From IMG/VR virus record IMGVR_UViG_3300009285_001861: a DNA stretch of 62,019 nt; one strand, written 5' to 3'. Both the position numbers and the translations under genes were made by a program. Of this stretch, positions 1 through 62,019 are shown one piece after another. The DNA is from an uncultured virus (IMG/VR IMGVR_UViG_3300009285_001861) (lineage: Duplodnaviria > Heunggongvirae > Uroviricota > Caudoviricetes). The notes below the pieces were generated by a model, which saw only the letters and a list, made by a program, of their open reading frames with translations, had not been told where the DNA came from and searched no databases. Position 1 is the first letter of the stretch. The number at the start of each line of letters is the position of its first letter.

Positions 1-404
1 CACTTCACGTGTTCCCACTTCATCCAACTGGAAGAGGTGTTAATGTCCTCCTGAAGCATTTTGGCAGCGGAAGCATATCCTGTCCCATGCTTATCGATTT
101 CCGTCCCAAGGGACTCTACGGTGTCAGTTTCCCAGGAAGCCCGCGTTTCCGCTGTGACTTCCGTTGTAACTTCCAGGGTGCCCTCGACTGGGACGCACTC
201 CTCATCGAAGCCGTCGAAGCTGAAGTCTTCGTGGTACAGGATGGCCTCCGCCGCACCACAGATACTCCCCTCGAAGCCCCCGGTCTCCTTGATGACAACG
301 GAGTTCGGATGCTCCGTCGTGTCAAAGTGGACCTCAAACGCCCCATCTGATTCGTCAAACTGGACCTTGAGGACATCACCTGGACTGAGCACAATTGTTG
401 GCAT
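1..404 (-). CDS. Partial hypothetical protein (runs off left edge) carrying the 'DTVESL.xE' repeat of the giant-protein family
   Basis: Own translation from ATG 404: MPTIVLSPGDVLKVQF...ETDTVESLGTEIDKHGTGYASAAKMLQEDIN...; AGGAG upstream; absent from the ORF track because there is no stop in the window. Confidence 0.75.
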   Translation of the reverse strand, partial: MPTIVLSPGDVLKVQFDESDGAFEVHFDTTEHPNSVVIKETGGFEGSICGAAEAILYHEDFSFDGFDEECVPVEGTLEVTTEVTAETRASWETDTVESLGTEIDKHGTGYASAAKMLQEDINTSSSWMKWEHVK

Positions 405-436
405 GTTCAATATTCTCCTGTGTACCTTGGTTACGC

Positions 437-757
437 TTACTTGACCCTCATTGCCTTCTCGATCAACACGTCACCGTAGCCTGCTACGGCCAGGGCATCC
501 GACTCATCCCAGGGCAGCTCATAGTACACGGCTTTGCACTGTTTGCAACCGCGACGCATCCTAGCCCGGTGTGGTACAATGCCCCACAAGCGTTTCCACC
601 AAGACGGTTCGTAAGCCGGTTCATAGGTATCAGACGGCCCCTGTGGAACCATCTTCCCCATGCTCAACATCATCGTCGGATCAGCGGTGTAGGTGCCACA
701 CTTCCGGCACGGCATCGAGGGTGACCTGTACGGGGGCAGTGGCTCTTTTGTGTTCAT
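437..757 (-). CDS. Hypothetical Zn-ribbon protein
   Basis: Two CxxC pairs (CRKC, CKQC); start overlaps upstream stop. Confidence 0.6.
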   Translation of the reverse strand: MNTKEPLPPYRSPSMPCRKCGTYTADPTMMLSMGKMVPQGPSDTYEPAYEPSWWKRLWGIVPHRARMRRGCKQCKAVYYELPWDESDALAVAGYGDVLIEKAMRVK

Positions 758-1746
758 CGAGTTGGACCTTTCATAAGTAACTCGTCCATCTGGATCAAGA
801 CCTGCCCATCCTTGAGCCCTTCCACCCAGCCAGTAGGGATAGCCTCCAGGCCCAGATAGGTGCCCAACAGGGCGCCTGTGATGGCTGCCCGGGTGTCCGT
901 GTCCCCCCCACCCCTCACGGCCATCCTAACCCCCTCAGCGAAGTCATCTTCGTGGGCCATGGCGCAGTAGACCGCTGAAACCACTGTCTGGGCAGCGTTA
1001 CCCCGTCGACCCAGAAGGCCGATGGCTTCTGGGGTGGGGGTGTTGAGGTCGAAGAGATCAAAAGCCATTCGGAGTAGCTTGGTGACATTGGTTGAATCGG
1101 GGCCCCCGAAACTCCGGCTATCTAGGATGGCCAGTACCTCTTGAAGTGTTCCCGCCACAGTCCACCTGTGGGATGAAAGCCCAGCTACCAGCATGGCGAT
1201 CACCGAACTTGCTGTGATTGCTTCGATGTGGTCATGGGTGATCGTGGCGTCCAATCGGGCCACATGGTGCATCACCAGCGGGTTTTCGTTACGGTAGAAG
1301 AGCCCAAGGGGGGCTACCCGCATGGCAGTGCCATTGCCCACAGCGTTGGGGTTGTCGAAGGTCTTGCCTGACCGGTCCCAAGGGACACCATCCCGCACTG
1401 CCCGGAGGGCATCGCGTGTGGATCCTCCCATCCCACATGGTTCCCCTTGGGCCCATATGAGGTAGCCATTTGCGGCATCCACTGGGTCATACTTGCCACA
1501 AGCCATGAGGGATTTGGCCAGTGCCATGGCCATCCCGGTGTCATCTGTCCAGCACCCTGCTGGGAGACTGGGCATGGGGACCTTACCATCGAGGGTGTGT
1601 GTTAGCCGGTCCGGCCAGGACCCAGCCACATAGTTGCCGTCCCAGGTGGCGAGACGGGGGTCCACTCTGTCGCTGAAGTGCTCGAAGGGCATCCCCAAAG
1701 CATCCCCTACCGCGAGTCCGACCATTGTTGCTGGTGCTGATTTCAT
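754..1746 (-). CDS. ADP-ribosylglycohydrolase (DraG/ARH family)
   Basis: Motifs GLAVGDALG, WTDDT, GNGTAMRVAP, GGDTDT; likely start MKSAPA at 1746 coupled to the HNH stop. Confidence 0.93.
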   Translation of the reverse strand: MKSAPATMVGLAVGDALGMPFEHFSDRVDPRLATWDGNYVAGSWPDRLTHTLDGKVPMPSLPAGCWTDDTGMAMALAKSLMACGKYDPVDAANGYLIWAQGEPCGMGGSTRDALRAVRDGVPWDRSGKTFDNPNAVGNGTAMRVAPLGLFYRNENPLVMHHVARLDATITHDHIEAITASSVIAMLVAGLSSHRWTVAGTLQEVLAILDSRSFGGPDSTNVTKLLRMAFDLFDLNTPTPEAIGLLGRRGNAAQTVVSAVYCAMAHEDDFAEGVRMAVRGGGDTDTRAAITGALLGTYLGLEAIPTGWVEGLKDGQVLIQMDELLMKGPTR

Positions 1747-2573
1747 GTTGCCAAGTCCCTCCCCATTCCCCAGAAAATACCAGCGTCCACTGGGAGTCTT
1801 CCGCTGGCACTCAATCGTTCCCACATCCTGGCAACCATTGCCCGTCCTCGCGTCTTCCCTACCCCACGTCCCCGTTCCAGCACAACCCACCATTGGGCAA
1901 GTGGCATGGCGCCCTTCTTCTTGTTGCAGGAGTGGCACAGGACCATGAAATTCGAGGGGTCATTAGGCCCGCTTTGGCAGCTGGGCACAATGTGGTCAAT
2001 GGTCAGATCGGAGGGTCTTGTGGGAGACTGTTCCCCGGTTCTTCCACATGCCTCACACTTGTGCCCCGCACGCCGGACAATGGCTTGCTTTGACCAGCTC
2101 TTCCGTATCCCAACACCTTCTCGATAGGGTTTGTACCCCCAGGCTCGCACCACATCGAGGTACCTTGAATCCTCCATGGAGATGACATAGGGGGCAAATC
2201 CCGTTATGTCATAAACAAAGCGAAGGGGGTCCTCTCCAATCGTCTCCCGGGTGATGGTTGGGTCCAAGTATTGGTGCTCTCGAATCACATGGACAGCATT
2301 AACGATGATCTCACGCCGATAGGGCACCCACGGCTCCGCATACAGACCCCGTAGGTTCCCGTAAAAGGGGTAGTTGCCCTCTTTGGCCACCCACTGCCCC
2401 ATGTTGCGCACGATCCGCTTGGCCTCAACATGCTCGGGGGGCAGCTGATCCGCTGCAACGCGGGCAAGTCGGACCAGGGTGGCGATCTTGTCAATGGTCT
2501 CTGGTAGGTCAATCATCGGAGCTGCCCCAGGATACGGTACTCCCGCATATCCCGCATAGTTGTACCTCATCAT
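1743..2573 (-). CDS. HNH endonuclease domain protein
   Basis: CEAC...TIDHIVPSCQSGPNDPSNFMVLCHSCNKKK; first gene after promoter at 2604-2630. Confidence 0.88.
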   Translation of the reverse strand: MMRYNYAGYAGVPYPGAAPMIDLPETIDKIATLVRLARVAADQLPPEHVEAKRIVRNMGQWVAKEGNYPFYGNLRGLYAEPWVPYRREIIVNAVHVIREHQYLDPTITRETIGEDPLRFVYDITGFAPYVISMEDSRYLDVVRAWGYKPYREGVGIRKSWSKQAIVRRAGHKCEACGRTGEQSPTRPSDLTIDHIVPSCQSGPNDPSNFMVLCHSCNKKKGAMPLAQWWVVLERGRGVGKTRGRAMVARMWERLSASGRLPVDAGIFWGMGRDLAT

Positions 2574-2600
2574 ATCTTCTTACCCTTGGACCTCCTCTTA

Positions 2601-2638
2601 CCCTTATCGGTACGGGGGGAGAGGTTTTTAGAGAAATC
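2601..2638 (-). promoter_or_regulatory. Sigma28-like phage promoter, copy 1
   Basis: GATTTCTC-TAAA-N15-ACCGATAA-GGG. Confidence 0.8.
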
Positions 2639-3081
2639 ATACATGACCATATGTGACACCACATGGGATGTAACCATCTCCTTGGGTAACGTATAGGATG
2701 ACAGAATGGAGTGAGAAAACGGTAACCCTCGCTGGGGGTCTCAATGACCAGCTTGTCTGCCAGGGTCTCAGCTTCGGTGGCCCGCACCGAGTAGAACTCA
2801 TGGGCACCATAACAGGTCCCAAAGGTATTCCCAGTCGTGTAGCGGACCGTCACCAAGTAGACGTGCTGGAGACCGAATACCTTCTCGTCCTCTACCTCAA
2901 GGCTGTCCGTGAACATGATGTCAGGCTTGGACTTGTAGAGGTGAAGGACATGCAGGGTGGTGTGGATAGGCTCATGGGAAGACCACCTGTCGTTGGGGTC
3001 AAGGACTTCCCCACCTGACTCCGTGGTGTCATACTCAATGTAGACACGCGGCTTCTCTGGCTCATTGTTGTGTCGCATCAC
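2637..3081 (-). CDS. Hypothetical protein; 3' end uncertain (possible frameshift near 2718)
   Basis: Track ORF 2509..3081 runs through promoter copy 1; the alternative frame stops at 2637 just before the promoter. Confidence 0.45.
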
Positions 3082-3446
3082 GCCACCTCAGGTTCCCGCT
3101 TGTATCCATCAGAATCCCGATCAATCAACACGGATTGGTCTTCCAGGAAGTTGAGGAAGATCACAACCTCACTCCCCCCGTCCTGCCAATATTCCCCGGC
3201 AAGGGAGAACCCAAACCCACGGAAAAAGTGCTCCTGTCGAAACACGATGAGGGGATTGTCGTCATCCTCACGAACAATGAACCCATGCCTCCGGCCTTCA
3301 TCCTTATAGGCCCATGGCTTCGTCACTAGATATACGGTCCTCCCATAGAAGGGGAATGGGGCAGACCTCTTCTGGCCAAATCTACTGATCTTGTTACCAA
3401 GAGTGAAGAGGGCCAAATCAAACAGGACTCGACAGGACTTCAGCAT
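3078..3446 (-). CDS. Hypothetical protein
   Basis: Coupled ORF in minus-strand gene chain. Confidence 0.55.
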   Translation of the reverse strand: MLKSCRVLFDLALFTLGNKISRFGQKRSAPFPFYGRTVYLVTKPWAYKDEGRRHGFIVREDDDNPLIVFRQEHFFRGFGFSLAGEYWQDGGSEVVIFLNFLEDQSVLIDRDSDGYKREPEVA

Positions 3447-3447
3447 A

Positions 3448-3759
3448 TTAGGGTCTCTGTTGCAGGTGAATGGCAATGGCCAGGGACAGGGCTAGATTCA
3501 CCCGGCTAGTGGCATCCCCCAATTCCTTGTGGGCCTTGTCCAATCGCCCCATTAGGTCTTCCAGTTCGGGTGGTCGCTCCAGGGCATCCTCTGACGCCTG
3601 GAGAATAGGTGGCATCAACAGGAGAAGATCCTTGAGTCGCTGTGCGGCATCTCCCACTTCCTGGAAGACGCTCATTTTCTGGCACTTCCCCAAAAGGGCA
3701 TCACAGCGGATTAGCTGCAAATCCATGTACTCCTGCACCTTCTGAAGTTTGGTTTTCAT
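3448..3759 (-). CDS. Hypothetical helical protein
   Basis: ATGA-coupled to Thg1 stop. Confidence 0.6.
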   Translation of the reverse strand: MKTKLQKVQEYMDLQLIRCDALLGKCQKMSVFQEVGDAAQRLKDLLLLMPPILQASEDALERPPELEDLMGRLDKAHKELGDATSRVNLALSLAIAIHLQQRP

Positions 3760-4604
3760 GGCATTGGCCCCATCATGGTGTTAAACTCCTCCTCGGTGTA
3801 TGCGGTCCCCCCAAAGAAAAGAGCCTTCACCCGATTGGCAACGGTGGCCAGGGGTGGGTAGACAATGGGCTCGATCTTGGACCTAGTGACAGAGAGGCCG
3901 GGGTTCTTCCTGGCATTGTGACCGGGGGGCAGGGCCTCCAAGTCCTCAGCCGTGAACGGTGCAGTCGTGGTGGTACGTCGAATGAACGTCCCCCGCTTGC
4001 ACTGGGGGGGATACTTGTCCCAGTCAATGCCCCTCTGGAGGAGCATCTGCTTCTGCTCCAGCCCGTTCAGGCCATGAAGCTCCTTGTGGGAGCACACCGC
4101 TTGAGCGGCCATGGAGACGGAGTTCTTGGTGGCATCCCACTCCCGCCACATGATGCAGTTAGCTGCCTCTTCGAGGTCGGGCACATTCCAAACCCGACAA
4201 TCGAACGTGGGCGCCCGACCGACCTTCTTGTTAGGAAGGTACTTGGGCATCAAGAGATTGAAGTGCACACTCGCAAACGCCGCCAGCGAGGATGTGATCT
4301 TCTGGATACGCCCATCGAAGTACAGCTGGCTCTCGAAGGAGTCAGAGTACAGGACCAGACTGATCTCGTCTGACTGCGTGTAGCCAATACGCGCATTGGA
4401 CTCCTTGACCAGAAGCTCCGTGACGTTCTGCATGAGTCCCATGAGACCTGGGTCAAAAGGGCGAATGAGTCCTTTCGTGAAGGTGTGAAAACTCCGACCA
4501 TCCAGTCGGATCATCGCAGGAAGTCCGGGCATAAGGCGCCGCTGTGCCTCCACGCCCTCGTAGACCTTCATTCTTGTGCCAAGGACATCTTTGATATCAC
4601 TCAT
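3756..4604 (-). CDS. thg1: tRNA(His) guanylyltransferase Thg1-like protein (3'-5' polymerase)
   Basis: RMKVYE, IRLDGRSFHTFT, GYTQSDEISL, FDGRIQK, FDCRV, WREWDATKNS. Confidence 0.95.
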   Translation of the reverse strand: MSDIKDVLGTRMKVYEGVEAQRRLMPGLPAMIRLDGRSFHTFTKGLIRPFDPGLMGLMQNVTELLVKESNARIGYTQSDEISLVLYSDSFESQLYFDGRIQKITSSLAAFASVHFNLLMPKYLPNKKVGRAPTFDCRVWNVPDLEEAANCIMWREWDATKNSVSMAAQAVCSHKELHGLNGLEQKQMLLQRGIDWDKYPPQCKRGTFIRRTTTTAPFTAEDLEALPPGHNARKNPGLSVTRSKIEPIVYPPLATVANRVKALFFGGTAYTEEEFNTMMGPMP

Positions 4605-4917
4605 TGAAATCCTCAAATAGGCTGTGTACATACGCCTTGGGATAATCAATGTGGTTTAGGGACCACCGGGTCAACATCCGCATGGCAGCAGCTACCCCGT
4701 CAGTCCACGCCTGGACCTCCGCCTGGGTAAGGGCAGCAAATGTAACTATTCTCGCCTGGACTTTGGTGCCAAGTATTGTAACCTCAAAATTCCCCTTCAC
4801 ATCCCACCAACTCTGAAGCTCTGAGTCCCAGGTCATGTGGAGAGGGAGTGCTGAATAGAGGCCCGACAGGTTCACCCCATTGGCGTAGATATACTTTGGA
4901 TGCTTGCGCTTTTTCAT
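4597..4917 (-). CDS. Hypothetical protein
   Basis: Coupled ORF in gene chain. Confidence 0.55.
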   Translation of the reverse strand: MKKRKHPKYIYANGVNLSGLYSALPLHMTWDSELQSWWDVKGNFEVTILGTKVQARIVTFAALTQAEVQAWTDGVAAAMRMLTRWSLNHIDYPKAYVHSLFEDFNE

Positions 4918-5114
4918 GTAGCCACCATGGGAACGGGACGGGCAATCTTCACGACTTGAACATTGGCCCCATTGAAGGTCTTGGGAATTGACCCAACTGT
5001 GGTTCCACGTTGGACGTATACGAAGTAGACGTCCCCATACTCATCCTTCCCTATACCAATGCTGGCACCTATTGGAAGCAATGCCTTCAGGGCCTGGATA
5101 GCCTCCCGGGTCAT
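4914..5114 (-). CDS. Hypothetical small protein
   Basis: ATGA-coupled at both ends. Confidence 0.55.
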   Translation of the reverse strand: MTREAIQALKALLPIGASIGIGKDEYGDVYFVYVQRGTTVGSIPKTFNGANVQVVKIARPVPMVAT

Positions 5115-5587
5115 GCTTCTCTTACACTCCCAAGGGCATCCCTGAGCAACTGAAGTACGAATTTGTTGGGGACAATGTGTGGATTCAACTCATCGAACTC
5201 CGCCACGTCCAGGCCAAGCAGGTCCTTGGTGAACTCTGCCACCGCCCCCGACCGAGCAACCCCACCCAAGCAGTTGACCAGCAACAGGTCTCGCCTGTAG
5301 GCGGCATCCTCATGGGCCTTGAGAATGAATCTCACGATCAGCTCGGCCTGTTCAGGTTGGAACAGGGCTTTGGCTGGCAGGAAATCGGTGTCGTCCAGGT
5401 CCAGGTCATCGAATTGGAGTACTAGGGTATCAGCGGAGGGCTCGAAGATGGGCTTCTTCCCAACGTCCGTGATCGAAATGATCCAGACCTTCCCGTGGGA
5501 ACGGGTCAGCACGCCAAGCTCGAACTGGTTTCCGTCCGCCCACTTCAACATGTGGGCTTCGGGGACTGCTGCGACATGAGAGATCAA
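5111..5587 (-). CDS. Predicted Cys-dependent (CX5R) protein-tyrosine-phosphatase-like protein
   Basis: WIISIT, LQFDD, LLVNCLGGVARSGAV; paralog of 33262..33768. Confidence 0.8.
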   Translation of the reverse strand: MISHVAAVPEAHMLKWADGNQFELGVLTRSHGKVWIISITDVGKKPIFEPSADTLVLQFDDLDLDDTDFLPAKALFQPEQAELIVRFILKAHEDAAYRRDLLLVNCLGGVARSGAVAEFTKDLLGLDVAEFDELNPHIVPNKFVLQLLRDALGSVREA

Positions 5588-5650
5588 GATTTCTCCCTGA
5601 GAAGCTTCGCCTTTTGGGCATGCGCCTTCATGCCTGAAGTTACGCCCAAG

Positions 5651-6010
5651 CTACTTCTTGGGGACTGGCAAACCAATTCCCGAGCTGAATTCAGCGTAGG
5701 GGTCCTTGGGGGCCGATGTGGGCGGGTTTGGCTCAATAGTCTGGATAGTCTGGTATCGATTAAGCATGTAGACCTGCAAGATCTTGTTGGAAATGGCCCG
5801 GCGATTCGACGAGGTAAACAGGGCCACGAGATGGGCCACCTCGGCTTCCGACTCATCGTCTGAGCCAAAGTATCGTCGGATTGCATTGCGACGTTCGAGG
5901 ACAGAGGCGAGTATGGCCCCGAGTTCTGTTTGAAGATGGCCAATCTCCTCTACGGGGCCATTGACCGCAGCCAATTCTTGAGACTCGGACAGTTTTGGGT
6001 TCTTGGCCAT
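5651..6010 (-). CDS. Hypothetical protein
   Basis: GAGGG RBS, ATG at 6010. Confidence 0.55.
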   Translation of the reverse strand: MAKNPKLSESQELAAVNGPVEEIGHLQTELGAILASVLERRNAIRRYFGSDDESEAEVAHLVALFTSSNRRAISNKILQVYMLNRYQTIQTIEPNPPTSAPKDPYAEFSSGIGLPVPKK

Positions 6011-6151
6011 GGTGCCCTCAAAGGGATCCAAGTAAAGGCCCGCTAGCGCCGGGCTAGGATTTCTTTGGACAATCCCTCACAGACGCAATGTGGGCAATCG
6101 CTAGCTGGCGCTTAGCAGATTCCCGCCCCTTTGGCCACAGCTCAATGCGGA

Positions 6152-7066
6152 TTACGAGCATGAGAGAGCCTCAAAGGTGGCCACGGCCCGCCCCAGGGCC
6201 TTCCCTTCTTTGCACAGGTCGTCACAGAGCAGGAAGGACCGGTATCCAATTGACCGGAGCAATCCAATCTCACAGATGTCACTGCATGAGGGAACCGTGT
6301 TATTGAACAAGGACAGCATCATCCTGGACCCCACAAGAGCATCCCGGTCCATTGCTATGATTAGTCGCTGGGCAGCCAGGATATCATGGGGGTGATCAAC
6401 TTCCACATACAGGTCTCCACGGGCTGCCATCAATCGGACATTGGGTTGCTTGCAGAAGTCTCTCTGTACAAACTGCAACCCCTTCTTGGACTCTATCTTC
6501 AGGATGATCTCGGAGTCCTTGCCCACCAGCTCTTGGAACTCTTCCAGGTCTCGCTGTTGTTCCACATAGGAGAGGTAGAACTTCCTGTGCCCCATCTTGT
6601 AGGCAGCTTGGATCTTCTCCACCTCATCATTCGTAAAGAGCTTGGAATCCCGGATGGTCAGATGCTCATCTCGGAAGTGGATGGAGTCCCCGGCCTTGAC
6701 TCGGTACTTGGGGAATCCATCTGCCTTCATGTGGAGCCGGTTGCCCTCTGTGATCCTCTCCACAGTGGCCCAGTCCTCACCTGCCTTGAAGATGATTGGG
6801 TGGGGCAGTGGCAGGTCAATTCGGTGGTTCAGGACCAGTTCAAGGTGATCCGCATGGGAGATAGACTCCTCCACCCGAAGCTGGCGCCCCTTGGCGTCAA
6901 ACCACAGAGGGACTGTAGCTGAAGCGGGGATGGACGCCACCTCGGCCTTCAAGTCACAGGCCCGGAAGAACAAACCATTCATTCTTATCCCTTTGAGGAA
7001 AGGGTGACTCGCAAATTCAGCGAAGTGTGGATCACTGGGAACAGCCGTGATGTGCAAATTCAACAT
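6152..7066 (-). CDS. Pyruvate-kinase-like barrel protein (no C-terminal regulatory domain)
   Basis: IRMN, DAKGRQLR, LKIESKKG, MAARGDLYVE, SRMMLSL...PSCSD. Confidence 0.8.
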   Translation of the reverse strand: MLNLHITAVPSDPHFAEFASHPFLKGIRMNGLFFRACDLKAEVASIPASATVPLWFDAKGRQLRVEESISHADHLELVLNHRIDLPLPHPIIFKAGEDWATVERITEGNRLHMKADGFPKYRVKAGDSIHFRDEHLTIRDSKLFTNDEVEKIQAAYKMGHRKFYLSYVEQQRDLEEFQELVGKDSEIILKIESKKGLQFVQRDFCKQPNVRLMAARGDLYVEVDHPHDILAAQRLIIAMDRDALVGSRMMLSLFNNTVPSCSDICEIGLLRSIGYRSFLLCDDLCKEGKALGRAVATFEALSCS

Positions 7067-7083
7067 GAGTCCTCAATTAAGCC

Positions 7084-8046
7084 TTAGAGAAGGGGCTTGG
7101 AAGGCTTCCCCGCTGGCAGCTTGTGGAATGTGCTCTTCCCCGAGCCTGCCACCTTGGGGGCGTTCTGGTACAACCCGTTGAGGGAGGTAAGGACCTTGCG
7201 AGACTGGTCGGCGGTCTGCCGGTCAGTCAACTCCTTGGTGAACACATCGGCCTTACCTGAAGTCCAGGCAAGGATTCCAAACAACACATCCACCACCCGC
7301 TCAGGCTGATCCAGAGGGATCAGATGCTCCGGGGGGAGGAGCTTGGTCCAATCGCGCTTGACCCGTGCTGTGGTAGGTGAGTTGACATCATCATGCCCAT
7401 ATGGCTTGTGGATCAGGTAGACATCGTAGACATTATTCAGCTCCGCGAACAGAGTCTCCGTGGACTGGTTCTCGATGGTGACCCCGAATGGGGCCAGATG
7501 GGAAGCACGCACCTTGTCATAGGGGCTCTCGTCCCCAATGAATACCAGGACCGGCTTCTGGTCCCTAGCCACCCTGATACCCGCGAGGAAGAAGGCAGCG
7601 GCTACCTCATAGCTTTCGCAGGTCTGGCCTCCGCCACCCCCCTCAATGACAAGGGATGTCAGGGATTCTTTGGTCTTGTCGAAGGTGGCCTCTGGTGGAT
7701 AGACCTGGAGTGGGTACTTGTCCCCGTCCACATCCCCCACGGCTGAGACCAGGAACTTGGCATCCGCTCCAAGGTATGACTTGAGCTCGTGAAGCAAGTA
7801 TGGCAGCTTCGAGAACATCACCGCGGGCCAAGTCCCCATCGAGCCGGTGACATCGCACACAACGGCCAGGGTGGGCGTGTCAATGCTGATCTCGGTCTTT
7901 GGTACCAGATCCCTGGCTGTGACGCCAGCGGCTACGGCCTTACCATAGCTGCGGTCTACCACCGAGGAGGTATATGCCGCTCTGGCATCCTTGAAGTCAT
8001 GGCTGGGGACCCAGTTGGTGGACGTGTAATCGGCTGACTCAGACAT
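7084..8046 (-). CDS. von Willebrand factor A domain protein
   Basis: MIDAS-like DVTGSMG, EGGGGGQTCESYE, FIGDE. Confidence 0.85.
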   Translation of the reverse strand: MSESADYTSTNWVPSHDFKDARAAYTSSVVDRSYGKAVAAGVTARDLVPKTEISIDTPTLAVVCDVTGSMGTWPAVMFSKLPYLLHELKSYLGADAKFLVSAVGDVDGDKYPLQVYPPEATFDKTKESLTSLVIEGGGGGQTCESYEVAAAFFLAGIRVARDQKPVLVFIGDESPYDKVRASHLAPFGVTIENQSTETLFAELNNVYDVYLIHKPYGHDDVNSPTTARVKRDWTKLLPPEHLIPLDQPERVVDVLFGILAWTSGKADVFTKELTDRQTADQSRKVLTSLNGLYQNAPKVAGSGKSTFHKLPAGKPSKPLL

Positions 8047-8080
8047 TGGTGTGCTCCTTAACTGTAGATACTAGACGCAA

Positions 8081-9109
8081 CTAAAACGTGTCGTAGGGGA
8101 CCTTGGGGAAGATTTTACCCCGGGTGTTTCGGGTGCCAAAACACTTGATTCTCAGGTCATGGATCTCCTTCAAGATGTCCATGCTCTGCCAGTTGGGGCG
8201 ATCGGTAATATTGGGGGCCGTCATCATCCGCAGGAACTCGCGGATCCCGACCGGTACATCCGAGGAGCGAAGGGACTCATCCCGCTTGGACATTTTCCCG
8301 GTAAAGGCATAGAGCATTGTCATCCCCAGAGAGTACAAATCCGTCTCGGGAATCAGGGGTTTACGGTCTGCCTCCAATTGCTCAGGGGGAGAGAAGTGAT
8401 TGGTGAACCCAATGTTGTGGTCCATCGAGGTTGGCTTGACCATAGACAGCCCAAAGTCAATCATGACCGCCCCGTGGCTTTCCGGCTGGAGGATCACATT
8501 CTGGGGTTTGATGTCCCCATGGACTACCCCATTGGCATGAAGGTAGCTTAGCCCTGCCATCAATCGCTCGAAGATCCACCCACAGTGCTCGGGGTCAATC
8601 TTTCCCAGGTGCTTGACCGCTTGGTCGAGTGTGGGCCCGGGAACGTAGGACATGATGATTGCCACGGCCCCATCATCGAGCTTTAGGACCTCGCGGATGG
8701 CCGGGAATGCGTAGTGCCTGATGTCCCACACGGCACCTGCCTCATTGAGCATGACGGATTCATACTCGGGCCCCACACCCAGGCAACACTTCACACACAC
8801 CAACTTCTGAGTCAGCTGGTGACGGGCCACATAGGTCCGACCCATTGCCCCCTCAGCCAGGAACTTGAGGATCTCATAGGACCCAATGATCGTCTTCCCC
8901 GTGGGGACCGCCCTGCCTGCCTCCCGGTCATACTTGGCCCGCTTTTTCACGTCGCCAAGAATGTCATGGGCTGCCCCGATCTCCGTGAAGAGCTTCTGGG
9001 ACCCACCATGGTCAGGGTGGTGCTTGTTGGCCAATGCCTTGTAAGCGGCATTGATGACCTCAACCGAGGCCCTTGAGTCAACATTCAAAATGCGGTACAA
9101 GTCGGTCAT
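8081..9109 (-). CDS. DnaJ-domain / Hanks-type Ser/Thr protein kinase fusion
   Basis: DLYRIL...HHPD...RAKYD J-domain; AEGAMG, HGDIKPQN, IDFG, PPE, DLYSLG kinase motifs. Confidence 0.93.
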   Translation of the reverse strand: MTDLYRILNVDSRASVEVINAAYKALANKHHPDHGGSQKLFTEIGAAHDILGDVKKRAKYDREAGRAVPTGKTIIGSYEILKFLAEGAMGRTYVARHQLTQKLVCVKCCLGVGPEYESVMLNEAGAVWDIRHYAFPAIREVLKLDDGAVAIIMSYVPGPTLDQAVKHLGKIDPEHCGWIFERLMAGLSYLHANGVVHGDIKPQNVILQPESHGAVMIDFGLSMVKPTSMDHNIGFTNHFSPPEQLEADRKPLIPETDLYSLGMTMLYAFTGKMSKRDESLRSSDVPVGIREFLRMMTAPNITDRPNWQSMDILKEIHDLRIKCFGTRNTRGKIFPKVPYDTF

Positions 9110-9145
9110 GTTCAATAGGCCCTTTTGAGCTTTTCAATTCGAGGG

Positions 9146-9460
9146 CTAGGCCAAACAATCCGTTGTGGCACCAGCTTCACGCCACCTCTTCCGGGCCTGC
9201 CTGACAAAGGCCACGATCTTCTTGACCAGTGCCTTGTCGGCTCCCCAATCCTGAGATTCCCACACTTCCCTGGCATCCTTGAAGGTGGTAAGCTCGATAC
9301 TGTATTGGATTTCCTTGGCCATTGCCTTGGGGGTGGTGAGAGCCCCTCCCCCGTCCAGGTAAGAGAAATCCAGCAGGCTCTCCCCCGCTTGGAGGGCCTG
9401 CTCGCTGGCCTCATAGGCCAATGACTTGATGGTGATGGGTTTCTTGGATGTATTGCTCAT
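9146..9460 (-). CDS. Hypothetical protein
   Basis: AGGA RBS; ITIKSLAYEA loosely resembles the family repeat. Confidence 0.55.
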   Translation of the reverse strand: MSNTSKKPITIKSLAYEASEQALQAGESLLDFSYLDGGGALTTPKAMAKEIQYSIELTTFKDAREVWESQDWGADKALVKKIVAFVRQARKRWREAGATTDCLA

Positions 9461-9477
9461 GTTCCTACTTACGCCTT

Positions 9478-10167
9478 TTAGTCTGAATCTGTCAGGTTGA
9501 TGCCATCCAGCTGGGCCTTGATTGCATTGAGAACTCGTTCCATCTTGGCAGCCTTGGTCTCGCTTGCAGCCAACTGTTCGCGCAACTGCCGATTCTTGGC
9601 ACGGAGCGACACAAGTTCCCTCTGGTCCAAATCGGCCAGGACCGGGTCAGTGGTTGGGGTCTCGTCCTCACTGTCCCCCTCATGGGTGCAATGTCCAATA
9701 AGGCAGTCCTCGAACCTGACCAGCTTCTGAGGGGTTGGTGGAGGATCGTGGTTGACGTTGCAGCTCTCCAGCAACTTGACCAGCTCCACGCAATCCGCCT
9801 TGTAGATGAAGGCCATCCCGGATGCCTCCACATCGACTGCTTCCAGCACCTGCTTGAGGGCTAGCGCGTGGAAAAAGGCATTGTCCCCGCGGATGAAGAT
9901 GCCGGGCCAATCCTGACCAAACTGCATGGTGCCCGTCTCGGGTCGATTGACCCCCACGCTAAGCTGCACAGACAGTGTTTTCCCCATAGCCCGTTCCCGG
10001 GCCACCAGGGCCGCAAGACGACTCGTAAGCTCCGGGGGAAGCCCATACTCCTTCAGGACCCCCGTGGCAATGTCCTGACGTATCCACAGCTCACATTGGA
10101 GTGCGGTTTCCGAAGGCATGGCCTTGGCCATCGCCTGAACGAGGTCCTCAATTGTGTCTGGTCTCAT
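9478..10167 (-). CDS. Hypothetical protein with C-terminal coiled coil
   Basis: Coupled ORF, heptad pattern at C-terminus. Confidence 0.6.
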   Translation of the reverse strand: MRPDTIEDLVQAMAKAMPSETALQCELWIRQDIATGVLKEYGLPPELTSRLAALVARERAMGKTLSVQLSVGVNRPETGTMQFGQDWPGIFIRGDNAFFHALALKQVLEAVDVEASGMAFIYKADCVELVKLLESCNVNHDPPPTPQKLVRFEDCLIGHCTHEGDSEDETPTTDPVLADLDQRELVSLRAKNRQLREQLAASETKAAKMERVLNAIKAQLDGINLTDSD

Positions 10168-10529
10168 CTATCAACTCCTTCAGTGTACACTTGAATTCGT
10201 GTCTCCGACGACCCATCCCACTCGAAATGGCGCCCGTGTCTGGCCAGCACATCACAGATCAACTTGCCGACAGCCTCATCGGTCATGGGATTGGGCCCAA
10301 GTGCCCCATAGGACAACATGAGGTATCCACGTTCCTCACGTCTCTCCTCATCCTGTGCATGGTAGAACACGTATCCCAAGTGCCCCGAGGGCTCATCCTT
10401 GTTCTCTTTCGAGATAGCATCCAAGCCACAAGACTGGCAGCACTGATAGTTCATCCGGGCCATCAAGTAGGTGTCCTCGAAAGCGTCAAATACCATGTCC
10501 AAAGGTGCCGGTCGGATATGTTCACTCAC
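10164..10529 (-). CDS. DUF6891-like protein
   Basis: ARMNYQCCQSCG, GYVFYHAQD, EWDGSSETRI. Confidence 0.65.
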   Translation of the reverse strand: MSEHIRPAPLDMVFDAFEDTYLMARMNYQCCQSCGLDAISKENKDEPSGHLGYVFYHAQDEERREERGYLMLSYGALGPNPMTDEAVGKLICDVLARHGRHFEWDGSSETRIQVYTEGVDR

Positions 10530-10542
10530 AGGTCATGCTCCT

Positions 10543-10800
10543 CTACCACGGTCTTCCCCCGATGCTGTCTCTTACACCAAGCTTGTAATCTTGAGATGTG
10601 CCAATTTCCGGGCAGGCGAGAGGCACGAAGCACCTGTCATCTTCCACAGCCTCTACCACAACAGTGATGACCTTCAGGCGTCCTGTGCCCTTGCAGGCCA
10701 AACAGGTCCTGTACTGGGTGCCATCGTTCATTTCCACCGCAAAGGTGCCACGACCAAGGCATTCTGGGCAGGTTAGGGGGATGTTCATTGTCCTAGCCAT
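10543..10800 (-). CDS. Small protein with DnaJ-type CxxCxGxG Zn finger
   Basis: CPECLGRG...CLACKGTG. Confidence 0.6.
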   Translation of the reverse strand: MARTMNIPLTCPECLGRGTFAVEMNDGTQYRTCLACKGTGRLKVITVVVEAVEDDRCFVPLACPEIGTSQDYKLGVRDSIGGRPW

Positions 10801-11359
10801 CCCAAAGTAGGGGTCCCAGTTGGATGTGGTTACATTCGTCCATCTTCGGTCTGGTCCCTACCGCCAACATGGATGTGGTGGCATCGAGGGAAACGTAGAT
10901 GACCTGTGTGGTCCAGTTGGGCTGGACCTGTGAGGAGTACGCCCCGGGGAATTCCTTGACGAGGTTGATCTTCCGAGTGAAGGCGTTATGCTGCCCCGGA
11001 TAAGCTGTGAGTGTTACAACAGATTCCGCAATCTCAGCTTTGAGCCACCCATTCTCAATCATGAACCCCACCCAAAGGGTCTCGATATATTGCCGATCCG
11101 CTGTGACCTTGGCGCGAAGTTTTTTCAGGTTGGGCCCGGAGATATCACCTTCTGCCAGTTCAAAAGTTCGCTGGCCCTTGGCCTCCAGCCAGACCTTGGC
11201 TTCGGTCCTCTCCTTTTGGGCCTGCGGGTCCACGGTCTGAAGGTGCATCCTGGGGTCTTCTCGGGAAAACCACCCCCAGTTATGGTCCGCCACATTACGA
11301 AGCACGACCGCCATGGCGGTCTTCTTCTGGAAGCGGTCGACGACGTTCTTGATGGTCAT
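10793..11359 (-). CDS. DUF4160-like / DUF2442-like fusion protein (paralog of 25832..26410)
   Basis: WFSREDPRMHLQT...EAKVWLE...FELAEG...IETLW followed by a ~85 aa domain ending QLGPLLW. Confidence 0.6.
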   Translation of the reverse strand: MTIKNVVDRFQKKTAMAVVLRNVADHNWGWFSREDPRMHLQTVDPQAQKERTEAKVWLEAKGQRTFELAEGDISGPNLKKLRAKVTADRQYIETLWVGFMIENGWLKAEIAESVVTLTAYPGQHNAFTRKINLVKEFPGAYSSQVQPNWTTQVIYVSLDATTSMLAVGTRPKMDECNHIQLGPLLWDG

Positions 11360-11368
11360 GCTTGCACC

Positions 11369-11734
11369 TTAGCCCACGCTTTCGAGGAGGTCCAGCATTT
11401 CCTTGGTGTCGATCTCACCGTTCCAATGACGCAGCAGGACATCACGGTTCTTGTTGATGAACGCCACGACCCGCTTGGCAACCTTGCCCGGTAGCTCCCC
11501 GAGCACTTTCGGGGGCACCCCGAGCGTTACTGACACTGCGTCCGCCAGCCCCTCCCCGGTGATCTTCTCACCAAGGACAACCTTGATCCGTGGGCCATGT
11601 TGAAGCTCAGCACCAGCAAATTCCCCAGCGGATACCCAGATGATGGCGCCATCGACCCCCGTTGTACGTGAACGTAGGTTCGACATTGCTTCCTTGAGGA
11701 AGCGGGCGGCTACGTTGGTGGAGGGGAGAGGCAT
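11369..11734 (-). CDS. DUF4160-like protein
   Basis: TTGV..IIWVS...QHGPRIKV...FINKNRDVLLRHW; first gene after promoter copy 2. Confidence 0.6.
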   Translation of the reverse strand: MPLPSTNVAARFLKEAMSNLRSRTTGVDGAIIWVSAGEFAGAELQHGPRIKVVLGEKITGEGLADAVSVTLGVPPKVLGELPGKVAKRVVAFINKNRDVLLRHWNGEIDTKEMLDLLESVG

Positions 11735-11750
11735 TGGGTTCCTTACACCC

Positions 11751-11788
11751 CCCTATCGGCACGGCGGGAAGGAACTTTTAGTGGAATC
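11751..11788 (-). promoter_or_regulatory. Sigma28-like phage promoter, copy 2
   Basis: GATTCCAC-TAAA-N16-GCCGATAG-GGG. Confidence 0.78.
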
Positions 11789-11800
11789 GGTTGGAGGGCC

Positions 11801-12175
11801 TTACAGATCGCAGACCGAGCAGTGGCAGTTGAGGGCGTGAACCTCCCCAGACCCCCAACACCACTCACATCTTCCCTCATCCCCATCACCACACCCCGAA
11901 CCACTACATGTAGGGCACGCATCCTTCGGTGGGTTGTAGTCATCGGGTCGCAGCCTCCCCCGCCAGCCTATGGGGTCCGCTGGTACGCAGACTGACAGGA
12001 TGGGTCCGAAACGGGTTTCCCCAATCTTCATGGCTTTGCCGGTCGCAATGAGCTTAGTGGCTACACCAGTGATTGCATCCTTGAATTCGTCATCGGTCAT
12101 GTTGTCACTCTCAATTTGTGGTGGGCCTACCCGTATGATCATAGGTCTCAATTCCGCTGGATCCACCATCGCCAA
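11801..12175 (-). CDS. Hypothetical protein with C-terminal CxxCxGxG Zn finger
   Basis: CPTCSGSG...CEWCWGSG. Confidence 0.55.
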   Translation of the reverse strand: MAMVDPAELRPMIIRVGPPQIESDNMTDDEFKDAITGVATKLIATGKAMKIGETRFGPILSVCVPADPIGWRGRLRPDDYNPPKDACPTCSGSGCGDGDEGRCEWCWGSGEVHALNCHCSVCDL

Positions 12176-12309
12176 ACATTCGAAGGGTAGGTCTGGCGGA
12201 TTAGCGTCATTGACTGGGGTTAAATTGAAACAGGTCCGCCGGGTGGTTATGCCTATCCGCAGCGATGGCTTGCCAGATCAGGAGAGACAGGTTGTCGGGA
12301 GCGTCTCTT

Positions 12310-15300
12310 TCATGACTCTGCCCTTTGTTGCTGGGTTTGTGCCTCAAGGGGCACCTCCTGGGGTTCCTGGACTTCCGGGTCAGACTCCTGCCCAACATCT
12401 ACCCGGACCTTCTCGTCCGCCATCTCCGTGACCATGGCCATGACCCCACCGGCCTTCTTGAACAAAGGTCCCGTCAATAGATCCAGGGCCCCGTCCCCAA
12501 GGTCGGCCATCCCTTCTTCTCGCATTGCTTGGGCAAGTATGGCTAGCCTGTTGGCTGGGACGTAATTGGGATTCTTGTTGGGGATACCCGACCACAGGTT
12601 TTTTCCATCGGTCTCTTCCAAATACTTAGCCTGTGGAAGAGACCCCAATCCAGCACCCATCAGGATCTTAGTCACCGCAAGTCCTTGTGGGCTAGCTAGA
12701 AGTTTCAGGGCCTTACGTCTATTGGCCCCCAAGGTCTGAGTCAGGAACTCCAGCAGGGGGTCCCGAACCGCTTTGGCCAGTTGACGGCCAGCCACCCGGT
12801 ATACGGCCCTACTGGCTTCGGTCTTGGCTGTTTGGGTGACTCTTTGTGCCTTGGTTGGCTTGGCCATTTTCAGGTCCTTTCCCTCATTTGCGAAGCAGGC
12901 CCTGAAGTACTCCTCTTGTATCTCGTAGGTATCGTCTCTACATTTGTGTTGCTGAGGGGGAAGGATGCCCCTCTTATCCAATATCCAGGTTACTAGCTCA
13001 TAGGGCACGGAGATGCCATCTAACTCCATATTGCGTGCCTCTAGGTTACCGCCCCCTATTTTACCATCCCCTACCCCTGAGGAGCATCGTTCTCGCGAAC
13101 AAATCAGATTTTGCCTCAATACATTTTGGATTTGGATCAGTTCCGCAACTTTATGGGCTTCAATAGTTGTTGTAGTATCGGGTCTTCCCTCTATTTTTGG
13201 GAGACTGCCCAGCACTGCGTAAAAGCGTCTCAGGTTTGTTAGTCGCTCCTCAGCAAGGGATACCAACAAGGGGTCTGGGTCATTTTCAGGGGTACCCGTC
13301 TTCTCCATGTGGGCCTCCAGGACCTTAGCCTTTGGCATCAGGCCCCTCAAATTGGCGGTCTTGGGGTGGAGATGGTAGAGGCCACAGATGAAGTTGAGGT
13401 CCTTTTCCCAACCGGGGGTCAGGTACTGCCCGCATTCCTCCTCCATCCAGGCACGAAGGCCCTTGAAATCAACTGCTCCACCGTTCACCCAAGTGGTGGT
13501 CTTGGTGGACCACACCTGATAGTAGGGCTCTTTTGACCATGGACCCCTGTAGGAAGGGTGGGCAGAACTGTCGAGGGTCCAGCCATGGTCAATCATGTAA
13601 CGTGCTAGGTTGCGCTTGAAATCCCGTACCGGTGGTGCCTGTTTGGCCAAATTGGTGGCTCCCCACGAGTCTACCAAGGACCTTACAGCAGCAAGAACAC
13701 GGTCTCTCGCCTGTAGGTTGATTCTAACGGCGGTTATGCCTTTGGTTTTTGGGCCACGCTCACCAAGATAGCTTTCTGATGTAAGGATCGAGCCCTCAAA
13801 ACCCACCAGGGCCTTCTGGAAGACTTCCAACATTTGATTCTGTTGGGTTTCATCCAGGTGGTGGAACTCTAGGTTGACGTGGTTCTTCGTACCTGGAGTA
13901 TCTCGGATATTCATGTTCTTGACCACAGAAATGTCTGGGGTCAACAATGGTGGAAGTCCTAATTCCGCTCGTTTCCCATTGACAAAGGTATCAAGTCGTT
14001 CCCCCAGGTCCCCAGGCAGGTGGGCACTTGTCCAGGATCCCTCACATGCGAGGTTAATAAGACTCCTTTGGATTTCTTCAAGGCAACCCGTCATGTCCGA
14101 TGGGTTCGAAGACCGGGCCCGTTGGAGTCCATCAGCAAGGATATCCAAGGTGTCCTCTTCTAGTTCCAAGTCCCCCAGGACCGATTTGGGGCTGGAACTC
14201 AACTCCAGGGTCGAGGCATTACTCATGATGCACTCATCCACTCGTTTCCTCAATTCCTCTGGCAGGTCCAGGGCAGCTATATCCCAAGGGATCGTTTTGG
14301 TGTCCCCTTTACGGTTAACCTCCCGGTCATTGAGGATGCTCTTCACCAGAGACTTTTCGTAGAAAGCATAGTACCCAACACGCTTACGGGATTGTCGATA
14401 TTTAGCATTCTCAAATTTGGCATTCCCAAAGTGGATGAACCCCTCTGGGATGTCAAGTCTCTCATTCTCGGCATCCCCCCGACGGAAGTCAGCAATCTCC
14501 CATGCCAGTGCCTCGATGGGGTTGTGGGGTTTTCTCCTGCTGGCAACAGCCCACTTGTTCAGGCGTCTGCCAAGCATGTCGGCGCCATCCAGGTTGCGGG
14601 GGAAGATAGTCTCCCATTTCTCTAGTGTGGGCTCCCTCACATATTCCTGAAGTACCCCCGCCAATGCATAGAGATCCACCCCCTCAGTAGATAGTTTGAA
14701 GTTTTTACGGAGGCCAAGGATCCCCCGGGCCATCTCCATGTACTGTCGGTCCCCCGGGATGGTTGGCTGTGTCTTGGCCCATGTGATGTAAGCCACGGTG
14801 CGGTCAATCAGGTCAACCAGGATGGGGTCCTTAGAGTTTCCCCAATTAAAGAGATCCCGAATTATCCACCGTGGGTCCTTAGGAGACTTGACAATCGACT
14901 CGATCAATTCCAGAACTCCCTTGTGGGTCATCAAGGTCATGTGTGACAACCACTCACGGGCAAGGGTCATATCATCATAGCCATCTTGGCCATCGCCCTT
15001 GTAGGCGGTGCTCTTACTGTCATCTGTCCCAAGCTCTTTCGCGACAGACTCTCCAATCCGCTTAACATCGGGATCTAGTGCCCTCTCCTTGATCTCATTG
15101 GGCTTAGCGGTTTTGGCATCCGCAAGGTGCTCCACAGCCGCCGTGAGGTTCGAGAGGGCATCGCGGACTGCGGTCTTGCTCCCCACGTCTGCAAGGTTCT
15201 GGCGTGCTTGCTGGGCATGGGCCTTGGCCAGGATGACATTGGACGCCGCTTCCTTTGGGTCTATGATCTTGAGTGAGGACTGTCGGAATTCTACTCGGTG

Positions 15301-15750
15301 GAAGCCACCACGCTCATCAAACCAGTCACAGGTGGCGTTTTCCCCGTTAACCGAATGGACGGACATAGAAACCCATGTCTCCTTTGGTAAAACCGGGTTG
15401 ACCAGCCAAACGGCAGCCCCCGGGGCCAACCCGTAAGAAGGCTCCTTGTCCCCATCGTCACCGTCACGGTCATATTCCTTCCGGGCCTTGAGCGTCATTG
15501 AACTTAGGTCATCGATGTGGACTTGGTCAAAAGACAGGCTGTCTCCCAGGGCCAAGCCATCTGCCATCCGACGGAAAACATTGTTCTTCAGGGAGTCCGC
15601 ACTCCATGGGAGAGCATAATTGGCCACCTTGGGGTCCCAAAAGTTGTATTCCCATACATCCCCCACGGGATTGATCCGTGCCCGAAGGGTCCAGCCCTTT
15701 AAGGCTGCCCATGTGGAGACAGGTGTGGGGACGGGTGGAACGGGGGTCAC
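12310..15750 (-). CDS. Giant modular protein A (1146 aa): YodC/DUF2158-like module, helical repeats, conserved family C-terminal domain
   Basis: Long ORF; C-terminal RQLAKAVRDPLLEFL...ADLGDGALDLLTGPLFK shared with 38967..42728 and 45435..48989. Confidence 0.85.
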   Translation of the reverse strand: MTPVPPVPTPVSTWAALKGWTLRARINPVGDVWEYNFWDPKVANYALPWSADSLKNNVFRRMADGLALGDSLSFDQVHIDDLSSMTLKARKEYDRDGDDGDKEPSYGLAPGAAVWLVNPVLPKETWVSMSVHSVNGENATCDWFDERGGFHRVEFRQSSLKIIDPKEAASNVILAKAHAQQARQNLADVGSKTAVRDALSNLTAAVEHLADAKTAKPNEIKERALDPDVKRIGESVAKELGTDDSKSTAYKGDGQDGYDDMTLAREWLSHMTLMTHKGVLELIESIVKSPKDPRWIIRDLFNWGNSKDPILVDLIDRTVAYITWAKTQPTIPGDRQYMEMARGILGLRKNFKLSTEGVDLYALAGVLQEYVREPTLEKWETIFPRNLDGADMLGRRLNKWAVASRRKPHNPIEALAWEIADFRRGDAENERLDIPEGFIHFGNAKFENAKYRQSRKRVGYYAFYEKSLVKSILNDREVNRKGDTKTIPWDIAALDLPEELRKRVDECIMSNASTLELSSSPKSVLGDLELEEDTLDILADGLQRARSSNPSDMTGCLEEIQRSLINLACEGSWTSAHLPGDLGERLDTFVNGKRAELGLPPLLTPDISVVKNMNIRDTPGTKNHVNLEFHHLDETQQNQMLEVFQKALVGFEGSILTSESYLGERGPKTKGITAVRINLQARDRVLAAVRSLVDSWGATNLAKQAPPVRDFKRNLARYMIDHGWTLDSSAHPSYRGPWSKEPYYQVWSTKTTTWVNGGAVDFKGLRAWMEEECGQYLTPGWEKDLNFICGLYHLHPKTANLRGLMPKAKVLEAHMEKTGTPENDPDPLLVSLAEERLTNLRRFYAVLGSLPKIEGRPDTTTTIEAHKVAELIQIQNVLRQNLICSRERCSSGVGDGKIGGGNLEARNMELDGISVPYELVTWILDKRGILPPQQHKCRDDTYEIQEEYFRACFANEGKDLKMAKPTKAQRVTQTAKTEASRAVYRVAGRQLAKAVRDPLLEFLTQTLGANRRKALKLLASPQGLAVTKILMGAGLGSLPQAKYLEETDGKNLWSGIPNKNPNYVPANRLAILAQAMREEGMADLGDGALDLLTGPLFKKAGGVMAMVTEMADEKVRVDVGQESDPEVQEPQEVPLEAQTQQQRAES

Positions 15751-16710
15751 CTATGGCTCCTCGTGATTTTTCCCCAGGCTGAAGAAGTCCAGTGCCCCTT
15801 GAGGTGGTGGCTCGGGAGCCAAGTTGGAGATGATGACCTCCATTTTCTTGTTCTTGCGCCCATGACCCCCTCCGATTCTGTAGCTCCCCCCAACAGGTAT
15901 GAGGGTGAATTCTTGAAATCGGTCCAGGACCTCTTGACAATGGGAGTTGGTCAGGATCACATGAATCCCCTGCTCGTGGAGCCGATGGACTTCTCGGTAG
16001 AGGACATCCAAGTCCCTGCCCTCAAAACCCCCAGCACAATAATCCGTGAACCCCTCAAAATAGGGGGGATCCATAAATACTAGGTCCCCTGGTTGGGCCA
16101 GCCCGGTCAAAACCTTCCAATCCTGACAGGTCAACTTGACCTGCCCAGACCCAAGGTACTTTGCAACCTTGCGAAGGTTGTCCACATCCAAGGCAACATT
16201 TAGTCGATGCCCAAAAGGGACATTGAACTCACCTTTGGAATTTTCCCTATTGAGCCCGTTGAAACCATGCTGATTAAGGTAGATGAATCTAGCTGCCCTG
16301 CCCGCCCTAGTCGTTGGCATATCCGCTCGGACTCTGTAGTAGTCCGCTTCCCCAACAGCCAAGTCAGCACTAGCTTCCGTAGCAAGGCTCAGGAACTCCT
16401 CCTCGCTCAGGCACTCCCCTCCTGGGGCTGTCTTGGTAGTCAGAGACCCGACTAGTTGGATGACATCCTCACATTCATCCCGGAGGGCCTCGAAAACCTC
16501 GATGAGCTTGGGGTTGAAGTCCCCTACCAGTGCCCTTGGGGGCAACAAGGCCAGCAGGACTGCCCCTCCGCCCAAGAAGGGCTCAATATACGTGCCGTAG
16601 GATTCGGGAAGGAGAGGCAGAATTTGAGGGAGCATGCGGCGTTTGCCGCCGGGCCATTTGAAGGGGGGTTTGAGCATTGGTGCAGTTACTCTACCGGACT
16701 GCCGGGACAC
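15751..16710 (-). CDS. dam: DNA adenine methyltransferase (Dam/D12 class)
   Basis: KWPGGK, YIEPFLGGGAV, AARFIYLN, FNGLNRENSKGEFNVPFG, DPPY; true start probably ~16680. Confidence 0.95.
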   Translation of the reverse strand: MSRQSGRVTAPMLKPPFKWPGGKRRMLPQILPLLPESYGTYIEPFLGGGAVLLALLPPRALVGDFNPKLIEVFEALRDECEDVIQLVGSLTTKTAPGGECLSEEEFLSLATEASADLAVGEADYYRVRADMPTTRAGRAARFIYLNQHGFNGLNRENSKGEFNVPFGHRLNVALDVDNLRKVAKYLGSGQVKLTCQDWKVLTGLAQPGDLVFMDPPYFEGFTDYCAGGFEGRDLDVLYREVHRLHEQGIHVILTNSHCQEVLDRFQEFTLIPVGGSYRIGGGHGRKNKKMEVIISNLAPEPPPQGALDFFSLGKNHEEP

Positions 16711-17695
16711 CCATCAAACCAGCTCTTTTCCACTGAAGCCACCCCAAGACTATGTTCTCAGCGATGTTCAATGCCTGCCCATCATACCTGTACATGTCAG
16801 AGATGTTGGTGGAATCCCGGGTGAGCCCTTGAGTGTTATCACCCATCCTCTTGACTGCTTCCTTGGATAGAAAAGCCGTGTGCCCCCTGGTGAGGTACTC
16901 TTTGGGGGCGCCACAAATCCTGAGGACATCCATCATCGACAGCCCAGTGTTAAGCGGTTGGGGTTCCTGCCTGCGAATGGAAATCACAGGGGCCACCCAC
17001 AGCTTCTTAAGGGCAGCTAGGGCATCCGTGGCCCTGGGATAATTGGGCTGGATTGAGAGTGCACAACGGTACCAGACCCCCGCTTCCTCAATCCGGTTCT
17101 GTTGCTCCGCAATCCGGCCAAGGTTGAAGGCAGCCTTGGGCTCTCGGTCACAGTGGAATAAGAATTCCTCAAACCCGTTTTGGGCCCGAAATGGGTACCC
17201 CTGGTCATATGCCCCACAAGCTCTGCCCCACCATGCTTTTGGATTCTCCTCGTTGTGAATGACTTCCCAATTGTGGGGGTCCACCGGGTCTCGGCGGGGT
17301 TCTCGTGCCACATCAGGGTAGACAGGCCAGATATCAACCCTGGTGTAATCCATGAGGATTTCATGGATTACACCAAGGCCCGAGTCATCCATGCTGCGCC
17401 AGACAGACTTCCTGGCATCGTTTTCCTTCAGATGGGGGCCATTCTTGTCGACCCACAGAAGCTGATAGACACCGTTCGGGTATGCCCCGTCCAGAAACAG
17501 CAGCGTGAAGAACCTGTTCATGAACAGGACGTGGTTCAGGTAGTACTGAGGCCCCCGGTCATGGCTGTACCGGTGTCCTGGCTCCTTGGGTTCCCGCCAC
17601 TCATGACACTTCGAGGACAGCCCAAGAGCCACACGGGCATCCCGGATCTCTTGGTTCTGCTTGACGATGACTTCGACGGGACGTGTGTCACGCAT
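16691..17695 (-). CDS. Hypothetical protein with a TPR-like motif
   Basis: AAFNLGRIAEQQNRIEEAGVWYRCALSIQPNY. Confidence 0.6.
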   Translation of the reverse strand: MRDTRPVEVIVKQNQEIRDARVALGLSSKCHEWREPKEPGHRYSHDRGPQYYLNHVLFMNRFFTLLFLDGAYPNGVYQLLWVDKNGPHLKENDARKSVWRSMDDSGLGVIHEILMDYTRVDIWPVYPDVAREPRRDPVDPHNWEVIHNEENPKAWWGRACGAYDQGYPFRAQNGFEEFLFHCDREPKAAFNLGRIAEQQNRIEEAGVWYRCALSIQPNYPRATDALAALKKLWVAPVISIRRQEPQPLNTGLSMMDVLRICGAPKEYLTRGHTAFLSKEAVKRMGDNTQGLTRDSTNISDMYRYDGQALNIAENIVLGWLQWKRAGLMGVPAVR

Positions 17696-17729
17696 GTTTC
17701 AATCCACTTCCATGGGAAGAATTGTGGTC

Positions 17730-18770
17730 CTAGGCGGCAGGGGATTCCGGCTGGAAGAAGGCGATCACTTCTGTCCCCAGCTTGGTGAGCTGTCCCTTGG
17801 AGATGAGCCGATCCGCTCGCAGGGAGTCCGAGTCCTTGAGGGTTCCATTCTGGATATGCACCTTGAGGGCCTGAAGAATCCTGAGAGCCAGGGATCGGCG
17901 CTGTTCAGCCACCTTCCCGACAGAATGCTCCAGAAGATTCCTCAGTACCAGCGCAGGGGAATCCTCAGCAAGATCCGCTCCCTTGATCATGGCTCCCAGG
18001 AATTGGTAGGTCTGATCTGGGTACTCCTGCATGGCGAAAACCAGGGAGGCGCCAATTGAGGCAGCCTTCAGCCAACGAGCACTCAGCATCGGAAGGAGCT
18101 CCTCAATAGCCCCACTGTTCTTCCCAAAATATGCCTCTACCTGTTCGGGATCTGACTGTAGGTTTGTTCCTGTCAGCATCAAGTACTCGGAGGTAGCCCA
18201 AGACCCAATGCGGGCCAAATCTGGCTTCAAGGTCGCCGGAATAGATGACCCCCTCCGAAGTGCCTCGCTAACTGAGCGGATCCATCCGCGGTCTAGTGCC
18301 CGAATGGCATCATCACTCAGGCCATACACAACCAGCAAGGAAACGGTCACACCAGACTCAATGATGGCCCAGAGACGATGCTGCCCATCCACAAGATGTC
18401 CTCGTGTATCGAAAGCGATACCCTGGGGGGTCAGCTGCCACTTGTGCTCCCGCATGATGGGGGCATATGCGCTGACCCGGCGCTTGTTCACTCTTCGATT
18501 GGTGTTCTCCTGCGAAGCAAGATACACCAGGGCCAGGGTGGGGGTGATGTGCTCAATCTGCACCACCCATGGGAAAAGGGGGTTGAGGTTGACGGGAATC
18601 TTGACAGGCTGGATGTCAGGGTTGGGCTTGTTCATCTTCAGCTCTTCCTCGATGGACCCCGCACAGGCATGGCATCCCGAGTCCTTGGTGTCTACGGCAT
18701 TGCTGCTCATGTTTCGCTCCATGTTGTTGTCTTCGATCTTGGCCATTTTCTTGCTCACTTTCGAGTTCAT
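17730..18770 (-). CDS. ParB/DGQHR-superfamily protein
   Basis: ITP...NRRV...WQLTPQGIAFD..GHLVDGQHRLWAI; start uncertain (track extends to 18896). Confidence 0.8.
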   Translation of the reverse strand: MNSKVSKKMAKIEDNNMERNMSSNAVDTKDSGCHACAGSIEEELKMNKPNPDIQPVKIPVNLNPLFPWVVQIEHITPTLALVYLASQENTNRRVNKRRVSAYAPIMREHKWQLTPQGIAFDTRGHLVDGQHRLWAIIESGVTVSLLVVYGLSDDAIRALDRGWIRSVSEALRRGSSIPATLKPDLARIGSWATSEYLMLTGTNLQSDPEQVEAYFGKNSGAIEELLPMLSARWLKAASIGASLVFAMQEYPDQTYQFLGAMIKGADLAEDSPALVLRNLLEHSVGKVAEQRRSLALRILQALKVHIQNGTLKDSDSLRADRLISKGQLTKLGTEVIAFFQPESPAA

Positions 18771-18935
18771 GCGTTTCAAATCATGCCCCACATTGGTGGT
18801 GCATCGAATGTAGCTGGTGATACGGGCAGCGACCCCCAGGGCCCGGAGAAGCTCAACTCCAAGTTGGTGGGCCCCTGTTAGTCGGGAAGGGGTCACGTTG
18901 GATTTACACCCGCGGGACCCTTTTGCGAAGGAAAT

Positions 18936-19207
18936 CTACCAACCCCCGATTTCCCACCGAGCATACCCTGCACTCCAAGGCCGGGCGGGGTGGCCCGCCC
19001 TTTTGTCCCAGAATCGAGCAGGTAGCTTCACTTGCAGGGGAACAACCGCAACATGCCAGGGCGTGAAGGGAACAAGGAGGCACCCAATCCGGACCATGGC
19101 ACCAGCCAGGGGGTCCCCATTGAGGGGGCAGTTACAATCCTCTCCCTCATGGTCGTGGCAAACCACCAACTGGTTTGAGGTTCGGGGACAGACCTTCAGG
19201 GATACAT
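18936..19207 (-). pseudogene. Small Cys-rich ORF with a one-base-short frameshift in codon 3-4
   Basis: ATG TAT CCC TGA; one more C gives MYPLKVCPRTSNQLVVCH...; ATG is TGATG-coupled to upstream stop. Confidence 0.4.
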
Positions 19208-19680
19208 CATGTTCCTCCGGATTCTTGAATCAGCTTCGCCAGCTCTTCCCGCTTGCGCGCAATGACCGCTTCGTTGCGCTGCTGGGTGATTATCTCCAGA
19301 GACTTGTTCTTGGCAAGCTCCCTTTCCAACTGTTGGAGTAGGTCCCCCACGGTCTCGTCATCCCCCTCTTCCGGGTCCCTGGCATCCTCGGGGTCCGGAG
19401 TACCCCCTGATGTCTCCTGTCTTCCAGGCCCGAGTTGAAGAGGAGGCCCCCCCTGAGGGGTGGAGCACACCTTGGCCACACCCACCTTCTCAATCTTCCA
19501 CCAGTCCCAACCTGATGTGGGGCGGTTAGTACAGAACTTCGCGGCCCCCGAGGGGGAATCAAACAACTTTCCCAAAACGAGGTATCCCCCCTCCACCACG
19601 TCCAGGGTGTAGAGCACCTTCTTGTGGATCTTGGTGAACTTGGAACCAACTGGGGGGGCGACATGTTCAATCTTGTTCAT
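19207..19680 (-). CDS. RAMA-like DNA-binding domain protein with coiled-coil tail
   Basis: GKLFDSPSGAAKFCTNRPTSGWDWWK; first gene after promoter copy 3. Confidence 0.7.
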   Translation of the reverse strand: MNKIEHVAPPVGSKFTKIHKKVLYTLDVVEGGYLVLGKLFDSPSGAAKFCTNRPTSGWDWWKIEKVGVAKVCSTPQGGPPLQLGPGRQETSGGTPDPEDARDPEEGDDETVGDLLQQLERELAKNKSLEIITQQRNEAVIARKREELAKLIQESGGT

Positions 19681-19693
19681 CGGAACCTCTACT

Positions 19694-19730
19694 CCCTATC
19701 GGTACGAGAAGGGGAACTTTTAGCGAATTC
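19694..19730 (-). promoter_or_regulatory. Sigma28-like phage promoter, copy 3
   Basis: GAATTCGC-TAAA-N15-ACCGATAG-GG. Confidence 0.8.
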
Positions 19731-19769
19731 AGAGGAGGCTATGTTTTTCTCGTGACCCTACTTCCAGTG

Positions 19770-19824
19770 GGATGCCCGCTTACAGTGGGCCAGAAGCTCG
19801 TAGGCCCACTGTAAGCGGGCATCC
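19770..19824. repeat. Perfect 22-bp inverted repeat with 11-nt spacer (candidate small RNA or cruciform site)
   Basis: GGATGCCCGCTTACAGTGGGCC (19770-19791) / GGCCCACTGTAAGCGGGCATCC (19803-19824). Confidence 0.95.
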
Positions 19825-19855
19825 TCAGGGAAGCTCAGGTGGGGGCATTCAAATA

Positions 19856-19884
19856 CCTATCGGCACGGTGGGATCAGTTTCTTA
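19856..19884 (-). promoter_or_regulatory. Sigma28-like phage promoter, copy 4 (variant -35)
   Basis: TAAG-N16-GCCGATAG with the conserved CGT before the -10; no sizeable ORF downstream before copy 3. Confidence 0.6.
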
Positions 19885-20844
19885 CCCACCGTCCAAGGCA
19901 TCCATTTCGCGCTGGAGCACCGCCCGACGAATCTTCTTGGCGAGTTCCTCTGGGGAGATACCGGAATCCCTGACGTACATCTCCCTCAGCACCGCACGTT
20001 CGGCATGGGCTTCAGCCAGCTCGGACGTATGGGCAGCCACCTTGGCCTCCAGAATGCGCTGCCGATGCTGGTACTCCACCAGGGACTTCAATCCCTTCGC
20101 CAGCTTGGCCTCCAACTTGACGACCTGAAGGTCCTGCCCCTCAGCCACCCGAACCTTGGTTCCTGCCTTGACCGGTTCAGCCACCAGTGGCACTGCCTGG
20201 GTAGGGGTGGACTTCCGGGCCTCACGAACCCGAACCAGTGGGGCCTTGTAATCCCTGGCTGGCAACAGGATTTCCCCACTGGCAACCCGAAAGCCCAGCC
20301 CGGTCAGTGCCCAAATCTTGCCGTTGCTGACCAGTACCATCCGCTGGCGAAGCTCGAAAGCCGAGTTGGTGAGGGCCTGCTTGGCCCGCTTCTTCTCTTC
20401 CCCTTCCAAGGTGCCCCCCAAGGCCAGGACCATTGCCTCCACGACTTCCGCCGCGGGGGCCTTGCCCCCATGGGCCAGAAGGTACTTGAGAATCGGGCTC
20501 TTAGCCGTTGTCATCGTAATCAGTGCCATGTTGATCGCCTCGTTGATGCTGGGAACTGCCTTGGGTGGTTCAATCTGCCCATTCCATGGATGGGCATCTA
20601 CCTTGTTGCAATCGGTGAGGATTTCGTGGGTCCGACCAGTCAGGTCGTGCTTCCAGGTGCACATGCGGGGAGATGACTCTCCCGACTGGCTACTGCTGCG
20701 AATCCACTTGAGAATGTACACCCCATCCTGATACTTGAGGGCCAGAGCTTCATCGAGAAAAGACAGGTAGAACCGCTTGCCATGGCTCCCCGGCTGGAGG
20801 AGGGTGCGATTCAGGTCGTGCTGCCGAGTCATCATCTTCTCCAC
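19882..20844 (-). CDS. Protein with Mrr N-terminal-like winged helix and C-terminal coiled coil
   Basis: PILKYLLAHGGKAPAAEVVEAM...L...GKIWALTGLG. Confidence 0.6.
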   Translation of the reverse strand: MEKMMTRQHDLNRTLLQPGSHGKRFYLSFLDEALALKYQDGVYILKWIRSSSQSGESSPRMCTWKHDLTGRTHEILTDCNKVDAHPWNGQIEPPKAVPSINEAINMALITMTTAKSPILKYLLAHGGKAPAAEVVEAMVLALGGTLEGEEKKRAKQALTNSAFELRQRMVLVSNGKIWALTGLGFRVASGEILLPARDYKAPLVRVREARKSTPTQAVPLVAEPVKAGTKVRVAEGQDLQVVKLEAKLAKGLKSLVEYQHRQRILEAKVAAHTSELAEAHAERAVLREMYVRDSGISPEELAKKIRRAVLQREMDALDGG

Positions 20845-21101
20845 CAGTGAAAGAGGTACCCACCATTGTTGGCTGCGCTGCTATCCTCACTATTAGACCC
20901 CATGGCCCCCATGGCAGGCATCCGGCGGCAACCATGGGCATGGTTCCAATTCCATGAGCCCCTCATCTTGGGCTCTGGCTTCATGGTGGTCACCACCTTG
21001 ACTACCCCTGTTTTCGCGGACTTGTGGCCCATGACCCCGCAGGCACACTCGTAAGCGGCCATTTCTCTCGCTGGAGTCCAAGTATGCTCGTGTTCGCTCA
21101 T
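20832..21101 (-). CDS. Small hypothetical Zn-binding protein
   Basis: HEHTW...YECACG; similar start to 53866..54087; first gene after promoter copy 5. Confidence 0.55.
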   Translation of the reverse strand: MSEHEHTWTPAREMAAYECACGVMGHKSAKTGVVKVVTTMKPEPKMRGSWNWNHAHGCRRMPAMGAMGSNSEDSSAANNGGYLFHWWRR

Positions 21102-21118
21102 GTTTGGCTACCTCACAA

Positions 21119-21155
21119 CCCTATCGGCACGGGCGGCCAAATTTTTAGCGAATTC
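21119..21155 (-). promoter_or_regulatory. Sigma28-like phage promoter, copy 5
   Basis: GAATTCGC-TAAA-N15-GCCGATAG-GG. Confidence 0.8.
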
Positions 21156-21160
21156 GACTG

Positions 21161-21442
21161 CTACCCCTCGAAATAGGCATCCAGTGCCTTGTTGAGCACA
21201 TGATCCAGTGCCTCGGGCACCGGGATCGAGAACCCAAGAATCTGAAGGGTCCCATCCGATCGCCGTGCATACGTGCCAGGAGCCTCACCACGACGGGGGG
21301 CACGGATCTCCACGTCCCACCCCATTTCATCAAGCACCTGCGTCACCCCACTGGCGATGTGCACATCCGTCAGAATGGTCCCATTATCTGCATCAGTTAC
21401 GATCACATAACAATCGGTGGAATCGTAGACGCCGTTGATCAT
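21161..21442 (-). CDS. Hypothetical protein
   Basis: GAGGGG RBS, ATG. Confidence 0.55.
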   Translation of the reverse strand: MINGVYDSTDCYVIVTDADNGTILTDVHIASGVTQVLDEMGWDVEIRAPRRGEAPGTYARRSDGTLQILGFSIPVPEALDHVLNKALDAYFEG

Positions 21443-21453
21443 TTGTAGCCCCC

Positions 21454-21765
21454 TCAGTGGCTGTGGTGCTTGGCCCTAGCTTCGCTTTGGCGGCGAAGCG
21501 CCTGAACGGCATTTCGCCGCCGGTAGCAGGTGATCAGGATTCCCTTGCTCACCACCAGAACCCAATCACGGGCCCCGACAACCATCGGATCCCCCTGGAT
21601 TTCTGGCGGAAGCTCCCGCTCAACAAGTGCCATGTGGGTGGCCCCATGGGCACCACGGAACTCCTGCCCATACCAGAAGATCAGATCTCGAATCTCTTCC
21701 TTCAAGCCTCGCTGCTGCTGGCGGATATTGGAATGCTGGGTCAGTTGGTAGGTGTCCCGGTCCAT
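21454..21765 (-). CDS. DUF4258-like (RelE-fold-like) protein
   Basis: LTQHSNIRQQQRGL...YG...VLVVSKGILITCY; first gene after promoter copy 6. Confidence 0.65.
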   Translation of the reverse strand: MDRDTYQLTQHSNIRQQQRGLKEEIRDLIFWYGQEFRGAHGATHMALVERELPPEIQGDPMVVGARDWVLVVSKGILITCYRRRNAVQALRRQSEARAKHHSH

Positions 21766-21797
21766 GATGCTGCCTCCTGGTGTTGATAGCTTACACT

Positions 21798-21834
21798 CCC
21801 TATCGGTACGGCGGAGACAAGTTTTAGTGAATTC
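21798..21834 (-). promoter_or_regulatory. Sigma28-like phage promoter, copy 6
   Basis: GAATTCAC-TAAA-N15-ACCGATAG-GG. Confidence 0.8.
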
Positions 21835-21860
21835 ACCTAAGTGGTTGGAATTCCGATGGA

Positions 21861-24800
21861 TTATGACCCAAGCAAATCCAAGACACCCCCCAAGCTGGCC
21901 TTGGGGGATGAAAATCCAGACACGGGCCGGACTCTTGCTGCCCGTTCCGAGAGCAGGTCGTACAGGTGCTTCCCAACGGAGATTCCCGTGTAGGCGGAAC
22001 CTTCTGATGCGCCCGCAGCCGCCAGAGCACCCTCAGGATCCAAACCATCCACGGACATGCTCACAGCAACTTTGGTCATCAGTAGTTCGTGCATCCCTAC
22101 CTGGGTGTCAACCTCGTAAAGAGGGAAGTAGATACGGGTCTCTTTGGTCTGGCCAATCCGATCTACTCTGCCAATTGCCTGCCTCGCCACTATGGCGGCG
22201 CAGTTGGGGCCCTCGAAGAATACCTCCGTGGCGAACCAAACAAGGTTATTGAGACCAGTCATGATTGCCACTGGATTGGTGAGCATGACCCGGCGACCCT
22301 TCCCCACAACCTCCTTGTTGATCCACGCCTCACGCTTGGCCGTCCCAACCTTGGCCGGATTCAGCACTACGACCTTCTCACCGATCCTGGCCTCAATGAG
22401 CCGGGCCAGCCGGGGGAGAAGACTCACATGCCACGAGAAGACCATCACGTTGCGACCCTCAGCCAACTCGGCTTCGACCTTGTTCAACATCCACTCTTCT
22501 TTGGGGAGTAGGGTAGTGCTGGAGAAGGGTTCGGCTCGATGAACCAGGGACCCACCCACAGACTCGGGGTACCTGATCTCAAAGGCCCCGTCATCACAGT
22601 TACCTACATCGTCCGTGCATCGGTCCAAATGCGAGGGTGCCTCACTCAGCTGGCCAAATAGCTTGCCCGAGAGAACCTCATCAAAGCGGTCTGCCTTGAT
22701 CGCAGCCAGCAAGTCGGCCAACATGCTTTCATGCCGTGCCAACTGCTCACTGGTGGGCTGGATCTTCTCGACAATCTCACGGCATACAGGGAGGTTGAGG
22801 GCCAAGTCAGTCTTGTGGAGAGTCACCGCAATGGGCAACAGGTGCTTCAAAATGAGTAGGGGCAGGACCCCGGGCGCATGACCCACGTCCCGCCCACGTT
22901 CCTCAATACGGTCCGTCACTGCCCCATAAGCTACAGGCTTACCCGTATCCATGTCCTTCTGTTCAAGAATCCGCTTCTTGTAGCCATACCGATCCGTGAA
23001 CAGAGTCCTTTGATCCCGGGCAAACTCCTCTCGAAAGGCGGGAGAACTCTCCCACAGGGTGTTGAAGAGTGACTCGGCATAGCCGTTCATCACTGAGCCA
23101 GTCAACCGAAGCGTGGGAAGGCCAAGGGAGGCTAAGGCACTGGAAGCAAAGTATTGGGCTGACCCGGCTGAGGAAAAATCCTGATTCTCGTCGATGAACA
23201 ACATATCGAACAGTTTCGGGTACTTCTTGGCGATGTGCTTGGCCAGCGGGACCCTCCGCGGTTCCGGAATAGCCTGGAAAAGTACCTCTCCACACACTTC
23301 CGACGTTGCCCATGAGGCAGCTGGGGACAGCTGGCTGATCGCGTCCAGGAAAGACCTGGAGTCCCCAACCGACCGGTCACGGAGCATAACCCCACTCTCA
23401 CTGAACGCCATGCCGTGGTAAGAATACCAGTTAAGGTATTCAGTTTTGTTGCACAAGGCATCCTGAATGATGGCCCACTCCTTCCAGGGGTCTTGTGGGC
23501 GCCCGTAGGAATACGTGGAGGACTCCTGCTCTTCGAGCTTGACCGCCTTGAACTCACTAACCATTTCCAACAACTTGGCCGAACCGGGAGCCATGAGCAA
23601 CAGGAGCCCGCGGGCCGCAGTACGAACTGCCTCCCCACATTGCCTTTGTTGTGATGTGGAGTCTTCCTCAGGAGAAGTGGATTGAAACGTGTACAGGTAC
23701 AGGGCCACCTGGGCAATCAGGTCCTGGTCATTGAGCCCCGCCAGCAGAAGCTGCAACGCCTGAAGGTGCTTGTTGTCCTGGTTACCATACTGATTCCGGG
23801 CCGACTTACAGAACATCCCCGCAAGGCTCCAAATTGCCCCCGTAAGGCGGGGGCTAGACCGCAGGTCCATCTCTGCCTTGGTCTCCATCGCCCCCGTCCT
23901 GGGAAGGGCTTCCCAGGCCTGGATGACTTTGCGCATGTGTCGGGTCATCGCCAGGGCGTTGGTGCGGGAGTCCCCGGGGAAGCGAGCCATCAACAGGCGC
24001 CCAAGGTCCAGCATAATCTGGGCTTCCTCGTTGAGGGGCATCCGGTGGGTTGCTTCACAGCGAGACCGCTTCTTGGCCAAGTCTTCTTCGGGAAGCTCGG
24101 ACCCACACTTGGGGCACCACCCGGTGACTCCCTCGATGGCATGCCCGAGCTTGGCCGTCTCACGGGACAGGATGGCAATGGCCACCGGAGTAGATGCATC
24201 GGCCGAGAACGCCTCGATGGAGGGGATGTCCTTGAGCACCGTTGCCTTGGCCCATGGGGTCACAGCAGCAATTTGGGTCTGCCAGCTATCAAGCAGGTGC
24301 GGGGGGCACAGAATCAGGATGCGCTTGGCCCCAATCGAATGAGCCGTGGCGAGAGAAATCGTACTTTTTCCCGACCCAAGCTCGCCCAGTACCAGGGCTG
24401 TCTTACCGATGCGCCCACGCTTCTTGGCCTTCAAGCCTCCCAGGAGCTTGATTGCACTCATTACGCAATGGGCCTGTGCTGGGAACAGGAGCCGTGGGAT
24501 TACCCGTGTGGCAGTTGGGTCCAGGGGGGTTACCTCCCCCATGATCGTGAAAGGAAGGGCCATCCTGTGGTCGGGATTGGACGGGTCATGCTGGACCGGG
24601 CAGTGATCCAGTAGGGTGTCCAGGAGACTCCGGCTGTAATGGGCGAGCAAGTCACCTGTGGTAAACTCAGAGATCTCCGTGGCCTTGGAGGTAGCCGCTT
24701 CCATCTTCATGGTGTGGTAGCAGCACTGGTTCAAGTCCAGGACCGACACAACCAGTTTGGGTTGCTGGATTTGGACCAGCCCCGTGACTTCCCCGTCCTT

Positions 24801-25832
24801 GTTGGTCTTCTCGTCAACCGTACGGAATTCCTTATCAAACACGCCCTTCACAAGAAGCGGGGGGAGCTTCGAGGCAGGGTCATTAGGGACAATTCGGGCC
24901 CCGTTGAAGACACCCGCCGCGATCCCGGCGGCAATGTGGGCGGGCCTCGGTGGCATAGCAGTTGGGTACGTTCTGGCAATTAACTCCCCGACTTCAGGGA
25001 TGACCCCGTAGATAGGGAACTGTTTGCCGGACCGGTCGGACATCGTCCAGGGCTTAAGTTCGGCCATCATGGTAGCCGTGTCGACGGGGCGCATTTCCCA
25101 GGTCGTGAAGGCATCCCTAGAATAGTTGACGGTATCGTCGGGCAGGGTCCAGAGGGGACGGGGGTTGTCCGTCAAAACAGGGATGGAATCTGCATCATTG
25201 GCCCAACCAAGGACTTGGTCTCGTAGACCCGCATCCGGGGTCATCTGTGTGGGACCCTTGCGACCCACGAGCACTACTTGTTTGTAGGCATCCCAATCCG
25301 GTTCCGGGAATCGGAAGCAGTACAGTCTGGAATATTCTTGGGCAAGCAGGTCTGCGGATGCCTTCAGGGCGTAGAAGGGGACCACGAAGAACAGTGCCCC
25401 ATCCTCCATTAGGGTTCCCGTGAACCGTGAGAGAAACCGGTGCTCTAGCCGCTTGAACTGGTGGTCGGTATCGTAAGGAGGATTTGCGAACAGAACCTGG
25501 ATCCCCCGGCTGATTTTGTAGGCGACACGGAAGGCGTCCCCCTGGAGGGGATGACTCCGCCACCCGGCCCGCTCCCTCACGTTAGTTGTGAGGGCCTCGA
25601 ACCGCCTCCGCTCCATTTCAACGGTGTGAACGTGGGAATTCCCATGCTTCCCGGGCATCATGGCTTCCATGAGGGCCAAGACCGCATCCCCCTCACCAGC
25701 ACACGGGTCCAGGAATTCCACCACACCCTTCATGGGCGAGCGAGGAGCAGCCACCAATTTGGCTATGTGTGGGACAAGGTGGGGGGGTGTAGGCCAGAAA
25801 CCGCCTACGGCTACGGAGGCTATGCGTGCCAT
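21861..25832 (-). CDS. N6-adenine MTase (DUF6094-like) / SNF2-like SF2 helicase fusion
   Basis: GFWPTP, LDPCAGEG, NPPY; GELGSGKS, IDENQD, LTGS, QAIGRVDRIGQ. Confidence 0.9.
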   Translation of the reverse strand: MARIASVAVGGFWPTPPHLVPHIAKLVAAPRSPMKGVVEFLDPCAGEGDAVLALMEAMMPGKHGNSHVHTVEMERRRFEALTTNVRERAGWRSHPLQGDAFRVAYKISRGIQVLFANPPYDTDHQFKRLEHRFLSRFTGTLMEDGALFFVVPFYALKASADLLAQEYSRLYCFRFPEPDWDAYKQVVLVGRKGPTQMTPDAGLRDQVLGWANDADSIPVLTDNPRPLWTLPDDTVNYSRDAFTTWEMRPVDTATMMAELKPWTMSDRSGKQFPIYGVIPEVGELIARTYPTAMPPRPAHIAAGIAAGVFNGARIVPNDPASKLPPLLVKGVFDKEFRTVDEKTNKDGEVTGLVQIQQPKLVVSVLDLNQCCYHTMKMEAATSKATEISEFTTGDLLAHYSRSLLDTLLDHCPVQHDPSNPDHRMALPFTIMGEVTPLDPTATRVIPRLLFPAQAHCVMSAIKLLGGLKAKKRGRIGKTALVLGELGSGKSTISLATAHSIGAKRILILCPPHLLDSWQTQIAAVTPWAKATVLKDIPSIEAFSADASTPVAIAILSRETAKLGHAIEGVTGWCPKCGSELPEEDLAKKRSRCEATHRMPLNEEAQIMLDLGRLLMARFPGDSRTNALAMTRHMRKVIQAWEALPRTGAMETKAEMDLRSSPRLTGAIWSLAGMFCKSARNQYGNQDNKHLQALQLLLAGLNDQDLIAQVALYLYTFQSTSPEEDSTSQQRQCGEAVRTAARGLLLLMAPGSAKLLEMVSEFKAVKLEEQESSTYSYGRPQDPWKEWAIIQDALCNKTEYLNWYSYHGMAFSESGVMLRDRSVGDSRSFLDAISQLSPAASWATSEVCGEVLFQAIPEPRRVPLAKHIAKKYPKLFDMLFIDENQDFSSAGSAQYFASSALASLGLPTLRLTGSVMNGYAESLFNTLWESSPAFREEFARDQRTLFTDRYGYKKRILEQKDMDTGKPVAYGAVTDRIEERGRDVGHAPGVLPLLILKHLLPIAVTLHKTDLALNLPVCREIVEKIQPTSEQLARHESMLADLLAAIKADRFDEVLSGKLFGQLSEAPSHLDRCTDDVGNCDDGAFEIRYPESVGGSLVHRAEPFSSTTLLPKEEWMLNKVEAELAEGRNVMVFSWHVSLLPRLARLIEARIGEKVVVLNPAKVGTAKREAWINKEVVGKGRRVMLTNPVAIMTGLNNLVWFATEVFFEGPNCAAIVARQAIGRVDRIGQTKETRIYFPLYEVDTQVGMHELLMTKVAVSMSVDGLDPEGALAAAGASEGSAYTGISVGKHLYDLLSERAARVRPVSGFSSPKASLGGVLDLLGS

Positions 25833-26410
25833 TAGGAATTCCCCCAGAGGATTGGTCCCAGGTCAAAATGGTCCCGGTGATCCATCTCAGGGTTGGGTCC
25901 CACAGCTAAGAGGGAGGTTGTAGGATCGAGGGAGACTAGGAGAGTTTGCTCGGCCCAGTTTGGTTGAGTCTGGGGGTCATAGGCCCCAGGGAGCTCTTTG
26001 GTCAGGTCGATCCTACGAACGAAAGCATTGTGTTGCCCAGGGTATGCCGTGAGTGTTACAATGGATCCAGAAACCTCAGCTTTGAGCCATCGGTTCCTAA
26101 TCATAAACTCCACCCACAGGGCCTCGATGCTCTGGCGATCTGCCACAACTTTGGCCTGAAGCTTCTTCCGGTCGGGGCCGGAAATGGGGCCTTCGGCCCA
26201 TTCAAAAGTGCGCTGCCCTTGGGTTTCCAACCACACCTTGGCCCGGCCCCTTCCCCCACGGGATTTTTGGTCCACGGTCTGAAGGTGCATCCTGGGGTCT
26301 TCCCGAGAGAACCATCCCCAGTCATGGTTGACCACGCCACGGAGAACCACAGCCATCGCTGTTTTGTCCCGGAAGCGATCAACGACATTCTTGACGATTT
26401 TGCTGGCCAT
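25832..26410 (-). CDS. DUF4160-like / DUF2442-like fusion protein (paralog of 10793..11359)
   Basis: Clear end-to-end similarity to 10793..11359; first gene after promoter copy 7. Confidence 0.6.
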   Translation of the reverse strand: MASKIVKNVVDRFRDKTAMAVVLRGVVNHDWGWFSREDPRMHLQTVDQKSRGGRGRAKVWLETQGQRTFEWAEGPISGPDRKKLQAKVVADRQSIEALWVEFMIRNRWLKAEVSGSIVTLTAYPGQHNAFVRRIDLTKELPGAYDPQTQPNWAEQTLLVSLDPTTSLLAVGPNPEMDHRDHFDLGPILWGNS

Positions 26411-26424
26411 GTCTCTTCCTTACA

Positions 26425-26461
26425 CCTTATCGGTACGAGGAAGCGACTTTTAAGGGAAATC
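26425..26461 (-). promoter_or_regulatory. Sigma28-like phage promoter, copy 7
   Basis: GATTTCCCT-TAAA-N14-ACCGATAA-GG. Confidence 0.7.
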
Positions 26462-26598
26462 GACGGCTACTTGACCGATTACTTGGCGAACATCTTCAGG
26501 AGCTTGACCAGCCCAGCGATCTCTCGCTTGGCTTCGGCCCTGGGTATGGACAGGCTAAGCTGGACAACCAGCTCCATCTTATCCCCTTGGCTCCACAG

Positions 26599-27153
26599 TC
26601 AACGCAGGGGGAGTCCCGTGTTTTCGTTCTTTTCGTTCTTTTCGTTCTTGCCCGTCAGGCTCAGGGGCTTCGAGGTTTCCTGTTCCGACACTGGGTCCTG
26701 GAACGAAACCCAACCGAACTTCTCGGCCAGTTCCTTCGCGGAGGCCCCGCCTGCCAGGATCTCGATGCAAGCAATTACTTGCTGGTAGGTGAGTTCCCAT
26801 GCGTTGGGGAGGGGAGGGTTGGGATGGGCCACGAACACTCGACCAGGGAACCGGGGTTGGTCGGGGAATGCCTCCCGGACCCGTCCCTGGCTCTCAGGAG
26901 CAAACGCGAAGGTGGTCCCATCCATGTTCTTGGACGTGAAAACAACGAGTGGGGGATCCTCAATCAGGATACTAGGGGTGTAGTTCCTGATTGTCCCGTC
27001 AGGCCACTTTACCTTAACGGTGACCGGGTAGTTCCCTCCATCCGTGGACCAGGAGACATTCAACGCCTTCCCGATTTCCTTCTCGAAATCATGGTCACCG
27101 TATCCTGGCTTGAGCCGGACACACATCCCCAGTCTGGCATCTTCGTTCTTCAT
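26599..27153 (-). CDS. Hypothetical protein; 9-bp tandem repeat (KNE x3) near C-terminus
   Basis: ORF from MKNEDARLG; TTCGTTCTT x3 at 26623-26649. Confidence 0.55.
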   Translation of the reverse strand: MKNEDARLGMCVRLKPGYGDHDFEKEIGKALNVSWSTDGGNYPVTVKVKWPDGTIRNYTPSILIEDPPLVVFTSKNMDGTTFAFAPESQGRVREAFPDQPRFPGRVFVAHPNPPLPNAWELTYQQVIACIEILAGGASAKELAEKFGWVSFQDPVSEQETSKPLSLTGKNEKNEKNENTGLPLR

Positions 27154-27223
27154 GTTCGTTCCCCCAACCACTCGTTACGCTTCTGTGCCCTGTTTCCCAG
27201 TGGTAAAGTGCCCATAGGCCCCC

Positions 27224-27970
27224 GTGTTCATGGATGAAAAGAAATGTTCAACGTGTGGGGACGTAAAACCATTGGGGGAGTTTAACGTCAAGACATCTAG
27301 CCACGATGGACATTGTGCCCAATGTAAAGTGTGCCGGAGCACAGCAAGAAAAGCTTCCTACAAAGCCAACCCGGAGAAGGACAAAGCGAGGAGTAATGCC
27401 TACTACAGGAGCAACACCAAGAAGGTCCGGGCTAAGTGGGCAGCCGACTACAAAGCCAACCCTGAAAAGTTCAAAGCTATAAGTGCTGCCAATTACAGGA
27501 CCAACCCCGAAAAGATCCGGGCCAGGGTGGCAGCCTGGGTGGTGGCAAATCCAGAAGTCACAGCAATCGCGCACCAACGCCGTCGGGACCTCGATTCCAA
27601 AAATGATGCTGGTATCTCGGATACGGAGATGCGGGAGACCATTAGGGATGCTAACAACATGGCCCTTGGAATCTGTGCTTATTGCTTCAAGCCCTTTGGT
27701 GAAACCGCCAAGAGTAAGCGAACTGTGGATCATGTCATCCCAAGGACCAAGGGGGGCAGAACGGTTCCAGAGAATGTCGTAATTGCCTGCTTGAGCTGCA
27801 ACTCCAAGAAGGGCAACCGCTCAACCTTCTCAATGCTCAATGTCAAGATGCAGCCGGAACCGCAGAGGGAATTACCCCCAGAAACTCCTGAGCGACCATT
27901 CATCATCATAAATGGACAGTGGCACCTTGCATCTCGCTTACCCGACACGGCCAACATGGTAGCCCCATAG
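27224..27970 (+). CDS. HNH homing-type endonuclease, antisense to its neighbours
   Basis: N-terminal CSTC/CKVC, repeated Y..NPEK helices, CAYC...TVDHVIPRTKGG...NVVIACLSCNSKK. Confidence 0.9.
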   Translation: MFMDEKKCSTCGDVKPLGEFNVKTSSHDGHCAQCKVCRSTARKASYKANPEKDKARSNAYYRSNTKKVRAKWAADYKANPEKFKAISAANYRTNPEKIRARVAAWVVANPEVTAIAHQRRRDLDSKNDAGISDTEMRETIRDANNMALGICAYCFKPFGETAKSKRTVDHVIPRTKGGRTVPENVVIACLSCNSKKGNRSTFSMLNVKMQPEPQRELPPETPERPFIIINGQWHLASRLPDTANMVAP

Positions 27971-28050
27971 GCATAGGCAGCCCTGAGGGCGGATCCCACG
28001 TTGTGTGGGTTCTTGGCCAAGTGAAGGCCGATGGCGGAGTAGCCCCTCAT
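27934..28050 (-). pseudogene. 5' remnant (39 codons) of a SpoU/TrmH-family RNA methyltransferase
   Basis: MRGYSAIGLHLAKNPHNVGSALRAAYAYGA matches SPOUT motif 1 (N.GS..R); similarity stops at the HNH boundary. Confidence 0.75.
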
Positions 28051-28166
28051 CCGTGCAATCGGATCAGGGTAAGTTTGCCCCGTGTACCAAAAGTGAAAAT
28101 GGCAGTCCCCAGCCAGGGCACATTGGCTACCTTCAGGAATGCCTCAAACATCATTCGGTGCGTCAT
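28047..28166 (-). CDS. 39-aa hypothetical peptide
   Basis: MTHRMMFEAFLKVANVPW...; ATGA-coupled at both ends. Confidence 0.45.
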   Translation of the reverse strand: MTHRMMFEAFLKVANVPWLGTAIFTFGTRGKLTLIRLHG

Positions 28167-28733
28167 GGGGCAATCTCCCAGATGGCCTTCCACCTACTAG
28201 CGTTGGTACCGGGGGCATCGAACTGGAGCCCAGTGGCGAGCCAGAGGTATACCTCCCGGGTGCAGTCCCGGCAGTAACGCTTTGGTTCCTCGGTGGGGTA
28301 GTCAACAGTTGAATGAGTGTACGCATTTGTCCTCATTTATGGAAATCGACCTTTGGGGGTCTCGATTTATCCCACCATCACCGGAAAGTGGGGTAATATG
28401 ATTCAAGCACCAAAGTTTCAGTGGGGGACCTAACTTGCCCGGACGTTCCGTGGGTAAAACAGGTTGGGTCATAAAAACTCTATTGAAATCAGAGTGTTGG
28501 CGATGTTGATTTAGTCGATGCCTCCGGGCCCAGACTCTTCGAGATCCCCGTTAGTTGGAGCCAGCACCGTCTGGCCCGAGGCTTACTGTAGGGGTATGGC
28601 GCGTAAGCGCCTCACCTGCACAGCGTCAAATCGGTCCCTATAAGGCTCATCCGAAGGACTTGATCCCAAGGGATAAATGAGTACGTGATCGGAGACGGTC
28701 ACACCACAGGCACGTCTGACTGTTGTCGTGCAT
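28163..28733 (-). pseudogene. 68-aa Zn-finger gene interrupted by a 364-bp insertion
   Basis: Removing 28319-28682 gives MHDNSQTCLWCDRLRSRTHSTVDYPTEEPKRYCRDCTREVYLW...EIAP*; start and stop are both coupled to neighbours. Confidence 0.8.
28319..28682 (+). mobile_element. ORF-less structured insertion element / candidate large ncRNA
   Basis: Direct repeat AATGAGT at 28312-28318 and 28676-28682; closing inverted repeat CTCATTTAT/ATAAATGAG; at least 6 internal helices, four using G-U pairs that form only on the + strand. Confidence 0.75.
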
Positions 28734-28921
28734 CAGCTCCGAAACCTCCCCCCATTGGCGACCACATGAGCCACGGTCTCCCAAGCCCACTGAAAGTCCC
28801 CGGTGGACCCGTCCAGGGCTCGCACAACTGCGAACTGGCATTTTGCCCCACAGATACGGGCGGGTCTGCCGTCCAGCGTCACCTTGGTTGCAATCAGGTC
28901 ATAGCGTTGTTCAATGTTCAT
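28733..28921 (-). CDS. Small hypothetical phage protein
   Basis: First gene after promoter copy 8. Confidence 0.65.
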   Translation of the reverse strand: MNIEQRYDLIATKVTLDGRPARICGAKCQFAVVRALDGSTGDFQWAWETVAHVVANGGRFRS

Positions 28922-28936
28922 TTAGTAGCCTCAACA

Positions 28937-28973
28937 CCCTATCGGCACAAGCAGGCGATTTTTTAGTGAATTC
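28937..28973 (-). promoter_or_regulatory. Sigma28-like phage promoter, copy 8
   Basis: GAATTCAC-TAAA-N15-GCCGATAG-GG. Confidence 0.8.
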
Positions 28974-28974
28974 G

Positions 28975-29814
28975 TCATGCCCCTTGAAAAAAGATGGCTA
29001 CCTGCTCGGCCAGGAATGTCTCCAGGTCCGTGTGGTTGGCCTTGAAGGCCAGCGGGGTCCCATACCCCAGGGCATCATCGGTATCGAATTTGAACCGGTG
29101 CCCCCCATGGCCCCAGCCCTGACGGTACCCATCCCCTGGGAGGGATGCAAAACCGTTCGATAGGGCAGCTGCCAGGAGCTGAAGTTGGAAGCGCACATCA
29201 GGGATGAGAGGGCTCCGTGTGCGACGGTCCAGGTAAGCTGTGAACAGGGTGGACAGGGGCAGGAGCCCTTCCAGGATTTGGTCCCGCTTCGCCACAAGGG
29301 CCGGTTCCGTCCCCTTCTGGTTCCAATCTTGAGAGACACCCAGGGCTGATGGCTTGTAGAAACGACGCACATGGGTGACCGCAGCTTTGGTGTCCAGGTG
29401 GGCAGCTTGCTGGTCCAGCCATGCCTGAGGTGGCAGGACCACGAACCTGACCCCCTTGGGGTCCACCATGCCAGGGTCCATCCGGAATAGGTCAGGTAGG
29501 AACGCCGTTACAACTGTGCCTACACTGGTCTTGGTTGTGGCAAACTGGTACCCAGCGGTCTTGAGCAGCTCGATCTCGGACTCCTTGTGGCCATGTCGGG
29601 ACAAGGTCTGGGCCTTGCGACCTGACCGAAAATTGGCCAGGAAGGGACGCATTTCGTCCTCGGTGGTCCCGAACTGTGCCCACACGGGACGGATAGCCTT
29701 GGTGTTGGCCTCACCCCCTTCCCACAGGGAGTCAGCCTGAAGGCTTCCCAACAGCATGGCCGAGAAGGAACGGGACTTTTCGCCAGTTCCGGTAATGATC
29801 GTGAGGGTTTGCAC
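28975..29814 (-). CDS. Hypothetical protein
   Basis: 279-aa ORF in gene chain, AGGA RBS. Confidence 0.7.
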   Translation of the reverse strand: MQTLTIITGTGEKSRSFSAMLLGSLQADSLWEGGEANTKAIRPVWAQFGTTEDEMRPFLANFRSGRKAQTLSRHGHKESEIELLKTAGYQFATTKTSVGTVVTAFLPDLFRMDPGMVDPKGVRFVVLPPQAWLDQQAAHLDTKAAVTHVRRFYKPSALGVSQDWNQKGTEPALVAKRDQILEGLLPLSTLFTAYLDRRTRSPLIPDVRFQLQLLAAALSNGFASLPGDGYRQGWGHGGHRFKFDTDDALGYGTPLAFKANHTDLETFLAEQVAIFFQGA

Positions 29815-29817
29815 AGC

Positions 29818-30057
29818 CTATCCTTTTACCAGCAGGAGGTGGGTTTCGATGTAGGCACGGACATCGCTTGGCTTGACCATCCCCTCAGACGTGCCCTTGT
29901 GGCGCCCGCGCTCCACATCGGCACCCCCACCTTTTACCTCGTTTACGCCAGGGAAGGAGCACTTTCCTTCAGGAGAGCGTATCTTGACCGTGGACGCCCC
30001 GATCTGGTACTGCCACGTTGTCTCGTTGATGTGGATTTGTCTCATCGTGGTCTCCAT
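29818..30057 (-). CDS. Hypothetical small protein
   Basis: ORF in gene chain. Confidence 0.55.
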   Translation of the reverse strand: METTMRQIHINETTWQYQIGASTVKIRSPEGKCSFPGVNEVKGGGADVERGRHKGTSEGMVKPSDVRAYIETHLLLVKG

Positions 30058-30258
30058 CTACTTGGCCATCCAAACTCGCCCGGCTTCTGTGACATCATAA
30101 AATTCTGGCATTCCGGGAACGGGACGGGCGAGTCCCTTCTTGGCCAGGGCTCGCACGGTACGCTTCCAGGTGTTGTCGTGGGGGCAGTTTGTGGCACCTT
30201 GAGCCAGTTCCCGCAGGGTGCGCTCCTCAACGTAGCCGAGACGGACGGGGGTGCTCAT
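30058..30258 (-). CDS. Small winged-helix-like protein
   Basis: TVRALAKKGLA...YDVTEAG; first gene after promoter copy 9. Confidence 0.55.
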   Translation of the reverse strand: MSTPVRLGYVEERTLRELAQGATNCPHDNTWKRTVRALAKKGLARPVPGMPEFYDVTEAGRVWMAK

Positions 30259-30273
30259 GGTTGGTTCCTTACC

Positions 30274-30310
30274 CCCTATCGGTACCAGGAGGGAACTTTT
30301 TAGCAAAATC
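30274..30310 (-). promoter_or_regulatory. Sigma28-like phage promoter, copy 9
   Basis: GATTTTGC-TAAA-N15-ACCGATAG-GG. Confidence 0.78.
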
Positions 30311-30312
30311 GA

Positions 30313-30939
30313 CTAGGTTCCGGCTGGCAGCCCCAGGATCTTGGATAAATCAAGTTCGGGCAGTACCTGCTCAAGAGATGCCCCCTTCGTAGAATCCATC
30401 CAGTCCCCTAAAGTGTACCATGGGTTTTCCCCGTGGCCAGGATAACAGGGTGTGGTCAGGTCGCAGTTGTAGGTCTCGATGATATACCTGCACCCAAGGA
30501 GCATCCCTGTGGGCATCCCACCACTCATGCAGTCGTAGTAGTTGTAGGCAACGATCTCGTTGATGATGTTCGTGGGGTTCCTACCCGCCTCGTTGAACAG
30601 CTCCATGTCAATCTGGATACGTTGGACAAGTGCCCAAAGCCCATCGAGGATGTGGGTGATCTTGGGAGCCCCTTCCTCGTCCCAGACACTGCCCATGTAA
30701 CTAAGGTTCAGGCCCTCCTGGATTTCCCTGGCCAGCACGGGTCGGCACATCACGAGTTTTGGTTTAGAGGAGAAGTCGCTAAAAACACGGCGGAAAAGGG
30801 ACGTTAATTCCTTGTTCTCACTGAAAGTTCTCCAGTTGACTTCCCGTTCAACATGCGTCACATATTCGGCGTTGTTGACCATGGAAGACATCTCCACAAT
30901 CCAACGCCATTTGCCGGTACTAGCCGCCAGGGTCTTCAT
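30313..30939 (-). CDS. Hypothetical protein
   Basis: ATGA-coupled 208-aa ORF. Confidence 0.6.
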   Translation of the reverse strand: MKTLAASTGKWRWIVEMSSMVNNAEYVTHVEREVNWRTFSENKELTSLFRRVFSDFSSKPKLVMCRPVLAREIQEGLNLSYMGSVWDEEGAPKITHILDGLWALVQRIQIDMELFNEAGRNPTNIINEIVAYNYYDCMSGGMPTGMLLGCRYIIETYNCDLTTPCYPGHGENPWYTLGDWMDSTKGASLEQVLPELDLSKILGLPAGT

Positions 30940-31217
30940 ACTCTTTTCCCCGTCAAAACCTTCAGGGCCATCCGTACTTGATCGCCAAGTGGTGCATGCG
31001 CAGTTTGTTTGACTTCGGGGGATGCCAGGGCAGCACGAACCTCTTGCTCCTTGAACCCGAGGTTAATCAAGGCATCATGAAGCAAAGAGGGCCTTGGCTC
31101 AGGCTTTTTTGCTGTAGCTGCCTTTCGTTGGTCACGGAGGTACTCCCGCACCCCAGATCCGATTTGACGAACTCCCTCAACAACCATGCGGGCCGCGATA
31201 CTACTGAGAGTTGCCAT
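30936..31217 (-). CDS. Stand-alone RuvA domain III (RuvA_C)-like protein
   Basis: DALINLGFKEQEVRAAL...VRMALKVL. Confidence 0.7.
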   Translation of the reverse strand: MATLSSIAARMVVEGVRQIGSGVREYLRDQRKAATAKKPEPRPSLLHDALINLGFKEQEVRAALASPEVKQTAHAPLGDQVRMALKVLTGKRV

Positions 31218-31789
31218 TACTTCCGGGCCTTTTCGAATGCCTCTTTGGCTCGCTTGAACCGGCTGAGGGCAGCTGCTACGTCACTCTTGTCCGCTTGAGA
31301 GTTGGATAGCTTGTCCCATTCGAGGGTGGCGTCCGCGAAGGCACTGGCCGCGTCAGACAGCTTCTTGACCTGAAGGATCTTCTTGGCCATGAGCTCGTCA
31401 TCGTTCACGGTTTCGTTCTCGTATTCATCATAGACCCGGTTGATCCACACATACTGGCGGGTCTTGTAGTGGTGGACCCCATCAATCCTCACATCAAACC
31501 CGGCTGTGCGCAGGATATCCTGGTATCGCTCCAGGACTCTACGGGGATGCCCAGCATGGCCCACACACAAGCGACTTCGAGCGGATGTGCACAAGTTGTC
31601 GGGCACAAATGCCGGGTCGAACGATGTGGTGATCCGGAACCCCTCAGCATCGGGAATGAACCGTAGGCGCCCTGTGGTGCGGGACCGATGTGTGGGGCAT
31701 GCCAGTTCCCCGGCATCCACCAGGGCCTTCTCAATACTTTTCAGCATGAGGTGTTGGGGGGTCATGGGTTTGTTACACCTGGAGGGCAC
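31217..31789 (-). CDS. Hypothetical protein
   Basis: ORF in gene chain; start uncertain. Confidence 0.55.
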   Translation of the reverse strand: MPSRCNKPMTPQHLMLKSIEKALVDAGELACPTHRSRTTGRLRFIPDAEGFRITTSFDPAFVPDNLCTSARSRLCVGHAGHPRRVLERYQDILRTAGFDVRIDGVHHYKTRQYVWINRVYDEYENETVNDDELMAKKILQVKKLSDAASAFADATLEWDKLSNSQADKSDVAAALSRFKRAKEAFEKARK

Positions 31790-32618
31790 CTACTAGCTGA
31801 GGAAACTGACGTTCGAGGTCCTCAACAATCCTGGCCCCCTCCAACCGGTTGTGGATGAGGGCACCCTCCACGTAAGCGTTCTGTCGGGCCGTTTGTGCTT
31901 CCCAAGTGGCGTCGTCCATGCCGTCATATCGCTTCCCAAGGTTCCTCTCTTCGGCCTGTTTCCAAGCCCGGGTGGCCCGGTCAGGATCAGGAAGGTCCCG
32001 TAGGGTCTTGGCTGCCTCATAGGCAAAACGCAACCAATCGGGCTGCACATCGTCAGGCACTCGATTGATCAGGGAGGACTCACTCACATGGGTCCAGGAT
32101 GTCTCATGCTCTGGTTCCTCCATGTAGACCTCCCCCAGGCTTACCAGGAGGGCAGCACACTGCTTGTACAGCTCCCGTTTGGGGGCCTCCTGGGCTTCAC
32201 GGGCCACAACTTCGAGGTAGTCCTCGGGGCTAGTGCATGTGATGCCCCCATCGAGCCAGTCGTAGCCGTTGCCGCCGCTGGAGAAGATGTGGGCAATCAC
32301 GTCCAGCCGGGTCTTGTAGATAGTGTGCCAATAGGTGAAGCAGGCGTGTAGGGTGGCCTCCACGCCGGGAGGTTTACTGCCCTGCCCAATGTAGTACTCC
32401 ACCCACTCGATCGCATGCTTCATGGCAGCCGTTCGGGTCTTCTGGTACTGGAGACACATATGGACAGTCCCATCCCGTTTCCCGCCGGGATAGTCAACGC
32501 CCACCGTGCACTGCCAAATAGACCCAAACTGCCAAACTACTGGGTGGAACCGATCCTTATAGGTCCCATGCCAGTAGTCCCCACAGTCCTTGGTCCAGGA
32601 TGCTCCGTAGCGATTCAT
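31773..32618 (-). CDS. Hypothetical protein, tandem paralog of 32615..33265
   Basis: Shared CF..W.T.Y.TRLDVI, GNGY.W.DG, PDWL.FAY.AA, DLER.FPQL. Confidence 0.7.
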   Translation of the reverse strand: MNRYGASWTKDCGDYWHGTYKDRFHPVVWQFGSIWQCTVGVDYPGGKRDGTVHMCLQYQKTRTAAMKHAIEWVEYYIGQGSKPPGVEATLHACFTYWHTIYKTRLDVIAHIFSSGGNGYDWLDGGITCTSPEDYLEVVAREAQEAPKRELYKQCAALLVSLGEVYMEEPEHETSWTHVSESSLINRVPDDVQPDWLRFAYEAAKTLRDLPDPDRATRAWKQAEERNLGKRYDGMDDATWEAQTARQNAYVEGALIHNRLEGARIVEDLERQFPQLVGALQV

Positions 32619-33265
32619 GGGTGCCTCAATTGTGGGAATCGACGTTCGAGATCGGCCACCAACTGTCGACCGAGTTTTCGGTTTTCCTCTACTTCCTTGT
32701 CAGCAGCCTTCTGTTTCGCGAGTTCCCGGGCATCCCAGGTAGCCTTCTTCATTGGACGCTCCCCGAGTATTTCTGCGAGACGTTCATGGGCCAGTCTGAA
32801 GCCCGTGCCCTTCGCATGGCGCGGCTTTGGCAAATTACAGAGGACATGCGCGGCATCATAGGCAAAAGCCAGCCAGTCGGGACGCACGTTGTCGGGTACG
32901 TACATGATATGGGAGTACTTGCTCATCAGGCACATACCCCGCATAGGACCTTTTACGGGACCTTCGGGCAAGGCATCGACTTTGGCATAGTGGGCCAACT
33001 TGTCTTTGAGAATTCCTGCAAGTTTGGGATCCTTGGAATACTCCTCAAGTTCGTCGGCCCTTCGGGCGGGTTCCTCCAAGTATGCGTTGGGCTCACAGTT
33101 CACCAGGGCCCCATCGTGCCACACATACCCGTTGCCATACCCGAAGAAAAGGCTATTGATGACATCCAATCGGGTGCGGTACAGGGTCTTCCAGTGGGAG
33201 AAACAATCCCGAAGCGTGGCCTGAACACTTTGGGATTCCTTGCGGCGGCTATGCTTGGTACTCAT
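32615..33265 (-). CDS. Hypothetical protein, tandem paralog of 31773..32618
   Basis: Same shared motifs; start MSTKHS coupled to upstream stop. Confidence 0.7.
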   Translation of the reverse strand: MSTKHSRRKESQSVQATLRDCFSHWKTLYRTRLDVINSLFFGYGNGYVWHDGALVNCEPNAYLEEPARRADELEEYSKDPKLAGILKDKLAHYAKVDALPEGPVKGPMRGMCLMSKYSHIMYVPDNVRPDWLAFAYDAAHVLCNLPKPRHAKGTGFRLAHERLAEILGERPMKKATWDARELAKQKAADKEVEENRKLGRQLVADLERRFPQLRHP

Positions 33266-33768
33266 CCTTTCCAGGCCCCCATGAGCAGAGATTTGACGTG
33301 CATGTTGGGAATGACACCCTGGTTCATCCGTTTCCACTCGTCGTAGTCCTGTCCACATACCGTGCGAGCGAAGTCCGATATGGCCCCCGACCGTGAGATA
33401 CCCATGTGGCAATTGACCACGAGGAGGTCTTGACTCTCGGGGCGAGATTCATGGGCGCGACGAATGAAGTCCATGACCTTTTTGGCCATGGTGTCATTGA
33501 AGTAGACCAGCTGGGGGTCTCGTGGCAACTGAACCCCGTTTGGGGTGTACTTGTCCTGGATGTCGTCGAATTGGAGAGCAATACGGTCCTCCAACTCCTC
33601 CGTGATCAGGAGCTTGTAGGTGCCATCGCAGACCCCATTCGTGACCGAGATGATCCAAACCCGGTCGAATTGATGGGCCATCGAGGCAATGCTGTTGGTG
33701 GGGTTAACGCCCGCAAGGAAGTCCGCCATCACCGAGTAGGGTACCGCCCGCGCTGCTACAATCGTCAT
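33262..33768 (-). CDS. Predicted Cys-dependent (CX5R) phosphatase-like protein
   Basis: WIISVT, LQFDD, LVVNCHMGISRSGAI; paralog of 5111..5587. Confidence 0.8.
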   Translation of the reverse strand: MTIVAARAVPYSVMADFLAGVNPTNSIASMAHQFDRVWIISVTNGVCDGTYKLLITEELEDRIALQFDDIQDKYTPNGVQLPRDPQLVYFNDTMAKKVMDFIRRAHESRPESQDLLVVNCHMGISRSGAISDFARTVCGQDYDEWKRMNQGVIPNMHVKSLLMGAWKG

Positions 33769-33858
33769 GGCATCATCTTCTTGAGGATGTCCCCGAAGTT
33801 GGTTTTGAGTGGCTCCCTGGCTTCCTTGGCCATTTTCCGCCAATCACCAGGGAAATGC

Positions 33859-34031
33859 TCAACCTTTCACGGTCAGTCGATTTACGTAGGGTCGGGCCCG
33901 CTTCAGCTGGGCAGGGTTCAGGGCTACTTCCGCCCGGCCATTGTCAAAAACGGCCAGGGCACACCCGGATAGCTCCCGTCCCATTTGCCAGTCAGGGGAT
34001 GATCTTCGATACGGGAAGGCGAGGTCTTCAT
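33859..34031 (-). pseudogene. Small ORF one base short near its start
   Basis: ATG AAG ACC TCG; one more C gives MKTLAFPYRRSSPDWQMG...LTVKG*; directly after promoter copy 10 and AGGA RBS. Confidence 0.4.
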
Positions 34032-34043
34032 GGTGTTCCTACA

Positions 34044-34080
34044 CCCTATCGGTACGAGGGGACAACTTTTTAGAGAAATC
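34044..34080 (-). promoter_or_regulatory. Sigma28-like phage promoter, copy 10 (at the strand switch)
   Basis: GATTTCTC-TAAA-N15-ACCGATAG-GG. Confidence 0.8.
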
Positions 34081-34132
34081 GTCAGGCCAATAGCGGTAAG
34101 GTTGTTACACCCCCAACGAGGAATTTGCCTTC

Positions 34133-34318
34133 ATGAACGCCACCAACTCCCCCGATGCCCTCCAACAGTACGACATCACTCAAGTTCTGCGTGAGATACT
34201 CAAGCATGGGGACTCCCATCCCTCCCAACGGGCGATGTTGGAGTTGGTCGATCTCCTTGAACGTGAGCTGGCCCTGAAGGGCTACAAAATCGTACGTGCC
34301 CCTGTCACAGAAGCGTAA
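34133..34318 (+). CDS. Hypothetical small protein
   Basis: First + strand ORF, GAGGA RBS. Confidence 0.5.
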   Translation: MNATNSPDALQQYDITQVLREILKHGDSHPSQRAMLELVDLLERELALKGYKIVRAPVTEA

Positions 34319-34326
34319 GTTGTGGC

Positions 34327-34590
34327 ATGAGCACCAGTAGGACATCGGTTGGGACCTTGGAGGCCACCTTCTACGAGGAGAGCCCGGGTAGTGGCGTGGC
34401 CTGCAAGTGGTCCGTTGAGGCCAAGTATGCTAACTTGACCATATGTTCGAGAGACTGTGTCTACCTCAGGGTCCAAGACCATTGGGGACAGGTCATTACC
34501 AACAAAGCTTCCTGGCCCCCTGGTGTTCAGAAAATCGTGACTGTTTTCGAGCAACTTCTAGGGGACTTGGGTCCTGGGGATCGGTTCTAA
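34327..34590 (+). CDS. Hypothetical protein
   Basis: ORF in + strand chain. Confidence 0.5.
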   Translation: MSTSRTSVGTLEATFYEESPGSGVACKWSVEAKYANLTICSRDCVYLRVQDHWGQVITNKASWPPGVQKIVTVFEQLLGDLGPGDRF

Positions 34591-34878
34591 GGCCATGCAG
34601 GGACTAGACATTTTCGTAACCAACCACCCATGGATCACGGCATTTCTGCTGCTTATTCTATATGAGCTGGTGGTTGGGCTGGTTAACCCACGGATCTGCC
34701 AACACTGCTATGAAAAGGAAGACGCTGATGAGTAACCACTCGAAACGACACTCCATTTTCTGGGAGGAGCTGCTTATTGCTGCCATCCCGGCTATCTTGA
34801 GTCCCTTGGTCCACCATGTTGGGGAAGTGATCCGCGATTACATCTCGGACAGGCGGGAATCAAAGGAACCCCAGGAAC

Positions 34879-35130
34879 CTACCGATAAACGTGAAGGCAA
34901 GCCGTAGGGATTGCACTTGGGTTGCCTTGCCGTAGGGCTTCCCTGGCATTTTCGCAGAGTGCCCTGGTTCGGCCGCATATCTCGATGGGAGCGCCGTTCG
35001 TAGCCGTCGAGGAGGTGCAGTGCCACCACCAGTGGGCATGTGGCCGCAATACATTTTGAGTGGTCGCCAAGGTGTCCCCTGAGCGTAATAGGGACGTGGC
35101 CAGCAAGGTAGCAACCAGGAACTTTCGCAT
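34879..35130 (-). CDS. Small secreted Cys-containing protein (signal-peptide-like N-terminus)
   Basis: MRKFLVATLLATSLL...; 4 Cys; GGAGG upstream on minus strand. Confidence 0.5.
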   Translation of the reverse strand: MRKFLVATLLATSLLRSGDTLATTQNVLRPHAHWWWHCTSSTATNGAPIEICGRTRALCENAREALRQGNPSAIPTACLHVYR

Positions 35131-35440
35131 GACGGACCTCCAGGAGAGTGATTCCCATAGCCAGTGCACCGCAACCGTGACCCCCCCTGCCCACGAGGTT
35201 CCCTTCTCGTTCATGGGTCGGGGGTGGGTGGCGCTTTTGTGGTGGTGTGACGTGGACCGGGTGTGGGACACCGTGGTCTATGAGGTCCGTCGAAGCCCCA
35301 AGGAAGGCCGGGAGCCCGTCATGGAGTGGGTGGCCTCCGGGGTTAGCTGGAACAGGTTTGTCCCAGTACAGTGGCAGTCTGGCAAATGTGAGAGGGCATT
35401 CATCAACAAGATCAGCACTGAAACGAAGAGTTTCAAGTAA
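35129..35440 (+). CDS. Hypothetical protein
   Basis: ATG at 35129 with AGGA upstream. Confidence 0.5.
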   Translation: MTDLQESDSHSQCTATVTPPAHEVPFSFMGRGWVALLWWCDVDRVWDTVVYEVRRSPKEGREPVMEWVASGVSWNRFVPVQWQSGKCERAFINKISTETKSFK

Positions 35441-35452
35441 GCGCAAGTCCAA

Positions 35453-35761
35453 GTGCTACAGCTGAGAGCTCACTTCAATGGCTCCAAGTGGAGCGTCCAG
35501 GCATACGACCTGACGGTGGCCCCAGGGTCAGGCTGGTACGAAGTGGCTGCCCTCACGAATGAGGAGGATGCTAGGTGGCTCAAAGCTACTCTCATACTAC
35601 ACAAGGTGGACCCAATCGATGCCAGGGCTCATATTGGATTTGCCCTGACTCAACTGGAGTCCCAGTCCATTGCTGATGGATTCCATTCTGGATTTGCGGC
35701 TGGCGTCAAGGCGGAAAAGAAACGCCTTCAAGATTCCCTGAAGGGTGTAAAAGGGCCATGA
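35453..35761 (+). CDS. Hypothetical protein
   Basis: ORF coupled to next gene. Confidence 0.5.
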   Translation: MLQLRAHFNGSKWSVQAYDLTVAPGSGWYEVAALTNEEDARWLKATLILHKVDPIDARAHIGFALTQLESQSIADGFHSGFAAGVKAEKKRLQDSLKGVKGP

Positions 35762-36135
35762 CAAGTCAGCGCAAGTTGGAGATGATCGCCGCAGGCAAGG
35801 AGATGGATGACCAGCATGCCCAGAAGCTTCGGGCCATTGTGACGGAGCTGGACCCCATGGGACTCCGTGCAATGGGTGCCCCTGAGGGGGAATATAGCCA
35901 TGAGATCATGATGCTTGCAGGTTCTGAGTACCGTATTCGTTCGGCACTCACGGCGGCCCGATGTCTATGGGAGATATTTGAGTACACCTTTAGTGGTGTC
36001 CACAAGCACCATCCCGGCTATTATGCAGCTGCGGGTCGACAGGTCTATCAGGCGTTTCGGGATTACGATGATGCCCTGGCCAAGCTCATTGGCATGCCAA
36101 CCCATGAACTTCGGCGGATCGCCAAGAGGATTTGA
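35758..36135 (+). CDS. YugE/DUF1871-like protein
   Basis: ELDPMGL..GAPEGEYSHEI. Confidence 0.6.
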   Translation: MTSQRKLEMIAAGKEMDDQHAQKLRAIVTELDPMGLRAMGAPEGEYSHEIMMLAGSEYRIRSALTAARCLWEIFEYTFSGVHKHHPGYYAAAGRQVYQAFRDYDDALAKLIGMPTHELRRIAKRI

Positions 36136-36968
36136 TGTCCCCTCCCATGCCTCCAGTCATTTTGTTCCGTCCTGGTTGTGTAGGGGAATCCGAAGGGGAG
36201 GAAGAGGCAGCCAACCGATACTTCAAGGTAGTTACCAGACGATCCCAGGTGCCTCATAAGGCTACCGTGGTTGGGCGCTATTCAGTCCTCCCCTTCTACA
36301 AGGAACTGGAGGAGGATCTGAGAGACGCTGGCTCCACCCTTATCAACAGCCACCGGGAGCACAGGTTCGTGGCGGACCTACAGAACTACGTGGGTATCCT
36401 GGATGAGTTGACCCCTAAGACGTGGACCCAACTATCAGATGTTCCTGACTCTGGGGGCCCGTTTGTAGTCAAGGGGGAAACCAATTCCAGAAAAGACAAA
36501 TGGTCTACCCATTGTTTCGCGCGCAACAAGACCGAAGCCATTGAGGTGGCCCAAGTGCTCATGGCGGATGGGCTCATTGGGCAACAGCAGATATACGTCC
36601 GTCAATTCGTAGAGCTTGAGACGTTTCTGGTGGACCCCATCAACAAGCAACCCATCACCCGAGAGTTCCGGTTCTTCTTCCTGCGGGGGAAGCCCCTTGT
36701 AGGTGGCTACTACTGGTCCAACTATCTGGAGGACCTGAACGCGGTGGGTATTGACCCCAAGGCATCGGAGGTCCCCCAGGAGTTCCTGCTTCAGGTAGGG
36801 AACCGGGTCAAGGACCATGTAACGTTTGTGGTGGTGGATGTGGCCAAGACCATGGATGGTCGGTGGATTGTGATTGAGTTGAACGATGGCCAGATGAGTG
36901 GGCTGTCGTGTATTCCCCCTGAAGACCTGTACCGGGCAATGGCCCTGAATCTTACCGAGGAGAAGTAG
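36135..36968 (+). CDS. ATP-grasp domain protein (R2K-like/DUF4343)
   Basis: PFVVKGETNSRK, VRQFVEL, EFRFF, VVDVA...WIVIELNDGQMSG. Confidence 0.88.
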   Translation: MSPPMPPVILFRPGCVGESEGEEEAANRYFKVVTRRSQVPHKATVVGRYSVLPFYKELEEDLRDAGSTLINSHREHRFVADLQNYVGILDELTPKTWTQLSDVPDSGGPFVVKGETNSRKDKWSTHCFARNKTEAIEVAQVLMADGLIGQQQIYVRQFVELETFLVDPINKQPITREFRFFFLRGKPLVGGYYWSNYLEDLNAVGIDPKASEVPQEFLLQVGNRVKDHVTFVVVDVAKTMDGRWIVIELNDGQMSGLSCIPPEDLYRAMALNLTEEK

Positions 36969-36971
36969 ACC

Positions 36972-37691
36972 ATGAAGCCACTGTTTGGATGGTTTGGAAA
37001 TAACGATGAGCAAGAGGCCCAGACCTTGAAGCTCGAACGCGAACGGAACTCCCTCTACCAGGAGAACCAGAACCTGAAGAACAGCCTTCAAGCGGTTACC
37101 GCCGAAAGAGACATGCTACAGGAGGCCCTGACCAACAATGCGGGTACCTGCTACGCTGTCCTTCACAGGAAGATTGCGTGGCAGCGTCGGGTCCTCCGGG
37201 ACCTAACGGACCTCCACAACTGGTCTCAGTCGGGGTTTCGGATGTTTGACCTCATCCTCAGGCTTCAAAACACCCTGAAACGTTTGGATGGAATGCTGGA
37301 CCAGTCCCAACAGGGCACCCCAGTCAAGCCCCCTGTGGCCAAGGCCCCAACGGCAGCAAGTATCGCGGAACCCTTCCTCCCCTTCCTCCCAGGAATCCCC
37401 ACCATGGATGACCTGACGCGGGCAGCCAAGGCGTCTGTGTCTCCGCCAGTCATGGTGCGAGCATCCATCAAGCTCGATAAGAACATGTACTCAGAGGTTC
37501 TTCCGCATCCGGTGACCATGACGGGGAGACAGCTTCTGACCCTCGCCAACAAGACCCCTGAGACCCACAAGCTCATTCAGCAACTGCCCAATGGGACCAG
37601 GAACATTGAGGCGGATGACACGGTGGAGTTACAGGGCAACTTCGGGGTGGCCCGGTTCAAAACACTGCCCCGTAGTCAGACCGGGGGGTGA
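36972..37691 (+). CDS. Coiled-coil + multiubiquitin-type beta-grasp (Ubl) protein ending in Gly-Gly
   Basis: C-terminal IKLDK...TMTGRQLLTLANKTPETHKLIQQLPNGTRNIEADDTVEL...GVARFKTLPRSQTGG*. Confidence 0.8.
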   Translation: MKPLFGWFGNNDEQEAQTLKLERERNSLYQENQNLKNSLQAVTAERDMLQEALTNNAGTCYAVLHRKIAWQRRVLRDLTDLHNWSQSGFRMFDLILRLQNTLKRLDGMLDQSQQGTPVKPPVAKAPTAASIAEPFLPFLPGIPTMDDLTRAAKASVSPPVMVRASIKLDKNMYSEVLPHPVTMTGRQLLTLANKTPETHKLIQQLPNGTRNIEADDTVELQGNFGVARFKTLPRSQTGG

Positions 37692-37694
37692 CCC

Positions 37695-38204
37695 TTGGCC
37701 AACAACCATCCTGGCTACTTCCTGGTAGCTGCAACGGGTCATAGGCCGGAAAAAATCGGTGGGTACAGCCTAGAGGTTGCTCTCCGCCTTCGGAGATTTG
37801 CCACCCAATGCCTCCGACAGATCCCCGAGACCACCCACGTCATTAGTGGAATGGCCTTGGGGTGGGACCAAGCCATAGCGGAAGCCGCTCTTGACCTGGG
37901 TCTCCCCCTCATCGCAGCCGTACCTTTCTTGGGCCAGGAATCAATGTGGCCCGCGCAATCGCAGGTCCACTATCACGAATTGCTTGCAAAGGCTACCAGG
38001 ATCGTGTATGTGTCGGAGCCCGGGTATGGGGCAGAGAAGCTCCAAAAGCGTAACGTCTGGATGGCCGACCGGTGTGATACCATGTTGGCCTTGTGGGACG
38101 GAACCCGGGGCGGGACATTCAATTGTGTCCGGTACACTGAGCGGGTGGGCAAACCCATCGTGAACGTGTGGGACAAGTTCCAAGAATTCCTGAAGGCGGC
38201 GTGA
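37695..38204 (+). CDS. YspA-like SLOG family protein
   Basis: TGHRP, ISGMALGWDQ, QKRNVWMAD, WDGTRGGT. Confidence 0.9.
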   Translation: MANNHPGYFLVAATGHRPEKIGGYSLEVALRLRRFATQCLRQIPETTHVISGMALGWDQAIAEAALDLGLPLIAAVPFLGQESMWPAQSQVHYHELLAKATRIVYVSEPGYGAEKLQKRNVWMADRCDTMLALWDGTRGGTFNCVRYTERVGKPIVNVWDKFQEFLKAA

Positions 38205-38207
38205 CCC

Positions 38208-38534
38208 ATGGCAGGCGAGATTGACAAGAGAATACAGGAACTGGACCTCTCTGGCTCCCCTACAGCAACCCACACCCCAGCGGGAAGGTTTCTGTACTCC
38301 ATAGGGGACATTGATGTCTACTCCAAGACAGACACCGACCCCCCTTATGTCATTGCCCCTGTAGATGATCCGTGTGCCGTGGAAGCAGCCCTTCCCAAAG
38401 GATGGACCATTGGTAATGGTTGGTGGGCATCGGACCCAAGCCAGAAGCAACCAGATGGTCGATGGCTTCTCTACTTTGGCACAATTCGCGACTACCTTGC
38501 TGGCCCACAGGGATGGAAACTCACCAATGGTTGA
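38208..38534 (+). CDS. Hypothetical protein
   Basis: ORF in chain. Confidence 0.5.
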   Translation: MAGEIDKRIQELDLSGSPTATHTPAGRFLYSIGDIDVYSKTDTDPPYVIAPVDDPCAVEAALPKGWTIGNGWWASDPSQKQPDGRWLLYFGTIRDYLAGPQGWKLTNG

Positions 38535-38970
38535 CCACAACTACAAGTCCCTCTATGCATACCAGGACAAGGGCCACTGGGACCGTTGGATGCCCCTGGC
38601 AGAATGGCTCCAACGGAACAAGGTGGCTTGGATGCCAGACATGGAGCCCCTGGAGGGGTTTCTTCGTGAGCTACTGACCCCCCGCACCGCATATGCCCTG
38701 GCGGGTTTGATCCACCAACAGTGGCGTCAGGCTGTTCAAGAGGGAAGGCTTCAAGGGGACCCCGCCTTGCCCGATCTGGCGTGTTTTGAGCACCAGATAG
38801 GAGAGATATGTTTGGGGGTTGTTGGTGTTGGTGGGGAGGATGCCCCGGAGCCCACCCCTGAATGGGATAACACCACTACGGCCCCATGGGCAGAAGAGAA
38901 GTTCAGTAACCACGAGGACCCTTGCGTGCGTGAACTGTGGGATGAATTCAAGAAGCTCCGGGACCGGTGA
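38527..38970 (+). CDS. Hypothetical protein
   Basis: ORF coupled to next gene. Confidence 0.55.
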   Translation: MVDHNYKSLYAYQDKGHWDRWMPLAEWLQRNKVAWMPDMEPLEGFLRELLTPRTAYALAGLIHQQWRQAVQEGRLQGDPALPDLACFEHQIGEICLGVVGVGGEDAPEPTPEWDNTTTAPWAEEKFSNHEDPCVRELWDEFKKLRDR

Positions 38971-41900
38971 GTCTCGATGATATCACATGTTCCGTATGTG
39001 GGGCGGTTAGTGGGGTAGATATGCCCCCTGGCTGTGCCCATTTTGGACAGGTCAAAACCTTCTCATTTGATGGGCACCCCGCAGACCCAGAGCACAAGAT
39101 AGGTCAACCTTGGGTCCCCCTACAGACCCCACAGACAATGCCCCCCCAAGGGCTCATCATGGAGAAATCCAGGACCAGTGAGTACCGGACCCTACCCAAA
39201 CTCCCGGGGGAACAGTTCGTTTGGAATGCCCAAGTGGAAACAGGGAAGTGGCCCGGTGAGTTCATCCTCACGTCTGGGGCTAGGTCCACAGTGTTACATA
39301 TGACAGATTTGGCCAAGGCCCTGGTGCCAGTAGAGTCGATGCCCGCTGGGGCAAAGGACTTCGTCGCGGAACTCCCATGGCATCCGCTCTCTGACGATGA
39401 CACCCAGGTTGGAGACCCAGATCTGTCTCTTGCAAAGGCCAAGGTTACCAAGCCTGAATCCCGGGTGGTGTCCTCCGTATCAGACTACAAGAAAAAAGTC
39501 GACCTGTTGGAAAAAGAAGATGCCAAAGGCATACCGTCTAAAGTCACAGACTTCATTGGGATGTCTGTACAGTGGTTTGGATGGTCTGGGACTGTCACGG
39601 CTGCCAGACCCTACCCGGGACATACTGGGGGCCCTTTTGTATTGGATGTTGATTGGAAGTCCCTGGATACTGGGGCGAAGATCTACGACGCCGCGACAGC
39701 CCATTCCCCAAAATCCACGTGGTTGGATTCCGACTTGTTGCCTTTCCTGGGGCCAGTGAAGGAAGGGGCTGTTCAGTCCAGTCTAATTGGACGGCGGGTG
39801 TCGTTTGCTACCATTCAGGGTACTGTGACTGGTTATGCCCGTAATAGCAAATCACGCTACCGAATTTGTTGGGACACCTACAATACCTCTGACTCCCTTT
39901 GGACGGAAGCGGAAATCCTACCTTATCTGGTGGGCCCCAAGAAAGAAGACACACCCATGTCTGATACGCTCGTAACTGATAGCACCACCACCTTTACAAT
40001 AGGAAGTACCGCTATTTCCAATGGTTATACCCTTCTGGGCATGGAGCCGAAGAAACCCTATCTTTGGGAAGCTAGCATCAGCAAAGACTACGTCCCTGCC
40101 CTCCAGCGGTACATCCACCTTCGCGCCAATTACGAAGCCAGTAATGCAGAGCGGGAGGCACTAGACCGGGCCTTGTGGGACCTCCATGGCATCTCTCCAG
40201 AAGTCTATGTCAATAAGCGGATGGCGGCAGCCAGGGACAAAAACAAGGGGGACAGCCCCAACCAGATTCTCCAGAAGATGGTCGGGGACCCTATTCACAT
40301 CGATACCATCAAGGGCATGCAGTCTGACTACTTGGAAGAACTCCATTCTGTGGGCAAGAAGGAACCAGACAAAGAAGCGGATAAGGAACCCACTCAAGCC
40401 GAAGTAACGGAAGCCAAGGAAGTTGCGAACCTACGGCACCAGTACATTCGCGCTATTGCTGCGGACATCAAAAACGGGGAGCATGCTGGCTGTTTTCACG
40501 GAGACTTGACCCAATACATTATTGACTATATCGGCCCACATGAGGGAGGCACATCCCCCCAAGAGGTGCAGCAGGTACTACTCGCGACACCTGGACTCCT
40601 GGAGTGGGCAGTGACAAACGGTGTGAAGACACCTACCCAGGAAAGCCTTGCTGGGGTACATATAGCCCAATGGTCCCAGACCGAAAACGAGGCGGGTACC
40701 GAAACCCAAGTCGTCCTCAAAGGAGATGGAGAGGGCCAGAGGGAGGTGCTCCATAGGTTGCAGATTTTCTTGGATCCAGGCACGCCGTGGGAGCCTCAGA
40801 AGACTCAAAACCACATTGCTCAAACAGCCCGTGATACCCTGGCTGACCACATCCAGCAGCATATGAAGGAGGCGCTCAAGGACATCCAATTCAACTTTAC
40901 CTACACCCCAGCCGCCCACGAGAAGATTCAAGCAACGGTTAATGAGGTACTCCGGAAGAGGCTCCATTACACGGTCCCCAAAGACACGGATACCGTAAAG
41001 TCTCTGGCCAAGGAGATCGCCGTAGCCAGTGCCAATGGGAGCCTCAAGGGTCAAGTGCAGACAGACAGCAAAACCTATGAGGAGCTCCTTCAAGATTACA
41101 TTGATGACCCTACTGAACCAGTAACTTGGGCAGTGTCGCGGACTGATTTGGGAGCTGAACTCAACTCCAGGGTCGAAGGTCTCATCTACAACGAGCGGGT
41201 TAAGAAGGCTATAGGGAAGGCATCCTCAATTGCCTCTACGCATTCAATGGGGGTTGCTGAAACCAAGCCCAATGCTGTGGCCTTCGATACAGTGGAGTCA
41301 CTGGCCAATGAAGCCTCCAAGTACTTGAGCACCCCCGTAGAGACTGCCAAGACATTGATCTTGGAGGACATTACAGGCGTCAAGGTAAACCCCAAGTGGG
41401 CATTCCTGCCTAAGGATCTATCTGTTCGGCTGGGCAATTTCCTGGATCTTGCCTGGGCAATCGGGGCCTTGGATGAGGAGATCGTTAAGTGGCGGACAAC
41501 GCAGGGGTGGGCATCTCCACTTAGAGAGTTTGGATACGGTGCAGCCATACTGGCCAACATCCAAGCCTGCCACCCCACCCCTCTGGATTGGTCCTACTAC
41601 TTACCTGCTGATCTGAAGACAAAATTGGATCAGTTCATCACCCTAGAGCGGGACAAGGTTTGGAAGGGTGTCACAAGTTTTCCCAGGGCAGCCTCCCCCA
41701 TATTCGCCACGGGAGTCATTTTTGACACGGTGGAATCTTTGGCCAATGAGATGGTCAAAGCCAAGGGATATGCGTCCCCCTTCTCCGTGGAACTTGCCAA
41801 GGATGAGATCCTTGAGAACATCCAGAAAGACAGGGACCGAACGGACTGGGGAACCCTTCCTGTAGAGCTTTCCAAGAGGCTCCAAGCCTTCACAGAACGG

Positions 41901-42728
41901 GAGCACCGGATCATCTCCCTGGCAGCCGCGAGCCGTAGGAAGATATCTGACCTACCCTCAACAGTTCCAACTGCCCCGGTTGAGTCATTCGCCCGTACCA
42001 TACGTGACAATATCCAGAGGGTCATCCCCTCCCATATTGTCTGGTCGGACAACCTCACCCCCGCCCTGAAGACAGAATTGGATCAGTTCATCACCCAGGA
42101 GCGGAACAATGTCTGGGGGCCTTACGCGTTCACCGAATCCCTCACGAGCAGCCCGGAGACGGGTGTAAGTACCAACAAGCCTCCCGAAACAATTGAGCCC
42201 CACAACATGCCCACGAACACCGAGAAGAAGATACCGACAACCAAGACCCGAAAAGTTGCAAACACGTTCAAGGCCGAGCTTGGAAGCGCCGCTACCAAGA
42301 CTGCCGCCCGCCAGCTTGCCAAGGCCGTCCGAGACCCCCTCCTGGAGTTCTTGGTCCAGAGCCTGGGGGCCGACAAGCGTAAGGCCACGAAGTTCCTGGC
42401 TTCTCCCACAGGCCTTGCCATCACCAAGCTGGTGGTGGGTTCAGGCCTCGGCGCACTCCCCATGTCCAAGTACGAACAGAACGAAGACGAGCTGATCCCT
42501 GCCAACCGGCTGGCCCAGGTAGCCTCTGTAATGCGCGAGGATGGCCTTGCGGACCTTGGGGATGGCGCCATGGACCTTCTGACGGGCCCCCTCTTCAAGA
42601 AGGCTGGTAGCCTCCTGGCGACGATCAACACCATGGCTGACGAGAAGGTCCGGGTGGATGTTGCTGGGGCTGCGGAAGAGGGCGAAGAGGAAGTGGCCGC
42701 CGAAGCTGGGGCTCGGGCACACGCTTAA
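38967..42728 (+). CDS. Giant modular protein B (1253 aa): two Tudor/SH3-like modules, helical repeats, family C-terminal domain
   Basis: FDTVESLANE x2, LKT.LDQFIT.ER..VW x2, conserved C-terminal domain. Confidence 0.85.
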   Translation: MSLDDITCSVCGAVSGVDMPPGCAHFGQVKTFSFDGHPADPEHKIGQPWVPLQTPQTMPPQGLIMEKSRTSEYRTLPKLPGEQFVWNAQVETGKWPGEFILTSGARSTVLHMTDLAKALVPVESMPAGAKDFVAELPWHPLSDDDTQVGDPDLSLAKAKVTKPESRVVSSVSDYKKKVDLLEKEDAKGIPSKVTDFIGMSVQWFGWSGTVTAARPYPGHTGGPFVLDVDWKSLDTGAKIYDAATAHSPKSTWLDSDLLPFLGPVKEGAVQSSLIGRRVSFATIQGTVTGYARNSKSRYRICWDTYNTSDSLWTEAEILPYLVGPKKEDTPMSDTLVTDSTTTFTIGSTAISNGYTLLGMEPKKPYLWEASISKDYVPALQRYIHLRANYEASNAEREALDRALWDLHGISPEVYVNKRMAAARDKNKGDSPNQILQKMVGDPIHIDTIKGMQSDYLEELHSVGKKEPDKEADKEPTQAEVTEAKEVANLRHQYIRAIAADIKNGEHAGCFHGDLTQYIIDYIGPHEGGTSPQEVQQVLLATPGLLEWAVTNGVKTPTQESLAGVHIAQWSQTENEAGTETQVVLKGDGEGQREVLHRLQIFLDPGTPWEPQKTQNHIAQTARDTLADHIQQHMKEALKDIQFNFTYTPAAHEKIQATVNEVLRKRLHYTVPKDTDTVKSLAKEIAVASANGSLKGQVQTDSKTYEELLQDYIDDPTEPVTWAVSRTDLGAELNSRVEGLIYNERVKKAIGKASSIASTHSMGVAETKPNAVAFDTVESLANEASKYLSTPVETAKTLILEDITGVKVNPKWAFLPKDLSVRLGNFLDLAWAIGALDEEIVKWRTTQGWASPLREFGYGAAILANIQACHPTPLDWSYYLPADLKTKLDQFITLERDKVWKGVTSFPRAASPIFATGVIFDTVESLANEMVKAKGYASPFSVELAKDEILENIQKDRDRTDWGTLPVELSKRLQAFTEREHRIISLAAASRRKISDLPSTVPTAPVESFARTIRDNIQRVIPSHIVWSDNLTPALKTELDQFITQERNNVWGPYAFTESLTSSPETGVSTNKPPETIEPHNMPTNTEKKIPTTKTRKVANTFKAELGSAATKTAARQLAKAVRDPLLEFLVQSLGADKRKATKFLASPTGLAITKLVVGSGLGALPMSKYEQNEDELIPANRLAQVASVMREDGLADLGDGAMDLLTGPLFKKAGSLLATINTMADEKVRVDVAGAAEEGEEEVAAEAGARAHA

Positions 42729-42913
42729 TGGATCACTTCACCTCCCACAAGGTCACTCTCATGACCCCCCACCCCACCCGATCTGGAGTCTGGCAACTCA
42801 AACTTGCAGATAGCCGGTGGGTCACCTTGGTTGGGGTCAGCGAGATGCGGGGTCTGGAGCCACCTTCCTTCCAGATCGAGGCCATCGAACTGGACAAGCA
42901 TGATTGGGAGTGA
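42728..42913 (+). CDS. Hypothetical small protein
   Basis: TAATG coupling. Confidence 0.5.
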   Translation: MDHFTSHKVTLMTPHPTRSGVWQLKLADSRWVTLVGVSEMRGLEPPSFQIEAIELDKHDWE

Positions 42914-43686
42914 AGATGACTGCTATCCCATTAGTTGTGAGGGATCTTCCGAATCCTGCGAACTTCGCTTACGCCTGTGGAAAGTGCTCACGGATCTACG
43001 ACCATAGCAACAGGGACCTTGCGGACTCCTGTTGTCAGCCCCGCAAATGTGCCTGTGGGGCATTGGCCAAGGAATACCATATGGTGTGTTCCGACTGTGA
43101 CGCCAAGGCAACGGCTACCAAGAAGGCAGCCGACTTCGAGCGAGCCACCAAGCAGCGATACTCATCCGAAATGGGCCCCTGGCTGTGCTGGGAGGATGCT
43201 GGAGAGGAGGGGTTTTTCTGCAACGTCGAAGACCTCTATGATTACTGCTTCCGTAAGGGCCTTGAGGTACCCGAGTGGGTGTGGGGGACCACATCACGCA
43301 CATTGAGGCTGGATGCTGTTTCCATCCTTGAGAGTGCCTTGGATGAGCACCACGAAGATGCTATTGATCGGGTAGAGGATATCTCTCTACTCCAGACATT
43401 ATTGGACCTGTGGTGTGACCGGCAGATCATTGAGACATTCGATGAGGACCGGAGCCTTGCCATCTTGATCCCGCCAGACCCAGACAACCGGCAGGAATGT
43501 GTTCAAACGGATACCTACAAATGCCGTGGGTGCTCGCACGAATACGAGGTTGATCGTATCCGACTGCATGGGGAGTCTTGGGAAAACAACTATGACCCCA
43601 AGAACTGGGTCTTGTGTGCGCAATCCAAATGCTGGCTGCCCAAATGCCCCAAGTGTGGTAGGACCCAAGCGAAGAGGACTCCATGA
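42904..43686 (+). CDS. Cys-rich hypothetical protein
   Basis: Multiple CxxC motifs. Confidence 0.6.
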   Translation: MGVKMTAIPLVVRDLPNPANFAYACGKCSRIYDHSNRDLADSCCQPRKCACGALAKEYHMVCSDCDAKATATKKAADFERATKQRYSSEMGPWLCWEDAGEEGFFCNVEDLYDYCFRKGLEVPEWVWGTTSRTLRLDAVSILESALDEHHEDAIDRVEDISLLQTLLDLWCDRQIIETFDEDRSLAILIPPDPDNRQECVQTDTYKCRGCSHEYEVDRIRLHGESWENNYDPKNWVLCAQSKCWLPKCPKCGRTQAKRTP

Positions 43687-44504
43687 TTGTCTGTAAAGAG
43701 TGCCAGGGCAATGGCTGTGATCCCAAGTGTCCTGACGTGGCCTGCCCAGCCTGTGAGGGAATGGGTACATTCTCAGGAACTCCGGGGGCACCACCCGTAG
43801 GCCCTCCCTGCGAGGCATGCGACGGAACCGGGCGTGAAAAGTTGCCCGAGGAGGTCTTCTGCAACCGTTGTGGGAAGACCTGTGACAAGGGAGACATCAA
43901 TCCCAACCTCAATTTTCCTCCCCGACATGACTCCTATGGGCTCATTAAGGCCAAGGTGTCTGGGGGATACCACTCTGACTCCCTGTGTGATATGACCACC
44001 TATACCTTCTCGATTTGCGAGGGGTGCCTGAAGGAACTGTTTGACTCCTTCAAGATTCCTCCTGCCGTATGGGACGACATGACTGGGTCCCAGGAGGTCT
44101 ACAATCCCAACTGGAAAGAGGATTCCAACCGACGGCACGAGGAGTCTTTGGCCAGAGAGAGGGCGACCCTCCTTCCCCTTCTGCCAGAAACGGTACCAGA
44201 TGTATGGGAAGTGGAAGCTAACCCACGGGGGGGTCTCTGTGACTACTACTTGAAGGGAGATCCAGGCGGGCTCCATGCGTCCTTGAGTATTGTCTGTGAC
44301 TCTTTGCTGGTGTCTGTGTCCAGGGACATGGTCAACGATGATGACCAGCCCATCACCATGGAGGAGGCAGAAATGGCCCGTCAGGTCTTTGCTCCATGGG
44401 CAGTGCTGGACTCAAAACTAGCCAATGTCAGGTTAATGCTGTGCAGGGGGGTGGCAGAAGGCCAGTTGGCCCTTGTGGGCTTTGAAAAGCCTCTAGGAGT
44501 GTAA
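43683..44504 (+). CDS. Protein with DnaJ-type CxxCxGxG Zn fingers
   Basis: CKECQGNG, CPACEGMG, CEACDGTG. Confidence 0.65.
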   Translation: MIVCKECQGNGCDPKCPDVACPACEGMGTFSGTPGAPPVGPPCEACDGTGREKLPEEVFCNRCGKTCDKGDINPNLNFPPRHDSYGLIKAKVSGGYHSDSLCDMTTYTFSICEGCLKELFDSFKIPPAVWDDMTGSQEVYNPNWKEDSNRRHEESLARERATLLPLLPETVPDVWEVEANPRGGLCDYYLKGDPGGLHASLSIVCDSLLVSVSRDMVNDDDQPITMEEAEMARQVFAPWAVLDSKLANVRLMLCRGVAEGQLALVGFEKPLGV

Positions 44505-44514
44505 CGCCGGGACC

Positions 44515-45405
44515 ATGAGCCGCAAGAAAATTGCTTTCGTTAGGGCATCTCCCAAAACACGTGGGTTCCCATACCTGCCCGACAAGACTCCAGGGCGTGG
44601 GAGGATTCCATACTACAATACAGACCAGAAGGATCCCGCATACATCCCCTTTGTGGATGTCTGCTGGTGGAGTGACAACTGTGCAGACGCTGCCCAAGGG
44701 CTTAGACGGCTAGGATATGAGGTTTGTGCCTTTGACTTTGACAGCGATAGGCTACCTGAGCTGCCTCTCTCCAAGCACACAATCGTGAAGGCAGATATTC
44801 GCACTACCCGAAAAGCCCTTGACCTTCTGGGGGTCCGGCAGCCCAAGAACGTGGACCTTCCATGGAGCCTACGCAAGTACCGGCACCGTAAGGTTTGGTC
44901 TTCTACTCTTGGGGATGTCCGAAAGGAAGTTGAGGAAACCAAGACGTCACTGTTCATCAAACCCCTCCGGTGGCAGAAGGCATTCAATGGCCATGTTGTA
45001 TATTGGGACCCCAACAAGTACAACCCGAGAAATGGCACCTGGGGTGGGCTATCTTATGATCACGAAACAACCGGGTTCCCCCCTGACTTTCCGGTGATGG
45101 TTTCGGATGTGGTCGATATCTCCACATCCCCTGAGCACCGAATCTACGTGGTCAAGAAGAAGATCCTGCCCACGAGTCTGGGTGGGTGTAGGGGGTTCAC
45201 TCAAGCCCGTCGGGTAGCCGAGCAGATGGTCCGGGACTTCAAAAACCAACCCATCTCCTACGGGTTGGACATCGCCCAAATAGAGGACGGACCCTATGCC
45301 CTCGTAGAGGTCAACGACGGCTTCTCGGTAGGCAACTACAACCTGTCCTTTACCCGTTACGCCCAAGTTATTGAGGCCCGATGGCGCGAGATGGTGTCAA
45401 GCTAG
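44515..45405 (+). CDS. ATP-grasp domain protein (R2K-like), second copy
   Basis: LFIKP...KAFNG, EHRIYV, YGLDIA...LVEVNDGFSVGNY. Confidence 0.82.
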   Translation: MSRKKIAFVRASPKTRGFPYLPDKTPGRGRIPYYNTDQKDPAYIPFVDVCWWSDNCADAAQGLRRLGYEVCAFDFDSDRLPELPLSKHTIVKADIRTTRKALDLLGVRQPKNVDLPWSLRKYRHRKVWSSTLGDVRKEVEETKTSLFIKPLRWQKAFNGHVVYWDPNKYNPRNGTWGGLSYDHETTGFPPDFPVMVSDVVDISTSPEHRIYVVKKKILPTSLGGCRGFTQARRVAEQMVRDFKNQPISYGLDIAQIEDGPYALVEVNDGFSVGNYNLSFTRYAQVIEARWREMVSS

Positions 45406-45434
45406 ACCAACTTTAAGGCGTAACCAGTATAATC

Positions 45435-48400
45435 ATGAATGCTACATGGTCCAAACTGAGAGATGGCTCCAGGGGGGTCAAGGTTGTAGGCACGCGCGAG
45501 CAACTTGACAGCCTGAAGAACACCTTGGATGCTGGTGGGCCCTTTGATATAGTGGTGGTAACCAACCCACCTAGTGAGGCCAGCACTGAGCAACTGGGTC
45601 CTGTTGAGGACTTTGCCTTCTCTGGTGACACTGGTTTTCTTCTGTGCCACGTGCTCAAGAGGGCCGATGATTCCAAAGCTCCGGCCACAGTGAAGACTTT
45701 GCCATCATTGGCAGAGTTGCTGGCCAATCACGGGCCACTATTCATCCAGCCATTATTCATCCAGGATGTCCTAGCGGTGGATACCATCATCTTCTCAGTT
45801 ACCAGGGACCCGGCGGACATTTTCAAGGTGGACTTCGTAGCTCTCAGGGCATGGTTGGGGAATCAGATCAGTAGATTTGACGATGGCTCTTGGGCACAAT
45901 CCGATGAGGCCACACTAACCAAATTGCTCAAAGGGGTTTTCCCGGGAGGTATTCCGCAATCCATCACCGATTTCAGGGCGGTCGAATCCGATAAGACCTT
46001 CCGGAACTGGGAAGCTTACCTAACACAAAACAGGCTCCTCCTGTTCCCCCGGCAGATGTCCCATGCCGAGGTGAAAGCGGAGATTGAGGCATGGGGAACA
46101 TGGAAGCAGTCTCAAACCCCGTCTCAGACTCTAACGAATCAACAGGCTGCTGCTCTGGTGGGATTTGAACCTCCACGACAGAACTTATTGTCTTCTACGG
46201 GGGCCATGGGAATTTCTGAGTGGGGTAGTGTCAGGGTCACTGATAACTTGGAGTCCCTAGCCAAGGAGTGGGCTGCCCTCAAAGAGAAATCAGCTAATAT
46301 CAAAAAGTCCCTGTGGGGGTTCTATCGGGATCATTCGGACATCCTTAATGCCTCAAAGAATTCAGCGGAGATCCTTCAATGGTCGACCAACTGGGTTGGT
46401 CATCTTATCAAGAGCCAGGGCGATGCCGGGAAAGCCATTCAAAAGGTGGGGGCCGATTTGGAAGTGACCCACGATCTGATTACCCGCACTGAAACCTATG
46501 TTGCCAAGGAACGGGTCAAGGTGCTCGGTCCGGTAAAAGAAGACACCTTAACATCTATGGGCAACTACTGGTCAACCGTATGTGGGACGGAGATGGGCCA
46601 ATGGCTCTCCGGCCTCATCAAGGAGACCACCCCGTTTCTCGGAACCCCCAAGGATATGGGAGCCCACTACCATGTTCCTGCGGACGCTATTGCCCGCACT
46701 GAAGCTTTCATTGCGCGGTCCAAGGAGGAGGCACTGCCAAGGGTTACCCACATGAGCCCACCTTCCCACAGGCCGCATGTAGAGGCATACATCCAACGGG
46801 AACAGAAAAAGCACCCATACCTTAATTCTGATTGGATGCGGGAATGGTTCGACTGGCTAATCAAAGGGGAGGCGGAAATCATAAAAGACGGCCAGGGTGG
46901 CTTCTATGTACGCGGAAGACCAGGGCGACATTTTGCCTTGTCTGAGGATGATAATGGGGAGGAGATCCAGGATATTGTCCGCCTCGAAAGGGGAAAGGGG
47001 GTAACTAATACACCCATGAGCCCTACCGATACAATTGAAGCATTTGCCCAAGAGATTTCCACCGCGGATGCCTTGGTGACCAAAGGGGACCCGCCTCCAC
47101 TGAGCCACTACTTGGAGCTGATCCAGGATTACATTGCCACTCCTGCATGGGCAACTTGGACGGAGCTTTCCAAGAATATCCCCAAACATCGGTCCCTAAG
47201 GCTGGACACGGTTTGTGCAGAAGAGCGAACTAAGGCCAGAGTTGCAAAAGATCAAGACCGTGGCCAAGTCCCTCCTGAGGAGACTATTAGGAATTTGGCT
47301 AAGGAGATTGCCAAATTCCGTGGGGACAAAAATGACGCCTACTATGCTACGGAAATTGAGTGGGACCTCAGTGCCAGAACTTGGCAGTCCTGGGCAGGGA
47401 CCGCCTCGGATCTTCCGGCAGACCTTCTGACTCGAATTGACAGCTTCACTCGTCTACCCTCAGCCCGCGCACATTATATCCGCACAAGCCCGGTTGACAA
47501 TCTACGGGACCGGATGCTGGCCAAAGGGCATGCCTTTCGGGCACGAAAGGCTCCTTCCGATGCAAACATTTGGGAATATCAGGTTTGGTCCCCCAAATCT
47601 GGCCATGCCCAAACCCAGTGGCTCCGTAACCCCAGCACTCTCGGCATCAATGAGGTTACTGACTGGGTGCAGGCCCAGCTCCCCTACACTGGGCTGGCCA
47701 ACTCCCAAGAAGACCTAAAAACCCTGTTGTATGAGGCACGTAGGTGGTATGCTGGTGGCAAATGGGCTGTTAAGGCCTCCCAGGACTCCATAATGAGCCT
47801 GCCCGACATCCTCCGTGAACATCAAGTTGTTATTCGAGCTGACAAAAACGAAAATGATGTTTCACTGATAGGTCTGTGGGAACCACATACCGGAGTGTGG
47901 GTACTCCCGCCGAAGAGGGCCACCTACCTTATACCCCTGAAGGAATGTCTCCACGCTCAATATGGCGTGGAGTGGATCCCCAGTAATCTGAAACATTTGG
48001 ATAAGGAGTTGGATAAGGCAATTGAAGACCTGGAGATCCGCCAAGGCCTCAAAATGACGGTTACCGGTTTCTTGGCCGAGAATGACCTGATTGTTGAGGC
48101 GGTCAAAACCGATACGGGAGATGTCTGGTATGGACTGTGGGACCTGGAAACAGAGAAGTACAGTGTGGATCCCTGTAGCCTTCCCAGATTGAAGGATCGG
48201 ATCCAGCATCTTTGTGGGGAATTCAAATGGTCTGACATCTCTGACGAAGGTCTGACCAATGAAGACCAGCTATCCGATGAAATAGAGTTTGCAGAAACCA
48301 AGCTGAAGAAAGCCATCCAACAGGCTCAAGTGTACATGGGGACCGCCAACCCCTCCTGTGAGCCTGCCACAGGGATTGCCCAACAAGTAGCCAAAAAGAC

Positions 48401-48989
48401 CAAAACTCAACGGGTCATGGCGACGGCCAAGACTGAAGCCGGTAGGGCAGCTAACAGGGTGGCAGCAAGGCAGCTCGCCAAGGCGGTCAGAGACCCGCTA
48501 CTGGAGTTCCTGACACAGGTCCTGGGGGCCAATAAGCGCAAGGCGATGGCCTTCCTGGCCAGCCCCTCCGGACTCGCAATCACCAAGCTCCTGCTGGGTA
48601 CAGGACTGGGCATGCTTCCCATGTCCCAATATCAGGACACTGGGGACGCCTTCCTGCCTGCCAACAAACTGGCCCTCATTGCCTCCGTGATGCGTGACGA
48701 TGGCATGGCCGACCTTGGAGACAACGCCCTGGACCTGATCACCAGCCCCCTGTTCAAGCGTGCAGGTGTCCTGTTGGCCACCATCAATGCTATGGCCGAT
48801 GAGCCCGCTGTCGGGGGTGAGAAGGCAGTTGAGAAGGCAGTTGAGAAGATTAGGGTAAGTGTGGCTTCCGAGGATGCCCCAGCCAAGAAGACCAAGCGGG
48901 TTCGAGTCAAGGTCGAGCCTAAGGTTGAGGAACCCGAGCTGGAATTCGACGAGATTGAAGTGGAACTAGGGGAAATGCAGGCATCCTAG
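45435..48989 (+). CDS. Giant modular protein C (1184 aa) with family repeats and C-terminal domain
   Basis: DNLESLAKE, DTIEAFAQE, ETIRNLAKE repeats; RQLAKAVRDPLLEFL C-terminal domain. Confidence 0.85.
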   Translation: MNATWSKLRDGSRGVKVVGTREQLDSLKNTLDAGGPFDIVVVTNPPSEASTEQLGPVEDFAFSGDTGFLLCHVLKRADDSKAPATVKTLPSLAELLANHGPLFIQPLFIQDVLAVDTIIFSVTRDPADIFKVDFVALRAWLGNQISRFDDGSWAQSDEATLTKLLKGVFPGGIPQSITDFRAVESDKTFRNWEAYLTQNRLLLFPRQMSHAEVKAEIEAWGTWKQSQTPSQTLTNQQAAALVGFEPPRQNLLSSTGAMGISEWGSVRVTDNLESLAKEWAALKEKSANIKKSLWGFYRDHSDILNASKNSAEILQWSTNWVGHLIKSQGDAGKAIQKVGADLEVTHDLITRTETYVAKERVKVLGPVKEDTLTSMGNYWSTVCGTEMGQWLSGLIKETTPFLGTPKDMGAHYHVPADAIARTEAFIARSKEEALPRVTHMSPPSHRPHVEAYIQREQKKHPYLNSDWMREWFDWLIKGEAEIIKDGQGGFYVRGRPGRHFALSEDDNGEEIQDIVRLERGKGVTNTPMSPTDTIEAFAQEISTADALVTKGDPPPLSHYLELIQDYIATPAWATWTELSKNIPKHRSLRLDTVCAEERTKARVAKDQDRGQVPPEETIRNLAKEIAKFRGDKNDAYYATEIEWDLSARTWQSWAGTASDLPADLLTRIDSFTRLPSARAHYIRTSPVDNLRDRMLAKGHAFRARKAPSDANIWEYQVWSPKSGHAQTQWLRNPSTLGINEVTDWVQAQLPYTGLANSQEDLKTLLYEARRWYAGGKWAVKASQDSIMSLPDILREHQVVIRADKNENDVSLIGLWEPHTGVWVLPPKRATYLIPLKECLHAQYGVEWIPSNLKHLDKELDKAIEDLEIRQGLKMTVTGFLAENDLIVEAVKTDTGDVWYGLWDLETEKYSVDPCSLPRLKDRIQHLCGEFKWSDISDEGLTNEDQLSDEIEFAETKLKKAIQQAQVYMGTANPSCEPATGIAQQVAKKTKTQRVMATAKTEAGRAANRVAARQLAKAVRDPLLEFLTQVLGANKRKAMAFLASPSGLAITKLLLGTGLGMLPMSQYQDTGDAFLPANKLALIASVMRDDGMADLGDNALDLITSPLFKRAGVLLATINAMADEPAVGGEKAVEKAVEKIRVSVASEDAPAKKTKRVRVKVEPKVEEPELEFDEIEVELGEMQAS

Positions 48990-49027
48990 GATTTCCCTAA
49001 AAAGTTGTCTTCTCGTGCCGATAGGGG
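48990..49027 (+). promoter_or_regulatory. Sigma28-like phage promoter, copy 11
   Basis: GATTTCCC-TAAA-N15-GCCGATAG-GG. Confidence 0.8.
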
Positions 49028-49059
49028 GTGTAAGGATCATCACCCAAGGACCACGGCAC

Positions 49060-49464
49060 ATGCGAAGCTATGAACCGATCTTGACCCCAGCCCAGGCCAT
49101 CTCCCTTACCGAGAAGGAAGAGGAGACCCTCGCCAGTGAAATCCAGACCATCAACATGACCCTGCGCAAGCGGTTCAACGGCATGGATCCGGTGGACGTC
49201 ACGTTTACGTCCCATTCCTACCGGGTGCGGGACCATCTGGAAAACTGGATCACAAGTTCGGGCCACTGGGCCATCACCAAAATGGTGTATGACCACATGG
49301 AACCCAACATGACCCGTGAGCCCACGGACATGGTTCTGGGCCAGGGAGTTGGCGGCCCCTACCGGCAAGGGCCTCCGGGACCCCGGGATGGGGCCGCCCC
49401 CCACGCTCGTGTCACCCTCACGGCCCTCAACCCCGTGGACGTGGTGGGCTGTGGGATGGGCTGA
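49060..49464 (+). CDS. Hypothetical protein
   Basis: AAGGA RBS; first gene after promoter copy 11. Confidence 0.6.
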   Translation: MRSYEPILTPAQAISLTEKEEETLASEIQTINMTLRKRFNGMDPVDVTFTSHSYRVRDHLENWITSSGHWAITKMVYDHMEPNMTREPTDMVLGQGVGGPYRQGPPGPRDGAAPHARVTLTALNPVDVVGCGMG

Positions 49465-49479
49465 AACCAGGAGAAACCA

Positions 49480-50355
49480 ATGTCATACATGCATTTGACC
49501 AATCTATACCGACCCGAGGGTCAGACCATCCTGCTGTTCCGCGAGTGCTATTCCATGGAAAAAATCCATGGAACTTCAGCACATATCTCGTGGAAGGAAG
49601 GGAAGCTCCACTTCTCGTCAGGTGGGGAGTCCCACAACAAGTTCGTTTCCCTGTTCGAGGAGGTGGCTCTGGTGGCAGCCTTCGAGGCCATGGGGCATCC
49701 GGAGGTGGTTGTGTTTGGGGAAGCCTACGGGGGCAACCAACAGGGACAATCGTGGCGCTATGGGCCGAACTCCAAGTTCATTGCCTTTGAGGTCAAGGTA
49801 GGTGACAGCTGGTTGTCGGTCCCCTCCGCGGATGATGTGGCCAAGAAGCTGAGCCTGGAGTTCGTCCACTATGTGAAGATCTCCACAGACCTAGCTGCCA
49901 TCGATGCAGAGAGGGACGCACCCTCCGAGCAGGCCCGGCGCAACGGAGTCGTTGGTGACCAGCCTCGGGAGGGAGTAGTGCTGCGCCCGCTGGTTGAGGT
50001 GACCCTGAACGATGGCGAGCGGGTAATGGCCAAGCACAAGCGAGATGCCGAGCGGGAAACCACCAAAATCCGTAAGGTTGTGGACCCTTCCCAGCTTGAG
50101 GTCCTGACCAAGGCCACCGAGATCGCCGAGGAATGGGTCACCCCCACCCGTCTTCAGCATGTCCTGGACAAGCTCCCACAGGGTATTGGGATCGAGAAGA
50201 CTGGGGATGTGATCGCGGCCATGATCGAGGATGTCATCCGGGAGGCCAAGGGGGAGATTGTGGACAGCAAAGAAGCCCGCAAGGCCATTGGCCAGAAATC
50301 AGCCCAGCTTTTCAAGGCTCTGTGCAAGGAATCTCTAGAAAAGTTCCGAGCTTAG
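49480..50355 (+). CDS. RNA ligase, Rnl2-like nucleotidyltransferase
   Basis: EKIHGTS (I), FGEAYG (III), FIAFEV (IIIa), REGVVLRP (IV), AKHK (V). Confidence 0.85.
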   Translation: MSYMHLTNLYRPEGQTILLFRECYSMEKIHGTSAHISWKEGKLHFSSGGESHNKFVSLFEEVALVAAFEAMGHPEVVVFGEAYGGNQQGQSWRYGPNSKFIAFEVKVGDSWLSVPSADDVAKKLSLEFVHYVKISTDLAAIDAERDAPSEQARRNGVVGDQPREGVVLRPLVEVTLNDGERVMAKHKRDAERETTKIRKVVDPSQLEVLTKATEIAEEWVTPTRLQHVLDKLPQGIGIEKTGDVIAAMIEDVIREAKGEIVDSKEARKAIGQKSAQLFKALCKESLEKFRA

Positions 50356-50368
50356 GTGTAAGTAGAGC

Positions 50369-50611
50369 ATGAAAGCTCAAGTTACACTGCCCGTTACAGC
50401 CACTCGAATCCAAGGATCCTCACGGTATTCCATCCGCCTAGGTGGCCTCAAGGTTGCTGAGGTATCCAGGGATCCGGATACAGGCTGGTTCTGGGACTAT
50501 TCCTTCTACAGAAGCCGATGCATTGCCTGGGAAGAAGAGCAAATGGGTTCCTTGGTGGACGCCATCCATGTGGCCATGGGGTCCACATCGGTGCAACGGA
50601 ACGACTGGTAA
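50369..50611 (+). CDS. Hypothetical small protein
   Basis: ORF in chain. Confidence 0.5.
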   Translation: MKAQVTLPVTATRIQGSSRYSIRLGGLKVAEVSRDPDTGWFWDYSFYRSRCIAWEEEQMGSLVDAIHVAMGSTSVQRNDW

Positions 50612-50627
50612 GCCTTGGGGGAATGCC

Positions 50628-50876
50628 ATGACTGAGCAACACATTTTCCTGGCAGCCATATTCCTGAGTCTTGTCGTGGTTTTGATCCCCTGGCAGGTGT
50701 CAAATCACATCTCCAAGCGACTGATCCAACAGGAAACAGAGCACCTGGACCAGTGGGGTGCCACCTGGGGCGTGTCCCGATTCCTGGATGAGCCAAACGA
50801 CAGCTACCGCCACCGGATTCTTGTATACATTCTGTGGGGTTCCAACCCACCTGACTACACGAAGAGGATATCATGA
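50628..50876 (+). CDS. Small membrane protein with baseplate-wedge-like motif
   Basis: TM IFLAAIFLSLVVVLIPW; LDQWGATWGVSRFLDEPNDSYRHRIL. Confidence 0.5.
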   Translation: MTEQHIFLAAIFLSLVVVLIPWQVSNHISKRLIQQETEHLDQWGATWGVSRFLDEPNDSYRHRILVYILWGSNPPDYTKRIS

Positions 50877-51184
50877 GCTACGAAGGCTATGTCCAATGCA
50901 TTTGTAAGTCCGGCCACTACGAAGAGCAGCCGGAGCCTTACGGGGAAGAACTGGCCCCCTGCTGCGTCTGTGAGGCGGATATCGCTTGGGCCAACAGGGT
51001 GGACCAGACCAACTGCGACAACTATGGGGAAATCCCCTTCCGGGTCATCCATGAAAAGTTCCTGGTTTGTTCTGCAATCACGCAGACTTGCAACCTGGGG
51101 CACAAACATGTGATCTCCGAGGAGGTGTTTCGGGTCCCGACCCAGGACGAAACGGACCCCCTTCGGGTCTATTCGGCCGATTGA
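50873..51184 (+). CDS. Cys-rich hypothetical phage protein
   Basis: MSYEGYVQCICKSGH...VDQTN. Confidence 0.6.
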   Translation: MSYEGYVQCICKSGHYEEQPEPYGEELAPCCVCEADIAWANRVDQTNCDNYGEIPFRVIHEKFLVCSAITQTCNLGHKHVISEEVFRVPTQDETDPLRVYSAD

Positions 51185-51216
51185 ACTAAAAAGTTGCCTC
51201 CCCGTGCCGATAGGGG
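51179..51216 (+). promoter_or_regulatory. Sigma28-like phage promoter, copy 12
   Basis: GATTGAAC-TAAA-N15-GCCGATAG-GG. Confidence 0.8.
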
Positions 51217-51230
51217 GTGTAGGAGAGCAC

Positions 51231-51668
51231 ATGACGACGTTGCAGGTACTGGTTCGCAAGACCAACGAGGGAGTGACATTCACGCTGATTGGCAAGCGGG
51301 GCAAGTCCCTGCGGACCAACACAGATGTGCGTCAGCGGGCCGTCTCGCTTGCGGAGGCCCGATGGCGGGAGGGTGCCCTGAAGGCCGCCGCGGAGCTGGG
51401 CATCGCGGACTCCGGCTACATCACGGACTTGAGCAAAGGCCGTTACCGTCATCTGTCCAACAGCTGTGGCCATACCCTGGCACTGGAGCCCTGGGGGTTC
51501 GCCCGCAAGCGCGAGGATGGCACCATCGGCATGAACGACACAGGCTCAACCCCCACGGACTTCCGGGCCCGTGTGCTCCTCGCCTGGGAGGCTCCCCTCA
51601 CCGAAATTGAGGTGGAGCCCAGGTGCTACAAGTTCGAGTCCGTCTGGGACATCGAGGCGCCCTCGTGA
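51231..51668 (+). CDS. Hypothetical protein
   Basis: AGGAG RBS; first gene after promoter copy 12. Confidence 0.65.
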   Translation: MTTLQVLVRKTNEGVTFTLIGKRGKSLRTNTDVRQRAVSLAEARWREGALKAAAELGIADSGYITDLSKGRYRHLSNSCGHTLALEPWGFARKREDGTIGMNDTGSTPTDFRARVLLAWEAPLTEIEVEPRCYKFESVWDIEAPS

Positions 51669-51753
51669 AATTCGGAACCGAGGTACTGGTCATCCGGGCT
51701 CACCTCTCTTTTGCCAAACAGGCGGAGAAGATGGTGCGTGAGCACATCTGGAC

Positions 51754-53862
51754 ATGGGCCAAGTAGCCATGCTTGATCCCATCATCCATCAACTCCTCAA
51801 CGAGGCGGCCACCAAGTGGATGGCCGTCACAGGAACGAACCCTGACCGAACTTCTTTCCGGGTCCGTTTCGATGGGGGTTGGGATGACCTGGACCTTGAC
51901 CACTTCTTGAAGGACATCAATCAGGCCCAAGAGCTGGACCCGTCTGGAATCACCACCTTCATGCTCCTCAGGGGTGCCGCCGAGTCCTACCTGAAGGACC
52001 TCAACATCTCGGCCATGGACTTTCTCACCAAGCCCCTGGAGGTTGAGGCCAAAGTGGCCCCCCTCCGTGAACTGCGGGAACTCCTTGAGAACGAGCATGT
52101 GATCCAGACCATTGAAGACTTCATGGGCTGGATCCGGGCTGCCTCCGCCCACTATGGTCTGTCTGAGCAGCACAACAAGGCCCTTGACAAGCTCATGGCC
52201 AACAAGCTGCAACTGGCCTATGTGCGTCGGGATGCCCTCCGCTCCATCGAGACACTACAGGCCAACCAATTCGTGCACGGGAAGGCCGACACCAAGGACC
52301 TCAAGTACAATCCTGGGGTCTATGAGTTCTGGAACGTCAACAGCCTCGTCAAGGCCATGCAAGCGCAGCTGCTGTCCGGGATCACCCTCTGTATGGTTCG
52401 GGACCCAGGGGAGCCCATGTTCTCGTTCTTCTGTATTGCCATCCGGAACGGGCAGAGCCTGACGGTTCTCTGTGACCAGGAGTCCCTCCCGCACCCAGGG
52501 GCCAAGCGGATGTCCAGGCGACCAGACCGAATACTTAGCAAACGAGCAGAGCGGCACCGGTTCCCCTATGATCTCCTGGACCTTCAGACCCCCGCTGATG
52601 GCAAGGACCAGTACATCAAGGACTCGAAGGAACTGGTCCCCATCAATGTCACTGGGGTCAAACTGACTTCTCTTGGGGAGCTGCACCCGGACACCTTTGT
52701 CTGGCTGACGATGCTCTTCGAGCTGATCAAGGAGCGGTATGGGACCCAGAACCTCCAGCTTCCAGAGACATCCTACACTGGAGAGATGATTGTGAACCCC
52801 CATGCCCTTGTGGACACACATGGGGCACTTGTGAAGGACGGGCAGTACCAGCCCATTGAACTCCCACCCCTCCGGGGGGAAGATGTTACGGCCGAGACTA
52901 CGGCGGACCAGTGGGTAGAGGAGCCCCGGCACTACAATCGATGGATGATGGAGCGGTATGCCAGTCAGGTCCCGGAGGCTGTTCTCAACCCGGTTGGGGC
53001 TGAGCAACTGCTGACTTTGGGATCTGGAGAGACTGGGCTCACTTTCTCCAAGTCGGAAGAGACCGGACACAATACCCTTGAGGGTGGGCACCTCAATGGG
53101 TCTTGCCTTCAACGGTACCCAGTGGAGTTCGAGACCATGGACCCCATCACATTCGGGACCAAAGAAACGCTGGTCCGGGATCGCCTCTGGGTGGCCAGGA
53201 TGAACCAAGTCAAGGTTGTTGAGGCCTTGGCCCTGAAGGAGTTTGACGAGACCAAGGATGCTGTTCTCCAGTGGTACCAAAAGGCGGTTGCCAAGAATGT
53301 TGGGCCCCTAGTTGAGGCTGCGGTGCGGGGGACGTTTGTGCTGCCATCACTGCAACCTAAGAACGGTGAGTGGGCCTGGGCACGGGATTTGGTTATGGTA
53401 ACCCGAGAGTGCTTGGATCAAGGAACCCGCAAGAACATGCACTTCCATGCCTACAGCAAAGTGGGCATGGACAAGGGGTGCCACCTGTCCAGGTACAACA
53501 GTGGATCCCTGTTCATTTGTGGTGGGTCCAGGAATCCCTATTCTGGAGCCACCAACTTCTACTGTTATGGGGAGGGTCTCACGGTTGCTTCGGTGTACAC
53601 CAAGATCAAACCAGATTGCCCTGAGGCTCTTGCGGTCCTGTGTGGGCTGTCCTCGGTGGAGGAACTCCCCTGGCAGCTTCGACATTGGAGCACCGAAGAG
53701 CCTTACGTTGGGAACCCCATCCTGAACCGGTTGGACCCCGAGGAGTGGAACCTCGACAACCCATGGAAGAGCCTTGAGCTCGAAATCTGGATCATGCTGA
53801 GCAAGAACTACATTCACAGCCAGCGCAAGGCATTGGGATTGCCACGAGCGACGTGGGGGTAA
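51754..53862 (+). CDS. Large hypothetical protein (702 aa)
   Basis: Long ORF; no motif recognised. Confidence 0.75.
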   Translation: MGQVAMLDPIIHQLLNEAATKWMAVTGTNPDRTSFRVRFDGGWDDLDLDHFLKDINQAQELDPSGITTFMLLRGAAESYLKDLNISAMDFLTKPLEVEAKVAPLRELRELLENEHVIQTIEDFMGWIRAASAHYGLSEQHNKALDKLMANKLQLAYVRRDALRSIETLQANQFVHGKADTKDLKYNPGVYEFWNVNSLVKAMQAQLLSGITLCMVRDPGEPMFSFFCIAIRNGQSLTVLCDQESLPHPGAKRMSRRPDRILSKRAERHRFPYDLLDLQTPADGKDQYIKDSKELVPINVTGVKLTSLGELHPDTFVWLTMLFELIKERYGTQNLQLPETSYTGEMIVNPHALVDTHGALVKDGQYQPIELPPLRGEDVTAETTADQWVEEPRHYNRWMMERYASQVPEAVLNPVGAEQLLTLGSGETGLTFSKSEETGHNTLEGGHLNGSCLQRYPVEFETMDPITFGTKETLVRDRLWVARMNQVKVVEALALKEFDETKDAVLQWYQKAVAKNVGPLVEAAVRGTFVLPSLQPKNGEWAWARDLVMVTRECLDQGTRKNMHFHAYSKVGMDKGCHLSRYNSGSLFICGGSRNPYSGATNFYCYGEGLTVASVYTKIKPDCPEALAVLCGLSSVEELPWQLRHWSTEEPYVGNPILNRLDPEEWNLDNPWKSLELEIWIMLSKNYIHSQRKALGLPRATWG

Positions 53863-53865
53863 CAC

Positions 53866-54087
53866 ATGGCTGACGAACACAAGCATAACTGGAAGCCAGT
53901 CCCGAACGAGTTTCGTTGCTACACCTGTAACTGTGGTAAAACTGGCTTCCGGCGCAGTCTCGGGGAGCCAATTCGGGAACACAAGAAGCCCCGTGATTAC
54001 CATAGACTTGGGCAAACCCACATCAGCAGTACAGCACTGGCCACTGGGGCGAACCGCACAGGTAAACGCGGTCCTGGCGGCTGGTAG
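53866..54087 (+). CDS. Small Zn-binding hypothetical protein
   Basis: HKHNW...YTCNCG. Confidence 0.55.
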   Translation: MADEHKHNWKPVPNEFRCYTCNCGKTGFRRSLGEPIREHKKPRDYHRLGQTHISSTALATGANRTGKRGPGGW

Positions 54088-54104
54088 AGAAGAGGTTACC
54101 GCCT

Positions 54105-54305
54105 ATGGCCCACCAGCACCAATGGAAGTTCCAGGTCTCCTTGTTTGTTGAACTGCCAGCAGAGGCATTTCACCATGTCAACAAAGGCCAACTGAGACTC
54201 AAGGCAACGAAGATTCTTGGTGCTGGATGGGATAGGGTCACCATCGCCTATTGCGATTGTGGGAAGGCCACAAAAGACCTCTCCGTGCTGTGTAAGGGCA
54301 AATGA
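54105..54305 (+). CDS. Small hypothetical protein
   Basis: GAGG RBS; HQHQW...CDCG. Confidence 0.5.
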   Translation: MAHQHQWKFQVSLFVELPAEAFHHVNKGQLRLKATKILGAGWDRVTIAYCDCGKATKDLSVLCKGK

Positions 54306-54571
54306 TGCGCGACCTGTGTGCATGTGGTCGCCAGATTTACTCCCGTTGGTTCAAGCGCCATGTCCGCAAATGCACGGCGGCTCTGGTACGCATAGGCCTC
54401 GCGGGCGGTGGGAACAGTGTTGCATATTGTGATGAGCGGCTCCTTCACAACAGGCCAGTGGGCTGTACCTGTGGGGCTGTTGACTGGGAAGGAATCGCAG
54501 TTCCCCGACCCTGTTCAGTGTGCGTTGCAAGCGTGGGGGAAACCAAACAATCATGGGCAAGGTCACTATGA
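54302..54571 (+). CDS. Small Cys-rich hypothetical protein
   Basis: Coupled at both ends. Confidence 0.5.
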   Translation: MMRDLCACGRQIYSRWFKRHVRKCTAALVRIGLAGGGNSVAYCDERLLHNRPVGCTCGAVDWEGIAVPRPCSVCVASVGETKQSWARSL

Positions 54572-55076
54572 AGACTGACAAGGTAGAAAAGGTTTGCTTG
54601 TTCGATATGGACGGGACCCTGGTGGGCTACAGTCAGCAGATGCTGTTGGACCTACAGAAGCTGGCGTTCCCCGGGGAACCCCCACCCCAACTGGACTGGG
54701 CCATGATGGGTCCCAAGGGAACGGTGGGGGCAGAGATGCCCCCTACCTGGAGAACCGGATCCGGCTCATCAAGTCACAGAGGGATTGGTGGTTCAACCTC
54801 CCACGAATTGAGTCAGGCTTCAAGGTCTTGGACATGGCCCGAGAGATTGGGTTCAAAATCCGCATCCTGACCAAGGGCCCCCGCCACACCCCACAGGCAT
54901 GGGCCGAGAAGCTCCTGTGGTGCCAGAAGAACATCGGGATCATGCCGAGCACCGAATACAACCAGCATTTCACCCACAGGAACTTGGTCAAGTATCCCCA
55001 GGGGCCTACACAATATGATGCTCCATACTGGCTTGCTGTGCAGAAAAGACTCCAAGCAGCCTACGATAGGGAGTAA
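54568..55076 (+). pseudogene. HAD-superfamily 5'(3')-nucleotidase-like gene, frameshifted and apparently internally deleted
   Basis: FDMDGTL (motif I) in one frame; WWFNLP...ILTKGP...AWAEKLLWC in another; junction at C5 run 54739-54743; no DD motif IV. Confidence 0.7.
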
Positions 55077-55119
55077 CATTCAACATAAACACGAAGCACC
55101 CTGAACCCAAGGAAACCAC

Positions 55120-55857
55120 ATGAGGATGACCGAATTGGTTCCCGGGACCAACATTGTTGTAAATGAGAGCTGTGCAATCACAGAGCTGAGGGGGCGACGA
55201 GGAATCGTATTTTCAGCCTCCACTTGGGCTGATTGTGTAAAGGTGTCATTTGATGAGGGCCCTCCGGTGTGGAGCCTATGCGCGACAAGTCTTGATTCAG
55301 ACTCCCCGGAGCAGCGGGGGATCGTTCCGTATGTCACCACCCCAGGTGGAGAGTCCCTCCAGTATATCCCTACTATGGAGGTGAAGCTGGTGACGATCAA
55401 ATCTAAGCCCAACAAGAATGGGGACGTTTTCCCGGGGATACACGTTTTCCCCCCCGTGGACAACCCCATCACTCGACTATATGAAAACCTCCGCTGCACC
55501 TTCAAAAGTGTGGCCAGAATTGACTCAATCCCAGTGATTGATGCCCTAAATCGGACCCACAAAAGCCTGAGGGCTCTTGCCAAGTCCCTGGACGTGCCCT
55601 GGATTGTAGCATCCTTTTCGCCCCCAGAGAGTATGGACATGACGGTGTCCAAGCTACTTGGATTTGTTGCCAATCGTGGGAACCAGATCGGCCCATGCTC
55701 AGGTAGGGCCTATGGGCTTCCATATCGGGAACTGGCATCCCTGCTCACAGCCATCAATGACCTCAACGTTGCTGTAGCGGCTATGCTGCCTCCAACCCTC
55801 CCACCGACACGAGTGGAAGAACCGGGCCTTCGGTTTGACCTACAGGTCGAGGACTAA
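55120..55857 (+). CDS. Hypothetical protein
   Basis: AAGGA RBS; 245-aa ORF. Confidence 0.55.
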   Translation: MRMTELVPGTNIVVNESCAITELRGRRGIVFSASTWADCVKVSFDEGPPVWSLCATSLDSDSPEQRGIVPYVTTPGGESLQYIPTMEVKLVTIKSKPNKNGDVFPGIHVFPPVDNPITRLYENLRCTFKSVARIDSIPVIDALNRTHKSLRALAKSLDVPWIVASFSPPESMDMTVSKLLGFVANRGNQIGPCSGRAYGLPYRELASLLTAINDLNVAVAAMLPPTLPPTRVEEPGLRFDLQVED

Positions 55858-55860
55858 TCA

Positions 55861-56559
55861 GTGAAAAACCCCTTCCAAATCCCCAACATCCCCCATGCAC
55901 TCCCGATGCGCCCCTGGTGCGAGAAAGGGGAATTGACCTGGGAGGACTTCTACGCTGAGGCCAAGAAGAAGTACCCCGTCCGCTACTTCCTGTCCCATGA
56001 CTTGCCTCACTGGTGGCGGGTGCATGTAAGCCTCCCCATCGAGCACTTCACCGATTGGGTGGTGTGCCATGTCGTTCCTAGCAGGCGCTTCCACATGCTG
56101 GACCTGAGACAGCCCAAGGATGAGGAAGGCTATCCGTATCGGTATGGGTGGATTGACTCAGATCGCCAGATCCTCTATAGCTGCTTCAATATCCTCGTGC
56201 GGTTCATCGAGAGGGAGCATGGCGGAAAAGACAAGTACCTAGAGTACATTGCATTCCAGGAGGAAGACTGTAGCCAGGAGTTTCCCGAGTGGCAAGAGAA
56301 GTGTCGGAACCAGCGGGAGATCCTTGACATCTACCTGTGGTGGAAGGAGACCCGTCCTGCCACCAACAAGGCAATCAGTGAGGCTCTGACGAAGTGGCAT
56401 GATCTGTATAGGCCCGTACAGTCTAAGGAAGAGGCAGAAGTTACTCCTGGACTTGCTGAGGCGGACAAACTCCACAAGGACCTTGAGGCAGCTTACGAGG
56501 TTGCGGAGACCAAAAGGCTCGCCCGCCTGATTGAACTCCGCCACCTACTCTGGACATAG
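55861..56559 (+). CDS. Hypothetical phage protein
   Basis: 232-aa ORF with Trp-rich helical pattern. Confidence 0.65.
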   Translation: MKNPFQIPNIPHALPMRPWCEKGELTWEDFYAEAKKKYPVRYFLSHDLPHWWRVHVSLPIEHFTDWVVCHVVPSRRFHMLDLRQPKDEEGYPYRYGWIDSDRQILYSCFNILVRFIEREHGGKDKYLEYIAFQEEDCSQEFPEWQEKCRNQREILDIYLWWKETRPATNKAISEALTKWHDLYRPVQSKEEAEVTPGLAEADKLHKDLEAAYEVAETKRLARLIELRHLLWT

Positions 56560-56786
56560 GCATATGACCCCCTGGCAGGAAATGTTGGGCAAAACCCGGG
56601 AAGAAGTTGTTGCCCTCCTTGGAGAGCCTCAGCACAAGGGGGCCACGTCGAGGAAGTACCCCACCCCCTCCTGCTACCAGTATGGAAACATGGAACTGCA
56701 CTTCCAGCCGTGGAAAACGGGCACCTGTGTCTTCGTGTTTGATCTGGAAAACCATCATGATGGCCTTAAATGGGGGTAACTGAGAC

Positions 56787-57938
56787 ATGAGCGACCGAAT
56801 TGAATATGAGAAGCGAGCCCTGCCCTATATCCAGACATTGCTGGACCAACAGGAGCCCCCACGGCTTTACGCGATCTGCACTGGGGCATGCGCGGGTCTC
56901 CAGAAAACCCTATGGTCCGTTCCAGGGATCTCAGGGCTCCTGGTTGGGGCATCCTTCCCCTACGACATCGCCGCAACGACTGAGACTCTTGGATACATCC
57001 CCGAATCGTATGTCTCCGCGGAGACCGCAATGGGACTGGCCCACACCGCCTACATGAAGGCGCTTGCCTCCCCCCGGACAGGAACCCCCATTGGTCTTGG
57101 GGTGACAGGTTCAGTGGCTTCCCTTCGAGAGCACCGTGGGGACCATCGGGCCTGGATTGCCACCACCACCCCTACCCTGGTTGGCCTTCGTTGTCTGACT
57201 CTCCCCAAGGGTGTTGGGATGGATGCCCGCTTGGCCGATGACCTTGCCATTGAGGGGGAAGCCCTCAACTCAGTGCTGGACATGACAGGTAACCATTTTG
57301 TCCCTATGCCCAACTATGGGACCCGGACCTTCATGAATGGAGTAACTCATGGTCCTCGCACCATGACATCGGTCAGTCACGATGTGTTCCACCAGTATCC
57401 CATGTTTCACGCCGACGGGAGCCGCTCTAAGGCACCAGAGGGCCCCAGTATGCTCCTGTACCCCGGTGCCTTCAATCCTCCCCACAAAGGCCACCTGGGG
57501 CTCGCCCGTGAGGCAGAACGAGTGTCTGGTAGGCCCGTGGTCTTCCATATCACTCAACAGACTCTACACAAGACCGCGTTGACCGTTCCGGAGATGCTCG
57601 CCAGAGCCCGTGCCCTCCGGGGTCATGATGTGCTGTTCGGGTTTGACAATGCCCTCTACATCGAGAAGGCCCGTCAGCATCCAGGTGCTGGCATCGTGCT
57701 TGGTGCGGATGCTCTGGCCCGCATGCTGGACCCCCGATGGTGCCCTGTGGACCCGATGATTGACGAGTTCCTGGCATTGGGAACCCGCTTCTACGTAGCC
57801 GGACGAGTCATCGAGGGAAGGCTTGTCCAATTGGAGAACATTGATATGCCATCCGTATTCAGGGACCTGTGTGTAGCAGTCCCGGGACGATGGGATATCA
57901 GCTCGACAGAGATCCGCAACACAAAGGTAAGCCCATGA
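56787..57938 (+). CDS. CinA/PncC-like domain fused to HIGH-type nucleotidyltransferase (NadD/NMNAT-like)
   Basis: TG...SVPGIS...PY...VSAETA...GLGVTGS; YPGAFNPPHKGH, LGADA, ISSTEIR. Confidence 0.82.
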   Translation: MSDRIEYEKRALPYIQTLLDQQEPPRLYAICTGACAGLQKTLWSVPGISGLLVGASFPYDIAATTETLGYIPESYVSAETAMGLAHTAYMKALASPRTGTPIGLGVTGSVASLREHRGDHRAWIATTTPTLVGLRCLTLPKGVGMDARLADDLAIEGEALNSVLDMTGNHFVPMPNYGTRTFMNGVTHGPRTMTSVSHDVFHQYPMFHADGSRSKAPEGPSMLLYPGAFNPPHKGHLGLAREAERVSGRPVVFHITQQTLHKTALTVPEMLARARALRGHDVLFGFDNALYIEKARQHPGAGIVLGADALARMLDPRWCPVDPMIDEFLALGTRFYVAGRVIEGRLVQLENIDMPSVFRDLCVAVPGRWDISSTEIRNTKVSP

Positions 57939-58429
57939 TCGAGCTAGTATGTGACACCTGTGGAAAACGGGAACCCACCAAACACCTTGAGCGCAACCGC
58001 GACTATGATGAGCATGTGAACCTGCATCCTGTGGGGTGGCTTGGGGTGAGTACTGAAGATATCCGCCTCCCACCGGGACTTCGTGCCTGTTCGGTCAAGT
58101 GTGCCCATGATCTGTGTGACAAGTACCCAGACCTCCTTGTCATCGTGAAAGGACCCGACTATTGGGCGGAGGACTTCGAGGGGGAGCCTATTCCGTTGTG
58201 TGAGATGCTGGCCATCATTCCCATGCCTCGCGAGCAGGATGTTGTCTGGGAGGAACCTTTGCCCAAGGGGCGCTGTGATCTCCGAGTTGGAAATTGGCGT
58301 TCCGAGTGGTCCCTCAAGACGGGGGAATCGGTAGACGAGGACGACTACTATATTGAGAAGAAGTACCTTCCCCGCTTGCGAGCAACAGATAAGAAGCTCC
58401 GAAGGGCCGAAAAGGCAAGTGATGTCTAA
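57935..58429 (+). CDS. Hypothetical Zn-binding protein
   Basis: MIELVCDTCGK...CSVKC; ATGA-coupled. Confidence 0.55.
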   Translation: MIELVCDTCGKREPTKHLERNRDYDEHVNLHPVGWLGVSTEDIRLPPGLRACSVKCAHDLCDKYPDLLVIVKGPDYWAEDFEGEPIPLCEMLAIIPMPREQDVVWEEPLPKGRCDLRVGNWRSEWSLKTGESVDEDDYYIEKKYLPRLRATDKKLRRAEKASDV

Positions 58430-58730
58430 CAAGTGGATCCAGTTGGGTGATGACTGGTATGCCCGGTCTCTCCGCCAATACCAGGGGACCATTCATGGGA
58501 TGACCGTAACGGTGACTGAGACCGGAGTGAGTGATGAGGAGGGCAACCTGTCCAACTGGAAAATCTCCGTCCACTATCCCGGAGCAACCGTAGAGGCAGT
58601 CGAGAGATACGAAACCGTTGAACACATCTTGGAGATGGCCAGCAACCTTGCCCGTGAGATGTCCCTTGGGTATGCCGCAGCCCGAAGGGGTGAGAAGTCT
58701 CAATATTCCCCAGACGCACCAAAAGTGTAA
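58422..58730 (+). CDS. Hypothetical protein
   Basis: ORF from MSNKWIQL. Confidence 0.5.
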   Translation: MSNKWIQLGDDWYARSLRQYQGTIHGMTVTVTETGVSDEEGNLSNWKISVHYPGATVEAVERYETVEHILEMASNLAREMSLGYAAARRGEKSQYSPDAPKV

Positions 58731-58738
58731 CTACACCA

Positions 58739-58996
58739 ATGACTACTAGACTTACGGATTTCTTGTGCTGGATGCCGGGGCAGGGAGAAGCTCGAACCGA
58801 TGCTGTCCTGGTTGCGGAGCAAACTGCTGGCATCGCCGCCGAGACATTTACTAGGAACAGATTCCGAGACCAGGACCCCCCCACTCCTGTGGATCTTCGG
58901 GTAGCCGTGTGTGGCGTTGGCGGGTCCGATGTGACCTCCCACTACCGAGTCCAAGTCAAAGTGTCGACCACCTACCTAATCCACCGAGAGGATTGA
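58739..58996 (+). CDS. Hypothetical protein
   Basis: ORF in chain. Confidence 0.5.
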   Translation: MTTRLTDFLCWMPGQGEARTDAVLVAEQTAGIAAETFTRNRFRDQDPPTPVDLRVAVCGVGGSDVTSHYRVQVKVSTTYLIHRED

Positions 58997-58998
58997 CA

Positions 58999-59226
58999 AT
59001 GCTCATTGCCATGCAGGAACTCAGACAGGAAGTAGCCGTCTTGCGCGCTGAGGTGGTGAGGCTTCGGGCTATTGTGGAGCCCCCTGCGGTCTTGGTCACT
59101 CCAGAAATGGTCAAAGAACTCCGAAAGCGCACCAATGTGGGCATTTTGGACTGCAAAAGAGCCCTTGAGAAGTGTAAGGGAGATGTGGATGCGGCGGAAA
59201 AAGTACTCCATCGGCCATGTAGGTGA
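58999..59226 (+). CDS. Short coiled coil + EF-Ts N-terminal (UBA-like) domain
   Basis: VTPEMVKELRKRTNVGILDCKRALEKCKGDVDAAEKVL. Confidence 0.8.
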   Translation: MLIAMQELRQEVAVLRAEVVRLRAIVEPPAVLVTPEMVKELRKRTNVGILDCKRALEKCKGDVDAAEKVLHRPCR

Positions 59227-59230
59227 TGTG

Positions 59231-59425
59231 ATGGCTAAGATCAAAAAAGTGACCCCCAAGAATCTCCAGAAGGTCCTGGAAGAGATCCCCAAGCTGATTG
59301 CGGCCGGGTACCTCGATGCTGTGATGTTCTGTCCGGCCTTCAACAATTGGCTGGATGACATGTTGGGGGAGGACATGTTTGGCACCGAGGGACAGAATGA
59401 TCCCCGCGGGGACCACCGTGAGTGA
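59231..59425 (+). CDS. Small hypothetical phage protein
   Basis: MAKIKK...DMFGTEGQNDPRGD. Confidence 0.55.
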   Translation: MAKIKKVTPKNLQKVLEEIPKLIAAGYLDAVMFCPAFNNWLDDMLGEDMFGTEGQNDPRGDHRE

Positions 59426-59653
59426 ACCTGAACCTGCTTGTGACCACTTCTGGAAGTCCGACGCCGACTATCCTGGGGCTGGCTGTGCCAATCCTGTGGC
59501 CTACGCCTGTGATTGCCGTCGCTGCAAGATAATCGTCGAAGAGAGGTTCCATGCCTGTGAGGGGCACCTGGGATCCCGGGCCATTCTCGCCCACCACAAG
59601 CGAACCTATCCCAATGATGCCATGAACATGATTCGAATTGGTGTAAAGACACC

Positions 59654-59989
59654 ATGATCAAACTGAGCGGCTACAGTGATGACAATGTTGAAATCGAGGG
59701 CGATTATGAGGATGAAATCCTAGCCTATGATCGCGAGTCCACAGACTTCGTAATCGGGACCCCAGAGGGTGGTGTGAGAGTTGGTATGGCCTATTCAGAC
59801 CTTGGGGTTTGGATGGCCACGCTGTCTCCCCTCAAAGAGGGGGTGCCCATTCCTTGGCCCGTACGTATCGAAGCGGGAGGATACACGATTGTTGCCATTG
59901 TAGACTGCCCTCCTGGAACCCCCGTCCAGGCATGGCAGGGGCAGGATGAATTGGTGTGGGAAAATGGCGAGCCTGTGGGGGAAGAATGA
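59654..59989 (+). CDS. Hypothetical protein
   Basis: MIKLSGYSDDNVEIEG; coupled at both ends. Confidence 0.6.
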   Translation: MIKLSGYSDDNVEIEGDYEDEILAYDRESTDFVIGTPEGGVRVGMAYSDLGVWMATLSPLKEGVPIPWPVRIEAGGYTIVAIVDCPPGTPVQAWQGQDELVWENGEPVGEE

Positions 59990-61032
59990 TCCACCTCAAC
60001 GAAGGCGAGTCCATCGAAGTTCAGGGGTCTGGCAAGAAACCCTATGTGGTGAAGAATTCCGGGGGGGTGGTGAACTGCTCATGCCCCGCCTGGAAAAACC
60101 AAAGCCTACCCATCGACCAGCGGATTTGCAAGCACATAAAAGCCAACGTTTCTAATGGAGCTGCTGCCAGCGTCCACCAGAGTGGATCTGTGGTCAATGG
60201 AACAGCGCCCAAGACCCCAACTAAACCCAAGAACGTACCTCCATGTCTCTTAGCCCATACTTGGGACAGGGATGTAGATGTCTCTGGATGGTGGTCCAGC
60301 TACAAGCTAGATGGGGTCCGCGCATGGTGGGATGGGGAACGCTTCTGGAGCCGACTCGGGAATGAGTATTTTGCTCCCCAGTGGTTCAAGGACAAGATGC
60401 CAAAAGGGGTGGTCCTTGATGGTGAGTTGTTCGCTGGAAATGGGAGGTTCCAGAAGACTGTGAGCTATGTCAGGAAGGGAACCCCGGTAGACGCCGAGTG
60501 GGAAGAAATCCAGTTCATGGTCTTCGACATGCCCAATCACCCAGGGCCCTTTGAGGATCGCTTGGACGCCATGGTCAAACTTCTTCGTGATGAGTTCATG
60601 GGCTACTATGTCCCTCGAAAAGGGGCCCTGGTCAATCTCCTTGACCAATCTCCGGTCAAGGACAACAAACGTGCTTTGGAGTGGGACTTGGCTCTGGCTA
60701 CGAAGTACGGATATGAGGGGATCATGCTCCGGCAGCCAGGGAGCCTCTATGAAGCTGGTCGTTCCCATACCCTCCTCAAGGTCAAGGACTTTTTTGACTG
60801 TGAGGTAACCGTCACCGGCTACAAGAAGGGCAAAGGGAAGCACAAGGACCGAGTGGGCTCCCTTGATGTGGTCATGGATAATGGCATTACCCTCAACGTG
60901 GGGACTGGGCTCTCAGACCATGAGCGGGAGAACCCACCCTCAATCGGGTCCCGAGTGACCATCTCTTACCAGGAGCTTTCCAAGGACGGGGTTCCAAGAT
61001 TTCCGGCCTACCTGAGGATATATCCGACATGA
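59986..61032 (+). CDS. ATP-dependent DNA ligase with N-terminal SWIM Zn finger
   Basis: CSCPAW...CKH SWIM; KLDGVRA, LDGEL, VFD, EGIMLR, LLKVK, PRFP. Confidence 0.93.
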   Translation: MIHLNEGESIEVQGSGKKPYVVKNSGGVVNCSCPAWKNQSLPIDQRICKHIKANVSNGAAASVHQSGSVVNGTAPKTPTKPKNVPPCLLAHTWDRDVDVSGWWSSYKLDGVRAWWDGERFWSRLGNEYFAPQWFKDKMPKGVVLDGELFAGNGRFQKTVSYVRKGTPVDAEWEEIQFMVFDMPNHPGPFEDRLDAMVKLLRDEFMGYYVPRKGALVNLLDQSPVKDNKRALEWDLALATKYGYEGIMLRQPGSLYEAGRSHTLLKVKDFFDCEVTVTGYKKGKGKHKDRVGSLDVVMDNGITLNVGTGLSDHERENPPSIGSRVTISYQELSKDGVPRFPAYLRIYPT

Positions 61033-61556
61033 GACTCTACAAAGGCATCTCTCGACTCCGATACCACCGTCTGTTCAACAAGTACAACATTGCCCTGCTC
61101 AAGTGGGCCGTGGCCCTGAAGCCCGGTGACCTGATCAGCGGGTGCACCACATGGCCATTCAACACCATTGTCAAGAGCATTGAGATTGACCGAAACCAGC
61201 CCTGGCAGGGCAAGGGCAGTTTCGTCTCCGAGGTAGTCGTGCAGACTACAGACGGATACCAACACACCTGTCCTGGAGGGGGATGTGTGTCCCGACCCCT
61301 AACCCCCGAACAGGTCCGGGAGGTACTCCAGTGTAGGCACCTGACCGAACAGGCGTACATCGAGGGTCTTGACCGAGCCATCACTGAAGGTTGGCGTACC
61401 GCGGGGTGGAAGGTTCCACAGCTGGACCTGTACCACCGCGCCCACGATGGCCGACCCGTGTGTGATGAGATGGGCCAGCGGCTACCTGACGACCTGAAGG
61501 CATACATCGAGGAAAATGACCGCTGGTACGCTGCCCAGCGGGCCAAAAATTCCTGA
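61029..61556 (+). CDS. Hypothetical protein
   Basis: ATGA-coupled to ligase. Confidence 0.6.
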   Translation: MRLYKGISRLRYHRLFNKYNIALLKWAVALKPGDLISGCTTWPFNTIVKSIEIDRNQPWQGKGSFVSEVVVQTTDGYQHTCPGGGCVSRPLTPEQVREVLQCRHLTEQAYIEGLDRAITEGWRTAGWKVPQLDLYHRAHDGRPVCDEMGQRLPDDLKAYIEENDRWYAAQRAKNS

Positions 61557-61563
61557 CGGGTAT

Positions 61564-61600
61564 GATTTCGCTAAAAATGGCCTTTCTCGTGCCGATAGGG
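61564..61600 (+). promoter_or_regulatory. Sigma28-like phage promoter, copy 13
   Basis: GATTTCGC-TAAA-N15-GCCGATAG-GG. Confidence 0.8.
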
Positions 61601-61619
61601 TATTGAGAGTGAGACCAAC

Positions 61620-61850
61620 ATGAAGACCCAAGCAGTCTGCCACGTCTGTGGCTCAAATCCCTGCTACCTGATCTGCCCGATGCAGGACCCCTACGCGGGC
61701 AACCCCCTCGCCGAACACGAGGATCACGAGTTCAACTCGCGGTATGACAACGTTCGGGAGATGTACGCTGGTACGGGCGACAACCTGGAAGAGGATCGGG
61801 ACTTCGAGGCGGGTGAGGCGGAAGCCGAAATGGTCAACAATGCCGAGTGA
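61620..61850 (+). CDS. Small acidic hypothetical protein
   Basis: First gene after promoter copy 13. Confidence 0.6.
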   Translation: MKTQAVCHVCGSNPCYLICPMQDPYAGNPLAEHEDHEFNSRYDNVREMYAGTGDNLEEDRDFEAGEAEAEMVNNAE

Positions 61851-61869
61851 TTCCCGAAGGATTTCAGCC

Positions 61870-62019
61870 ATGAGCAAGCCCCAAGATACCGTCGAGTCCC
61901 TGTCCCTTGAGATGGCCAAGGCATTCGACTACTACGATGCCAAGACCCATGCTAGGTCCCTACGGGACGATATCAACTACGGGTCACGGGTAACCTGGAG
62001 TGAGAGGCCGGACGGATGG
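61870..62019 (+). CDS. Partial protein (runs off right edge) starting with the family 'DTVESL.xE' repeat
   Basis: Own translation MSKPQDTVESLSLEMAKAFDYYDAKTHARSLRDDINYGSRVTW... Confidence 0.7.
   Translation, partial: MSKPQDTVESLSLEMAKAFDYYDAKTHARSLRDDINYGSRVTWSERPDGW

Follow-up and report, generated by a model that had tools for sequence, protein, structure and literature searches.

A probable tnpB-less derivative of a TnpB element, with an omega RNA scaffold and IS607-like ends, in the genome of a huge phage

The window, i.e. the whole analysed stretch of 62,019 nucleotides, corresponds to bases 89366-151384 of a 485-kb phage genome (485,040 bp). Its segment 28299-28698 very probably derives from an insertion sequence with a tnpB gene, most likely one of the IS607 family, and has lost that gene by internal deletion. 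The insert lies antisense to a small zinc-finger-like gene, with the + strand as its structured strand, and is composed of a left end of ∼53 nt joined to the terminal ∼340 nt, with the deletion join located near 28352-28354. The right-end region (∼340 nt) was kept whole; its counterpart in the full-length paralogues coincides in part with the 3′ end of tnpB and is the source of the omega RNA scaffold. Judging from these sequence relationships, the RNA of the insert is the omega (guide) RNA scaffold of the same TnpB family, which makes the insert an element of a known type and speaks against the new ribozyme or non-coding RNA class put forward in the original prediction. As it carries no protein gene and retains both transposon ends, we regard it as a further example of the gene-less, omega-RNA-bearing “PATE-like” elements, a kind that has already been described. 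The largest ORFs within the insert comprise 38-56 aa (38-41 aa at most on the + strand, according to the ORF list), which agrees with the earlier statement that it contains no real ORF.

Other copies of the element were sought in the 485-kb genome with a single-sequence nhmmer search followed by a profile search. Five further copies or remnants with different flanks were identified: three with a gene for the RNA-guided nuclease TnpB, one solo right end and one remnant of 57 nt. Four paralogues matched the 3′ two-thirds of the element in the nhmmer search (E 6.6e-15 to 2.3e-23), and the profile search added the remnant (bases 2089-2145, E 2.8e-6). The full-length copies are located at 228 kb (c2, - strand), 48 kb (c3, + strand) and 254 kb (c5, + strand) in the genome sequence G000:C1, the solo right end, also without tnpB, at 340 kb (c4, 340476-340789, + strand), and the remnant at 2 kb (c6, + strand). 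The window copy (c1, + strand, no tnpB) is the most diverged of the copies; it is only ∼70% identical to those carrying TnpB, and no TnpB of its own lineage is present. Three copies interrupt a gene, c1 and c3 in antisense orientation and c2 in sense orientation.

Each full-length paralogue (c2, c3 and c5) has an ORF of 478-484 aa that terminates within the shared sequence: the final ∼300 nt of the TnpB ORF lie in the homologous region, which is on the same strand and extends up to the right end. Each of the three ORFs exceeded the cut-offs of Pfam models PF07282 (Cas12f1-like_TNB; 43-46 bits, cut-off 26.3) and PF01385 (OrfB_IS605; 35-36 bits, cut-off 30.5), and they scored 95-101 bits against the NCBIfam model NF040570 (guided_TnpB; cut-off 100). 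The scores obtained on the TnpB ORFs with the NCBIfam models IS607_TnpB and IS200_TnpB were both far under cut-off. Residues D245, E328 and D396, which we take to be the RuvC triad, were invariant in all four aligned proteins (the three paralogues and a 55%-identical phage homologue), and the tnpB genes of c2, c3 and c5 are intact. The nearest solved chains were Cas-phi-3 (E 2.5e-11) and Cas12f (E 6.9e-11), the match being limited to the C-terminal nuclease/zinc region. The clade of TnpB proteins of ∼470-480 aa comprised 396 proteins at E ≤ 1e-10 among 8000 scored, and its members are found mostly on metagenomic and huge-phage contigs, many of which are 100-500 kb long. A TnpB scan returned one locus in viral contigs and none in species-representative genomes.

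The ends of the element were set by comparing copies with different flanks. On the left side, homology to the paralogues begins at 28296-28299, and the similarity opens at GGG(G)T in all four copies that have a left end; invariant columns run from 28296 to 28351 in the alignment of these copies, and 14 of the 15 positions of the 15-mer 28295-28309 are identical in c2. The left end (28299-28351, + strand) has its homologues in the 5′ untranslated left ends that precede tnpB in the full-length copies. It is preceded by a G-rich target-side motif, GGGG (28295-28298, + strand; GGG(G) in 4/4 copies with a left end), upstream of which the sequences are unrelated. Bases 28297-28298 are probably the core dinucleotide (GG) of a junction of IS607 type, and likely also the TAM for TnpB. 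On the right side, the derivative of the tnpB 3′ end and right end spans 28355-28698 (+ strand); it is now non-coding, and its structured part (∼28369-28698) corresponds to the omega RNA scaffold. It closes with an unpaired 3′ tail, AGACGG (28693-28698, + strand), the final GG of which forms the right-end boundary according to the comparison of copies: homology to the paralogues reaches 28698/28699, and the similarity stops within one base after ..ACGG(T) in all six in-genome copies. Related tails end the element in eight distant loci (chosen by eye). The 20 nt past the terminal GG are unrelated among the six copies, except for the first T, which is common to all of them.

These boundaries replace the limits 28319/28682 of the original prediction, which had delimited a 364-bp insert by two copies of the heptamer AATGAGT. 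Both copies of the heptamer (28312-28318 and 28676-28682, + strand) were confirmed by reading the sequence, but they are internal to the element, lying 14-20 nt inside the homology-defined left end and 16-22 nt inside the homology-defined right end, respectively. AATGAGT is therefore not a target-site duplication of the kind expected of a MITE. Since the homology within the family extends further on both sides, the 364-nt limits leave out 20-24 nt at the left and 16-17 nt at the right. In c3, a different repeat of its own is common to the left and right ends at equivalent places (by eye). The helix that had been thought to close the structure, formed by CTCATTTAT (28332-28340, + strand) and its partner 28673-28681, is an inverted repeat of the two ends of the element. 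Complementarity between the ends is also present in c3 (6 bp), c2/c5 (6 bp) and a further locus, L014 (16 bp), as judged by eye, and this repeat may be a property of the transposon ends as DNA, no less than an RNA helix.

The insertion divides the host gene (- strand) into an N-terminal fragment (28699-28733), with the ATG at 28733 and the first CxxC, and a C-terminal fragment (28163-28298), with the second CxxC and a conserved GLQFDAPGTNASRW motif. The C-terminal fragment is currently called as a 57-aa ORF, whose ATG (28336) falls within the left end. The overlaps of the host gene with its neighbours had been described correctly: the ATG at 28733 overlaps the TGA of the upstream gene, and the host TGA (28165-28163) overlaps an ATG. 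An HNH gene is located ∼330 nt upstream of the insert, on the same strand as its structured RNA; no tie between the two was found apart from position and shared strand.

Three junction rules were tried by deletion on c1, and two of them (GG core and CGGT) also on c3. The GG-core rule spares the left GG and removes everything up to and including the right GG; under this rule, deletion of 28299-28698 (400 nt) from c1 gave an in-frame gene of 171 nt that reaches the native stop, and the corresponding deletion in c3 gave an open frame of 186 codons through the junction. The junction codons are Asp-Pro in both c1 and c3, and the antisense host ORF was restored in both antisense copies. The IS605-style rule, with CGGT in the flank as well as in the right end, kept c3 in frame, but left the host gene of c1 out of frame (405 nt), and was therefore dropped. 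Deletion of 28319-28682 (364 nt) from c1 also yielded, as had been claimed, an in-frame gene of 207 nt that stays open up to the stop at codon 69, its last. Thus, two different deletions restore the host gene of c1, but only the 400-nt deletion agrees with the boundaries of the family.

An uninterrupted allele of the host gene, the empty site that the original prediction had implied, was found neither in protein homologue searches nor in the contigs of four sequencing runs from two studies: the insertion is present in these contigs with 0 differences, and none of them joins the host gene across it. A word-index search with the host protein retrieved only the ORF itself and one 85-aa protein with the same C-terminal motif. 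An exhaustive search added four matches, all of them FG-GAP repeat proteins matching over a short stretch, which we read as uninformative. Two viral loci reached via the neighbouring 279-aa gene were not syntenic downstream of it.

Assignment to the IS607 family is based on the junctions and on transposase sequences. In IS607 elements the core dinucleotide is strictly GG, and TGGG serves as target motif/TAM (available text of bioRxiv 10.1101/2023.11.20.567912). GG at the boundaries and a G-rich target motif were found in the genome analysed here, at all four left junctions and all six right ends. The flanks (1.2 kb) of distant TnpB homologues were also scanned for transposase genes, using the longer 47 of 104 ORFs of at least 80 aa. 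One of them, in locus L024, encodes an IS607 transposase (NF033518, 176 bits, cut-off 110) and is located directly upstream of the TnpB homologue, on the same strand; the other 46 are not transposases. One of eight distinct distant loci has such a gene within the 1.2-kb flanks. The phage genome itself contains a solo 151-aa IS607-transposase-like ORF (G000:C1:330856-331311), which scored under the cut-off (93 bits) and is degenerate, with Ala at the position where the aligned IS1535 transposase has Ser in the “RVSS” stretch. No serine-recombinase TnpA was found in any of the element copies of this genome, and no active-looking transposase elsewhere in it. The IS200/IS605 (Y1 HUH) family was considered as a candidate and rejected: the genome gave no match to PF01797 (Y1 transposase), CGGT precedes the left end in only two of the four copies, and the frame of c1 is not preserved under the corresponding rule.

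The RNA-level evidence was obtained with folding and covariation analyses. The + strand of 28312-28682 folds with an energy of -138.4 kcal/mol (z = -3.58), lower than each of 100 shuffled controls, and for the - strand z was -1.36, with 11 of 100 shuffles as low. Two covariance models (R1 and R2) were built from five paralogues, and homologues were collected from metagenomic loci found via the TnpB protein; the window scored 84.8 bits with R1 and 123.2 bits with R2. In the first domain (39 pairs, 14 distinct sequences), part of which also codes for protein in the full-length copies, 21 pairs were changed on both sides, compared to 12.0 ± 2.0 in shuffles, and 87.7% of cells were paired, compared to 77.7% in shuffles and 36-49% with the partners slid. 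In the second domain (43 pairs, 13 distinct sequences), 34 pairs were changed on both sides (19.6 ± 2.2 in shuffles), and 89.9% of cells were paired (70.3% in shuffles, 32-43% with the partners slid). In these alignments, which were fitted to the models, none of 500 shuffles was as high as observed in either domain; taken together, 55 of the 82 pairs were changed on both sides. The family alignments contained 113 G-U cells and 29 A-C cells (9 and 3, respectively, in the window copy), from which it follows that the + (tnpB-sense) strand is the structured one. The preference for this strand expressed in the original prediction thus held.

The first domain contains a long covarying stem (28414-28490, + strand) consisting of three helices, 28414-26/28478-90, 28428-37/28460-69 and 28438-43/28447-52, in which 19 of 29 pairs were changed on both sides and 85-99% of cells were paired. 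The second covarying domain (28499-28627, + strand) is formed by 28502-22/28527-46, 28557-64/28571-77, 28578-83/28622-27 and the GTAA-loop hairpin 28588-602/28607-21. It is followed by a terminal domain (28631-28692, + strand) with a closing helix between TCGGTC (28631-36) and GATCGG (28687-92). RNAalifold paired the columns of this helix (266-271/322-327), with pairing-preserving changes between c1 and c2-c5, and in single-sequence folds an equivalent closing helix was present in the minimum free energy (MFE) structures of 11 of 13 family members. The plan of the terminal domain in these 11 is a closing helix around a variable hairpin, then a short tail ending in GG. In c1 the structure with the terminal helix has an energy of -12.6 kcal/mol, 1.9 above the MFE of -14.5 kcal/mol.

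Seven helices had been proposed for the insert from its sequence, and all of them exist as complementary stretches, so the region is indeed densely base-paired; their agreement with the family is only partial. Those at 28427-70 and 28587-620 covary, and that at 28369-94 sits at the site of a family hairpin, but the helices 28502-08/28621-27 and 28520-82 are contradicted by the covarying helices of the second domain listed above. Of the remaining two, one is the inverted repeat of the ends, and the other (28343-68) is private to c1 and located at the deletion join. No Rfam family was found at gathering score in the whole window; at E ≤ 10, the region 28150-28800 gave two chance-level matches, and at E ≤ 1, the 11 family loci gave a tRNA only. 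A degenerate 20-mer derived from the RNA core had no matches in viral contigs.

A comparison of c1 with c2 indicates how much of the structure c1 retains. Among the 82 consensus pairs, 41 are unchanged, 13 are changed on one side and still paired, and 11 are changed on both sides and still paired; in the model-fitted alignment 16 are broken, and one is unpaired in c2 itself. Six of the 16 broken pairs belong to a single hairpin in shifted register (28369-94), which is misaligned for c1. In the part of c1 that used to code for protein, four indels (4, 1, 2 and 2 nt) set it apart from the coding copies. The first of them directly follows the codons for His-Ala in the conserved HAD motif, which shows that coding has been lost. 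All four indels are in unpaired columns, which make up ∼41% of the columns. This pattern fits continued constraint at the RNA level, but falls short of proof that the RNA kept a function once tnpB had gone.

The position of the conserved region suggests what this RNA is. TnpB guide (omega) RNAs are encoded on the tnpB strand, overlap the 3′ end of the gene, run to the right end and continue into the flank, as described in the available text of bioRxiv 10.1101/2023.03.14.532601, and since the conserved region has exactly this position and strand relative to tnpB, it is read as an omega RNA. It is encoded at and beyond the tnpB 3′ end, it has a covarying structure, and the scaffold is followed by a variable guide. 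By the rule given in the same text, DNA immediately beyond the right end on its 3′ side acts as guide, which places the predicted guide of the c1 RNA at 28699-28718 (+ strand), in flanking host DNA antisense to codons of the N-terminus of the host gene. When three substitutions were permitted in the first 16 nt, each guide had 1-10 further sites, approximately the number estimated to occur by chance. If it is active, the c1 RNA would bind TnpB and direct TAM-dependent DNA cleavage.

We propose that the + strand of c1 is transcribed and that the transcript is trimmed to an omega RNA, which would be bound in trans by a paralogous TnpB. The 3′ extension of this RNA (28699 onward) would then guide cleavage of the uninterrupted allele, recognised as the G-rich motif followed by the flank, and recombination with an occupied genome would restore or spread the insertion. 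Movement of the element would need a serine transposase supplied in trans. The chance that c1 still works as a guide RNA is put at about even, because no RNA sequencing run was found to contain the c1 stretch, a promoter scan of 27100-29000 returned no sigma-70-like sites, and c1 is the most diverged copy. A more far-reaching version, in which the phage keeps stand-alone guide-RNA modules (c1 and c4) that are loaded in trans by the three intact TnpBs, with c1 as a selected guide gene, is in our view rather improbable.

A strong competitor, to which we give a somewhat less than even chance, is that c1 has the same origin but is an inert relic, a decaying leftover of a TnpB element with neither guide transcription nor mobility, the helices of which persist only because too little time has elapsed or because they had become fixed before the loss of tnpB. 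The genome without an active-looking transposase, the lack of a promoter-like site around the insert and the 16 of 82 broken consensus pairs are all consistent with this, the second solo right end and the 57-nt remnant show that the family is decaying in this genome, and an insertion with 0 differences in four runs from two studies is what a fixed, passive insertion would give. Against it, 24 changed pairs still pair, compared to 10-16 that are broken, and both solo copies (c1 and c4) retain the same RNA region of ∼315-330 nt. The position of all four frame-breaking indels in unpaired columns also suggests RNA-level constraint after coding was lost, although with four events this is a weak case.

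The other two readings concern the nature of the RNA itself, and both are very unlikely. The claim that 28319-28682 is a 364-nt element with a 7-bp target duplication that represents a new structured-RNA or ribozyme class could draw on the AATGAGT repeat, which is real, on the clean 68-codon ORF with two CxxC pairs that is left by the deletion, on the z of the + strand fold and on the blank Rfam result. It is disfavoured because homology to the ends of paralogues continues for 24 nt to the left of 28319 and for 16-17 nt to the right of 28682 (14/15 in the left match), with the sequence on the right pairing with 28631-36 and covarying, because two of its seven helices conflict with covarying ones, and because the 400-nt deletion is equally in frame. 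What remains of this claim is a gene-less, non-autonomous mobile element with a folded + strand RNA; the RNA is of a known class, being homologous to the 3′ ends of TnpB genes and to right ends (nhmmer E 1e-15 to 1e-23).

Splicing of the host mRNA, which had also been entertained, is unlikely, since the gene lies on the strand opposite to the structured one and models of group I and group II introns gave no match. The related idea of an IStron-like element, the left and right ends of which together form a group I intron spliced from transcripts, as in Clostridium IStrons, would account for the complementarity of the ends in several copies, and IS607 and IS605 elements with TnpB that carry group I introns are known, but the introns of the IStron authors match the Rfam group I model (available text of bioRxiv 10.1101/2023.11.20.567912), whereas no group I match was obtained here at E ≤ 10 in the window region or at E ≤ 1 in 11 family loci, the left end is only ∼50-110 nt long, and splicing would be unable to rescue the gene in the two of three genic copies that are antisense.

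Compared to the omega RNAs (reRNAs) of IS200/IS605 and IS607 elements such as ISDra2 and CboIStron, the c1 family shares encoding on the tnpB strand, the 3′ overlap with the gene, the run to the right end, and a multi-stem scaffold conserved up to the transposon boundary, where the guide starts. It differs from the known omega RNAs in its scaffold of ∼320 nt with no Rfam 15 match and in its clade of ∼470-480-aa TnpBs; c1, in addition, is without tnpB. With IS607 elements c1 shares the G-rich motif and GG at the boundaries. Gene-less IS200/IS605 derivatives with omega RNAs that need TnpB in trans, i.e. PATE-like elements, are described from Geobacillus stearothermophilus in the available text of Meers et al. 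(bioRxiv 10.1101/2023.03.14.532601). As far as that text goes, they resemble c1 in having no protein gene, both ends and a scaffold dependent on the TnpB of another copy. On the same basis c1 differs from them in its IS607-like GG-core ends, as opposed to IS605/Y1 ones, and in its phage host.

The c1 family and IStrons have in common a TnpB element within genes and RNA structure over both ends, but no group I signature was found in the former, and two of its three genic copies are antisense. With classical MITEs c1 shares its small size, the lack of genes, the presence in several copies and the inverted repeat of its ends; unlike them, it has an internal 7-bp repeat, asymmetric ends, and a conserved part that is a strand-specific RNA structure. 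RAGATH-18-derived reRNAs of IS607 TnpBs, as presented in the available text of PMC11061315, are likewise conserved RNAs downstream of IS607-type TnpB genes; the 11 loci of the c1 family had no Rfam match at E ≤ 1 (the tRNA aside), with the reservation that the Rfam library may lack a RAGATH-18 model.

With corrected boundaries, the apparent “new ribozyme” becomes a recognisable element. Gene-less carriers of omega RNAs are known; what is new here is a ∼320-nt omega-RNA scaffold that is backed by covariation and absent from Rfam 15, a metagenomic TnpB clade, and the huge-phage setting, in which guide-RNA-only derivatives of TnpB elements are now documented. The ∼470-480-aa clade is large and uncharacterised, and to tool builders it offers a candidate compact nuclease with a guide scaffold and a G-rich TAM. 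If the phage does keep stand-alone guide-RNA modules served in trans by its TnpBs, it would command several guides in the manner of CRISPR, though with no array, and these may be used in homing into, or in the exclusion of, co-infecting relatives that are without the insertions.

The phage genome (G000:C1) was found to contain a second tnpB-less copy of the TnpB element, designated c4, located at G000:C1:340476-340789 (+; L002:1334-1647) and flanked by two plus-strand ORFs. The left end of c4 is absent and the copy starts abruptly within the former zinc-finger codons of tnpB; its RNA region is complete and the right end is retained. A right-end-only remnant of 57 nt (c6), comprising the terminal hairpin, the closing arm and the tail, was identified at G000:C1:2089-2145 (+; nhmmer E-value 2.8e-6). 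A sequence at G000:C1:419566 (+), preceded by GGGGG, differs at three positions from the 16 nt immediately following c6, a match estimated to be within chance expectation.

The ends of the element were also examined in metagenomic loci encoding TnpB homologues. The upstream flank and the element are common to loci L018 and L019, which diverge directly after the terminal ..AAACGGA; this divergence independently marks the right end boundary. In L014, the 9-nt string GGTAGGATG occurs twice (at ∼1090-1130 and ∼2620-2650), at the start of the left end and spanning the junction of the right end with the flank, and the two ends are linked by a perfect inverted repeat of 16 bp. This arrangement is unaccounted for by a simple GG-core model, i.e. 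an IS607-type junction with a GG dinucleotide at both element boundaries. The element of L013 is apparently placed within a ∼25-bp inverted repeat of the flanking DNA (∼1090-1115 and ∼2660-2690); its insertion site may have been a palindrome or a different small element.

The phage genome also carries a second TnpB family of a more canonical type, at G000:C1:254523-255233 (+; L005:1724-2434) and near positions 303 kb (+) and 305.7 kb (-). In two copies the reading frame is open over 451 and 428 aa, respectively; ∼80 nt downstream of c5, one of the full-length TnpB-carrying paralogues, there is a C-terminal fragment of 236 aa (NF040570, 217 bits). A solo IS607-transposase-like ORF of 151 aa was identified at G000:C1:330856-331311 (-; L029:2357-2812), with no adjoining tnpB. 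It is shorter than profile NF033518, scores 93 bits against it (cut-off 110) and, when aligned with the IS1535 transposase, has an alanine in place of the serine in the "RVSS" stretch.

Within the window, a 248-aa HNH endonuclease gene (27224-27970, +; PF01844, E-value 1e-12) is surrounded by a block of minus-strand genes and overlaps one minus-strand ORF. The N-terminal half of the protein contains approximately four repeats with a Y-x-x-N-P-E-K-like motif. The gene looks like a free-standing homing-endonuclease gene, and no connection between it and the TnpB element was found. Tandem 9-nt repeats are present at ∼26599-26800, near the 3′ end of a 190-aa minus-strand ORF; in overlapping ORFs on both strands they encode KNE-KNE-KNE, ERK-ERK-ERK and FVL-FVL-FVL.

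The host-gene fragment downstream of each of the two antisense insertions, c1 (the tnpB-less copy in the window) and the full-length c3, receives an in-frame ATG from the antisense strand of the left end. These start codons (window 28336 and G000:C1:47058, both on the minus strand) are in an identical frame relative to the left end, and the 57-aa product at c1 is a gene call on 13 contigs (P0001).

Follow-up and report, generated by a model that had tools for sequence, protein, structure and literature searches.

An orphan ubiquitin-like protein related to Type I BubA in a giant phage, a possible decoy of host Bub enzymes

The window analysed here is a stretch of 62,019 nucleotides that lies inside a linear phage record of 485 kb, about 92% complete. 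In this window a gene for a ubiquitin-like (Ubl) protein was located on the plus strand between genes for an ATP-grasp ligase and a SLOG protein. The coordinates originally predicted for the Ubl gene and the spacing of 3 bp to both neighbours proved exact, with the ligase ending at 36968 and the SLOG gene starting at 37695. The features of the region, with the evidence for each, are the following.

36135..36968, plus strand: R2K-clade ATP-grasp ligase, 277 aa (Pfam R2K_3 76.8 bits, R2K_2 49.7 bits)
36972..37691, plus strand: helix-linker-BubA fusion gene, 239 aa (Pfam Multi_ubiq, codon use, singleton search)
36990..37307, plus strand: long N-terminal helix, residues 7-112, likely a coiled coil (single-sequence model, heptad count)
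37308..37409, plus strand: Pro/Ala-rich linker, residues 113-146 (sequence and single-sequence model)
37410..37688, plus strand: region derived from Type I BubA, residues 147-239, a pre-domain segment plus the beta-grasp (alignment, fold)
37650..37688, plus strand: C-terminal tail of the Ubl, residues 227-239 (80 bacterial loci, 120 proteins, Ca2+ ligand mapping)
37695..38204, plus strand: YspA/DprA-type SLOG protein, 169 aa (Pfam YpsA 38.6 bits)

Contigs from four sequencing runs contained no differing letters compared to the stretch where they covered it. One contig of 2076 bp covers the ligase gene and the entire Ubl gene, but it comes from a run from which this DNA may itself derive. No other Multi_ubiq gene occurs in the phage genome, and the codon use of the Ubl gene is genome-like (CAI 0.76-0.77 vs 0.735+/-0.033 for the genome); with its codon use ameliorated, the gene appears to be an old, diverged resident of this genome. 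Met145, at position 37404 with AGGA upstream, is a weak candidate for an internal start that would yield a BubA-sized product of 95 aa, as such motifs also stand upstream of 230 of 1892 internal ATGs, a background of 12%. Scans for promoters and terminators gave counts at chance level.

A Pro/Ala linker followed by a C-terminal domain of the multiubiquitin type had been proposed for this protein, and both were borne out. Residues 182-233 matched Multi_ubiq (PF14452) with 30.4 bits in Pfam (cut-off 24.5), which places the protein in the Multi_ubiq / BubA family, and AlphaFold2 predicted a beta-grasp fold with a pLDDT of 85 for residues 160-239 using an alignment of 81 rows. When the domain was compared with known structures using Foldseek, the top seven rows were bacterial multi-ubiquitin chains (8u38, 9cd2, 9d5b, 9d59) with TMq values of 0.63-0.77 and E values of 1.4e-3 to 8e-3, none of them below 1e-3, and BubA (9ea8_B) was found at rank 17 with a TMq of 0.71. 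In a viral structure library the highest-ranking rows were weak matches throughout, to ubiquitin-like proteins from viruses of eukaryotes. The linker, at residues 111-143 in the single-sequence model, was of low confidence there. For the N-terminal part a coiled coil had been claimed, of which the long helix was recovered as one helix over residues 7-112 in the single-sequence model (mean pLDDT 55); heptad periodicity was only moderate, with a best a/d hydrophobic fraction of 0.54-0.60, and a coiled coil is plausible for this predicted helix. No relative of the helix was found among Atlas matches at 0.9 or above, among the 149 R2K loci described below or in family searches. LmuB, suggested by a PADLOC match of 17.8 bits, was rejected as the identity of the helix, the match probably reflecting a generic coiled coil. 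The full-length protein had no relatives among proteins of 131-419 aa and is a singleton.

The absence of E1, E2 and JAB genes from the window was confirmed and could be widened to the whole 485-kb record. No E1, E2, JAB or BubE was detected by Pfam in 500 phage ORFs (497 of the 612 called, each 95 aa or longer, and three more), a ThiF family search of the phage genome found nothing, and six-frame scans with BubB, BubCD and BubE profiles gave no match. Two matches, one to JAB (13.4 bits) and one to DUF6527 (12.4 bits), were discarded as short and under the cut-off, and neither was supported by the BubCD and BubE profiles. The record, about 92% complete, contains neither the BubB, BubCD and BubE of a Type I Bub operon nor the BilB (E2), BilC (JAB) and BilD (E1) that accompany the Ubl in Bil, with no ThiF, JAB or E2 scoring over the cut-off. 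About 8% of the genome may be missing from the record, and such enzymes could be encoded there.

The likeness of the Ubl protein to its relatives starts at residue 147. The domain alone recovered 16 other representatives, and a small profile recovered 1280 clusters, of which 120 were listed. An alignment of 22 bacterial relatives led to 167 bacterial genome loci; the best 80, chosen by their likeness to the bacterial copies, were kept. BubB (Prok-E2_E) was fused to BubA or located directly behind it in all of these best 80 of 167 loci, and our own profiles detected BubCD in 77 and BubE in 74 of the same set. All 28 ORFs picked from bacterial BubA operons were confirmed by Pfam, and one BubCD from a bacterial locus matched the solved Citrobacter BubCD with an E value of 4e-87. 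Residues 147-239 of the phage protein showed 40-46% identity to bacterial single-domain BubA. In a tree the phage domain was placed on a long branch (1.55 vs a median of 0.2), and no supported group around it pointed to a donor lineage or host. By these alignments and operon contexts, the donor of the domain was a BubA of Type I Bub and not of Bil.

The terminal Gly of the phage protein, G239, aligns with an invariant Gly in 80 of 80 bacterial loci and in 120 of 120 listed proteins. According to the available text of PMC11601596, BubCD cleaves after a single Gly and adenylates that Gly. The protein had been described as ending in a free GG, with conservation of GG in homologs as a point to be checked. 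The free terminal Gly was confirmed, while GG as a family motif was not: among the best 80 of the 167 bacterial loci, 71 tails ended in EG and nine in DG, this tail lying outside the search patterns. Only the last Gly is kept in BubA relatives, and the GG end of the phage protein is a private change; seven of the 612 ORFs in the phage genome end in GG.

The tail of the phage protein retains R228, F229, T231, P233, T237 and G239 in the exact register R-F-x-T-x-P-x-x-x-T-x-G, and P233, T237 and G239 are located beyond the last strand. Residues A227, S235 and G238 stand in for near-invariant acidic residues. The acidic tail of Type I BubA (E of G-V-E-R-F, D/E at -5 and E/D at -2) is absent from the phage protein; no acid stands at -2 in the solved Citrobacter BubA either, so that this position is not universally acidic. 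The charge of the phage tail is +3 compared to -2 to 0 in all of the best 80 of 167 bacterial loci. In total, 9 of 28 conserved columns were changed (0-5 in bacteria). Non-acidic conserved columns were kept in 17 of 22 cases, whereas 5 of 8 acidic columns were lost, three of them within the last 13 residues; this excess of acid loss was not significant (Fisher p=0.078), and the E227 column counted in it was part of one search pattern. With the register and the non-acidic columns kept despite the long branch, the tail looks selected. Positions 227 and 235 align with E148 and D85 of Methylobacterium Ubl3, which the available text of PMC11601603 describes as site-1 Ca2+ ligands from different domains. 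The phage protein has one domain with A227 and S235, in contrast to the three beta-grasp domains and E148- and D85-type ligands of the Ca2+-assembling Ubl3. From this alignment we infer that the two positions might have a Ca2+ role in single-domain BubA.

The Multi_ubiq beta-grasp is shared with BubA of the Type I Bub (6E.1/DUF6527) operons, arranged as BubAB-BubCD-BubE (Ye et al., PMC11601596, available text; PDB 9ea8, 9d59), and like BubA the phage protein keeps its terminal Gly at the conjugation position. It differs from BubA in that no BubB, BubCD or BubE was detected with it, in its fusion to an unrelated helix, and in its TGG end with three acidic positions lost, where the relatives end in EG or DG. 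The phage protein would work like BubA, yet it is no Bub system. The coiled-coil-Ubl1 (CC-Ubl1) arrangement is a known bacterial architecture of Type II Bil and Bub operons (Gong et al., PMC11601603; Chambers et al., 10.1101/2023.09.26.559546, available texts). Those proteins are encoded in complete bacterial operons, whereas no sequence relative was found for the phage helix, and the phage fusion is therefore probably independent of CC-Ubl1. The anti-phage system Bil (BilABCD) uses a Ubl with an obligatory C-terminal Gly, according to the available text of Hor et al. (10.1101/2023.09.04.556158), and Type II BilA has the Multi_ubiq fold in common with the phage protein, 8u38 being the top Foldseek row. 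In contrast to Bil, the nearest relatives of the phage Ubl are found in Bub operons with Prok-E2_E, a JAB-ThiF fusion and DUF6527. PADLOC gave no match on the Ubl region.

A Ubl of this Type I origin is rare in phages. None turned up in four pattern scans of IMG/VR, tblastn against 50,697 phage records returned only the genome of this phage, and Multi_ubiq was over the cut-off in none of 48 records related by their capsid protein, only three of which were at least 90% complete. A Multi_ubiq match of 14.9 bits in one capsid-related record (G063) was recovered neither with the Ubl profile nor with Pfam and was rejected. Two Multi_ubiq clusters in the Atlas have Uroviricota as the commonest recorded phylum (scores 0.89) and serve as leads only. 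A 65-aa Multi_ubiq ORF of another subtype was observed in the tRNA/tmRNA array of a complete 411-kb phage (G020, L152:1495-1692, 26.5 bits); it has no terminal Gly and ends right after a run of T, where a sequencing slip may have occurred.

Other Bub components were also detected in phages. In two sets of virus records, DUF6527 scored above the cut-off in one of 50 and in one of 42. Orphan BubE/DUF6527-like genes were identified at L066:10444-10761 (G047), in G057 (L344) and in L345-L347; the phages with BubE-like genes include the cultured jumbo phages FLC9 (L345, gp341) and pEa_SNUABM_29 (L346, pEaSNUABM29_00188) as well as Dulem virus 40. A Ser/His pair and a Cys cluster were aligned in the genes of L066 and L345-L347, and the 3 kb around them showed no further Type I Bub gene; the BubE-like match in G057 (L344) was made by Pfam alone. 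The orphan proteins are candidate anti-Bub deconjugases, and the genes hint at a conflict between phages and Bub.

The ligase upstream of the Ubl gene retains the invariant residues K113, R156, E177/R179, D235 and E248-x-N250 in an alignment of 36 rows. It is assigned by sequence to the R2K clade (Burroughs et al., PMC4431377; jumbo phages, PMC7824862; available texts) and, although Pfam R2K_3 scored best, the assignment was left at clade level. The ExGD motif that the available text of PMC4431377 gives for the last strand of R2K.3 is absent. The ligase has E248-L-N250-D-G instead, a standard ExN motif, and all 36 aligned rows share E248, N250 and D251. Relatives of the ligase formed 1327 clusters at E<=1e-10, indicating a widespread phage accessory gene; a sequence search with the R2K profile gave no solved structure, and in 29 capsid-related records no ortholog was found, only one weak R2K.2-like match. 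A second R2K gene, an R2K.2 paralog (R2K_2, 79.6 bits; window 44515-45405), follows the Ubl gene at a distance of about 7 kb and has no Ubl as a neighbour. Of the 149 R2K loci, 14 had a SLOG gene in their flanks; in the loci inspected, several genes separated it from the R2K gene, apparently in one shared gene order. In two large phage records, stand-alone short ThiF/E1-like genes were observed no more than 3 kb from an R2K gene (L059:4514-5149, 212 aa, and L007:9654-10208, 185 aa), with no Ubl detected alongside. A GG-ending ORF directly after the R2K gene in L017 did not match the Ubl profile and was discarded.

The leading explanation, possible though somewhat short of probable, is that the phage Ubl is a pre-matured decoy that competes for the Type I Bub enzymes of the host. 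The protein would act in trans on a putative host Bub machinery. Since the Gly adenylated by BubCD is already its last residue, no processing would be needed, and the protein could bind and occupy the homodimeric host E1 or be charged by it, perhaps at both of the E1 sites should the helix form dimers. Host E1 and E2 would be drawn off from host BubA, to the benefit of the phage, and the loss of acidic residues matching Ca2+ ligands might release the phage protein from the BubA self-assembly that Ca2+ controls. Both neighbouring genes, for the ATP-grasp enzyme and the SLOG protein, would be unrelated accessories with no part in the decoy. A decoy that jams a host ubiquitin-like defence was one option of the original prediction; its target would be Type I Bub rather than Bil because the nearest relatives are found in Type I Bub operons. 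In favour of a decoy are the Type I Bub origin, the lack of matching enzymes in the searched phage record, the selected look of the tail and the ameliorated codon use. A precedent exists in orphan defence parts that serve as counter-defence (available text of PMC11825919), and the apparently intact orphan BubE genes of phages such as FLC9 and pEa_SNUABM_29 count in its favour as context. Against a decoy stand the singleton status of the protein, a host with a Bub operon that is unproven, and the status of Bub itself. In the available text of PMC11601596 the authors found no Bub operon that protected against phage, and the available text of PMC13373217 (2026) repeats that no anti-phage protection has been shown for Type I Bub. 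In addition, the changed columns and the reversed tail charge could abolish recognition of the phage protein by E1. That the phage protein is an inhibitor of Type I Bub at all is possible to about the same degree.

Singleton status, long branch, the nine changed columns and the reversed tail charge would also be expected of a domain that has been repurposed, the beta-grasp now mediating interactions of a helical protein with no conjugation, or that is in slow decay, and the free terminal Gly may be inherited, as 41 of the 120 listed relatives already have a free end at the conserved Gly. We regard this as unlikely but worth serious weight; against it, P233, T237 and G239 are still in exact register past the last strand and the ORF is intact and codon-adapted. 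The same origin and tail are equally what would be seen if host BubCD and BubB were hijacked and attached the phage Ubl, with its helix as cargo, to host or phage targets from which the phage profits. The available text of PMC11601603 reports natural coiled-coil-Ubl1 tags in five Bil II and three Bub operons, so the architecture is compatible with conjugation. However, no target or E3-like gene was identified in the phage, the changed acidic tail may block transfer and the helix has no known relative, which leaves hijacking quite improbable.

The original prediction had further offered conjugation by the ATP-grasp enzyme itself, in which the R2K ligase would make an acyl-phosphate at the C-terminal carboxylate of the Ubl and ligate it to protein amines with no E1 or E2. 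If true, Ubl conjugation would have a chemistry not described before. The genes are adjacent on the same strand at 3 nt, the catalytic residues are intact, and R2K enzymes are predicted protein-modifying ligases whose targets are not known (PMC4431377); they are sporadic genes of jumbo phages, and the available texts of PMC7824862 and PMC4431377 make no link to a Ubl. Synteny gave no support. We collected 149 R2K loci, 69 of them viral and the other 80 the best of 354 metagenomic ones; at 95% identity they fall into 125 clusters, and for 102 clusters the sequence extends 1 kb or more downstream. A Type I-like Ubl was found in the flanks of none of the 149 with our Ubl profile, which is nearly blind to other Multi_ubiq subtypes (another subtype scores 5 bits). 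A Pfam search of whole virus records, covering 50 of the 69, found a Multi_ubiq ORF in one, the Gly-less ORF of a different type in the tRNA array mentioned above, about 55 kb from its R2K gene, and 11 of 12 near-complete R2K phages had no Multi_ubiq. Conversely, none of the best 80 of 167 bacterial BubA loci carried an R2K gene, and the second R2K gene of this phage stands without a Ubl. Tight gaps are ordinary in this genome, with 142 of 414 same-strand neighbours separated by -8 to 10 nt and 3 nt the second commonest gap. A recent, lineage-specific pairing would leave no synteny; even so, we consider conjugation by the ligase highly improbable. With no Type I-like Ubl at these R2K loci, no R2K gene at the 80 BubA loci and tight gaps normal here, the adjacency is most likely due to chance in a mosaic region, the option of the original prediction that fits best. 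The ATP-grasp enzyme is probably a neighbour of the Ubl and not a partner, and the SLOG gene is an unrelated accessory neighbour.

What is new here is an orphan, Gly-ready BubA, Type I-derived as judged from its relatives, that a giant phage encodes in fusion with a novel helix. A literature search covering few subscription journals found no paper on a phage-encoded BubA or BilA, and no published account of a conflict between phages and Bub. The word 'ubiquitin' is absent from the main text of an anti-defence catalogue and of a 2026 review, and in the available text of Hor et al. (10.1101/2023.09.04.556158) the speculation concerns only DUB domains in phage tail proteins. A BubA that is codon-adapted and pre-matured and whose tail has been re-tuned, alongside the orphan BubE-like deconjugases of other phages, points to a real interaction between phages and Bub, and these genes are concrete reagents for testing it. 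If the decoy reading holds and the phage Ubl inhibits Type I Bub, this would be evidence for Bub in phage-host conflict. The protein could also be used to probe the role of the acidic tail and the Ca2+ ligands in single-domain BubA.

Several other genes of the phage record (G000, L156-L179) were recorded. Two paralogous PTP/DSP-like phosphatases are encoded on the minus strand of the window at 33262-33768 and at about 5114-5650, the first with a CxxGxSRS motif. Pfam revealed a rich conflict and repair repertoire including NAD synthase, Macro, NUDIX, ADP-ribosylglycohydrolase and ART domains, in addition to several RNA ligases, RtcB, Thg1, RF-1, PTH2, GroEL, a caspase-like C14 peptidase, a SET domain and a DnaJ-kinase fusion (window 8084-9115). 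A Volactin-like actin was found at L173:2748-3788 (232 bits). The major capsid protein (L170:910-1782) is strongly conserved across a large uncultured clade; it had 490 IMG/VR matches, the best 80 of them at 89% identity or more, and the nearest cultured phage was 48% identical.
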